DNA of 42,013 nucleotides, from assembly GCA_034669905.1 (NCBI GenBank), contig JAXMOL010000063.1, forward strand, positions 1 through 42,013, given 5' to 3'. Below, in pieces: positions 1 to 42,013 of this stretch. This DNA is from Candidatus Hydrogenedentota bacterium (GTDB lineage: Bacteria; Hydrogenedentota; Hydrogenedentia; Hydrogenedentales; JAEUWI01). The position numbers and the translations under genes were made by a program. The notes under the pieces are model-generated. The model saw only the letters and a list, made by a program, of their open reading frames with translations, had not been told where the DNA came from and did no database searches. Position 1 is the stretch's first letter. The number at the start of each line of letters is the position of its first letter.

Positions 1-97
1 CGACGCAGTAGGCCCGTTCAGGCAAGGACAACGTGAGGTCCAACTGTTAGACACCCCCACCACCCACAAACACTCAGACGTCGGGGCCGTCCCCCTC
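1..97 (+). repeat. Repeat family A (GGGGACTGCACCGAC...GTCGGGGCYGTCCCC MITE/REP-like element), left end cut by the window edge
   Basis: Aligns along its length with 779-884 (caaggac.acgtgagg.ccaac...caaacactc.ga.gtcgg.gc.gtccccctc). Confidence 0.8.
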
Positions 98-125
98 TTC
101 ATAGACACCGCGCCCTTTACCCACG

Positions 126-731
126 CTAACCGCGTCGAAGTAGTCCCCGGGGAAAAAAGCGTCCCACACGGGCCATGTAGTCCCCATATTCCGGGCCGAG
201 GGTCTCCACAAGCCGTGCTTCTTCCAGGGGCGTTCGCCAGGCGACGAATGCCCAGAACGCGAGCGCGAAAATCGCCACGGCCACATTCTCCACAAGCAGA
301 CACACCCCGAGAGACTCGACCATCCCACCCACATAGAGGGGATGACGGACCCATGCGAAGGGCCCCGTCGTGGTGAGGGTATGGCCATCCCGCGTAGCGA
401 TGGTGATGGTCAGGTTTTTCCCGAGGTGATGCATACCCCAGATATGGAGGGCGGCACCCAAGGCCATCAGCGCCGCACCCACCCAACGGACGCCCAGCGG
501 AAGCGACAGCGACGACCACGCCATCCAAGAAGGATTCAACAGGTAGACCAGGACCGCCAGCGAATAGGCGACGTAGGAAACGCCCAGCGCCACCGTCAGC
601 AGAACGCCTTCCGCCCGCCCTTTCAATTGGGTTGCCCCCGCCCCCGTCCGCTTCATATAGCGACGGCTGATACTCAATTGACACCCCGCAATGACGACGA
701 GGGCAAGGCGATAGGGCCAGTCGATAAACAT
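126..731 (-). CDS. Isoprenylcysteine carboxyl methyltransferase / PEMT-family membrane protein
   Basis: Hydrophobic helices; H-x-L-x-T-x-G-P-F-x-x-V-R-H-P-x-Y and EE..L...G.EY..Y...V.RF motifs; GAGGA RBS. Confidence 0.85.
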   Translation of the reverse strand: MFIDWPYRLALVVIAGCQLSISRRYMKRTGAGATQLKGRAEGVLLTVALGVSYVAYSLAVLVYLLNPSWMAWSSLSLPLGVRWVGAALMALGAALHIWGMHHLGKNLTITIATRDGHTLTTTGPFAWVRHPLYVGGMVESLGVCLLVENVAVAIFALAFWAFVAWRTPLEEARLVETLGPEYGDYMARVGRFFPRGLLRRG

Positions 732-778
732 CTAACTATCCTCAGAAACCGTAACACATGGATAGACACACTATACCC

Positions 779-884
779 GGGGACTGCACCGACGACAAGA
801 ACCCGCTCTCACAAGGACTACGTGAGGCCCAACCAATAGATGCCACCCACCAACAAACACTCGGATGTCGGAGCTGTCCCCCTC
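779..884 (+). repeat. Repeat family A, full copy (about 106 bp, imperfect terminal inverted repeats)
   Basis: GGGGACTGCACCGAC at 779; GTCGGAGCTGTCCCC at 867-881. Confidence 0.85.
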
Positions 885-1004
885 TGAAAAGCACATGTTT
901 CCTGTGTCGATGCAGTCCCCGGGAACCTATTCGCGTAACGGCGGATTACACCCTTAGCAGCAATGGTGGCTTGATACTCATATCCGCTGGGAGAAAACAA
1001 CCCC

Positions 1005-1739
1005 ATGAAGACCATCCGATACGCGACGATGATAACCCTCATCGCACTGGTCACCCTGTCGGCCCGGGCCGAAGAGCCGATCCAGATATTGACCACCGGC
1101 CAGTTTCATGAAAACGAGTTCAAGGCCGAAGCCGGGGACGGATGGTGGGGCATCTTTCCGGAAGGCGGGGGCTTCACCCTCCAGCCCGCGCCGGTGACAG
1201 TGACCATCGAATACGATGGCATCATGGATGCTGAAGATGAAAAGACGGGGCGAAGGGTAAGCATCCCGCAGAAGTCGACGCCCGTGTTCCTCATCAAGGG
1301 CCTGCCCAACCCGACCGATGGCCCACTGGCATCCGCCGATTTGCCAACCAATCTCGGTTTCCTCTATCCCGGCCAGCAACTGAATCTTTCGCTCGTTAAA
1401 GACAAACGGGTCGACTATCGGTCGCTGATCGCCATCGGAAATGTTCGAGAGCACACCGTGTGGGGTGCCATTTACTTTCACGACTATCACTTCCTGCTGG
1501 TCGCTGGCCAACAACCCAGCTACATCACCCAGGAGCTGGGCCATATCAAACCCTTTGTACTCGATGGCATACCGAAAGTGGTCTGGGCCGGTGACTTAGA
1601 CCGCAATGGTGAGAGCGACCTGCTCCTTGATGTCACCTGGCACTACAACCTGAGCCACTATGAACTCTATCTTTCCAGCGCCGCGAAAGAAGGCGAACTC
1701 GTCGGAAAAGTCGCTGAGCTGGTCAGAACGGGATGCTGA
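1005..1739 (+). CDS. Exported hypothetical protein with a C-terminal D-x-D-x-N-G (FG-GAP/calcium-blade-like) motif
   Basis: Signal peptide ending ARA; WAGDLDRNGESDLLLD. Confidence 0.7.
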   Translation: MKTIRYATMITLIALVTLSARAEEPIQILTTGQFHENEFKAEAGDGWWGIFPEGGGFTLQPAPVTVTIEYDGIMDAEDEKTGRRVSIPQKSTPVFLIKGLPNPTDGPLASADLPTNLGFLYPGQQLNLSLVKDKRVDYRSLIAIGNVREHTVWGAIYFHDYHFLLVAGQQPSYITQELGHIKPFVLDGIPKVVWAGDLDRNGESDLLLDVTWHYNLSHYELYLSSAAKEGELVGKVAELVRTGC

Positions 1740-1798
1740 ACCAGAATTGGGCCCGGGAACTGCACCGACGTCCCCCGACCCAACACACCCCATGAGGG

Positions 1799-2042
1799 CC
1801 AGACCTTCAAGCACCGGAGGTGCGGCAGCCATTAGCCCGGGGTGGAGCGAGGATCGAGCGAATCCCCAGAAACACTCGTGACGCCAGACCTTCAAGCACC
1901 GGAGGTGCGTCAGCCATTAGCCTGGGGTGGAACGAGGATCGAGCGAATCCCCAGAAACACTCGTGACGCCAGACCTTCAAGCACCGGAGGTGCGGCAGCC
2001 ATTAGCCTGGGGTGGAGCGAGGAACGAGCGGAACCCCAGGAA
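1799..2042 (+). repeat. Repeat family B: three tandem 85-bp REP-like units, preceded by a family A left end at 1755-1770
   Basis: ccagaccttcaagcaccggaggtgc starts at 1799, 1884 and 1969; internal hairpins gcacc-gga-ggtgc and ctgggg...ccccag. Confidence 0.9.
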
Positions 2043-2149
2043 AGCCAGACGCACCCCGACGAATCCGCGAAGCGGATGGCACTCCCACGCCCGCACGTGT
2101 GGTCCACGGCGTCCACATCGTCCACCAAGTCCACTGCATCATCGCCCCG

Positions 2150-3604
2150 TCACTTCGCCGAGCTATCACTGCCTTCGAGCAACGGGTCATCCACCGCAAC
2201 CATCATGCCCTTGAGTTTTGCGTCCAGCTCCGACAACACCTCCTTCACTACCCCGTCTTCCGAAGCAATGAGATTCTCCAACTCACCCGGGTCTTCCGCC
2301 AGATGATAGAGCTCGTCCTTGCCCTCATTCTGAAAATCCCGTACCAACTTCCACGTCGGCGTGCGGTAGCCCCGCATGTTCGCCGATCCCGGCAGAGAGG
2401 CCCGCTGGTCATATTGGACGAAAAAATCATCGTTCCAGGCCGGAGTCTCTCCACGCAACAAAGGGGCCATGTCCTGACCGCGCAGGACCACCCCTTCCGG
2501 ATGGGGCACGCCGGCCATAGACAATAACGAGGGAAACCAATCGAGGCACGACGTGGTGCGGGTGACCGTGCTGCCCGCCGTGATTTTCCCCGGCCAGCGA
2601 ATAAAGGCCGGGGCCCGGAGGGAGTTGTCCCAGAGATTCGCCCGATTGCCCTGATTATTCTTCAACAGCCACCGCCCATTGCCCTTGTGCCAGATGCCGT
2701 GGTGGGCCATGTTGAATCCGTGATCGGAGGTGAAGACCACGATGGTGTTGTCGGCCTGGCCGTTCGCCTCGAGGGCCGCCAAGACCCGCCCGAGGTTCCG
2801 GTCCACACTGTGCACGCTGGCCAGATACTCCCGCGTCATGCGCTCCGCCCGGAGCACATCCAGATCCGGATGGCGGGGCTCGGGCAGGGTCGGTGTGATG
2901 TCCTTAAACAAATCCCAATCCCCATCACTCACCGGCAGCCACGTGCGATCGCCGTCGGGCGTCTTGTTCGCCGTGTTGGCGTGGGGCGCCCAGAAATGGA
3001 GCGACAGCAGAAAGGGCGCGTCGCCCCCCTTCCCCATAAAATCGAGCGCCAGGTCGGTGAGGATATCGGGCGTAAAGCCTTTCATCGGCCGTTGCGCCCC
3101 TTCGATTTCCATGACGGGATCTTTGGAGGTACGGGCCCCATGCCGCCAGCCCGCAAAATAGTCGTAGCCAAGCTGGGTCGGGTGGCTCCGGTCTGAGTCG
3201 CCCACATGCCACTTCCCAACGTGCCCCGTGCGATAACCGGCCCGCTGCAGTTCGCGAGGCCACACCGGAAAGGACGGGTCCAACCCGGCCGTGGGGTCCA
3301 GGGATTCGGGAAGATAGTCGGCAAAGCCAAACTCCAGCGGATAACGGCTCGTGAGCATGCTCGCCCGCGCCGGACTACATACCGGGCACGACGCGAAGTA
3401 GTTCGCGAGATGGACGCCCTCGGCACGGAGCCGGTCAATGTGGGGTGTGCGCGCATCGGGGTGCCCGTCGCCCCAGCTCCAAGGTCCCTGATCGTCGGTC
3501 ATGACGAAGAGAATATTGGGACGCTTCGCTGGTGTTGCGGTGGCACCCAGTGTCGCAGTGACCCCCGCCAGGAAGGTGCGTTGCAGAAAGGCGCGTCGGT
3601 TCAT
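2150..3604 (-). CDS. Sulfatase (formylglycine-dependent), Tat-exported
   Basis: MNRRAFL Tat signal (start moved to 3604, GGAG RBS); PNILFVMTDD, CSPAR, GKWH, TSDHG motifs. Confidence 0.92.
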   Translation of the reverse strand: MNRRAFLQRTFLAGVTATLGATATPAKRPNILFVMTDDQGPWSWGDGHPDARTPHIDRLRAEGVHLANYFASCPVCSPARASMLTSRYPLEFGFADYLPESLDPTAGLDPSFPVWPRELQRAGYRTGHVGKWHVGDSDRSHPTQLGYDYFAGWRHGARTSKDPVMEIEGAQRPMKGFTPDILTDLALDFMGKGGDAPFLLSLHFWAPHANTANKTPDGDRTWLPVSDGDWDLFKDITPTLPEPRHPDLDVLRAERMTREYLASVHSVDRNLGRVLAALEANGQADNTIVVFTSDHGFNMAHHGIWHKGNGRWLLKNNQGNRANLWDNSLRAPAFIRWPGKITAGSTVTRTTSCLDWFPSLLSMAGVPHPEGVVLRGQDMAPLLRGETPAWNDDFFVQYDQRASLPGSANMRGYRTPTWKLVRDFQNEGKDELYHLAEDPGELENLIASEDGVVKEVLSELDAKLKGMMVAVDDPLLEGSDSSAK

Positions 3605-3810
3605 TGTTGTTTGACTCCAGGATTTGAGACCATCACATCGCGTCAGGGCCATCCTACCTCATGTCTGACAACCAGCGCGATTCGATATATACCCATCAGG
3701 CGCGCGGGCATTCCTGTCCGAGGCAAAGGGCACATCGCTCAATAGTCAGACGTTTTCGATGTCGTCGTCCACCACGTCCACAGAGTCCACAAGACACTTC
3801 AATTCCGCCC

Positions 3811-5193
3811 TCACTCCAACCCCGGCAACGCCACGTTACTCACGCCATCCCGCCCCGGATGAAACAAATTATCCACCACCCGCACGTTTTTCGGAAAGCG
3901 CACATCGTCGGGCGCGTATTCCACATACAGCGCAAAGCGATAGCGGGGCCCCTCCTGAACCAGCTCGCCATCGACCATCACGCCATCCCGCCCGCTGTCA
4001 TACACCATGTTCCCCTGGATTAGGATGTCCGACAGGTTGGGGTTCTCCTCGAGTTGCTTGCCCATGAGCGAGATGGCCCGGCTCCCTCCCGCATCGGCAT
4101 GTTTCCCACCCCAGTTCCAATACTCATGGCCGTAGCCGTAGTCGGTAATCTGATTGTTGGTGATGGTAATCCCGCTGTCGTGGTTCCCCGCCTTCGCCGG
4201 GCTGCCTTCCGTGGCCGCCACCGCATGCTCCGACGCGGCCCCCGGATTCACCAGAATGCCCCACAGGTCGATGTGGGTCAGCAGGTTATTGGCCACGATA
4301 ACATTGCGGCTGCCGTGGGTCATCTTCACACCCATCATGCCGTGGTCCACGATGTTATCCGTACAGACCACGTGGTCCGAGTGGATGTCGATGCCCTGGG
4401 CACAGTTCTGCAGGTAGTTTCCCCGAATAATTGTATGGTGGGTATCTCTTGGACTGGTCACCACAATGGCCGAGCCCTGGTGCCAGTTGCTCACATAGTT
4501 CTTATCCCACGCCTCCCGGGGCATGAGCTTGCCCTTTTCATCCGGACGAATGGTGACCTCACCGAGCTTATACTGGTCCATGGCCGCGCGGGTCGGCAGC
4601 AGGCGGTCTTCGATAATTCGGTTGGATTCGATTAGCGTGCCCGTGCTGCCATTGACCAGGATACCGGTGCCGTCGATGGCGCGAAAGGCATAGCCATAGA
4701 GGGGCGAGTCGGTCCGGTCGTCGATGGCGATACACTTGTAGTTTCGGATCAGAGAGTCCCGGATGGTGACCTGCTGGGAGTTGCGGACTTCGATGGCGGC
4801 ATCCCGGGCATGGTGGTCGACCACACGGACGCCCGAGATCTCCACCAGCTTGCTGTTGTGGATAAACAGCCCTGCCCCCCGGGCAGGTTCCGGCGCAGGA
4901 CTGCGTGTTAACGTAATTCCTTCAATCCGAACGAGGGATGTATTTTCCACCGTTATAATCGTGGAGCCGGGAGCCGTTTGCTCAATGGTACCGGGGCCAT
5001 AGAGGCCGCTGCCCTCGGTCGTGAGATGGATCGCGCCCTCAATGCGGTGTATGCCGGGAGGTACAAAAAGCATTACATGGGGATTAGTATTGATCGCAGC
5101 CTGTATGGAAGGGTACTCTGTTACTGATTGAGCGCGGGCAATGAATACGGGGCACGCGGCAATAGCAAACAATAAAACGAAAAGCATACGCAT
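3811..5193 (-). CDS. Secreted right-handed parallel beta-helix (pectin-lyase-like) protein
   Basis: Signal peptide from the ATG at 5193 (GGGAG RBS); SIQAAI cap; repeated I-x-x-N-x-I beta-helix turns. Confidence 0.8.
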   Translation of the reverse strand: MRMLFVLLFAIAACPVFIARAQSVTEYPSIQAAINTNPHVMLFVPPGIHRIEGAIHLTTEGSGLYGPGTIEQTAPGSTIITVENTSLVRIEGITLTRSPAPEPARGAGLFIHNSKLVEISGVRVVDHHARDAAIEVRNSQQVTIRDSLIRNYKCIAIDDRTDSPLYGYAFRAIDGTGILVNGSTGTLIESNRIIEDRLLPTRAAMDQYKLGEVTIRPDEKGKLMPREAWDKNYVSNWHQGSAIVVTSPRDTHHTIIRGNYLQNCAQGIDIHSDHVVCTDNIVDHGMMGVKMTHGSRNVIVANNLLTHIDLWGILVNPGAASEHAVAATEGSPAKAGNHDSGITITNNQITDYGYGHEYWNWGGKHADAGGSRAISLMGKQLEENPNLSDILIQGNMVYDSGRDGVMVDGELVQEGPRYRFALYVEYAPDDVRFPKNVRVVDNLFHPGRDGVSNVALPGLE

Positions 5194-5270
5194 AAGACAC
5201 TCCCAGGGGTAGGCAGGGCGATCCCCTCGATCGCCGTTCCGCATCATTCCATATTTGTTTCGGCGTCTAC

Positions 5271-5299
5271 TTGAACTAGATAATAATAAGCGATACCAT
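5271..5299 (+). promoter_or_regulatory. Sigma70-type promoter TTGAAC-17-TACCAT, probably giving a leaderless mRNA
   Basis: -10 box ends 6 nt before the ATG at 5306; no SD sequence. Confidence 0.55.
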
Positions 5300-5305
5300 A
5301 CGCCT

Positions 5306-5617
5306 ATGAACAAGAGCTCAACCGTCACGAACCGGGTTAAATCCCTGCGCAATCAAAAGGGCATGCGTCAGTCGGACCTCGCGGTCGAGGTGGGGGTAAC
5401 CCGCCAGACCATTTTGGCCATCGAAAAGGGGCGCTTAAACCCCTCTATTCTGGTGTGCCTTCGCATTGCGGCTGCGCTGGAAACGTCTATCGATGCCATC
5501 TTCGCGTTGGAGTATGAAGAAGAAACGCCTCCCACGCCGGATCATGGTCCGTCCCAAGACGACAAGATCACCCACGATATGATTCGCGATAAGACCGCAC
5601 CGGCACGACGCAATTAG
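5306..5617 (+). CDS. XRE/Cro-family HTH transcriptional regulator
   Basis: NRVKSLR...QSDLAVEVGVTRQTILAIEKGRLNPS pattern. Confidence 0.9.
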   Translation: MNKSSTVTNRVKSLRNQKGMRQSDLAVEVGVTRQTILAIEKGRLNPSILVCLRIAAALETSIDAIFALEYEEETPPTPDHGPSQDDKITHDMIRDKTAPARRN

Positions 5618-5633
5618 CCCCCTGACCACACTG

Positions 5634-6047
5634 TCAGATGTAATACATGTTGTCTGTGGCCGCTTTGTCCATGAGATTTCGGAGGGTGGTCCCCGCCAAA
5701 ACGGTGCGTATCCCCCGGGCCACTTCTTCCCAGGCGGGCTTTAACACGTCGGCGGCAGAATCTTCTACGGGCAGCGGGTGGAGAATGGTCCCATCGATGG
5801 CTTCCACGATTTCCAGCAACTGCAACTCGTCGGGCGCCCGGGCCAACAGATAGCCCCCCTGTGAACCCCGAAGACTACGCACCAGACCCGCCCGCTTGAG
5901 TTGGAGCAGGATGTGGACCAGGTACTTCTCGGGAATATGACGGCGCTCGGCGATCTCCTGGGAGGTCACCGTCTGCTGCGCGGCAAAGTGGGCACCCAAC
6001 TCAACCAGGGCGCGACACGCGTACTCACATCGTGCGGAAATGTTCAT
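5634..6047 (-). CDS. Rrf2-family regulator, CymR-like (no Fe-S cysteine triad)
   Basis: YACRALVEL...IPEKYLVHILLQLKRAGLVRSLRGSQGGYLLA; C-terminus MYYI. Confidence 0.9.
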   Translation of the reverse strand: MNISARCEYACRALVELGAHFAAQQTVTSQEIAERRHIPEKYLVHILLQLKRAGLVRSLRGSQGGYLLARAPDELQLLEIVEAIDGTILHPLPVEDSAADVLKPAWEEVARGIRTVLAGTTLRNLMDKAATDNMYYI

Positions 6048-6214
6048 TCGGAGTACTTTACCCTGTCCACCCCCGGAAAATCGACCCGCAACACCCGCTT
6101 TGGGTTTTCCCGTACCCGGCATTTCCCGCACGGCGGGAAATTTCGCTACACTCTGCCCAATCGGAATGCTATACTCGTTGAAGTGTGAAGTTATTTGTTC
6201 AGGAGGAGTGGGGT

Positions 6215-6880
6215 ATGAAACGCAACGAAACAATTCTTATCGTCGATGACGATTCCGTCAACCTCATGCTGGTTCGGAAGCTCATTTCGCAGCGATACAA
6301 TTACGAACTGCTCGAGGCCATCGACGGAGACTCTGCGCTGGCCATTGCCCGCTCCAACCCGGATCTCGATCTCATCCTGCTCGACGTGCAAATGCCGGAT
6401 ATCAGCGGTATCGAAGTCTGCCGCCAATTGAAGCAGGACGAATCCACTCGGAACATCCCTATCGTCCTTATTTCGGCGGTCCACACCAACGACGCCAGTA
6501 TCCGTGAGGGGCTCGACGCCGGCGCCGACGGCTATATCACCAAGCCCATCGAAGACAACATGCTCAAAGCCTGGATTCAGGCCGCCCTGCGCATCAATGC
6601 CCTGACCCGCGCCCTCGATGCGAAAGACGCGCCGGTCCACGAAGACATTGATGACCTGCTGGAGCACTTCACCAAGCTGTCCCACGATGTCAACAATCCT
6701 TTACAAAGCGTCATGACCTCGGCCGATTTGCTTGGTATGGAGCTCGACTACCGCGAGGAAATGGTGAGCGTTATCCAAAACCTGCAGGAAAGTGCCGAGC
6801 GTATCGCCCAGTTGGTGGGGGAAGCCAGTCGCCAGGCCAAGATCTTTAAGCAGGCCCACGAAGCCAAACAAGCCAACTGA
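6215..6880 (+). CDS. Response-regulator receiver domain fused to a HisKA(DHp)-like helical pair, no ATPase domain
   Basis: ILIVDDD, LILLDVQMP, YITKP; H-box LSHDVNNPL; AGGAGG RBS; extended -10 TGcTATACT upstream. Confidence 0.85.
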   Translation: MKRNETILIVDDDSVNLMLVRKLISQRYNYELLEAIDGDSALAIARSNPDLDLILLDVQMPDISGIEVCRQLKQDESTRNIPIVLISAVHTNDASIREGLDAGADGYITKPIEDNMLKAWIQAALRINALTRALDAKDAPVHEDIDDLLEHFTKLSHDVNNPLQSVMTSADLLGMELDYREEMVSVIQNLQESAERIAQLVGEASRQAKIFKQAHEAKQAN

Positions 6881-6957
6881 CCCGACCCATCTTGTCCTGT
6901 CGGGGTTGGGGCGGCGATGGCGGCGGGGTGAACGACCTGAGCGCTGAAGTTATCACC

Positions 6958-7677
6958 ATGACCGATGAACATAGAGACCGACCCCGCGACCTTATCGCCA
7001 TCATCCCCTGTTTCAACGCCGGGGATCGGGTCCGCCCCGTCGTGGAGGCGGTACTCCAGCAGCTGGACCAGGTCATCGTCGTCGATGACGGTTCCACCGA
7101 TGATTCCATCACGTCGCTGGCCGACTTGCCGGTCGAAATCATCCGCATCCCCCAGAATAAGGGGAAGGGCCATTCCCTTCTGGCCGGTTTCCAGGCGGCC
7201 CTGGCCCACCCCGACGTGGCCTGTGTATGCGCCCTGGATGCCGACGGCCAACATGATCCCGCCGAATTGCCGCGCCTCTACGCGGCTTTCCAGGAAAACG
7301 AGGCCGACCTGGTCATTGGCTCGCGCGTGTTTGAAGGCCAACACATCCCCTGGCGAAGCCGCTTTGGCAATAAGGTAACCATCACCGTCACCGCCCTCTT
7401 GCTCGGCCACAAACTCCCCGACACCCAGAGTGGCTACCGCCTCCTCTCCCGCCCCTTTACAGAAAGCGTGCTCCAGACCGTGTCCGGTGGCCGCTACGAG
7501 ACGGAGATGGAAATCATCGTCAAGGCCATCCGGGAGGGCTGGAAGGCCGTCCCCGTGCCCATTCGCACCATCTACGAGACCGGGAATGCCTCGTCCCACT
7601 TCCGCAAGTTCCACGACTCCTTCCGGATCTATGCCCGCCTCCTCCATGCGGCCTGGTTTTCCCGAAAATCCCGCTAA
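6958..7677 (+). CDS. Glycosyltransferase family 2 (DPM1-like)
   Basis: IIPCFN, VVDDGSTD, NKGKG, DADGQH, DTQSGYR motifs. Confidence 0.9.
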   Translation: MTDEHRDRPRDLIAIIPCFNAGDRVRPVVEAVLQQLDQVIVVDDGSTDDSITSLADLPVEIIRIPQNKGKGHSLLAGFQAALAHPDVACVCALDADGQHDPAELPRLYAAFQENEADLVIGSRVFEGQHIPWRSRFGNKVTITVTALLLGHKLPDTQSGYRLLSRPFTESVLQTVSGGRYETEMEIIVKAIREGWKAVPVPIRTIYETGNASSHFRKFHDSFRIYARLLHAAWFSRKSR

Positions 7678-7760
7678 AAAACACACCATTCTGTAACATT
7701 TCGGGGCCGACCGGTATTGTACGTAATGAGTTATGCTGTACCGCCACGTCGAGGAGCACC

Positions 7761-8252
7761 ATGATCCACCCCGAATACCGCTTGAATTGCGCCCTGCTGA
7801 CCCTGATCTGGACCGGGCTCCTGCTCACCGGCTGTCCTGCAGAACCCGATGTGCCCCCCACCCTGAGTGATGCGGTCGCGCTGACGCGCACCCACCGGGT
7901 TTCCTACACCCCCGGCTCCACCTTCGACGTAACCCTCACGATTGAGGTCCGGGAAGATGTGGACATCAGTGCCATCGCCCTCATAGAAACCACCCCGTCC
8001 GGGTGGGTCTATACCGGCGCATCCAGCCCCCAGGGGGGACTGCCCGCCCTCCGTCCTCAGAATGGCACCGAGGGGGATCTCAATTTCGTTTGGATTCAAC
8101 CTCCCAGTTTCCCCTACACCTTCACCTATTCACTGGGTATTCCGCTGAATGCCTCCGGTGTGGCCACCCTTCAGGGGCATGCAGAGTTTCGACAGGGGGA
8201 CGGTGCCGCCGAAACGACCGATATCCTCACTTCCTCCGCCCAGGAACTATAA
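7761..8252 (+). CDS. Putative lipoprotein with a beta-sandwich-like domain
   Basis: Lipobox LLLTGC; GAGGAG RBS; paralogous to the N-terminal domain of the next gene. Confidence 0.7.
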   Translation: MIHPEYRLNCALLTLIWTGLLLTGCPAEPDVPPTLSDAVALTRTHRVSYTPGSTFDVTLTIEVREDVDISAIALIETTPSGWVYTGASSPQGGLPALRPQNGTEGDLNFVWIQPPSFPYTFTYSLGIPLNASGVATLQGHAEFRQGDGAAETTDILTSSAQEL

Positions 8253-8286
8253 CCACGCCGGGCCGCAATTCGCGTATAATGGGGCC

Positions 8287-9522
8287 ATGATACCCCGTCA
8301 CACCCATAGGTCCCCCCACCTCCTCCTCTTCATGCTCGTGGGAACCCTGCTCATGCCCCTCCTGCCGGCCCAGGAAGACAGCACGGATACGGTGGAAGAC
8401 CCGAATCCGGCAGGCATCCTGCTCCAACGCAACCACGCGGGGGTCTTCGTCGGTGGCGAGGAGCTCATCGTACAGGTAAGCATTTCGGCCACCGCCGATG
8501 AAAGCCTCTTCGCCCTGGGGCTCTATGAAACGGTCCCGTCCGGCTGGACCTTTGAAGGCCTCTACGTCGACGCTGGCCCTTCGCCCGACATCCTCCCGCC
8601 CCAGGGCGCTACCGGCGTGCTGGAGTTCGGCTGGGTCTCCCCGGCTGTGCCCGTCGTGCTCCGCTATGCCCTGCGGATTCCCGCCCGGGACGCCGGCTCC
8701 CGCTTCATTACCGGTCAGGTGGAATACCGCCTGGAATCCGACCCCCGACGCAACTCGGCCCCCCTCATGACCCAGTTGGACGGTGTGGCCAATGAAATCC
8801 CCGTGGTGACCCTCCTCGGGCCTGCCCTGCTCCCCTGGTCAATCAACACCCCCTTCGCAGACCCCGGTGCCCAGGCGCAAGACGCCGAAGATGGCGACCT
8901 CAGCAACCAGGTTCAGGTGGCAGGACAGGTGGACGTCACCACCCCGGGGGACTACACCCTCACCTATGGGGTCACCGACAGCGCGGGCAATCGGGCGAAT
9001 CCCGTCTCCCGCACCGTCCGTGTCGGGGCAGCGGAAACGCCCGACGGGGGTGATCCTTCCCCCGGCGAGGTCAGTGCCGATCCGGAGATGACAGACCCGG
9101 ACGTCCCGGCGCGCCCCAACGCAGGCCCCATTCCCCGAAGCAGCAAGGCCCAGCCCGGCCCGAACATTACCGTACCCCCCATTTCCCTTGGGACAAACGC
9201 GCCCAGGCATGCCCTGCCCCCCGGGGAAGGGGAGGCGTCTGCAGAAAGGGATACCCCCTCCTCCCTCCCCAAGGATGGTCGCCTGTTTCGGGAAACGGCC
9301 ACCCACACGCCTTCCCCCGCAACGGACGATGGGGCAAAGAACGCCCTTTCCACGGTGGAAAATGCCCCGACGAGCCAGGCCGCCGAATCCACGGAGCCTG
9401 TGGAATGGACCGCCCGGCGCACCCTTACCCTGGGCCTCATTCTCCTCTTCGCGATACCCGCGATGGGGGTCGCGCTCTGCCGGTACCCGCTCTTTTCCCC
9501 GACCCGGCGTCGCCGGCGATAG
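8287..9522 (+). CDS. Surface protein: signal peptide, beta-sandwich domain, DUF5011-type Ig-like domain, Pro-rich linker, C-terminal TM helix and Arg tail
   Basis: FADPGAQAQDAEDGDLS...VDVTTPGDYTLTYGVTDSAGN.A...RTVRV; TATAAT 6 nt before the ATG at 8287. Confidence 0.8.
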   Translation: MIPRHTHRSPHLLLFMLVGTLLMPLLPAQEDSTDTVEDPNPAGILLQRNHAGVFVGGEELIVQVSISATADESLFALGLYETVPSGWTFEGLYVDAGPSPDILPPQGATGVLEFGWVSPAVPVVLRYALRIPARDAGSRFITGQVEYRLESDPRRNSAPLMTQLDGVANEIPVVTLLGPALLPWSINTPFADPGAQAQDAEDGDLSNQVQVAGQVDVTTPGDYTLTYGVTDSAGNRANPVSRTVRVGAAETPDGGDPSPGEVSADPEMTDPDVPARPNAGPIPRSSKAQPGPNITVPPISLGTNAPRHALPPGEGEASAERDTPSSLPKDGRLFRETATHTPSPATDDGAKNALSTVENAPTSQAAESTEPVEWTARRTLTLGLILLFAIPAMGVALCRYPLFSPTRRRRR

Positions 9523-9554
9523 GACGACGCGGAGAGGCCCCCCTGCCACCCATC

Positions 9555-9584
9555 AAAAAAAGGCCCACACCGAAGTGCGGGCCT
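9555..9584 (-). terminator. Intrinsic terminator
   Basis: Minus strand AGGCCCGCAC-TTCG-GTGTGGGCC followed by a T7 run. Confidence 0.85.
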
Positions 9585-9606
9585 GTCATTCCATAGCAGG
9601 ATGGGA

Positions 9607-10293
9607 TTATTTCTCGATGGGAATCAACTTGAAGCTCTTGACGACTTCTTCGTAGACCGGGGCCCACTCTTTGACCTGGTCATAGGTTCCGGCCAGGATG
9701 ACGCCATAGTCGCTCTTGTTGCCGGACGAATGGATGTGCCACCGGTGAATTTCTCCGCCATCGGACTTGTCCACTTCCTTGTACCAGAAAGTGTTGCCCT
9801 CATAGGCATAGCCCTTCTTCTTATCGAAGACGATGGGATCCGTGTAATTCGGATCCGGGGAGCTCATGTCTTTCTTCACCGAGTCCATGTTGGCCTTGAA
9901 GAGGGTGCCCGGATCCACATCAGGCATCCAGACCCAGTTGACGTGGATGCTGAGCGCGCTCTCAAGCCCACCGCCGCCGCCACTACTGCCGGTCGTTTCT
10001 TCGCTCTGGGTCGTGCCCACGTTGATGCCCTTGATACGGGCACCGATCGAAAAGCTCTTTTTCTTTTTCTTCTTGCCGGCCGGGGTCGCCACCGAACCGG
10101 GCTGATAGATCCACGTGGTGGACTTATCTTCACTTTGCAACTCAAACTCCGCCGGAATCTTCAGCGAGTAACCATATTTCTTATTCTCGTAGACCTTCCA
10201 CTCCCGGGCTTCCGCCACCGGAGCAACGACCATGCTGCCTGCGCAGGCCATGGCCAGTGCGAAGCATCCCAATGCCGTTCGTCTTCCCATCAT
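9607..10293 (-). CDS. Exported PsbP-like hypothetical protein
   Basis: Signal peptide ending AEA; WKVYENKKYGYSLKIP start and YEEVVKSFKL end typical of PsbP-related folds; alternative start at 10320. Confidence 0.6.
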   Translation of the reverse strand: MMGRRTALGCFALAMACAGSMVVAPVAEAREWKVYENKKYGYSLKIPAEFELQSEDKSTTWIYQPGSVATPAGKKKKKKSFSIGARIKGINVGTTQSEETTGSSGGGGGLESALSIHVNWVWMPDVDPGTLFKANMDSVKKDMSSPDPNYTDPIVFDKKKGYAYEGNTFWYKEVDKSDGGEIHRWHIHSSGNKSDYGVILAGTYDQVKEWAPVYEEVVKSFKLIPIEK

Positions 10294-10346
10294 ATCCGTA
10301 ATCTCCCTGTTGGTATTCATTTCCCCGGACCCGATGGCCCGACATG

Positions 10347-10378
10347 AAAACTACACCATACAAAGGCGTATGGTGTAG
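10347..10378 (-). terminator. Probable terminator (or operator) downstream of nagB
   Basis: Perfect 11-bp inverted repeat CTACACCATAC/GTATGGTGTAG followed by TTTT on the minus strand. Confidence 0.55.
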
Positions 10379-10426
10379 CGGGTATGTTTAGTAATTATCT
10401 TGGGAAACCGTCGTTTTGTCAAACGA

Positions 10427-11212
10427 TTACCGATAGGGAGCCCATTCGGGTTCATTCTGGAAGATCCAGTCGTAGTAGCCCCGGTTCTCCAGCTTGGCTG
10501 CCGCCGCCTCATCCACGATAACCGTGGCCCGGGGGTGAAGCTGGAGGGCCGACGCGGAGATCATGGAGGTCAGGGGCCCTTCCACGGCCTTGGCGATGAT
10601 ATCGGCCTTGGCCGCACCGGTCACCAGCATGATGCAGCGCTTGGAGTCGAGAATGGTGCCCACACCCATGGTGATGGCCCGCTTCGGCATGTCTTCCGGG
10701 TTATCAAAGAGGGGTGAGTTCTGCGCGATGGTGCCCGGCGTCAGGGCCTTGCACCGTGTGCGGCTGCCCAGGGCCGACAGCGGCTCGTTGAAGCCAATAT
10801 GGCCCGTGCTGCCAATACCCAGCAACTGGAGGTCAATGCCACCATGCTCGGCGATCTTGGCTTCATAGCCCTCACATTCCTTGTCGAGATCCGGCGCCGT
10901 GCCATTGGGCAAAAAGGTATTCGCCAAATCGATATTGATCTTGTTGAACAAGTGGGCGTTCATATAGCTGCGGTAGGAATTGGGATCCTCCGGCGGCAAC
11001 CCGATGTACTCATCCAGATTGAAGGTCGTCCCCTTCGAAAAGTCCAGCCCCGACTCCGCGTGCTTCTGCGCCAGGCGGGCATAGAGCCCTTCCATGGTAC
11101 GGCCCGTGGCCAGCCCCAGGACCAGATCCGGCTTTTCAATCAGCGCATTCGCGATCAGGTCTGCCGTTAACTGGGCCGCATCGTTTTCAGTTGGTCTGAT
11201 GATTACTTCCAT
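10427..11212 (-). CDS. nagB: Glucosamine-6-phosphate deaminase
   Basis: VLGLATG, TFNLDEY, GGIDLQLLGIG..GHIGFNEP, ASALQLH motifs. Confidence 0.95.
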   Translation of the reverse strand: MEVIIRPTENDAAQLTADLIANALIEKPDLVLGLATGRTMEGLYARLAQKHAESGLDFSKGTTFNLDEYIGLPPEDPNSYRSYMNAHLFNKINIDLANTFLPNGTAPDLDKECEGYEAKIAEHGGIDLQLLGIGSTGHIGFNEPLSALGSRTRCKALTPGTIAQNSPLFDNPEDMPKRAITMGVGTILDSKRCIMLVTGAAKADIIAKAVEGPLTSMISASALQLHPRATVIVDEAAAAKLENRGYYDWIFQNEPEWAPYR

Positions 11213-11497
11213 TGAGCTTCCACTTTTTCTTGTCTTCACACACGATTGGGTCCATGAACTAACCACACGTCGAGACGATATGACGCATCCCATCGGACCT
11301 GAATATTCAGAAAGGGGGGACGGACGGCGAAAACCCCTGGGTATCCGACTGACCGGGGGACAACTGGCCCTGAAAAATCGGGTTTTGACCGTCAAAGGCC
11401 TTAAGGATACCCGCTTGGGGCATAGGGGCGCAACCTGAGCGCCCCCAAGAGTGTTACGCTCCAGCCGGGCCGTCGGGACGGGTGGCAGGGTCACAGC

Positions 11498-11526
11498 TTG
11501 CATGGAAGGGGTTTTCGTTCCATAAT
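11498..11526 (+). promoter_or_regulatory. Sigma70-type promoter TTGCAT-17-CATAAT
   Basis: Consensus-like boxes with 17-bp spacing upstream of the TPR gene. Confidence 0.5.
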
Positions 11527-11630
11527 AGAGGGGCGAGTACGTGCGGCAGCAACGGAAACGGGCGAGGTGATATGGTCAGTAAGCGAGCGGTTAGGTCACT
11601 TCGGTGCCCCGATTCCAAGGAGGCCCGGAT

Positions 11631-12470
11631 ATGAAAAGCCACCTCCTCCTCTGGTCCTTTACCCTCTTTGTCGTCATCCTCGCTTCCATCATCTACATCT
11701 CCCGCAACTCCATCGCCCATGCCCCCGTCCTCGCCGACGACCCCGATGCCCTCGTCGCCCGCGCCATTGAACTCCTCGAAGACGACGTCAATATCCTCCA
11801 GCGGGAAACCCAGGCCCTGATTCGGGAGGCCGCCGTCTACGTGGAACGGGGTACGGTCTCCTCGGCCGAAGGGGCCTATCTGCTCGCCCTCCAATACAAG
11901 CGGGAACAGAACTTTCAAGGGGCGGAAGCCCTCTTCAAGCGGGCCATCGCCCTGGACCCCGACTGGAGCTGGCCCTACGCCGACCTCGGTAACCTCTTGG
12001 GAAGACACAGCTTCCAACGCACGGAAGAGGCCATGGAGGTCTTGCGGCGCAGCGTGGAACTCGACCCCACGTGGGGACGGCCCCACAATATCCTGGCGGT
12101 CATCCTCCGGGCCGAAGGCCGCCTCGAAGAGGCCCTGGTGGAGTATGAGAAGGCCCTCACCTACATGCCCGACGACATTTCGCCCCTGAATAACTACGCC
12201 AATCTGCTGGTAGACCTGGAGCGATTCGACGAGGCCGAAACCTATTTCCGTAAGGCCATCGACAGCTTCCCCGAACACCCCAAACCCTACTACAACCTCG
12301 CCTGCCTCTACAGCCTCGAAGGCCGCACCGACGAAGCCCTGAAATACTTACGGGAAGCCTTCCAACGCTCCGACCTGCTCCGACGGGAAGCCGAGAGTGA
12401 TGCCGACTTTGCGCCCCTGCAGGAAAACCCGGCCTTTCAGGCCCTCATCCAGCGCACCCACGTGGAGTGA
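11631..12470 (+). CDS. Membrane-anchored tetratricopeptide repeat protein
   Basis: N-terminal TM helix; several TPRs; YYNLACLYSL...D.DF..L...P.F end-of-group pattern; AGGAGG RBS. Confidence 0.9.
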   Translation: MKSHLLLWSFTLFVVILASIIYISRNSIAHAPVLADDPDALVARAIELLEDDVNILQRETQALIREAAVYVERGTVSSAEGAYLLALQYKREQNFQGAEALFKRAIALDPDWSWPYADLGNLLGRHSFQRTEEAMEVLRRSVELDPTWGRPHNILAVILRAEGRLEEALVEYEKALTYMPDDISPLNNYANLLVDLERFDEAETYFRKAIDSFPEHPKPYYNLACLYSLEGRTDEALKYLREAFQRSDLLRREAESDADFAPLQENPAFQALIQRTHVE

Positions 12471-12478
12471 GAGAAAAG

Positions 12479-12585
12479 GGGGACTGCACCGACGTTATGT
12501 CGATGAAGTAGCCTGGTGAACGTCTTGGCGAAACACTGGCCGGTAGATACGAAAAGAACATGAGCCCGTCGGGGCGGTCCCCCTC
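12479..12585 (+). repeat. Repeat family A, subfamily 2
   Basis: Same termini as 779-884; interior closely matches 13116-13222. Confidence 0.85.
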
Positions 12586-12592
12586 GGGCCAA

Positions 12593-12786
12593 CTATTGAA
12601 CCAGGCAGTGGCTCAAGGCCATGTCGATGCCATGGAAAGTCTCGCGTGATGCTACGAAACAGGTTGGGGTGTCGAGGCAGATGAGGCCCAGGCCATTGCG
12701 TGGTTTGGCATACGAAAGCGGCGAAAGGCGGCTCCGAACGGGCAGGAACGGGCTCACGGGCTCCGAATAGCTGCGTACTCGGCTGA
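12593..12786 (+). pseudogene. Sel1-like repeat protein remnant
   Basis: LLNQAVAQGHVDAMESLA*CYETGWGVEADEAQAIAWF, then a frameshift to KAAKGGSERA; in-frame TGA at 12647. Confidence 0.7.
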
Positions 12787-12789
12787 GAT

Positions 12790-13045
12790 TGCCGTCGCCC
12801 GCTACGCGGGTTCTTCCCCTTGTGCGACCCGGTTCCTGGGGTTACGCTGCGCTCCACCCCAGGCTTTAGGCCGACGTCCGCTTCGCGGACTGCAGGCGGC
12901 CTCGTGGATTGAGGTGCCGACGGTGTGGGACCCGTGGAATATGGTCGTCGCCCGCTACGCGGGCTATTCCTCTTAAGCGAACCTGTTCCTGGGGGTTCCG
13001 CTGCGCTCCACCCCAGGCTTTAGGCCGTCGTCCGCTTCGCGGACT
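12790..13045 (-). repeat. Two direct copies (about 103 bp) of a family B-related REP unit
   Basis: cgtcgcccgctacgcggg...ttcctgggg..cgctgcgctccaccccaggctttaggccg.cgtccgcttcgcggactg at about 12790 and 12942. Confidence 0.85.
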
Positions 13046-13115
13046 GTGCGCGGCCACGTGGCGTGAATTAAGGAGCCAGCGTGGGACCGTTGGGACGCGG
13101 GAAACCCGGAGGCTC

Positions 13116-13222
13116 GGGGACTGCACCGACGTCATGTCGATGAAAGAGGCTGGTGAACGTCTTGGCGAAACACTAGCCGGTAAGTACGAACAGCCTATGA
13201 GCCCGTCGGGGCTGTCCCCCTC
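13116..13222 (+). repeat. Repeat family A, subfamily 2, second copy
   Basis: Closely matches 12479-12585. Confidence 0.85.
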
Positions 13223-13562
13223 CGGCTCACGGACCCAACCAACGAAGAGCTACACCACGAAGAAACGGAGCGCATAGAGCACCCGTTGGTCGCAACCCAA
13301 AAAGTTGAACCACGAATGAACACAAATTCACACGAATTTTACGGCTAGTCGTTGTCTTAGAGAGCCTTCCATAGTCAATTAATTTGGAATCTATCCAACG
13401 AAGATTCACGATTGCAACCTTAATAATAGCAACGTAATACAAACCATTTCGATTCGTTTTCGTGTTCAAATAACAAGCAATTACTGGATAGTAATGCGAA
13501 AGAACGAGACGCAGAATCTCCAGGTAGGAGCCTCATCACATTGCCGACCCCAAACGTCGTAT

Positions 13563-13680
13563 CTTAGCCCGGAACGGGCGACATAGCGCAGCCCAGGGCG
13601 ATGCGAAGCAAGCCCTGGGTTCGTTGGTCGCTTCGCTCGACTCTGGCCCTTAATGAAAGGACGTAGTTTTAGCTCGGGAC
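13563..13680 (+). repeat. Family B-related REP unit
   Basis: gcccggaacgggcgaca...agcccagggc...gccctgggt; similar to 41892-41992. Confidence 0.65.
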
Positions 13681-13915
13681 GCACGCACGAATCGGGAATA
13701 CCGGATCGCGCGGCACGATTGTTGGATTCGGTTCGTTTTGGCGGAGCAGCTCATGATGGATACCCACCAATTGCCCTTGGCCTGGAATTGACCGGTGGCA
13801 GTGAGAAGCGCCTGATCAACGGGTTCCTATCTCCCGGAAACCATTCGTCCCACGGGTCCCAACGGTCTCACACGTCCCACAATGATCGAGGCCTGGGCAT
13901 CGCCCCCGCAGCCCC

Positions 13916-14923
13916 CTACCCCTTCAAGGTCGCGTACTGCTTTTCATAGTAGGCCCGAAACTCGCCGGACTTAATCTTCCGCCACCACGTCTCATTTTCC
14001 TGATACCACCGGACTGTCTCTTCCATGCCTTGCTCCCACGGCATGGCGGGTTGCCAACCGAGGGCCTTGAGCTTGTCGGCGCTGATGGAATAGCGGCGGT
14101 CGTGTCCGGGACGGTCGGGTACCCACTTGATCAGCGACTCATCTTTTCCGGTGAGGGCCAGGATCTTGCGGGTCAGCTCAATATTTTCCCGCTCGTTGCC
14201 CCCGGCCACGTTGTAAACCTCTCCAGGCACGCCATTGCGCAGGGCACAGTCGATACCGGAAGCGTGGTCGTCTACATAGAGCCAATCGCGAACATTGTGT
14301 TCCCCGCCTTTGTAGAGGGGCAGGGGCTCATCGTCGATGGCGTTGGTGGTGAAGAGGGGCAGCACCTTTTCGGGGTACTGATAGGGGCCGTAGGTATTGG
14401 ATCCCCGGGTGATTATGACGGGCAAATCAAAGGTGTGAAAATACGACATACCCACCAACTCGCCCCCGGCCTTGGCGGCACTGTAGGGATTCCGGGGTGT
14501 GAGGGGGCTGGTCTCGGTGAAGCTGCCTTCGGCGATGCTGCCGTAGACTTCATCGGTGGACACAAAGAGCACGCGGGACAGGCCCGTCTCTTTGGCACAT
14601 TCGGCGAGGTTGTAGACGCCATCCACATTGGTGCGGAGAAACTCGGTGGCCCCGGCAATGCTGCGGTCCACGTGGGTCTCCGCCGCGAAGTTCACCACGG
14701 CGTCGCACCCTTCCATGGCCTTCAACATGACCGCACGGTCGGCGATATCGCCCTGGATAAAGGTATGGCGCGTCTCGTCCACGTCCGCAATGTTTTCCAG
14801 ATTGCCCGCATAAGTGAGCTTGTCGAGGTTCACGATGTGGACGTCGGGGTATTGTTTCAACTGCCAGCGAACGAAGGCCGAACCAATAAAGCCGGCACCG
14901 CCGGTTACGAGAATGCGTTTCAT
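13916..14923 (-). CDS. rfbB: dTDP-glucose 4,6-dehydratase
   Basis: GGAGFIGS, DKLTYAGN, AAETHVDRSI, STDEVYG, YSAAK, DRPGHDRRY. Confidence 0.95.
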   Translation of the reverse strand: MKRILVTGGAGFIGSAFVRWQLKQYPDVHIVNLDKLTYAGNLENIADVDETRHTFIQGDIADRAVMLKAMEGCDAVVNFAAETHVDRSIAGATEFLRTNVDGVYNLAECAKETGLSRVLFVSTDEVYGSIAEGSFTETSPLTPRNPYSAAKAGGELVGMSYFHTFDLPVIITRGSNTYGPYQYPEKVLPLFTTNAIDDEPLPLYKGGEHNVRDWLYVDDHASGIDCALRNGVPGEVYNVAGGNERENIELTRKILALTGKDESLIKWVPDRPGHDRRYSISADKLKALGWQPAMPWEQGMEETVRWYQENETWWRKIKSGEFRAYYEKQYATLKG

Positions 14924-15768
14924 GGGGTGGAGTTCCTTCGTTCCATATAGTGGGCCAGGGCATCGCGCCAGGCGGGCATGGTATACCCGGAGGCTTCGGT
15001 CAGTTGGGTCGTATCCAGCACCGAGTAAGCCGGTCGGTCGGCCTTGGTGGGAAATGCATCGCTGCCGCAGGGTTTAATGGGCGTCGTCGACCCGGCCATC
15101 TCAAGGAAGGCCTGGGCAAACTCGAAGCGGCTGCACGAACCCGTATTAACGGCATGGTACACGCCGAAGGCATGGGTCTTCGCCAGCGCCAGGGTCGCCT
15201 CGGCCAAATCGTGGGTATGGGTCGGTGACCCGATTTCGTCGTCCACGACTTTTAATTCGGGACGGGACGCGGCCGCGCCCAGCACTTTTTCGACAAAGTT
15301 GTTGCCGCCCGGTCCATAGAGCCAGGCGGTCCGCAGGATGAAGTGGCGGGGATTGGCCACCATGGTCGCGTGCTCACCGGCCGCCTTGGATTTGCCATAG
15401 ACGCCCAGGGGGGCCAGGGGGTCGGACGGCACATAGGGCGCGCCCTTTTTCCCATCGAAGACATAATCCGTGCTGAAATAGACCACGGGAATATTGTGAT
15501 GGGCGGCGATTTCCGCCACGTTGCGGGCACCGGTTTCGTTGGCGAGGAAGGCCCCCTGAAGATCATCTTCAGCCGCCTCCACGTCGGTGTAGGCCGCCGC
15601 ATTAATAAGCAGGTCGGGACCGAACTCTTCAACGAGGGGTTGGAGGGCCGCCTCATCGGCAATATCGATTTCAGGCCGATCATAGCCCTTCACCTCGCAC
15701 TCCCGATGGAATACCTCCATGAGATCGCGGCCCAGTTGTCCCTTACTTCCGAATATGAGTGTACGCAT
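14920..15768 (-). CDS. rfbD: dTDP-4-dehydrorhamnose reductase
   Basis: GSKGQLG, NAAAYTDV, STDYVFDG, YGKSK, RPAYSVL; ATGA overlap with rfbB. Confidence 0.95.
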   Translation of the reverse strand: MRTLIFGSKGQLGRDLMEVFHRECEVKGYDRPEIDIADEAALQPLVEEFGPDLLINAAAYTDVEAAEDDLQGAFLANETGARNVAEIAAHHNIPVVYFSTDYVFDGKKGAPYVPSDPLAPLGVYGKSKAAGEHATMVANPRHFILRTAWLYGPGGNNFVEKVLGAAASRPELKVVDDEIGSPTHTHDLAEATLALAKTHAFGVYHAVNTGSCSRFEFAQAFLEMAGSTTPIKPCGSDAFPTKADRPAYSVLDTTQLTEASGYTMPAWRDALAHYMERRNSTP

Positions 15769-15899
15769 CAGATCGCCTTTGGTTGGAATGGGACATTGTA
15801 TCAATTGGGCGGCATGGGTGCCAAAACAGCCCCGTCCACCTGATGGTGACAAAATCCTAAAGCTTTGCTACACCCTGCCGATACTTAAAGTACAACGGC

Positions 15900-16070
15900 C
15901 GAAACAAGGATGTTGAGGCGACAGAATGACACGGAAGTCGATTGAACCGCGGGTTACAACAATTGAATGGTTTGAGGCGCACGTCCCAGCAAATCAAACC
16001 CGGTTGTAATCACGCGTACCTCCAAGAGTGGCGCCATGACGAGTCCCATTGTTATGGCGTTTCTTTTTTG
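15900..16070 (+). ncRNA. Candidate small structured RNA, or mRNA of a 27-aa ORF (15926-16009), ending in an intrinsic terminator
   Basis: Nested stems and a terminator, with no annotated plus-strand gene feeding it. Confidence 0.4.
16032..16070 (+). terminator. Intrinsic terminator
   Basis: CGCCATGAC...GTTATGGCG stem followed by TTTCTTTTTT. Confidence 0.8.
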
Positions 16071-16128
16071 TCTGGACGGAATGGTGCATCACTTCGAGCG
16101 TGATGGCGGGTGCCACCCTGGATTCCAC

Positions 16129-16409
16129 GGGTGCCACCCTCAAACGGAGGAGCGAAGCGGGGGAAGTTTGTGGGTGAAGGGACTACACCCGTGCAAGCTC
16201 CACGCAATACCGTTCACGATTTCCTGCGCTGTGAAGTCTGCTGCGATACCACCACTTTCGTTTCTAACGTTCTCTTCGACACCTCTGTCAGCGGCGCTTC
16301 ATGAATCGTCGGTGGATTCGCTGCTATCCATTCCGGAAAACTCCCTCCCCGTGCAGTCTTTTCACCCACAAGCGCTGCGGCGGGGCCGCCCCGCTTGAGG
16401 GTGGCACCC
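16129..16409 (+). repeat. Repeat family C (GGGTGCCACCC...GGGTGGCACCC inverted doublet, REPIN/MITE-like)
   Basis: Terminal inverted arms; homologous to 36640-36824 and 41661-41854; extra GGGTGCCACCC at 16108. Confidence 0.85.
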
Positions 16410-16446
16410 CTGGTTCTGCTTTCTAGCCATACTGCCCGTCGCCCCC

Positions 16447-17166
16447 CTACCGATAGGTCCACATCTCCGGGGAAGGCAAATGGGGCGCGCTGTTAAACCC
16501 ACTGAGCGACACGTGGTCTCCGTGGTACAGATACTCTATCAGGGCGGCATTACGGAGGGTCCAGATGAGCCCCACGGTCTTCTCGGGAAGCAAGCCGAGG
16601 ACCCGGCCCACGGTCACGGCGCCCACGCCACCCGACGTCACCAGCACCACCCGGCTCCCCCGGGGTGAATCGGCGGTGTGCACGCGCATGGCCACTTCCA
16701 CCCGGCTCCCGAACTCCTGCCAGGTTTCGAGGCCGTCTTCGTGGAAGGAGCCCGATGCCCACCGGGCCATGACGGCCTCCATGTAGTGCTGGATGGTGCG
16801 CCGTTTCGCCGTTACATCCGGAGCCTCGTCAAAAGCGGCCTTGAGCGCGGCCAGTTTCGGGTCCGTCTTCGTCAGGGTACTGTTCGCATAGGCCATGATT
16901 CCGTCCCAGTCGAATTCGTCGAGCCGATCATCGAAGACACAGTCCGGCACGGATTTCCCCGCTGCCGCCATGGCTTCCACCAGGGCTTCCGCCGTCTCCC
17001 GCTGGCGCACCCGGGGTCCCACGACCAGCCGGGTGGGCAACAAATCGTGCGCCGCCCAATAGCTTCCCAATGCCTTCGACTGGGTCTTTCCCAAATCGGA
17101 CAGGCGGTCGTAGTCATCGGAAAGGAAGGAGGCCTGGCCGTGGCGCACCACAATCAATTTACTCAT
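16447..17166 (-). CDS. Histidine phosphatase family protein
   Basis: LIVVRHGQAS..DDYDRLS.LG, RQRETA, VTSGG; GGAG RBS. Confidence 0.9.
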   Translation of the reverse strand: MSKLIVVRHGQASFLSDDYDRLSDLGKTQSKALGSYWAAHDLLPTRLVVGPRVRQRETAEALVEAMAAAGKSVPDCVFDDRLDEFDWDGIMAYANSTLTKTDPKLAALKAAFDEAPDVTAKRRTIQHYMEAVMARWASGSFHEDGLETWQEFGSRVEVAMRVHTADSPRGSRVVLVTSGGVGAVTVGRVLGLLPEKTVGLIWTLRNAALIEYLYHGDHVSLSGFNSAPHLPSPEMWTYR

Positions 17167-17304
17167 TTTCGCTACTCCATTGGAGGCACCAGACGGCACC
17201 GTCGTTGACTGCCCCACGTTCCCCCCATTAAGATGACACCGCGAATGTGCCCCGCCCGCGCCCCTGCGTGGCCGGTTAAACCAACGACCCGGGAAGCCTC
17301 CTCC

Positions 17305-18729
17305 ATGCGAAGCGCCTCACTACTCTCCATAATCCCCATGATCCTGCTCTCCTCCGCTGCCCTGGCAGAAGACGATAGCCCAGGCGCGCTGGACCAACTC
17401 CTGGGCAATGTGGGGCCCCTGCTCGAGGCTTCGGAAGCATACCACACCGCGAAAGAGCCCATCGATGCCCCGGAAACGTTGGTCCTCGATCTGGCGCGCT
17501 GTGTGGACCTCGCTATCGCCCAGAATGCCCAGGTGCTCGTGGCCGACACGGAGGTGGCCCTCCGCGAATCCCAGACAGGCCAGGCCCAGGCACGGCGACG
17601 CCCCGAAGTCAAAGCCCAGTGGGCCTACACCTATGTGGATGGCCTCAACCAGGAAATCGGACGGCCAGCGGTGCAACGGCTCATCGGTGTGGACGGCTAC
17701 GCGCCGGATAAGGGCACCATCACCACCGGCCTCACGGTAACCCAGGTGCTCTACGCCGGGGGACAAATCGATGCGGCCATTAAGGCTTCCCAATACCTCG
17801 CCGCCTCCGAAAGCTGGCGCGCCGAAGCGGTCCGTGCGGAAATCGCCTATCAGGCCCGGACGGCCTACCACGACGCCCTACTCGCCCATGCCATCGTCCA
17901 TGTGGCCACCGAGGCCCTGACCGTATTTGAGCGCCACCTGGCCGACACAGAAGCCCTGGAATCGGAAGGGGTCGTCACCCCCTTTGAAGTGCGCCGCGCC
18001 CAGACCGAAGTGGGCGCGCGACGGGCCGACCTCGCTTCGGCAGAGGCCGCCGCACAATTGGCCGACCTCAACATCCGTCGCCTCCTCGCCCTCCCGGACA
18101 ACCAACCCCTTGACTATGAACAGGACCTCCCCCACGCCGTGCCCGAGAAGGATGGGGCGGCGTTGAAAGCCATCGCCCTGGCCCAGCGCCCCGAACTGCG
18201 CGCCCTTTCCGACGCCCTCGCTGCGGGCCACCAACAAGCCCGGGCCGTCAAAGGGAAGTATCTTCCCCAGGCCGCGGCATCCCTCTCCTGGGTAAACGTG
18301 GATAACGGCGGGCAGGTCCTCCCCGATGGCTGGCAACTCAACGTGGGTGCCCAGTGGGACCTCTACCTCGGGGGCCAACGGAAGCACGAACAAGGCGAAG
18401 TGCGGGCACGCATTTCGGGCCTCCAACTCCAACACGCCGACCTGGAACGCCTCGTGGCCCTGGATGTGGAGCAGGCCCTCATCCGCCTCCACGAAGGCAC
18501 CGTCGCCATGAAGACGGGACAAGAAAACGTCGCCCTCGCCGCCGAAAGCGTCCGCCTCGCCAAACTCCGTTACCAGGAAGGGTTCGGCACCCAGACTGAA
18601 ATCATCGACTCTGCCCTCGTGCACACCCAGGCGAAGACCGCCCTCGTCCAGGCCATCCACGATTACTACGTGGCCTACGCCAGCCTCCAGAAAGCCCTGG
18701 GGAGTGATAGGGTGCCCGCAGGCGAATAA
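17305..18729 (+). CDS. TolC-family outer membrane efflux protein
   Basis: Signal peptide; two OEP repeats (ALAQRPEL, YLPQ, LAKLRYQEG, ASLQKALG). Confidence 0.9.
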   Translation: MRSASLLSIIPMILLSSAALAEDDSPGALDQLLGNVGPLLEASEAYHTAKEPIDAPETLVLDLARCVDLAIAQNAQVLVADTEVALRESQTGQAQARRRPEVKAQWAYTYVDGLNQEIGRPAVQRLIGVDGYAPDKGTITTGLTVTQVLYAGGQIDAAIKASQYLAASESWRAEAVRAEIAYQARTAYHDALLAHAIVHVATEALTVFERHLADTEALESEGVVTPFEVRRAQTEVGARRADLASAEAAAQLADLNIRRLLALPDNQPLDYEQDLPHAVPEKDGAALKAIALAQRPELRALSDALAAGHQQARAVKGKYLPQAAASLSWVNVDNGGQVLPDGWQLNVGAQWDLYLGGQRKHEQGEVRARISGLQLQHADLERLVALDVEQALIRLHEGTVAMKTGQENVALAAESVRLAKLRYQEGFGTQTEIIDSALVHTQAKTALVQAIHDYYVAYASLQKALGSDRVPAGE

Positions 18730-18831
18730 TTCGCTACAAGATTGGCCGTGGCTCACCCTTGGAGTCTTGAACGGGACTGGTAGAGTTCAAGACGAGAGAG
18801 CTTCCAGCTCCCCCTTTCTACGATTCGTTTT

Positions 18832-19420
18832 CGTGCCACGCGATCCGGCCCTGCCGGTTCGTGTGCATGGAGCAAGGGCGGCGTAGAATCATCGTAGATG
18901 ACTCCGGGCCAGCGTCCCACTACCCGGTCGCATTGGACGCCTTCCTTCATCGGGCCCCTCAACCTTAAACACGGCCACTCCCTGGAGTGCGTAAGCTTGC
19001 TTACGCTCTTACCAAGCAAGCTTGCTTGCGAACCCACACCGGTCAACGTTACACAATCCGGGAGCAAGCTCCCTCCGTGAAAGCAGCAGCAAGCTGCTGC
19101 ACTCCAAAGATTATTCCCGTGCCACGCGATCCGGCCCTGCCGGTTCGTGTGCGTGGAGCTAGGGCGGCGTAGAATCATCGTAGATGACTCCGGGCCAGCG
19201 TCCCACTACCCCATGGCATTGGACGCCTTCCTTCTTCGGGCCCCTCAACCTTAAACACGGCCACTCCCTGGAGTGCGTAAGCTTGCTTACGCTCTTACCA
19301 AGCAAGCTTGCTTGCGAACCCACACCAGTCAACGTCACACCGTAAAGAACTACGACACCTTACACGTTCCGGGAGCAAGCTCCCTCCGTGAAAGCAGCAG
19401 CGAGCTGCCGCACTCCAAAG
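18832..19420 (+). repeat. Repeat family D: two tandem units (starts 286 bp apart), each containing a TGGAGTGCG...GCACTCCAA REP doublet
   Basis: cgtgccacgcgatccggccctgccggttcgtgtgc at 18832 and 19118; palindromes gcgtaagcttgcttacgc and gcagcagcaagctgctgc. Confidence 0.92.
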
Positions 19421-19431
19421 CGTTTTCCGGA

Positions 19432-20739
19432 TCACCAATACCGTGCCGCGCCCCGATAGAGGCGTTGCAGTTCACCTTGGTCCACCGGCACCGGTGAGTT
19501 CGCCAGCAATCGCTGCTGGGCGAAGGCCCCTTCGGCCAAACCCGGAATATCGGCCTCTCCATAGCCCAGGGCCCCAATGCCGTTGGGCATATCGGTGGCG
19601 CGCATCATGGCGATAATCGTCTCCGCCAATACCTCCCCCGCCTCGTCTTCCCTCGCATTGCCCACCGCACCCCCAAGCAAGGACGCCGCCTCGAGATGCC
19701 GCCCGGGCGACGAGGACGCCGTGAAGCGAAACACGGAGGGCACATCCACTATCACCGAAATCCCGTGGGGACAGATTGCTTCGCCCTGGGGGTAGCCTGC
19801 AGGACAGTAGTCGCGAATCATACCGGCCACGGAGTAGGCCATGCCGTGGGGCAGGTGAACCCCCGAGTTGCCAAAGGCGATGCCGGCCAAGGTGGCTGCC
19901 CACATCATGCCGTGGCGGGCTTCCCTATCGGCGGCGTCCGTCACGGCCCGCACGAGGTACTTCCCCGTGTAACGCAGGGCCTCGCGGCAGCCCATATCGC
20001 TCCAGGGATTGGCCCCCTGACTCATGGGACGCACGGCGGGGTTCTCCGGCGCGGGACGTTGGGTGTAGGGCCGTGCCGTGTAAGATTCCAGCGCGTGACT
20101 GAGCACGTCAAATCCGCTGGCAGCCACCACGTTGGCGGGTAGCGTCGCCGTCACTTCCGGGTCAATGAGGGCGAGGGTCGGCCGTAAGGCCCGGGAGGCG
20201 ATGCCCGTCTTCACGTGGCGTTCCACCAGGTCGAAGATGGCCATGCCCGTACATTCACTGCCCGTGCCCGACGTGGTGGGACAGGCAATATGGGGCTTGA
20301 GGGGACCTGGCACCGCCACGCCATCACCGATGGGCGCGTTCACATAGGTGAGAAATTCGGCGGGATAGGTGGCATAGAGATTGGCCGCTTTGCAGGTGTC
20401 GATGACCGACCCGCCCCCCACCGAGACATAGCCATCGAAATTTCCCTCACGGGCGAATCGGGCCGCCTCTTTGAAGGAGCCGTCGGTGGGCTCCACCCGC
20501 ACTTCGTCGTAGATCACCACGTCCACACCGGCCGCACGGAGCGCCGCAAACACCGTCGCCACCGCCTCGAGTTGGGCCACGGCCTTGTCGGTAAACAGGG
20601 CGACCCGTTTCAAGCCAAGCTGCTGCGCATCGTGTCCAACTTCCGCCAGGGCGCCCACACCAAAACGAATGGCACTGGGGTCCACGGAAAAGACATGTTC
20701 GTTCCCCGTGATGAGGTCATAGTGGTGGCAGCAGGACAT
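19432..20739 (-). CDS. Hydroxyacid-oxoacid transhydrogenase (iron-containing ADH family, ADHFE1-like)
   Basis: [53 protein letters not shown]; start MSCCHHY. Confidence 0.9.
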
Positions 20740-20826
20740 GGCAAGGGGTCTCCCGACGTTGGTGTGCGCAACCGTGAGCACCCATTGTAGCGTCCCAACG
20801 GCGGGGGTGCCACCGTGATACGATAA

Positions 20827-21126
20827 CGTGCCGCGCGATCCCGAGCTACGCGAGGTTTCGTGTGCATGGAGCAAGGTCAGCACACAACCATCGTAAACGA
20901 CTTCACGCGGGCGTCCCACTACCCCGTCGCATCAGCCCCTCAACCTTAAGCACGGCCACGCCCTGGAGTGCGTAAGCTTGCTTACGCTCTTACTAAGCAA
21001 GCTTGCTTGCGAACCCACACCGGTCAACGTCACACCGTAAAGAACTACGACACGTTACACGTGCCGGGAGCAAGCTCCCTTCGTGAAAGCAGCAGCAAGC
21101 TGCTGCACTCCAAAGATTATTCCCGT
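20827..21126 (+). repeat. Repeat family D, third copy
   Basis: Same orientation and core as 19118-19420. Confidence 0.9.
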
Positions 21127-21282
21127 CCCACCCGAACCCGACCGGCGGTCACGTGGGATCGGGTGGCACCATAAACTGCTGTGATTCATTTCTTGCTCTT
21201 CAACTGTCCATGAGCCAAAAAAACGGGACCCATGGGTCGCATACGTCCCATGGGTCCCATCACGCATTCATCGTGGTGGTGT

Positions 21283-23025
21283 CTAGAAGGCTTCCCCATC
21301 GCGGTGGAGGTCGGCCAACGCAGCCAACTCGTCTTTGTCGATCTTGGGAAACAGCACCTCGGGCTTATTCAACGGTGCACCGGAAGGCAAAAGGGCCTTA
21401 CCCGCATTCCAACCATCTTCCCCACCGTCCGGGCCGCCCTGGGCCAAGGTCACGTGGAGGATGCCCGCGAGCTTATTCGCCCCATCGGGCATGAAGGGTG
21501 CCATGGCATGACACAGCGCGTGGACCACCTGACAACACACGTAGAGCGTCGTACCGGTCCGCGCAATATCCGTCTTGCGCGTAGTCCAAGGCGCCTTGCC
21601 GTCGAAATAGACGTTGGCCTTGCGCCCGAGGTCAATAAAGCGCTCCAGGGCCTGCCGAAAACGGAAGGCTTCCAGGGATTCCGCGATGGCATCGAGTCCG
21701 GCGGGAATCGCCTCCAGCATGGCCGTGTCTTCTTCGTCCAACACGCCCGCCGGCGGCACCTGGCCATCAAAGTTCTTCACGGTCATGGTAAGCGAGCGGT
21801 GACAGAAGTTGCCCACCACGTCGCACAGCTCACCGTTGTAGCGCTGCATGAATTCGTCCCAATCGAAATCGGCGTCCTTCGATTCGGGGGCATTGGCGCA
21901 GAGATAATAACGCAATACGTCGGGGCTGAAATGCTCCAGGGCCCACTTGACCGAAATCATGTTCCCCTTCGACTTCGAGCCCTTTTCCGACTTGCCCGTC
22001 TGGCGGTTCACGATGTTGAGGTATTCGTTGCCCACCACGTTGTCGGCCAGCACATAATCGCCCTGTCCCTGCAACATGGCCGGGAAAATCACGGCGTGAA
22101 AGGGCACGTTGTCTTTGCCGATGAAATGGACCAGACGGGTATCTTCTTGCTTCCACCACCCTTCCCAGGCCGTTTCATCGCCGAGGGTGTCGATACCCCA
22201 TTGACGCGTGTTGGTCACATAACCGATGGGCGCATCGAACCACACGTAAATTTTCTTGCCCTTCGCTTCGGGCACGTCGAGGGGAATAGGTACCCCCCAA
22301 TCGGTGTCGCGGGTAATGCAACGGGACCGGAGATCGTCCACCCAGCTGTAGGCAATGCCCTTCACGTTGGCGCGCCACTCGGGGTGGGTATCGAGCCAGG
22401 TCTTGAGCCCTTCCTGGAATTTCGGCAGGTCGAGGAACCAGTGGCGAGACATCTTCAAGATAGGCGACGAGTTGTCCCCGGGGATATTGGCCACGGGATT
22501 TACCAGATCCTGGGGGGCATACTGGGCCCCGCAGCTCTCGCACTCATCGCCATTGGCCCCATCGGCACCACACTTGGGACACGTGCCGGTCACATAGCGA
22601 TCGGGAAGAAAACGGTCGGAGGTCTCGGAATACCAGAGCTCCATGTCTTCCTGGTGGATGTAGCCATCTTCATAGAGCTTGGTAAAAAACTGTTGGGTCG
22701 TGTCGTTGTGCAGTTCCCACGAGGTACGGCCATAGATATCGTAGGAGATACCCAGGCGCTCAAAGGCGTCTTTGTTGGCCGTGTGATACCGGTCGATGAC
22801 GTCCTGGGGGCTGATGCCCTCTTTCAGGGCGCTGAGCGTAATGGGCACGCCGTACTCGTCGGAGCCCCCAATGTAGAGCACCGCCTCGCCCCGCTGGCGT
22901 TTGTACCGCACGTAGACATCGGCCGGCAGATAGGCCCCGGCGATGTGGCCCAGGTGAATGTGGCCATTGGCGTAGGGCAGCGCGCTCGTAACGAGGGTTC
23001 GCTTGAAGGAGACGTTGGTAGACAT
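21283..23025 (-). CDS. metG: Methionyl-tRNA synthetase (short form, no C-terminal tRNA-binding domain)
   Basis: TSALPYANG.IHLGH, CPKC/CESC knuckle, ITRD..WG, YVWFDA, FIGKDN; KMSKS loop reads KGSKS. Confidence 0.95.
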   Translation of the reverse strand: MSTNVSFKRTLVTSALPYANGHIHLGHIAGAYLPADVYVRYKRQRGEAVLYIGGSDEYGVPITLSALKEGISPQDVIDRYHTANKDAFERLGISYDIYGRTSWELHNDTTQQFFTKLYEDGYIHQEDMELWYSETSDRFLPDRYVTGTCPKCGADGANGDECESCGAQYAPQDLVNPVANIPGDNSSPILKMSRHWFLDLPKFQEGLKTWLDTHPEWRANVKGIAYSWVDDLRSRCITRDTDWGVPIPLDVPEAKGKKIYVWFDAPIGYVTNTRQWGIDTLGDETAWEGWWKQEDTRLVHFIGKDNVPFHAVIFPAMLQGQGDYVLADNVVGNEYLNIVNRQTGKSEKGSKSKGNMISVKWALEHFSPDVLRYYLCANAPESKDADFDWDEFMQRYNGELCDVVGNFCHRSLTMTVKNFDGQVPPAGVLDEEDTAMLEAIPAGLDAIAESLEAFRFRQALERFIDLGRKANVYFDGKAPWTTRKTDIARTGTTLYVCCQVVHALCHAMAPFMPDGANKLAGILHVTLAQGGPDGGEDGWNAGKALLPSGAPLNKPEVLFPKIDKDELAALADLHRDGEAF

Positions 23026-23229
23026 GGTGCAGCAGACCTGTGATGGTGGTTAAGGGTATACGAATCGGAAAGGGGCCTATTTTACCTGACAGCCCCCCGC
23101 CGGATCACGGTGCCATGCGCATCGAAGGTCCGGATGGCCCCGAGATTTGCATACCATGGTCTATAATACGGGAAAACACCGTGCATAGCGGGCGGCAAAC
23201 ACCATCGAAGTTTCCCGGGAGATGCCTTT

Positions 23230-23415
23230 ATGGGTAGCACATTACCAGAAGGACTCGAAGCGTTTCTGAAAGCGCAAAAAGAGTACGAGGCGGAGAAGCT
23301 GAAGCAGCTTCGGCAGGACATCGCTCTCGGTGAATCCCAACTGGACCGGGGTGAAGGCCTCCCCTTCGATGTGAACCAGATCGGGGCGATGGGCCGCGAG
23401 CGTCAGAAGTCGTGA
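23230..23415 (+). CDS. ParD-like antitoxin, apparently lacking part of its DNA-binding region
   Basis: LPEGLEAFL..Q and KL..LR.DI..G..QLDRGEG..FD segments of ParD family; GTGA overlap with the toxin. Confidence 0.65.
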   Translation: MGSTLPEGLEAFLKAQKEYEAEKLKQLRQDIALGESQLDRGEGLPFDVNQIGAMGRERQKS

Positions 23416-23708
23416 CTCGGCAGGTTGAGATTTCTCCAGCAGCACAACATGACTTGGCAGACATCTGGGCGTATGTTTCCGAAGAGGATGAGGACACGGC
23501 GACGCGGCTCAATTAATCCTTCTACCAAAAGTGTCTGGTGCTGGCTGAGATGCCAGGCTTGGGCCGTGATCGAAGCCATGATATTGGAAAAGGCGTACGC
23601 AGTCTTCCCATCAGGAAATACGTACTTTTCTATCGGGTGACGGACGACACCCTTTCCCTCATTCGAGTCCGGCACGGCGCACGAGATTCCCCATTCCCCT
23701 TGGAATAA
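23412..23708 (+). pseudogene. ParE/RelE-family toxin with an internal stop codon
   Basis: MTRQVEISPAAQHDLADIWAYVSEEDEDTATRLN*SFYQKCLVLAEMPGLGRDRSHDIGKGVRSLPIRKYVLFYRVTDDTLSLIRVRHGARD; TAA at 23514. Confidence 0.88.
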
Positions 23709-23725
23709 CGCCCCGCCCTATGCAG

Positions 23726-23754
23726 AAGGCCCCCGGATCCTTCCAGGGGCCTTT
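23726..23754. terminator. Hairpin between convergent genes, probable terminator
   Basis: AAGGCCCC.GGA...TCC.GGGGCCTTT. Confidence 0.6.
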
Positions 23755-23802
23755 GCTATGAATGATACTTCAGGGGGTGGTATGTACTATAAAGTCCGGA
23801 AC

Positions 23803-24435
23803 CTATCCCCGCTCGGGGTACAGCCGGTCCTGCTCACTATGAAAGAGCATGGCCGCCTGCTGGCGTTTTTCGTTGCGGTAAACACTGCTGATATCGCCCA
23901 CGCGGATGGTGGCCATCCCGTCGAGGTCGCCTTCCATCGTGATGAGTTCAATCTGCACGTAGCCATTCAGCAGGGAGCGGACAAAACCGGAGACATGGCG
24001 AAAGTCACGGGGGGTCGTAATCTTGCAGTTGACGATTTCGTTGCGCCCCAGGGCCCGCTCCAGTTCGATCGATATGCAGTCGGAAACTTCGGGCTCGAAG
24101 GATTCTTCATCTTCTTCGCCTTCGGCTTCGACTTCCACGTGCTCCTGCAGCAATTCGATACGCCGGAGCAGTCGGGTATCGGTGGCGATTTCCACCACAT
24201 CGCGCATCAGGAAGGTATTGTTGCCGTCGTGCTCCCCCGTGTAGCGGAGCTCTTCCATGGTGCAGGTATCGGCACCGACCGACCGCACATAGCCGACGAT
24301 GAACTCATCGAGGTTGTGGGGGTTGGCATAGACCTGGACCAGGGCACGGGCCTCTTGGGCGCGCACCAGCAGCAGTCGAAAGGTATCGTTCTTATTCGCG
24401 TTACCGAGAATTTCCCGGAGTAAGTCTTCACTCAT
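23803..24435 (-). CDS. Hypothetical protein with two internal repeats of a small beta-rich domain
   Basis: IVGYVRSV...GEHDG...MRDV versus VSGFVRSL...GDLDG...VGDI; GGAGG RBS. Confidence 0.7.
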   Translation of the reverse strand: MSEDLLREILGNANKNDTFRLLLVRAQEARALVQVYANPHNLDEFIVGYVRSVGADTCTMEELRYTGEHDGNNTFLMRDVVEIATDTRLLRRIELLQEHVEVEAEGEEDEESFEPEVSDCISIELERALGRNEIVNCKITTPRDFRHVSGFVRSLLNGYVQIELITMEGDLDGMATIRVGDISSVYRNEKRQQAAMLFHSEQDRLYPERG

Positions 24436-24745
24436 CGTTATGCCTCCTTGCGTTCGTTCTAACACCATCCATCGGTTTGAAACGGTTGGAACTGCGCGAC
24501 AGAAGTAAAGCGTGAGAAGCTTCTGCGCATCCGGGAACGGTCATCATGGGATGACCTGACTGCGCCATCGGACAAACGGATTGTACCCGCTCCCCCTCGG
24601 AAAAGTCCAAGAAAATGGACGGAAATTTCTTGAAATTGGCCTCGTAAGCCCAATATTTACAGTAGGTTCACACGGCTGTCAACTTTTCGTCACATGGCTT
24701 GCGCACTTTCCCCGGCCCTGTCAACAATGGGTACCCATCGCACGA

Positions 24746-26134
24746 CTACGATGGGCCGATCATCTTGCTCGGGTCTACCGCCTTATCAAATTCTTCTTCA
24801 TTCAGAAAACCCAGGTTGAGGGCTTCCTGTTTGAGGGTCGTGCCGTTGGCATGGGCCGTCTTGGCAATTTTGGCCGCGTTGTCATAGCCAATGTGGCGAT
24901 TCAGGGCCGTCACCAGCATGAGGGAGTTATTCAGGTGGTTCTGGATGTTCTGGCGGTTGGGCTCAATGCCGACAAAACAGTTTTCGCGGAAGGAATCGGC
25001 CGCATCGGCCAGGAGCCGTACCGACTGGAGCACGTTGTGAATAATCACCGGCTTGAAGACGTTGAGTTCGAAATTGCCCGCCGAGCCGGCCACGTTCACC
25101 GCCGCATCGTTGCCGATGACCTGGGCCGCCACCATGGTGATGGCTTCGCACTGGGTGGGGTTCACCTTGCCGGGCATGATGGAGGAACCGGGTTCGTTTT
25201 CAGGCAACATGATTTCGCCGATGCCGCACCGGGGACCACTGCCCAACCAACGCACATCATTGCCGATCTTCATGAAGCTGCATGCGATGGTCTTGAGCGC
25301 GCCGTGGGTCATGACCATGGCATCGTGGGCCGCAAGGGCCTCAAACTTATTGGGGGCGGTAACGAAGGGCAGGCCGGTCAATGCGGCGATCTGGGCCGCC
25401 ACCTTCTCGTCATAGCCCTTTTTTGTATTCAATCCCGTGCCGACCGCCGTGCCACCGAGGGCCAGTTCGGCCAACATGGGCAGGGTCTGATTCACCCGGG
25501 CCACGCCGTTGGCCACCTGCTGGGCGTAGCCGGAAAACTCCTGGCCCAGCGTGAGGGGCGTGGCATCCATCAGGTGGGTGCGGCCAATCTTGATGATATC
25601 CGCAAAAGCCTCTGACTTCGCCGCGATCACTTCCTGGAGGTCCTGCAGGGCGGGAATGAGCCGATTCTGAATCTGCTCCACCGCCGCGATGCTCATGGCC
25701 GTGGGGAAGGTATCGTTGGAGGACTGAGACATGTTGACATGATCATTGGGGTGGACCGGGCTCTTACTGCCCAGTTCGCCGCCCATGATTTCAATGGCCC
25801 GGTTGGCAATGACCTCGTTGCTGTTCATATTGGTCTGGGTGCCACTGCCCGTCTGCCACACCACCAGGGGGAAATGGTCGTCGAGCTTGCCTTCGATCAC
25901 CTCATCGGCCGCCTGGCAGATGGCCTCGCAAAGCTCGTCGGGCAGGAGTCCCAACTCATTGTTGGTCAGGGCGGCCGCCTTCTTGAGGATGCCCAGGGCC
26001 CGAATCAACTCCCGGGGCATGGTTTCCGTACCAATTTTGAAGTTTACAATCGAGCGGGCCGTCTGGCAACCGTAGTAGCGGTCTACCGGGACCTTCATCT
26101 CGCCCATGGTGTCTTTTTCGATACGGAATTCCAT
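24746..26134 (-). CDS. fumC: Class II fumarate hydratase
   Basis: [33 protein letters not shown] signature. Confidence 0.97.
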
Positions 26135-26184
26135 TGAACTTTCCTCCAGAACGTGGAAAAACGGGGTGGGTTTGCACGGCGCGT

Positions 26185-26214
26185 ATGATACGTGACGGTG
26201 GCAAAGGAGGTCAA
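26185..26214 (-). promoter_or_regulatory. Sigma70-type promoter for fumC, TTGACC-18-TATCAT
   Basis: Near-consensus boxes about 50 nt upstream of the start. Confidence 0.5.
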
Positions 26215-26225
26215 TGTGAAGGGGG

Positions 26226-26381
26226 TGTGGGACGGGTGAGACGAGTGAGACCCGTAGGACTCATCGCGTTGCCCCACGGACGATGTCTCGGGAGTCGCTG
26301 GGCACACATACACACCGCAACGATTAGAAAGCCCTTGCTTGGCCCGGTCCCACGGGTCCCACACGTCGCACCGGTCCCACA
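26226..26381. repeat. Facing arrays of 9-bp-period GGGAC / GTCCC repeats
   Basis: gtgggacgggtgagacgagtgagacccgtaggac ... gtcccacgggtcccacacgtcgcaccggtcccac. Confidence 0.75.
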
Positions 26382-26465
26382 ATGGCGGCCATCTCGCCTG
26401 AAATGGCCTTCCATTTTTTGCTAGGGTGGCTGTCATTGTTAGCAACCAAACCTTGGAGACCCAAC

Positions 26466-27359
26466 GTGAGCCGCTCACATCGCCCCATAACCCGCCGACA
26501 CTTTCTGGCCCTCAGCGCCACCACCGCCACGCTCGCCTTCCGCGCCCCGGCGCAGGAAAACCCGGCCCCCTACGTCATCCGCCAGGACTGGCACATGCAC
26601 ACATGGCGGGCGGGCGGAAAGGCCGATGCGCTGGTGGAAGACATCATCACCACCAACGCCGCCTATGGCCTCGATCTCATGGGCATCTCCGAGCACATCG
26701 ATCGCCTGGATGAGCGGGAGCCCTTTAAAGAAAAGATCGCGGCGAACCGTCGGGAAGCAGCTGCCACGCCTTCCGGCAAAATGAAGGTCATGATCGGTAC
26801 GGAAACTTCCATGATCAATCCCACGCTTTGTTCCCTGGGCGAGGAAAACGCCGCCCTGCTCGACTATCGGCTGGTCTCCTGCAACCACTACCACCTGAAG
26901 CACGTGGAAAACCCCGAGCCCAAGACCCCCGAAGGCTACGCGGGCCACTACCTCGACATGCTCTGGGGCGCGACGGAGCTGGGCTATGCCGACACCATCG
27001 GCCACCCCTTCTACCACGCGAAACTCCGGAAGTATGATTTCGACCACGACAAACTCATGGCCATCCTCAAGGCCTATGACACCACACGGCTCACGGAGGT
27101 GCTGAAGCAGGCGGCGGCGGTGAATATGGCCTTTGAGTTGAATCCCCGCCACGTGGACAACGCCCTGGAATGGTTCAAGGAATTGGTCCAGGAGGCGCGG
27201 CTCCATGGCACGAAGTTTACCCTCGGCACCGATGCCCACGACCTGGCCCATCTGGGCTATCCCGATGGCGACAGCGGCCGCACCTGCGGACAGATCCTGG
27301 CGGACCTGGGCATACGCGATGAGGACCTGAAGTGGGAACCGATTGTCTATGGTGGATAG
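26466..27359 (+). CDS. PHP-domain metal-dependent phosphoesterase, Tat-exported
   Basis: TRRHFL signal; DWHMHT, GISEH, IGHP, FELN, GTDAH; GTG start with GGAG RBS. Confidence 0.85.
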   Translation: MSRSHRPITRRHFLALSATTATLAFRAPAQENPAPYVIRQDWHMHTWRAGGKADALVEDIITTNAAYGLDLMGISEHIDRLDEREPFKEKIAANRREAAATPSGKMKVMIGTETSMINPTLCSLGEENAALLDYRLVSCNHYHLKHVENPEPKTPEGYAGHYLDMLWGATELGYADTIGHPFYHAKLRKYDFDHDKLMAILKAYDTTRLTEVLKQAAAVNMAFELNPRHVDNALEWFKELVQEARLHGTKFTLGTDAHDLAHLGYPDGDSGRTCGQILADLGIRDEDLKWEPIVYGG

Positions 27360-27618
27360 GGTGGCGGGAAGGGACCTAAACGACAACGAGGTCGAGCACC
27401 CGAATGAGCCTTAAGATGCCGCGCTGTTGCACGGGCTTTTTCGATGGCCAGTCGACATGACGGTGGGGTGTTTTTGATATGTTGCTCCTTTCCAGTCCCC
27501 TCTCTGGAGCGTGTCCTTTGAGGTCCTTTCATTTTTGCCCACCGCTCCGCCATTGTAATTTCGCCCACCGATTCCCTAAGGTAGTGCAGTCACCAACACA
27601 GCCACGAGGAATCTCACC

Positions 27619-28986
27619 ATGCGTCCTTTTGCTTTGCTTGCCCTCTTGCTCATTGCCGTCGTGCCCGCCTTCGCCCAGGGGCCGGGCATGCGCCCCAACA
27701 TCATTTTCATCATGGCCGACGATCTGGGCTACGCTGACGTGGGCTGTTACGGCCAGACACAAATTAAGACGCCCCACATCGACTCGCTGGCCGCCGAAGG
27801 GACCCGCTTCACCCAGGTCTACGCCGGCTCGAGTGTTTGCGCACCGAGTCGTTCCTCCCTCATGACCGGCATGCACAATGGCCACAACCGGCTCCGCGAC
27901 AACGTGCCCCACGGGGTTTTCCTGCGTCCCGATGATGTGACGGTCGCCGAAGTGCTTAAACAGGCCGGCTACGCCACCGCCGCCATTGGCAAGTGGAGTC
28001 TGGGTAATCCCGGCACGTGGGGCGTGGCCACGTATCAGGGCTTTGACCGCTTTTTCGGCCATCTCGACCAGGATCAGGCTCATTTTTATTACCCCGATTA
28101 CCTGTGGGACGATGAGCATATTCGCTTGTTACCGCGCAACCGTGCGGGAAAGACCGGCACCTACACCCATGACCTTTTCACCGAGGAAGCCCTGAAATTT
28201 ATCGAAGCACAGAAGGACAACCCGTTCTTTCTCTATTTGCCCTATACCATTCCCCACTGGTCGGACTATCCACGGGACACCCCCGAATCGCAGATTGTCC
28301 CCAGTGACGCCCCCTATACCGACAAGGATTGGCCCCAGACCGAGAAAAACTATGCGGCCATGGTGACGCGCATGGATCGGGATGTGGGCCGTATTGTGGC
28401 CCTGGTGAAGGAACTCGGACTCGATAGCAATACGCTGATTTTCTTTACCAGTGACAATGGCCCCTGCAAGACCGAAAGTCATGATCCCGAATTCTTCGAC
28501 AGTAACGGCGTTTTTAGTGGTTATAAGCGGGATATGGGCGAAGGAGGGCTCCGGGTACCCATGATTGCCCGTTGGCCCGGTAAGATCCCTGCCGGGAAAA
28601 CCAGTGAACAGGTATGGGCCTTCTGGGACGTGATGCCCACCCTCGCGGAAGTCGCCGGACTGCCCGCGCCCCAAGGTATTGATGGTATCTCCATGTTGCC
28701 CGCCATTCTGGGAGAGAAACAGGAAGCGCAGCACGATTATCTCTATTGGGACTATGGCCATTGTCGCGAGGTCTATCAACAGGGGCTGCGCATGGGGGAC
28801 TGGAAAGCCATTCGACTGGGCGCAGATTCCCCCCTGGCCCTCTATGACCTGAAGACCGATCCGGGGGAAACGACCGACCTGTCCGTGAAACATCCGGACA
28901 TTGTGCAGCGGATGGAGGTGCTCATGAAAGAGGCCGTGACCCCTTCTCCGGACTATCCCGTTGGCGAGTTGTACGTTCGGAAGTGA
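27619..28986 (+). CDS. Arylsulfatase
   Basis: Signal peptide; PNIIFIMADDLG, CAPSR, GKW, TSDNG, EGGLRVP. Confidence 0.93.
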   Translation: MRPFALLALLLIAVVPAFAQGPGMRPNIIFIMADDLGYADVGCYGQTQIKTPHIDSLAAEGTRFTQVYAGSSVCAPSRSSLMTGMHNGHNRLRDNVPHGVFLRPDDVTVAEVLKQAGYATAAIGKWSLGNPGTWGVATYQGFDRFFGHLDQDQAHFYYPDYLWDDEHIRLLPRNRAGKTGTYTHDLFTEEALKFIEAQKDNPFFLYLPYTIPHWSDYPRDTPESQIVPSDAPYTDKDWPQTEKNYAAMVTRMDRDVGRIVALVKELGLDSNTLIFFTSDNGPCKTESHDPEFFDSNGVFSGYKRDMGEGGLRVPMIARWPGKIPAGKTSEQVWAFWDVMPTLAEVAGLPAPQGIDGISMLPAILGEKQEAQHDYLYWDYGHCREVYQQGLRMGDWKAIRLGADSPLALYDLKTDPGETTDLSVKHPDIVQRMEVLMKEAVTPSPDYPVGELYVRK

Positions 28987-30615
28987 ACACCGCTACGCCC
29001 CCGCTTCTCTGCCATTTGAAAGCTGGCCCGCACGACCTACCGGTCGGTAGTCTCGAGATCAATATTCTCCGACAGGCCTGCGTAGCACCTACCCCCCTTT
29101 CCACAACAGTAGTCTGGGGCGTAGTAGGGTCTGAATTCCGGCAGAACACGCCACCTGCGCCTATCTCGTAACACGTTTATTGAAAGCCACTTACACACCC
29201 GCATCCTTGAACTCACATGCACCCTCTCGCTCCTTCTCCTTCGCCACTCGTGTGCCTGAAGGCGTGCACTCCGAAGCATTCTTTGTGCGCTAGCTATATA
29301 GCATACCCCTCTGCAGACACACAGGACGCTGCTATGGTGCCTTATAGCATGCTAGCGCACTATTTGTGGTATTTCCTGAATCGAATCATTCATTATTTCC
29401 GATGAATAGGGAGGCTCGTCTCCTTCCGGCGGGGGGCACGGGCAGACCATCGTCTCTGCTGAGCGCCTGTTCGCCTTTTGCTGGCCGTGACCTGGGCGCC
29501 ACCCTGCCCATGAAGCCGGGTTTTCGCTTTTTCGCAGGGTGGGCGTTCATACGCCCAATGGTTCACAGGAGAAAAAGCAGGTGCAGACGGCAGTACGAAG
29601 CCGATTACACCGTCGCAAGCGGCCATCCCGTCCGAAGCCTGGCGCGAACGACGGCGCAGGTCTTCCCAGGGCCTCGAATAAATGGCAAGACAGGCCCAAT
29701 CGCCGAGAAGGCCCCTGTAATCGATCCTAAGGGCATTTAGCCAAAAGTAAGGGTAAGGGCTGGCTGAACGCCCGATTTTTTATGAAAAACCGGGCTGACA
29801 GGGTCCGGAGGCCATCCCTTCACCCGATTCGGACCCCAGCGGGCCAAAACGCTACGCCGAAGTGAGGCCGGAGTGGTGTCTACGCTTGGGGACGGAGTCC
29901 GGTGAGGCGAAAAATGCCTCGGGATAGGCTTCCACCACGGACCGCTCAGGTGGCATCCGAATCGTGACGCACGATCGGCGGGATGGGCCTGGATACGAGT
30001 TTCCCGAAGTGCGTGGCCGGGGAGGGAACGTGTCTCTAATACTTCAGGAAGATGGCCCGGGCACCCCTCCGATTGCGCGCCCGAGGCAAAGCCTGGGGCA
30101 AGTTGGATCCAACGCTTGTTCGGAAGATACCGTTACACACGGGACATCGGGCGACCTGCATTGAAATCCCGGGACACCGGTGGATGCTGTACTGGAACGT
30201 AGCGCGCACGTTAACGGCCCGGATTGAAAACACCGTTAGAAAGGAGTGCGCCAACACACCCGCCACGGCACGTCGCGGTCCCGTCTTCACCACGGCGTCC
30301 CCGGCTTCCAACAGGCCCACATGGGCTCCATCCCTGCTGGACCGGGCCGTTCATCAAACATTTCGGACACGCCGGATAACCCCGTCCGCCAGACAGCCCA
30401 CCTGGAACGCCCCGAGGGGGCATCCCGCAAGCGGTAGCGCAGGGTCAGCACCCCGGTCCCCGCCACTTCGGGTGGTCAAGTCCCCCGATAACGGTGGTCG
30501 GACGGCCCACTGGGCCGGGAGCCGCTTCTGCCCCTTTTTCGCCCCTTAGGGGTGCATCCATGATCCCCGGCACCCCGAACGGCCGCTAGAAGCCCCATAA
30601 GGCCCCCAACGCGGA

Positions 30616-30631
30616 TGTTCCACGTGGAACA
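30616..30631. other. parS centromere-like site
   Basis: TGTTCCACGTGGAACA inside a 24-bp perfect palindrome at 30612-30635. Confidence 0.9.
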
Positions 30632-30645
30632 TCCGTTGTTCCCGC

Positions 30646-31311
30646 CTACGCGCCTTCTTTCTGCCGGATACTGTAGAGGGAACCGCGGCGCGCGCCCGAC
30701 GTGGTCCATTTGTCTTCCCAATGTTCCACGTGGAACATATCCCCGTCCACTTTGCCGCCTGGATCACCGGATTGACAGTAAAACACACAGTTTTCGGGCA
30801 TAATATCCAGAATCTCTTCCAATATCGCGTCGGAACGCTCCACGGCCCGGGCGGTGATGGCGTGTGGAACGGCTTCCGGTAAATCATGGGGAAAGGTGCC
30901 GTGAATCAGTTTCACATGCTTCAGCTGCAGGGAACCCATGACTTTCCGTAAAAAGGAAACCTTCTTCCCGCTCCGCTCCATCAGGACGAACTGCCGGTCT
31001 GGCATGGCAATCGCCAGGGGAATGGCCGGAAAACCGCCGCCAGACCCGATATCAAAGATATAGCCCCCTTCGGGCACCCATTTCGTTAAAGGACCCATGA
31101 GGCTAAGGGAATCCACCACGTGAAGGTCTTCCAGGTGCTCCAGGTTCCCGCTGGAGACCAACGCCGTGAATTCGCTCCACGTACGCAGCAGAAAGCAATA
31201 CTGCACCATTTGTTCAATCTGTTGGGCATTCAGGGAACACCCGTGTTGTTCCAGGGTCTTAATCCAATCATTACTCGGCATGCTATACTCATTTCCGGTT
31301 GGAGTGTGCAT
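30646..31311 (-). CDS. rsmG: 16S rRNA m7G527 methyltransferase
   Basis: HVVDSL, DIGSGGGFPAIPLAI, E...KK..FL, ITARAV; alternative start at 31281. Confidence 0.9.
   Translation of the reverse strand: MHTPTGNEYSMPSNDWIKTLEQHGCSLNAQQIEQMVQYCFLLRTWSEFTALVSSGNLEHLEDLHVVDSLSLMGPLTKWVPEGGYIFDIGSGGGFPAIPLAIAMPDRQFVLMERSGKKVSFLRKVMGSLQLKHVKLIHGTFPHDLPEAVPHAITARAVERSDAILEEILDIMPENCVFYCQSGDPGGKVDGDMFHVEHWEDKWTTSGARRGSLYSIRQKEGA
30722..30737. other. parS site embedded in the rsmG coding sequence
   Basis: TGTTCCACGTGGAACA, translated within MFHVEH. Confidence 0.88.
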
Positions 31312-31345
31312 AGACCGGTGCTGGGAAAGCAGGCAGGCCTACGCG

Positions 31346-31374
31346 TTGACTTCACCCCGGCGCTGTGCTATCTT
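31346..31374 (+). promoter_or_regulatory. Sigma70-type promoter TTGACT-17-TATCTT with extended TG
   Basis: Near-consensus, upstream of the phosphoglycerate mutase gene. Confidence 0.55.
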
Positions 31375-31489
31375 GCAGCGCTGAATCGGGGTCACTTCGA
31401 CCATTATACTACGTACTGCCTCCCCGCCGTATAACCACGACGGGGATACCACCATTCCGCTACTTTCAGACCCTATCGGGAGATTCACC

Positions 31490-32713
31490 GTGAAATACCT
31501 TATTCTTCTGGGCGACGGCATGGCCGATTGGCCCCTGCCGGACTATGACAACCGGACGCCCCTGGAAATCGCCCACACCCCCGCCATCGACGCCGTGGTG
31601 GCCCGGGGCGTGACCGGACAGTTCTGTCCCATCCCCGATGGACTTCCTGCCGGCAGCGATATCGGCAATCTCTCCATGTTTGGCTATGACCCCGGCGCGG
31701 CCTTTCGTGGCCGTGCCCCCATTGAGGCCGCCAACCAGGGCATTCATCTCGCGGACAACCAGGTGGCCTTTCGCTGCAACCTGGTCACCCTCGAAGACGG
31801 TGTGATGAAGAACTTCACAGCGGACCACATCACCACCGAGGAAGCCGAAGAAATCATCGCCATATTAAACGACACGCTGGGCAAGGAGTTCCCCGTACAG
31901 TTCCACACGGGTGTCAGCTACCGCCATTGTGCCGTGGTAGACGCCTCGGAAGCCGCCACCCTCGATAATATGGTCCGAATGACCTGCGAGCCCCCCCACA
32001 ACATCAGTGATAAGGAAGTGGCCCCCTGGCTCCCCAAGGGCGACGGCTCCGCCATGATCCACCAGATGATTGCCCGCAGCCAGGAGGTCATGGCCGATCT
32101 CCCGGTAAACCAGCGCCGCATCGCGGAGGGCAAGCTTCCCGCCACCTCGGCCTGGTTCTGGGGTCAGGGCAAGGCGCCCGAGATGGAAAGCTACGCCGAC
32201 CGCTTCGGCCTCACCGGCGCCGTTATCTCCGCCGTCGATCTGGTCATGGGTATTGGCGTCTGCGCCGGACTCGATGTCATCAAGGTTCCCGGTGCCACGG
32301 GTTGGATCGACACCAACTATGAAGGCAAGGTCCAGGCCGGACTCAAGGCCCTGGACGATCACGACTTCGTGTACATCCATCTGGAAGCCCCCGATGAGAC
32401 CGCCCACCAGGGTCGGGCCGACTTGAAGATACAGGCCATCGAAGACTTCGATGCCCGCATCGTCGCCCCCTGCCTGGAATACCTCGACCGCCACCCGGAC
32501 CTCCGTATCCTCGTGGCCCCGGACCATTTCACGACCATCGAAACCAAGACCCACGCCGGCGGCCCCGTACCCTTCGCCCTCTGTGGCAAAGGCATTACGC
32601 CCGACACCAACACGGCCTACTCGGAGCGCATTGCCGCCACAACGGATGTCTTGATTGAGAAGGGCCACACCCTGATCGAACGCATGCTGCGTGCCAGTGT
32701 TATGGTGTTCTAG
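31490..32713 (+). CDS. apgM: Cofactor-independent phosphoglycerate mutase, ApgM type
   Basis: DGMAD, TPLE.A.TP, GSD, GRAPIEA, AFRCN, HLEAPDE..H.G, PDHFT, H...PVPF. Confidence 0.9.
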   Translation: MKYLILLGDGMADWPLPDYDNRTPLEIAHTPAIDAVVARGVTGQFCPIPDGLPAGSDIGNLSMFGYDPGAAFRGRAPIEAANQGIHLADNQVAFRCNLVTLEDGVMKNFTADHITTEEAEEIIAILNDTLGKEFPVQFHTGVSYRHCAVVDASEAATLDNMVRMTCEPPHNISDKEVAPWLPKGDGSAMIHQMIARSQEVMADLPVNQRRIAEGKLPATSAWFWGQGKAPEMESYADRFGLTGAVISAVDLVMGIGVCAGLDVIKVPGATGWIDTNYEGKVQAGLKALDDHDFVYIHLEAPDETAHQGRADLKIQAIEDFDARIVAPCLEYLDRHPDLRILVAPDHFTTIETKTHAGGPVPFALCGKGITPDTNTAYSERIAATTDVLIEKGHTLIERMLRASVMVF

Positions 32714-32739
32714 GTATGTAGCCTTCGCACACACAAAAA

Positions 32740-33122
32740 GGGACCTGAAGGACGGAAACGACGTAAAGGACCAATACGACAATGGGATGGTCTGCACAAC
32801 GCTCCCCCCACGCTTAACCGGTCCTTTACGTACTTTTTGAGCCGAATCACCAGCGGCTCGTTCCTACGGTCCTCCGTAGGAATGCAGACCTTGCCGCTAC
32901 CGCGGCAACGCCGAAGGCCAGCGATATCGCCCGTGCACGTAGACAACCATCGTATACGACACGTACCTTGTCCCGCAGGAGCGGAACGATAGGCATTACC
33001 ACGGGGGACCGTGGTAACGAGCGGAAAGGACGGAAAGGACAAGTACGGCAATGGGATGGTGTGCACAACGCTCCCCTACGCTTAAACAGTCCTATACGTC
33101 CTTTTTGTCCTTTGGGTCCTTT
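32740..33122. repeat. Two direct copies of an 80-100 bp unit flanking a CTCGTT...AACGAG REP doublet (32856-33022)
   Basis: aaaggac.a.tacg.caatgggatggt.tgcacaacgctcccc.acgcttaa occurs at about 32765 and 33034. Confidence 0.85.
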
Positions 33123-33260
33123 CTCTTAAATCCTGCCCGCGACGCTTCTTTATACGGTCCATTTCCCATTTCGACCCCATATAGCGTATGATCGGGGGCT
33201 AATCCCGGCACGCCTATTCTCCGTGCCGTAGTCTTGAGAGGAAACCAGGAGACCAGTATC

Positions 33261-34838
33261 GTGGCGCAACGCATCGAAATGTATGACACCACCCTGCGGG
33301 ACGGCGCACAAGGCCCCGGGGTAAAGTTTTCATCTGACGACCAGTTACAGGTCGTCCGTGCCCTGGATGCGTTGGGCATTATGTATATTGAAGGCGGTCA
33401 GCCCGGCTCCAATCCCAAGGCGGTAGAGCTCTTCGAGCGCGCCCGCGACATGGACCTCAAGCAGGCCAAGATGGCGGCGTTCGGCAGCACGCGGAACCCC
33501 AAGTCCGCCGTGGAAGATGATCTCAACATCAAGGCCCTCCTGAGCGCCCAAACCGAGATCGTGACGATCTTCGCCAAATCCTCCCCCACCCACGCCGAAG
33601 AGGTGCTCCGGGTCAGTCTGGATGAGAACCTCAAACTCGTCGAAGAATCGGTGGCCTACCTCAAATCCGAAGGACGCCGCGTCTTTCTCGATGCCGAGCA
33701 CTTTTTCGATGGCTACTTCGAAGATGCCGAATATGCCCTCAGCGTCCTCGAATGCGGCTGGAAGGCCGGTGCCGAAGTCCTCATCCTCTGCGAGACCAAC
33801 GGCGGACGTCTCCCCCACGAAGTCGCGGAAGCCACCCGGGCCGTCCGCGGCCGGCTGGGCGACGCCGTAATTGGTGCCCACACCCACAACGATTCCGGCT
33901 GTGCCGTGGCCAACAGCCTCGCGGCCGTCCGGGAAGGTGCCACCCACGTTCAGGGCACCATCAACGGCTATGGCGAGCGCACCGGCAACGTAGACCTCTG
34001 CACCGTCATCCCCAATCTCCAGTTGAAGATGGGCTATGACGTCATCACGTCCGACCAGCTCAAACTCGTGACCCACACGGCCCACCTGGTGGCCGAACTG
34101 GCCAACATGACCCCGCGTGACCACTCCCCCTTCACGGGCCGGGATGCCTTTACCCACAAAGGCGGGATGCACGCCGACGCGGTGCGTAAAAAGAAGGCAA
34201 GCTACGAACACATCGACCCCGAACTCATCGGCAACCGCACCCACATCGCGGTCAGCGAAGTTTCCGGTCGTTCCAGCCTCATGCAGAAGGCCAGCGAATT
34301 CGGCATCACCCTGGACCGGGACAAGCCCGAGACCAAGGAAATCCTGAAGCAGGTCAAGGAACTCGAGAGCAAGGGCTATGAATTCGAAGGCGCCGATGCC
34401 TCCCTCGAACTTATCATGCGCAAGGCCACGGGTACCTACCAGAGCTACTTCACGACCCGTGCCTTCCACACCCACATCAACTACGGCGGCGATGGCGCCC
34501 CCATGCTTTCGGAAGCCACGGTGAAACTGGAGCTGCCCAATGGGGACATCCTCCACACGGTATCCGAAGGCGATGGTCCCGTGGACGCCCTGAACAAGGC
34601 CCTCCGCAAGAGCCTGGAACCCATCTATCCCGAACTTTGCGAAGTGCACCTGGAAGACTATAAGGTGCGCATCCTGGACGCCCAGCTCGCCACCCAGGCC
34701 CGCACCCGGGTCCTCATCGAATCCAGCGACAAGGACATCTCGTGGGATACGGTCGGCGTCTCCGAGAATATCATCTCCGCCTCCTATCGCGCGCTGGTCG
34801 ACAGTATCGAGTACAAGCTGAGCCGCAGTCGGCCGTAG
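33261..34838 (+). CDS. cimA: Citramalate synthase
   Basis: YDTTLRDGAQ, EGG.PGSNPK, DAEHFFDG, HTHND, GYGER.GN, HKGGMH, GY.FEGA.AS, GPV.AL. Confidence 0.9.
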   Translation: MAQRIEMYDTTLRDGAQGPGVKFSSDDQLQVVRALDALGIMYIEGGQPGSNPKAVELFERARDMDLKQAKMAAFGSTRNPKSAVEDDLNIKALLSAQTEIVTIFAKSSPTHAEEVLRVSLDENLKLVEESVAYLKSEGRRVFLDAEHFFDGYFEDAEYALSVLECGWKAGAEVLILCETNGGRLPHEVAEATRAVRGRLGDAVIGAHTHNDSGCAVANSLAAVREGATHVQGTINGYGERTGNVDLCTVIPNLQLKMGYDVITSDQLKLVTHTAHLVAELANMTPRDHSPFTGRDAFTHKGGMHADAVRKKKASYEHIDPELIGNRTHIAVSEVSGRSSLMQKASEFGITLDRDKPETKEILKQVKELESKGYEFEGADASLELIMRKATGTYQSYFTTRAFHTHINYGGDGAPMLSEATVKLELPNGDILHTVSEGDGPVDALNKALRKSLEPIYPELCEVHLEDYKVRILDAQLATQARTRVLIESSDKDISWDTVGVSENIISASYRALVDSIEYKLSRSRP

Positions 34839-34966
34839 CCACCTGCCGGAGCACGTCTCCACCACCGCACAGGTGCAACGCTGCCCCCGGCTCTGTTAGG
34901 CTGTAGCCCGATGGCGTGCGCACCCTACGCGCCGCCCCTTGAACTCAACAGAGACGTGCGGAGACC

Positions 34967-36559
34967 ATGACGACGGATACCCTTTCCACAGACTCGGGCG
35001 CGGTCAATGAATCGGCCCTGCTGGATCAGGTGCGCACGGGCGATCCCGCCTCGTGTGGTCCCCTGGTGGACCACCTCGGTGCACCGATCTTTCATTATCT
35101 CTATTGGCTCACGGGCACGGTAGAAGAAGCCACGACGCTCTTCAAAGACACCCTGCTCCACCTCTACCTCAACCCCAGCCGGGCGCGTAAGGAAGCCTCT
35201 GCCCGGCAGTGGGTCTATGGCCATGTCACCCAGCTCTGGCTCCAGGACCGACAGCGCCAACGGCAGCGGCGCTCCTCCCTCGACAACATCCTCCGCGGGG
35301 GACTGAAGACGAAAGAACAGGCCCCGTGGGTGGATTGGATGACCCAGTGCCCCGAGGCCACGGGCCCGGAAGCCCTGGCCCTGGAACCGACCGTCGATAG
35401 TATCGGCCAACTGACCGATCATGAGCGGGCCGTGCTCCTCCTGACCACCCTGGCACGCCTTCCCCTTAAGTACGTGGCGGCCACGCTTCGGGTATCCCCG
35501 CGCAAAGCCCGTAAGCGGCTGGTTTCCGCCTTTGCCAAACTGAGTGCCCAGCCCGATACCCCCACCGATGCGGCCAGCCGCAAGGTAGGACGGCTCGCCC
35601 AACGTCGGGCACTGGGCATCGAATCCAATGGCCAGGCGAAGGCCCTCGACAAACTCATCGAGAGCGATGGCGAGCACGAGTCCCAGGTGAGCCATTGTCA
35701 CGGCGTGCTTCAGGACCTCCAGGCGCTGCCCCGTGCTGCGGCACCCTCCACGCTGACCCAAGAGACCATCACCCATCTGGAAGAGGGCCACGCGGCGCTG
35801 GAAACCCGCATTGCGACCTGGGGTTTCCGCTTCATGCAGGTGACCGTGCCCCTCTTCATCCTCGCCATTCTGGCTATCATTCTCTTACCGGCCATCTCCC
35901 GCTCCCGTGAAATGGCGCGCCGGGCCGATGCGACGGAGAACCTCCGTGAACTGGGCCAGGCCCTGAAGGCCTATAGCAACGCCTCCTATGGCAACCGCTA
36001 CCCCCCCATCACGGCGGAAGCCGGGCTGTGGGTGCCCGATCTCACGGCCCTCTACCCCACCTATATTGATAACCCGGCCCTGCTCGTGAACCCCAGTCTC
36101 AATGACCCGGCCCTCGTAAGCGCCATCACAGAAGCATTGACCCAGTCCCCCCCCGACTGGAAGACGGCCCACGAACTTTTTGCCCGGTCCTATGTCTACA
36201 CGGGCTACACGTTGTTGGACGCGGAGTCCCTGGCCTCCTTCATGGCCTTGCGAAACGCCGAAGGAGAGCGTGATCTGGAAGGGGATCTGGAAACGGACGA
36301 CCGGCGCTTCTATCGCCTGCGAAAGGGCGTGGAACAATTCTTCGCGGGCAACCTGCGGGCCATCCCGGGAGAGAAAACCACGGGACCCATCCGCATCCCC
36401 GTCATGTTTGAGGTCTTTTCCGCCACCGGCTTTGGCACCAATCCCGAAGGGGCCAACGTCCTCTATCTGGATGGGACCGTGGCCTATATTCCCTTCGGCA
36501 CGTCCTTCCCTGTGAACGACAGCGTCATGGAACTCCTCGAAGAAGCCCAGCGCCGCTGA
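34967..36559 (+). CDS. Fusion protein: degenerate ECF sigma factor, anti-sigma-like domain, and prepilin-type TM helix with DUF1559/H-X9-DG-like domain
   Basis: Sigma2-like and sigma4-like segments; GFRFMQV...ILAIILLPAISRSRE.ARR...NLRELG.AL; GANVLYLDG. Confidence 0.8.
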   Translation: MTTDTLSTDSGAVNESALLDQVRTGDPASCGPLVDHLGAPIFHYLYWLTGTVEEATTLFKDTLLHLYLNPSRARKEASARQWVYGHVTQLWLQDRQRQRQRRSSLDNILRGGLKTKEQAPWVDWMTQCPEATGPEALALEPTVDSIGQLTDHERAVLLLTTLARLPLKYVAATLRVSPRKARKRLVSAFAKLSAQPDTPTDAASRKVGRLAQRRALGIESNGQAKALDKLIESDGEHESQVSHCHGVLQDLQALPRAAAPSTLTQETITHLEEGHAALETRIATWGFRFMQVTVPLFILAILAIILLPAISRSREMARRADATENLRELGQALKAYSNASYGNRYPPITAEAGLWVPDLTALYPTYIDNPALLVNPSLNDPALVSAITEALTQSPPDWKTAHELFARSYVYTGYTLLDAESLASFMALRNAEGERDLEGDLETDDRRFYRLRKGVEQFFAGNLRAIPGEKTTGPIRIPVMFEVFSATGFGTNPEGANVLYLDGTVAYIPFGTSFPVNDSVMELLEEAQRR

Positions 36560-36564
36560 GCGGC

Positions 36565-36858
36565 GGGGACTGCACCGACGACAGGGGCCCTGCAACAGAA
36601 ACGCACGTGAGGGGCCATACGGCTAACGAACGAACTCCCGGGTGCCACCCTCAAGCGGGGCGGCTACGCCGCGACGCTTGTGGGTGATACGATTTCTCGG
36701 CAGAGAGGCCACAGGGTAGAATTCAAGCCAAGGGACCTACATCACGCTTTTGAGCGTGGGGTCTCTAATTCCAACACACCCACAAACTTCCCCCGCTGCG
36801 CTCCTCCGTTTGAGGGTGGCACCCCAAGCGCTCTCGAAACAAGGTGACGTTGTCCCTC
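36565..36858. repeat. Family A left end (36565) followed by a family C copy (36640-36824, inverted relative to 16129)
   Basis: GGGGACTGCACCGACG; GGGTGCCACCC...GGGTGGCACCC. Confidence 0.8.
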
Positions 36859-36961
36859 AATGCAATCCGCTCCACAAATACCCACGCACTTCGATAGGGA
36901 CACTCTCTTCGCCGCAAACAGAAATGTCCGCGATCCGATGCGACATGCTCTATCCCCCATG

Positions 36962-36995
36962 AAAAACGCCCCCCTTCAAGCGAAGGAGGGCGTTT
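36962..36995 (-). terminator. Intrinsic terminator
   Basis: AAACGCCC.CCTTC/GAAGG.GGGCGTTT stem, T5 tail on the minus strand. Confidence 0.8.
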
Positions 36996-37021
36996 GGGTT
37001 CTACAGGGAGTACGAGACGGT

Positions 37022-38290
37022 TTACTCAACCACCCAGTCGGCTTCCGGGGGCGTGGCGAAATCGGCAAAGCGATCGGCCACGGCCGCCTTCTTCACGTCA
37101 CCGCTGTGCACATAGACGCGGTGCTTGAAGGAGAGGGTTTCCTTGTTCTTGATGAGGTAGTCGCCATTCTCTACGGGGAGCAGGCCCTTGTTGTAGTCCT
37201 TCTCACCAAAGTAGGAATACCCGAAGGGGTTGGCGCCCATGAGGCCATAACCGCGCACGTGCCAGCTCGTGGGGTAGCGCAGGTTGGTCGGGTGGTCAAA
37301 GACCGTCAGACCGCGCCAGCCTACACCGGCCATGTTGCCGGAATAGTCACACCAGGGCGAAGGCTTGCCCCAGGCGGTGCTTTCACCCACATCACCGTGG
37401 GCGTTGGTGATAACCGCGTTGTCATAGGAAAGCTCAGGACGCATCCGGATGGCAACCATGCCGCCTTCCTTCGTGTCGTTGAACATAACGTCACCATAAT
37501 CGGCGCGGAAGGTCACAAACGCATCTACCAGGCGACCCTTTTCCGGCGTCGCATAGAAGCGGTATTCCCGTTCCTCCGTCAAGAGGGGACGGTGGTTCCG
37601 GTCCTGCCAGGTGTTCTTGGCCTTGACCCAGCCATAGGCATCGCCCGAGCCGTAGGTCACTTCACCGCTGTGCTGGAAGCCGGAGTTTTCGCCTTCCGCC
37701 CAGCAGTCCGCCGGTTTGTCTTCGGGCATTTCCTGGCCGACCAGGGTGATTTCGCCATAGGCCGCGTAGAAGGATTTGTGGTGGGGGTGGTCTTTGCCCT
37801 TTTCCCCTTCCATTTCGCCCATGGGCCAATCGCGGGTCACGCCTACCTGGCCTTCCGAATTCACGGGCCAGAGAAAGGGCTTCTTGTTTTCATTGGAATA
37901 GTGGTAGCTGGTGAAATGCACGTCATCGATGAACACATCAATGATGGGCTTGTCCCCCTGCTGCTTCACCTGGACGCGGGGCGCAATGGTGGGGTCTTTG
38001 TCTTCTACCCGCACGGTGTAGGTGTGGGTCGTATTCGGCATGGCACCTTCCGGGATAAAGACGAACTCGCCATCCCGGATGGTCACGGGAAAACGTTTGC
38101 CCGTTTTGCCTTCTTCCACCAGGATGCGGGCATCCAGTTCCGGGCCGCCATAGGGCAGCGTGATAGGGGGATTGAGGACCTTGTAGTCACCCGATTTGAG
38201 GGTAATCTTGGCATCCGCCAGCCCTTCCGCGCCCGTCAGGGACGCAACGGCCAGCAGCATCGCCATGCCACAGTACAATGAGAGACGCAT
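37022..38290 (-). CDS. Secreted DUF6807 / PF14100 ('PmoA-like') family protein
   Basis: KPFLWPV, VTR.WP, DHPHH, DTKEG, WCDYSG, DHPTN, WHVRGYGL..ANPFG. Confidence 0.8.
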   Translation of the reverse strand: MRLSLYCGMAMLLAVASLTGAEGLADAKITLKSGDYKVLNPPITLPYGGPELDARILVEEGKTGKRFPVTIRDGEFVFIPEGAMPNTTHTYTVRVEDKDPTIAPRVQVKQQGDKPIIDVFIDDVHFTSYHYSNENKKPFLWPVNSEGQVGVTRDWPMGEMEGEKGKDHPHHKSFYAAYGEITLVGQEMPEDKPADCWAEGENSGFQHSGEVTYGSGDAYGWVKAKNTWQDRNHRPLLTEEREYRFYATPEKGRLVDAFVTFRADYGDVMFNDTKEGGMVAIRMRPELSYDNAVITNAHGDVGESTAWGKPSPWCDYSGNMAGVGWRGLTVFDHPTNLRYPTSWHVRGYGLMGANPFGYSYFGEKDYNKGLLPVENGDYLIKNKETLSFKHRVYVHSGDVKKAAVADRFADFATPPEADWVVE

Positions 38291-38750
38291 ACTTCTTTTC
38301 CTCCGATTACGGTTGAGACAGCCATGGGGCCATCTGAGAAGGTACTATCCCCGGTCGTGGCGGCGGGTACCCTTTGGGGAACAAGACGCGCCCAGACCCG
38401 CCCTATTCATGCAGAGACCAGGGCAATCGGGTCCCGATGCAGGCGCTCCGGGACCCATCCCGCGTATAAACACGGGCTTTGAACTCTACCATACCCCGGG
38501 TGGGGGTGCAACGTGATGGTGGGATGGGAGGAACCGGAAAACGTAAACCACACCCTTGTGTCATGATGCATCTGGGGCTTGTGCCCTCCAAGCGCACGAA
38601 CTTCATCACACTCGTCCAGACTCGCGGGACGAAGATCGCGCGGCACGACTCCGACGCGACGTCTCTTTATGCGCCTTCCCCCGTGCCACTAGACATCCGC
38701 CGGCTCCAATATGGCATGATGAGCCCACAACCCCAACGGAGACCCGATAC

Positions 38751-39527
38751 ATGGCCTACCCCCGTCTACTCCTATTCCCTGCGTTGCTCCTCCTTCTGGC
38801 CCCGGCGATGGCCCAGACCACGGCGACCGGCTTCCTCGACAAATCGGTCGAGGTCGACGGTAAGGCCCAGCGCTACGCCCTCTATGTGCCCGACAACTAC
38901 GACCCCGCCAAAAAATGGCCCCTCATCGTCTTCCTACACGGCAGCGGTGAACGGGGTGACGACAACCTCCTCCAGACTGAAGTCGGCCTCCCGAGTGCCA
39001 TTCGGCTCCACCGGGACTGGTTTCCCGCCCTGGTGCTCATCCCCCAATGTCCCGACAAGAAATTCTGGGACGTGGCCGTACCCACCATCGAGGCGGCCAT
39101 GGCCCAGACCCAGGCCGAGTACTCGGTAGACGACAAGGCCATCACCCTCACGGGCCTTTCGCTGGGGGGCTATGCCACCTGGATTTGGGGCGCGTTGAAG
39201 ACCGATACCTTTGCGGCCCTCATGCCCGTCTGTGGCGGCGGCGATATTGAACATGTCATGGGCGAGCTCAGCCCGGAAGAGGCGCAGGTCTATGGCACGA
39301 TGGAAGACCGGGTCAAAAAGCTGGCCACCATCCCCATCTGGGCCTTCCACGGGAAAGACGACGACGTGGTGCTCCCGGCACGCTCCCAGGAAATGGTGGA
39401 TCGCGTGAAGAAGGCCGGGGGCGACGTCCGCTATAAAGAATGGAAAGACACGGGCCACAACAGTTGGGACAAGACCTACGGCTACAAGCGCGCCATGGCC
39501 TGGCTCTTGAAGCAACGGAAGAAATAA
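38751..39527 (+). CDS. Secreted alpha/beta hydrolase (predicted esterase/peptidase)
   Basis: PLIVFLHGSGERG, PQCP, TGLSLGG nucleophile elbow, FHGKDD, GHNSW. Confidence 0.9.
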   Translation: MAYPRLLLFPALLLLLAPAMAQTTATGFLDKSVEVDGKAQRYALYVPDNYDPAKKWPLIVFLHGSGERGDDNLLQTEVGLPSAIRLHRDWFPALVLIPQCPDKKFWDVAVPTIEAAMAQTQAEYSVDDKAITLTGLSLGGYATWIWGALKTDTFAALMPVCGGGDIEHVMGELSPEEAQVYGTMEDRVKKLATIPIWAFHGKDDDVVLPARSQEMVDRVKKAGGDVRYKEWKDTGHNSWDKTYGYKRAMAWLLKQRKK

Positions 39528-39539
39528 CGGGCGCGTGTT

Positions 39540-39681
39540 GTGGGACGAGTGAGACAGGTGCGACCCGTGGGACCGCGTTGAGCCTTGTAGTGATCGCTGG
39601 AAGGCACCCCCGCCCACCACGTCCTTGGCAGACGTCCCACGGGGCGCACAAGTCCTACCCGTCCCACGGCCCCGGGTCCCA
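39540..39681. repeat. Facing arrays of 9-bp-period GGGAC / GTCCC repeats
   Basis: gtgggacgagtgagacaggtgcgacccgtgggac ... gtcccacggggcgcacaagtcctacccgtcccac. Confidence 0.75.
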
Positions 39682-39800
39682 AATAGCGGCTCCACCGCTC
39701 CATATGCTATGATCCCCCCTTTCCCTGGTGGCCCCACCGCCCTTCGTGTGCGTGTTTCGTGGCCCCCTACCCCAAAACACAACCTTTCAGGAAGACACCC

Positions 39801-41228
39801 ATGGCCAAGGGCATCACCAAACGTGCCGATGACTACTCCCAGTGGTACATCGATGTAGTTCGCAAGGCTGAAATGGCCGATCACTCTCCCGTCAAAGGGT
39901 GCATGGTGATCAAACCCACCGGCTACGGCATCTGGGAAAAGATCCAGCAGCGCCTCGACCGCATGTTCAAGGAAACGGGCCACGTAAACGCCTACTTCCC
40001 CATGCTGATCCCCGAGAGCTTTCTGAAAAAAGAAGCCGAGCACGTGGAAGGCTTTGCCCCTGAATGCGCCGTCGTGACCCATGGCGGCGGCAAGAAACTC
40101 GAAGAGCCCCTGGTCATCCGGCCCACGTCGGAAACCATCATCTGGGATTCCTACCGCACCTGGATCAATTCCTACCGCGACCTCCCCATTCTGATTAACC
40201 AGTGGGCCAACGTCTGCCGCTGGGAAATGCGCACCCGCCTCTTCCTCCGCACCACCGAGTTCCTCTGGCAGGAGGGCCACACGGCCCACGCCACCCACGA
40301 GGAAGCCGAAGAAGAGACCTATAAGATGGTCCAGATCTACCGCGAATTCGCCGAAGAGTACCTGGCCATGCCCGTGCTCGTCGGCAAGAAAACGGACGCC
40401 GAGAAATTCGCCGGGGCCCTCCACACCTATTGCATCGAAGGGCTCATGCAAGATGGCAAGGCCCTCCAGGCGGGTACTTCCCACCACTTGGGCCAGAATT
40501 TCGCCAAGGCCTTCGACGTGAAGTTCCAGGACAGCGACAAAGAGCTCAAATACGTCCACGCCTCCAGTTGGGGTGTGAGCACCCGGCTCATTGGCGGCAT
40601 GATCATGACCCACAGCGACGACAACGGCCTGGTGATTCCGCCCAAGCTGGCCCCCCTGCCCGTGGTGATTGTGCCCATTTACCGCAACGACGAGCAGCGC
40701 GAACAGGTCATCGCCAAGGCCGAGGAAATGACCGCCGGCTGGGATCCCCTCTTCTTCAAGATCGACAACCGCGACCACTATAAACCCGGCTACAAGTTCA
40801 ACGAGTGGGAGCTCAAGGGCATCCCCCTCCGCATTGAAATTGGACCCCGCGACGTGGAAAGCGGCGAGGTCGTGGTCGCCCGTCGGGACACGAGCGAAAA
40901 GGTCACCCTGCCCATGGAAGGCCTCCTCGAAAAGGTGGAAGCCCTCTTGGAAGACATTCAGGCCAATCTACTCAAAGCGGCCAAAGCGCGGACCGAGGCC
41001 AACACCCACACGGTGGATTCCTACGAGGAATACAAGAAGCGTATCGGCGATGGCGGCTTCTTCCGGGTCTTCCTCGATCACGAAAACCCCAAGGTGGAAG
41101 AACAGCTACAGGCCGACACCCGCTCCACCATCCGCTGCATCCCCTTCGACGCCGAACGGGAAGAAGGCGAATGCATGATCAGCGGCAAGCCCTGCCATTA
41201 CCGCGTGGTGGCTGCCCAGTCCTATTGA
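39801..41228 (+). CDS. proS: Prolyl-tRNA synthetase (archaeal/eukaryote-like type)
   Basis: [55 protein letters not shown]-terminal Tyr; extended -10 TGcTATGAT at 39705. Confidence 0.96.
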
Positions 41229-41254
41229 CAGGCCCGCCACTTAATTGGTACACT
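41225..41254 (+). promoter_or_regulatory. Sigma70-type promoter TTGACA-18-TACACT for rpsU
   Basis: Perfect -35 overlapping the proS stop codon; extended TG. Confidence 0.65.
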
Positions 41255-41350
41255 GATAGACCGCGCACGAAGTGTGCGTAAACCGTAACTAACCTATCGT
41301 CACACCATCCGGTGGGGACGAAATCTATCCCGAGGGGAGGTTGAGTATTC

Positions 41351-41536
41351 GTGACGAAAGTTCGCGTCAAATCTGACGAGCCATTTGAAAAGGCACTCCG
41401 TCGCTTCAAAAAGAAGTGCAATAAAGAAGGCCTGATGCAGCGCATCAAGGAAATCAAGCACTTCGAGAAGCCGAGTGAACGTCGTCGCCGCCGCCTGGCG
41501 AAAGCCATGGCCCGCGCCGTCCTCGAAGGTAAATAG
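41351..41536 (+). CDS. rpsU: 30S ribosomal protein S21
   Basis: EPFEKALRRFKKKC...HFEKPSERRRR; GGAGG RBS. Confidence 0.95.
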   Translation: MTKVRVKSDEPFEKALRRFKKKCNKEGLMQRIKEIKHFEKPSERRRRRLAKAMARAVLEGK

Positions 41537-41563
41537 TACCTGTAATACCCGAATATAAATTCC

Positions 41564-41601
41564 CCGAAGGGCTGGAACCGAAAGGTTTCAGCCCTTCGTT
41601 G
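41564..41601 (+). terminator. Strong hairpin after rpsU, probable terminator
   Basis: CGAAGGGCTGGAACC-GAAA-GGTTTCAGCCCTTCG; weak U tail. Confidence 0.6.
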
Positions 41602-41660
41602 TGTCTGGGAGATGGGGTGCAGGGACAACAGGGACTGAAATGCCCCGAAGGCGGTATAGC

Positions 41661-41854
41661 GGGTGCCACCCTTACGCGGAGGAGCGAAGCGGGGGAGCTT
41701 ACGGGTGCAAGTCGGCGAGGCAAACTCGAATTCTGCTTTTCGACAAGGGCTTGGTGTGTGCCCCATTGAAAGCCAACTTCGGGGTGTGGAGACACCCTCA
41801 CATGCCCTCACCCGTAAGCTTGCCGGGAACCGGCTGCGCGTAAGGGTGGCACCC
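41661..41854 (+). repeat. Repeat family C, third copy
   Basis: GGGTGCCACCCTTACGCG...CGCGTAAGGGTGGCACCC. Confidence 0.85.
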
Positions 41855-41891
41855 GCCACACCAATTTCCCTCGTTTTCCCTCTTTATTTAG

Positions 41892-41992
41892 TCCCGAAGG
41901 GACGACATATCGTAGCCCTGGGTGAAGCGAGGCACGAGCGCAACCCAGGGTAAATCGGTGTATAAGCGCTAGAACCCCCGAAGGGGGTGACA
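41892..41992 (+). repeat. Family B-related REP unit
   Basis: gtcccgaagggacgaca...tagccctgggtgaagcgagg.acgagcgcaacccaggg. Confidence 0.75.
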
Positions 41993-42013
41993 CAGGAGGT
42001 ATCGCCGCTCTAC

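Follow-up and report, generated by a model that had tools for sequence, protein, structure and literature searches.

The window, by which we mean the whole stretch of 42,013 nt that was analysed, carries a gene for a 530 aa protein (P0001) that unites, in this order, an ECF-fold sigma part, a class I anti-sigma domain, one transmembrane (TM) helix and a DUF1559/H-X9-DG pilin-like ectodomain. This is a real, genus-wide and undescribed variant of the sigma/anti-sigma hybrids. The most solid new point is a sigma half that appears to have been re-purposed. The most exciting point, an internal cleavage by prepilin peptidase, is a minority reading. The features of the gene are listed below with their positions in the window; in G/F the slash marks the candidate cleavage site.

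34894..34902, forward strand: extended -10-like element (TGnTAnnnT), 65 nt before the ATG, a probable housekeeping promoter
34967..36559, forward strand: fused ORF of 530 aa (P0001), supported by the lack of internal stops, homologs, genomes and bridging contigs
35000..35263, forward strand: sigma2-like domain (aa 12-99), with T57 and K60 in place of the D/E and Q of other ECFs (profiles, model, residue counts)
35270..35305, forward strand: conserved family-specific linker motif (aa 102-113; deep-pair identity, pN)
35387..35542, forward strand: sigma4-like domain (aa 141-192), its recognition helix diverged (profiles, residue counts)
35570..35782, forward strand: anti-sigma-like domain of class I (aa 202-272) that lacks the zinc ligands (family profile)
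35783..35851, forward strand: near-invariant juxtamembrane segment (aa 273-295) with W285-G286/F287 as candidate prepilin-peptidase site (identity, pN, residue counts)
35825..35890, forward strand: single TM helix, pilin alpha1-like, ending at P308 (hydropathy, TIGR01710)
35891..36556, forward strand: DUF1559/H-X9-DG pilin-like extracytoplasmic domain (aa 309-530; PF07596, TIGR04294, fold)

The fused gene is genuine and genus-wide

A previous reading made from the sequence only had described one ORF with three parts at this position, and this layout holds over the full 530 aa without an internal stop. Of the profiles it had proposed for a HMMER check, those for sigma2/sigma4, DUF1559 and H-X9-DG gave matches and N_methyl and TIGR02532 did not; in the Pfam/NCBIfam profile scan all domain matches of P0001 stayed under the curated cut-offs, yet they were mutually consistent. 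A protein search returned 31 matches, 30 of them full length (query counted), and a profile search gave the identical 31. The 29 further full-length homologs show 42-87% identity to P0001, and P0031, at 337 aa, was probably called too short, because its cluster mate has 512 aa. The named relatives belong to Candidatus Hydrogenedentota.

The split relatives described below are overlapping neighbour genes, so that a single indel could fuse them, which would fit an artefact (misassembly, lost stop codon) or a decaying gene. The probability of this explanation is negligible. All 9/9 genomes in the genus to which the window belongs carry the fusion clade, 7 with the gene whole and 2 with the gene interrupted where a contig ends; contigs that come from two further studies (X5, 35243-36232; X6, 35460-36039) cross both the sigma/anti-sigma and the G/F junction free of gaps, and pN is lower than pS in every gene segment (3 pairs per subclade). 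The bridging-contig check covered 4 of the 20 listed runs and excluded a run that may itself be the source. The fusion is confirmed as genuine: the full-length homologs, the genus genomes and the independent contigs rule out an assembly error and argue against the lost stop codon that had been considered, and the conservation of the fusion that had been asked about is evident. No other genus among 135 genomes of the phylum contained the fusion clade (10 candidates per genome scored).

Origin from a sigma/anti-sigma gene pair

Elsewhere in the phylum the same parts are encoded by two overlapping genes, an ECF sigma gene and then a gene for an anti-sigma-TM-H-X9-DG protein, at 20 loci (19 of the 21 loci L090-L110, plus L006). 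Separate genes in relatives had been named beforehand as a finding that would count against the fusion; they do exist in other genomes of the phylum, but the fusion is not unique and extends through the genus. The window's genome (G000) also has a split pair (C5:124826-126411), with the sigma gene at C5:125788-126411. It is followed by a third gene (C5:123926-124711, reverse strand) that encodes a TM helix and H-X9-DG and no anti-sigma domain, and similar genes follow the split pair in L094 and L104. An intact split paralog of the sigma was found in 7/9 genus genomes and was not found in two genomes with the fusion (91% and 94% complete).

For the sigma parts, a tree made by a quick method (54 rows) placed the fusions as sister to the split partners, with support 92 and a long stem of 1.97. 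The ectodomain tree, also a quick one, placed the fusions among the split anti-sigmas and outside a canonical branch with support 99, which also contains one split protein. Its 63 rows were 33 of 66 split relatives and the genome's own, 11/30 fused proteins, 16/45 canonical prepilins and 2 other fusions; the 66 were hand-picked from 150 matches by length and match start and are not strictly split, since P0115 is the back half of a G091-type fusion. The trees and the distribution together show, as judged from sequence comparison, that the gene arose in the genus ancestor by duplication and then fusion of a sigma/anti-sigma pair. On the same grounds P0001 is a descendant of an anti-sigma family mostly without G/F, not a sigma newly joined to a canonical prepilin. 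A recent capture of a canonical prepilin was considered and is unsupported, with the ectodomain outside the 99-supported branch and positions +6 to +11 no nearer to the canonical motif than in the relatives (41/66 score as high).

An independent in-frame sigma/anti-sigma/H-X9-DG fusion was found in G091, a genome of another family (L133, G091:C22, 515-2059, reverse strand). It has one open frame, a shortened and worn sigma part, and no G/F. P0069 and P0089 are unconfirmed single-contig fusions and also have no G/F.

A sigma fold without the ancestral contact residues

Residues 12-197 of P0001 are sigma2/sigma4-like (NCBIfam PRK12513, E 1.2e-10), with scores of 14.3 bits for Pfam r2 (PF04542; cut-off 24), 16.4 for r4_2 (PF08281; cut-off 25.7) and 23.6 for TIGR02937 (curated cut-off 42.9). 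The best fold match of the AF2 model of P0001 (30 alignment rows, mean pLDDT 76) was RsiW-bound SigW (Z 12.7, rmsd 3.0, 156 aligned residues), and NepR-bound RpoE, CnrH and PhyR matched as well. Anti-sigma-bound sigmas and PhyR fit the model over both domains at rmsd 3-4, whereas RNAP-bound sigmas fit across one domain only, or at an rmsd of about 27. The modelled protein thus has the ECF sigma2 and sigma4 fold with a short linker, in line with the sequence-only reading of its N-terminus. That reading was right on the sigma2/sigma4 likeness, but the divergence is much greater than it had stated.

The sigma2 profile was detected in 30/30 fusions; Pfam r4_2 matched 8/30 (E<=0.1), compared to 49-61 bits in 8/8 split sigmas scanned. 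Of the -35 helix in region 4.2, the residues G, T, V, K, S, R, M and N are each found in 21/21 split partner sigmas and in 1, 0, 1, 0, 0, 4, 0 and 0 of the 30 fusions, and the Asn of region 2.4 in 21/21 and 0/30, respectively. The two subclades of fusions have lost different features. The Gln of region 2.2 is present in 0/6 members of the subclade of P0001 and in 21/24 of the other; the Arg of region 4.2 is kept by P0001 and present in 0/24 of the other subclade, and every fusion lacks at least one of the two. At the position of T57, 28/28 further ECF-like ORFs encoded in the genome carry an acidic residue, and 25/28 have the Gln. We take the acidic residue and the Gln of region 2.2 to be contacts to core RNAP, and the region 2.4 and 4.2 residues lost in the fusions to be contacts to promoter DNA. 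Deep-pair identity points in the same direction (region 2.2: 0.24 in fusions versus 0.61 in split sigmas; 4.2 helix: 0.26 versus 0.87), with the opposite trend for the linker aa 102-113 (0.76 versus 0.29), where pN is 0.03-0.05.

All sigma segments are under purifying selection, and pN of region 2.2 in the subclade of P0001 (0.18) is below the gene mean of 0.26. This argues for a sigma half that was re-purposed rather than one that is decaying, though it could also be active with a new specificity. Residue counts and profiles show that the sigma half of the fusions keeps the fold without the ancestral promoter- and core-contact residues; it looks like a mimic that seems no longer to read promoters.

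A phospho-Thr in region 2.2 is an idea of the ECF43 type. We rejected it for this family, as only some members of one subclade have Thr at position 56 or 57. Among 788 candidates of 108-347 aa, no stand-alone diverged sigma was found at E<=1e-8; the search was word-limited, and ordinary ECFs were also not returned. The genome encodes further ECFs with long C-terminal extensions (538-1328 aa; G000 C62:4059-8045, C82:334-3465, C64:34040-36727, C37:78228-82064, C32:72957-75908, C5:97219-98988 and C33:42455-44071), and several other long ECFs also have odd 4.2 helices.

The anti-sigma domain

Residues 202-272 alone gave no Pfam match. The profile of an 83-row family alignment (A2) matched RsiW (E 2.7e-5), ChrR (0.011) and RskA (0.015), and through this family profile only the segment is homologous to these class I anti-sigmas. 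zf-HC2 was detected in 27/83 alignment rows, none of them fused, and the HxxxCxxC zinc ligands are absent from P0001 and present in 22/66 split relatives. The earlier description of a zf-HC2-like helical segment without these ligands was therefore correct. According to the model, the sigma half would be held closed by its own anti-sigma domain, and this closed pose may be only an echo of solved complexes.

Promoter and neighbourhood

TGAAC[CT]-N15/16-CGTA stands at the very start of 27/27 split sigma genes (L006, L090-L110, L120-L126 and G000 C5:126417, reverse strand) and at 0/9 fused loci; the motif was derived from the same 27 loci, some of them near-duplicates, and the count is not an independent test. 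For the split pair of G000 it reads TGAACC-N16-CGTA. It is probably the autoregulatory promoter of the split ECF group, which is gone from the fusions, and we take it to resemble the SigW consensus. Autoregulatory promoters are common among ECF sigmas, though not universal. The genome contains 17 copies of the strict motif, compared to 19.8 in shuffles, so that no regulon can be called for the parent sigma.

The 9/9 fused loci carry an extended -10 element at one fixed position, and 5.5% of shuffled windows contain such an element; TGnTAnnnT is the extended -10 consensus. The fused gene is probably transcribed from this housekeeping promoter, as the motifs suggest. A sigma-70 consensus scan gave no site, and no new two-part motif was common to more than 5/9 fused loci.

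The gene of P0001 is preceded by a cimA/LeuA-like gene, and a DUF6807 gene faces it. No TonB-dependent receptor gene was found among the scanned neighbours (cimA/LeuA-like, DUF6807, GFO oxidoreductase, amidohydrolase). Three loci of one subclade (L003, L004 and L005) have an MshEN-PilB ATPase gene two genes away from the fusion, with dnaN next in L004 and L005; this neighbourhood is probably not an operon. Downstream of the gene, at 36640-36824 in the window, is an inverted-repeat element about 185 nt long. Blastn gave 70 matches to it across the genome, the full-length ones at 74-78% identity, and the element is REP- or MITE-like.

The pilin-like half and the G/F site

Hydropathy of P0001 peaks in windows starting at aa 289-293, and TIGR01710 (GspG) matches aa 286-337 (E 0.002). 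In the ectodomain, PF07596 (DUF1559) matches aa 313-349 (E 0.003) and H-X9-DG lies at aa 493-508; TIGR04294 is found in 29/30 members (E<=0.1). Profile matches to geopilin, PilE1 and GspG (E 4e-4 to 0.045) and fold matches below the trust level of the tool (PilV, Z 6.3; EpsG, 5.8; PilA4, 5.8) may hint at a pilin-like fold. An AA pair marking an Ala-rich TM is present in 38/66 split anti-sigmas and 0/30 fusions; Ala-rich TMs of anti-sigmas are linked to RIP and Clp degradation. The genome also encodes ORFs with several tandem H-X9-DG pilin-like domains (G000 C24:46682-49675, forward strand; C36:32412-34652, reverse strand), and canonical DUF1559/H-X9-DG prepilins number 45. It has several PilB/GspE-type ATPases and a single PilD (C69:15583-16521).

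The stretch G/FRFMQVTVP...LLP of P0001 (G286 codon at 35822-35824) aligns without gaps to GFTLIELLVVIA...LLP of the genome's own prepilins, and G/F is in exact prepilin register with P308, pilin position +22. Thus Gly at -1, about 21 hydrophobic residues and Pro at 22 are all in place, the hydrophobic tract being interrupted by Arg at +2. As had been supposed, the site is conserved among the fused homologs (G-1 in 29/30, F+1 in 30/30, P+22 in 30/30), and Glu at +5 is replaced, by Gln in 28/30 and by Leu in 2/30. The claimed match to the prepilin motif stands for register and gap-free alignment, but the motif is degenerate: Pfam N_methyl gave no match in 30/30 members at E<=0.1, nor did TIGR02532 for aa 286-530 at E<=1. 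When positions -1 to +5 are scored for similarity to the prepilin consensus of the genome, 27/30 fusions reach 14 and all 66 relatives stay at or below 11 even with shifts of up to 4 allowed, and 0/66 split relatives have G/F in register. Relics of G-1 and E+5 occur in 2 and 12 of the 66 split anti-sigmas, and in 5 and 5 of 18 in a second comparison; one split anti-sigma has a closely similar W-x-G-x-R-F-x-E stretch.

Residues 286-295 are the most conserved segment of the protein (deep-pair identity 0.93, versus 0.43 overall and 0.13 in the relatives). For aa 273-295, pN is 0.00-0.03 at a pS of 0.48-0.61, and these values show strong constraint at the protein level. The invariant W-2, R+2, F+3, M+4, T+7 and P+9 are non-canonical and stricter than G-1. 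Compared to 68 prepilin-like ORFs of the genome, which were picked by a -1 to +15 pattern so that only upstream positions are a fair comparison, W at -2 is found in 30/30 fusions versus 0/68, and the four residues preceding G have a net charge of 0 in 30/30 versus at least +1 in 66/68. The leader before G286 is folded and 286 aa long, and the AF2 model has one helix (aa 263-339) running through the site. Prepilin class III leaders have 6-26 aa and Glu5 is dispensable for processing, according to the accessible text of PMC4471445. As far as the available text of bioRxiv 10.1101/459388 goes, a degenerate PilA of S. sanguinis is still cleaved, and a change to Ser-1 blocks processing of its PilE1. 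One fusion homolog, from a single contig, has Ser-1. PilD is present in 9/9 genus genomes. Taken together, cleavage by PilD at G286/F287 appears rather unlikely.

Possible modes of action

Our best reading, which we put forward tentatively, is a constitutive, membrane-tethered and self-locked sigma mimic that is not cut by PilD. A duplicate of a SigW-like ECF/anti-sigma pair, with a pilin-derived TM helix and ectodomain on the anti-sigma, fused into one gene in the genus ancestor, and the fused gene lost its sigma-dependent promoter, with a housekeeping promoter probably taking over and presumably giving constitutive expression. The sigma half would be locked in cis by its own anti-sigma domain. 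P0001 would stay in the membrane, uncut by prepilin peptidase, and act by protein contact like PhyR. Its pilin-like outer half may sense partners or the state of the envelope, and the near-invariant helix aa 273-295, the conserved linker and the sigma2.1 patch could relay the signal to a cytoplasmic partner. The most plausible relay would be a change in which anti-sigma domain the mimic holds, the partner being hypothetical. The lost 2.4/4.2 residues, the subclade-specific loss of 2.2 Gln or 4.2 Arg, the weak r4_2 matches, the promoter absent from 9/9 fusions, the fit of the model to anti-sigma-bound sigmas, the intact paralog in 7/9 genomes and the independent G091 fusion, likewise with a worn sigma and without G/F, all favour this reading. 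Purifying selection on the sigma segments and the odd 4.2 helices of other long ECFs speak against it, and the two genomes in which no intact paralog was found weaken a dedicated decoy role. G/F..Q, which is in register and resembles the prepilin consensus more closely than the same stretch of all 66 relatives, counts against it too; for a mimic it would be a retained relic.

P0001 could instead be a sigma that is active with a changed specificity and is released, as in IutY, by site-1 and site-2 (RseP-type) proteolysis in the TM, with G/F as an unused relic. IutY and ECF48/52/53 provide precedents (PMC5411451, PMC8999054, in the parts available), the genome has an ORF with site-2-protease motifs (a motif match only), the whole sigma part is under purifying selection with sigma2 detected throughout, and the invariant T293 and P295 might destabilise the helix. 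The 2.2 Gln or 4.2 Arg missing from every member, the absence of the ancestral promoter and of a new shared two-part motif, and the loss of the Ala-rich TM make this unlikely. Alternatively, a cut at G286/F287 would free a soluble 286 aa sigma-mimic/anti-sigma regulator and leave a Gln5 pilin-like subunit, PilD activity or pilin load being the signal. Register with P+22, the -1 to +5 similarity, the conservation of aa 286-295, PilD in all nine genomes, the tolerance for a missing Glu5 and for degenerate PilA in the partly available sources above and, weakly, the PilB-type ATPase gene two genes away in 3 kin loci of one subclade are in agreement with it. The length of the leader, its uncharged end with W-2, the non-canonical invariant residues, the Ser-1 homolog (blocking in PilE1, in the same partial source), the modelled helix through the site, the G-1/E+5 relics in split anti-sigmas and three other fusions without G/F make it distinctly unlikely. 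The mechanism of the sequence-only reading, in which PilD cleavage frees an active ECF sigma and ties transcription to pilin processing, shares these points and gains from the intact sigma fold; its architecture, the conserved fusion and G/F, and the presence of PilD all hold. It is very unlikely, as it needs cleavage and sigma activity together, each of them doubtful, and the sigma contact residues and the promoter are lost. The site from which a sigma/anti-sigma piece was to be released is in register, but it differs from class III signal peptides in leader, W-2 and charge. The link to transcription is weak as well: a cut at G286 leaves the anti-sigma domain attached, in the model in a closed state, and would give no active sigma by cleavage alone, so that a second step would be needed. 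That PilD serves as a signalling protease, whose internal G/F cut would free a regulator of sigma fold, either a mimic or active, and would couple the regulation of envelope genes to the processing of pilins, is altogether an improbable but not a far-fetched idea.

Relation to known systems and significance

Like P0001, IutY and ECF48/52/53 are single chains in which an ECF domain in the cytoplasm is joined through one TM helix to an outer domain, and ECF48/52/53 also bear a fused anti-sigma domain, theirs of the zinc-finger type, as described in the accessible parts of their sources. P0001 differs from them in its pilin-derived TM and outer domain, the loss of zinc ligands and the lack of an adjacent TonB receptor gene. 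In P. putida IutY (ECF243), Prc and RseP set free an active sigma (PMC5411451, PMC8999054, available parts), in contrast to P0001, whose sigma lacks the ancestral DNA- and core-contact residues. B. subtilis SigW-RsiW (PDB 5wuq), the best match of P0001 in both fold and anti-sigma profile, consists of two genes with an active sigma, a zinc site and no pilin domain. PhyR is an ECF fold serving as sigma mimic (PMC4598750, available part); the P0001 model matches it at Z 8-10.6, and PF22233 matches 3/30 members. Unlike PhyR, P0001 has no receiver domain match, is membrane-bound, carries its own anti-sigma domain and has a separate origin. DUF1559/H-X9-DG prepilins (PF07596, TIGR04294) share the pilin-like helix and ectodomain, but canonical ones have short basic leaders and a G/F..E motif, and the ectodomain of P0001 groups with anti-sigmas instead.

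The sequence-only reading knew of no ECF class with this architecture, and we likewise found no description of it in the literature, mostly non-subscription. The main text of PMC7826278 contains neither 'pilin' nor 'hydrogenedent', and its supplementary group descriptions may list related groups. The ESM Atlas gave only leads under 0.9, which are sigma and zf-HC2 fusions.

The known sigma/anti-sigma hybrids are active sigmas freed by site-2 proteolysis, and the family of P0001 points to a re-purposed sigma half, which apparently came about again in the independent G091 fusion. The parent ECF group now has a promoter consensus and is tied to the abundant, uncharacterised DUF1559 proteins. The conserved internal G/F offers a cheap test of prepilin peptidase as a signalling protease. 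If our reading is true, PhyR would be joined by a second route to sigma mimicry, that of a membrane-bound, self-locked mimic.
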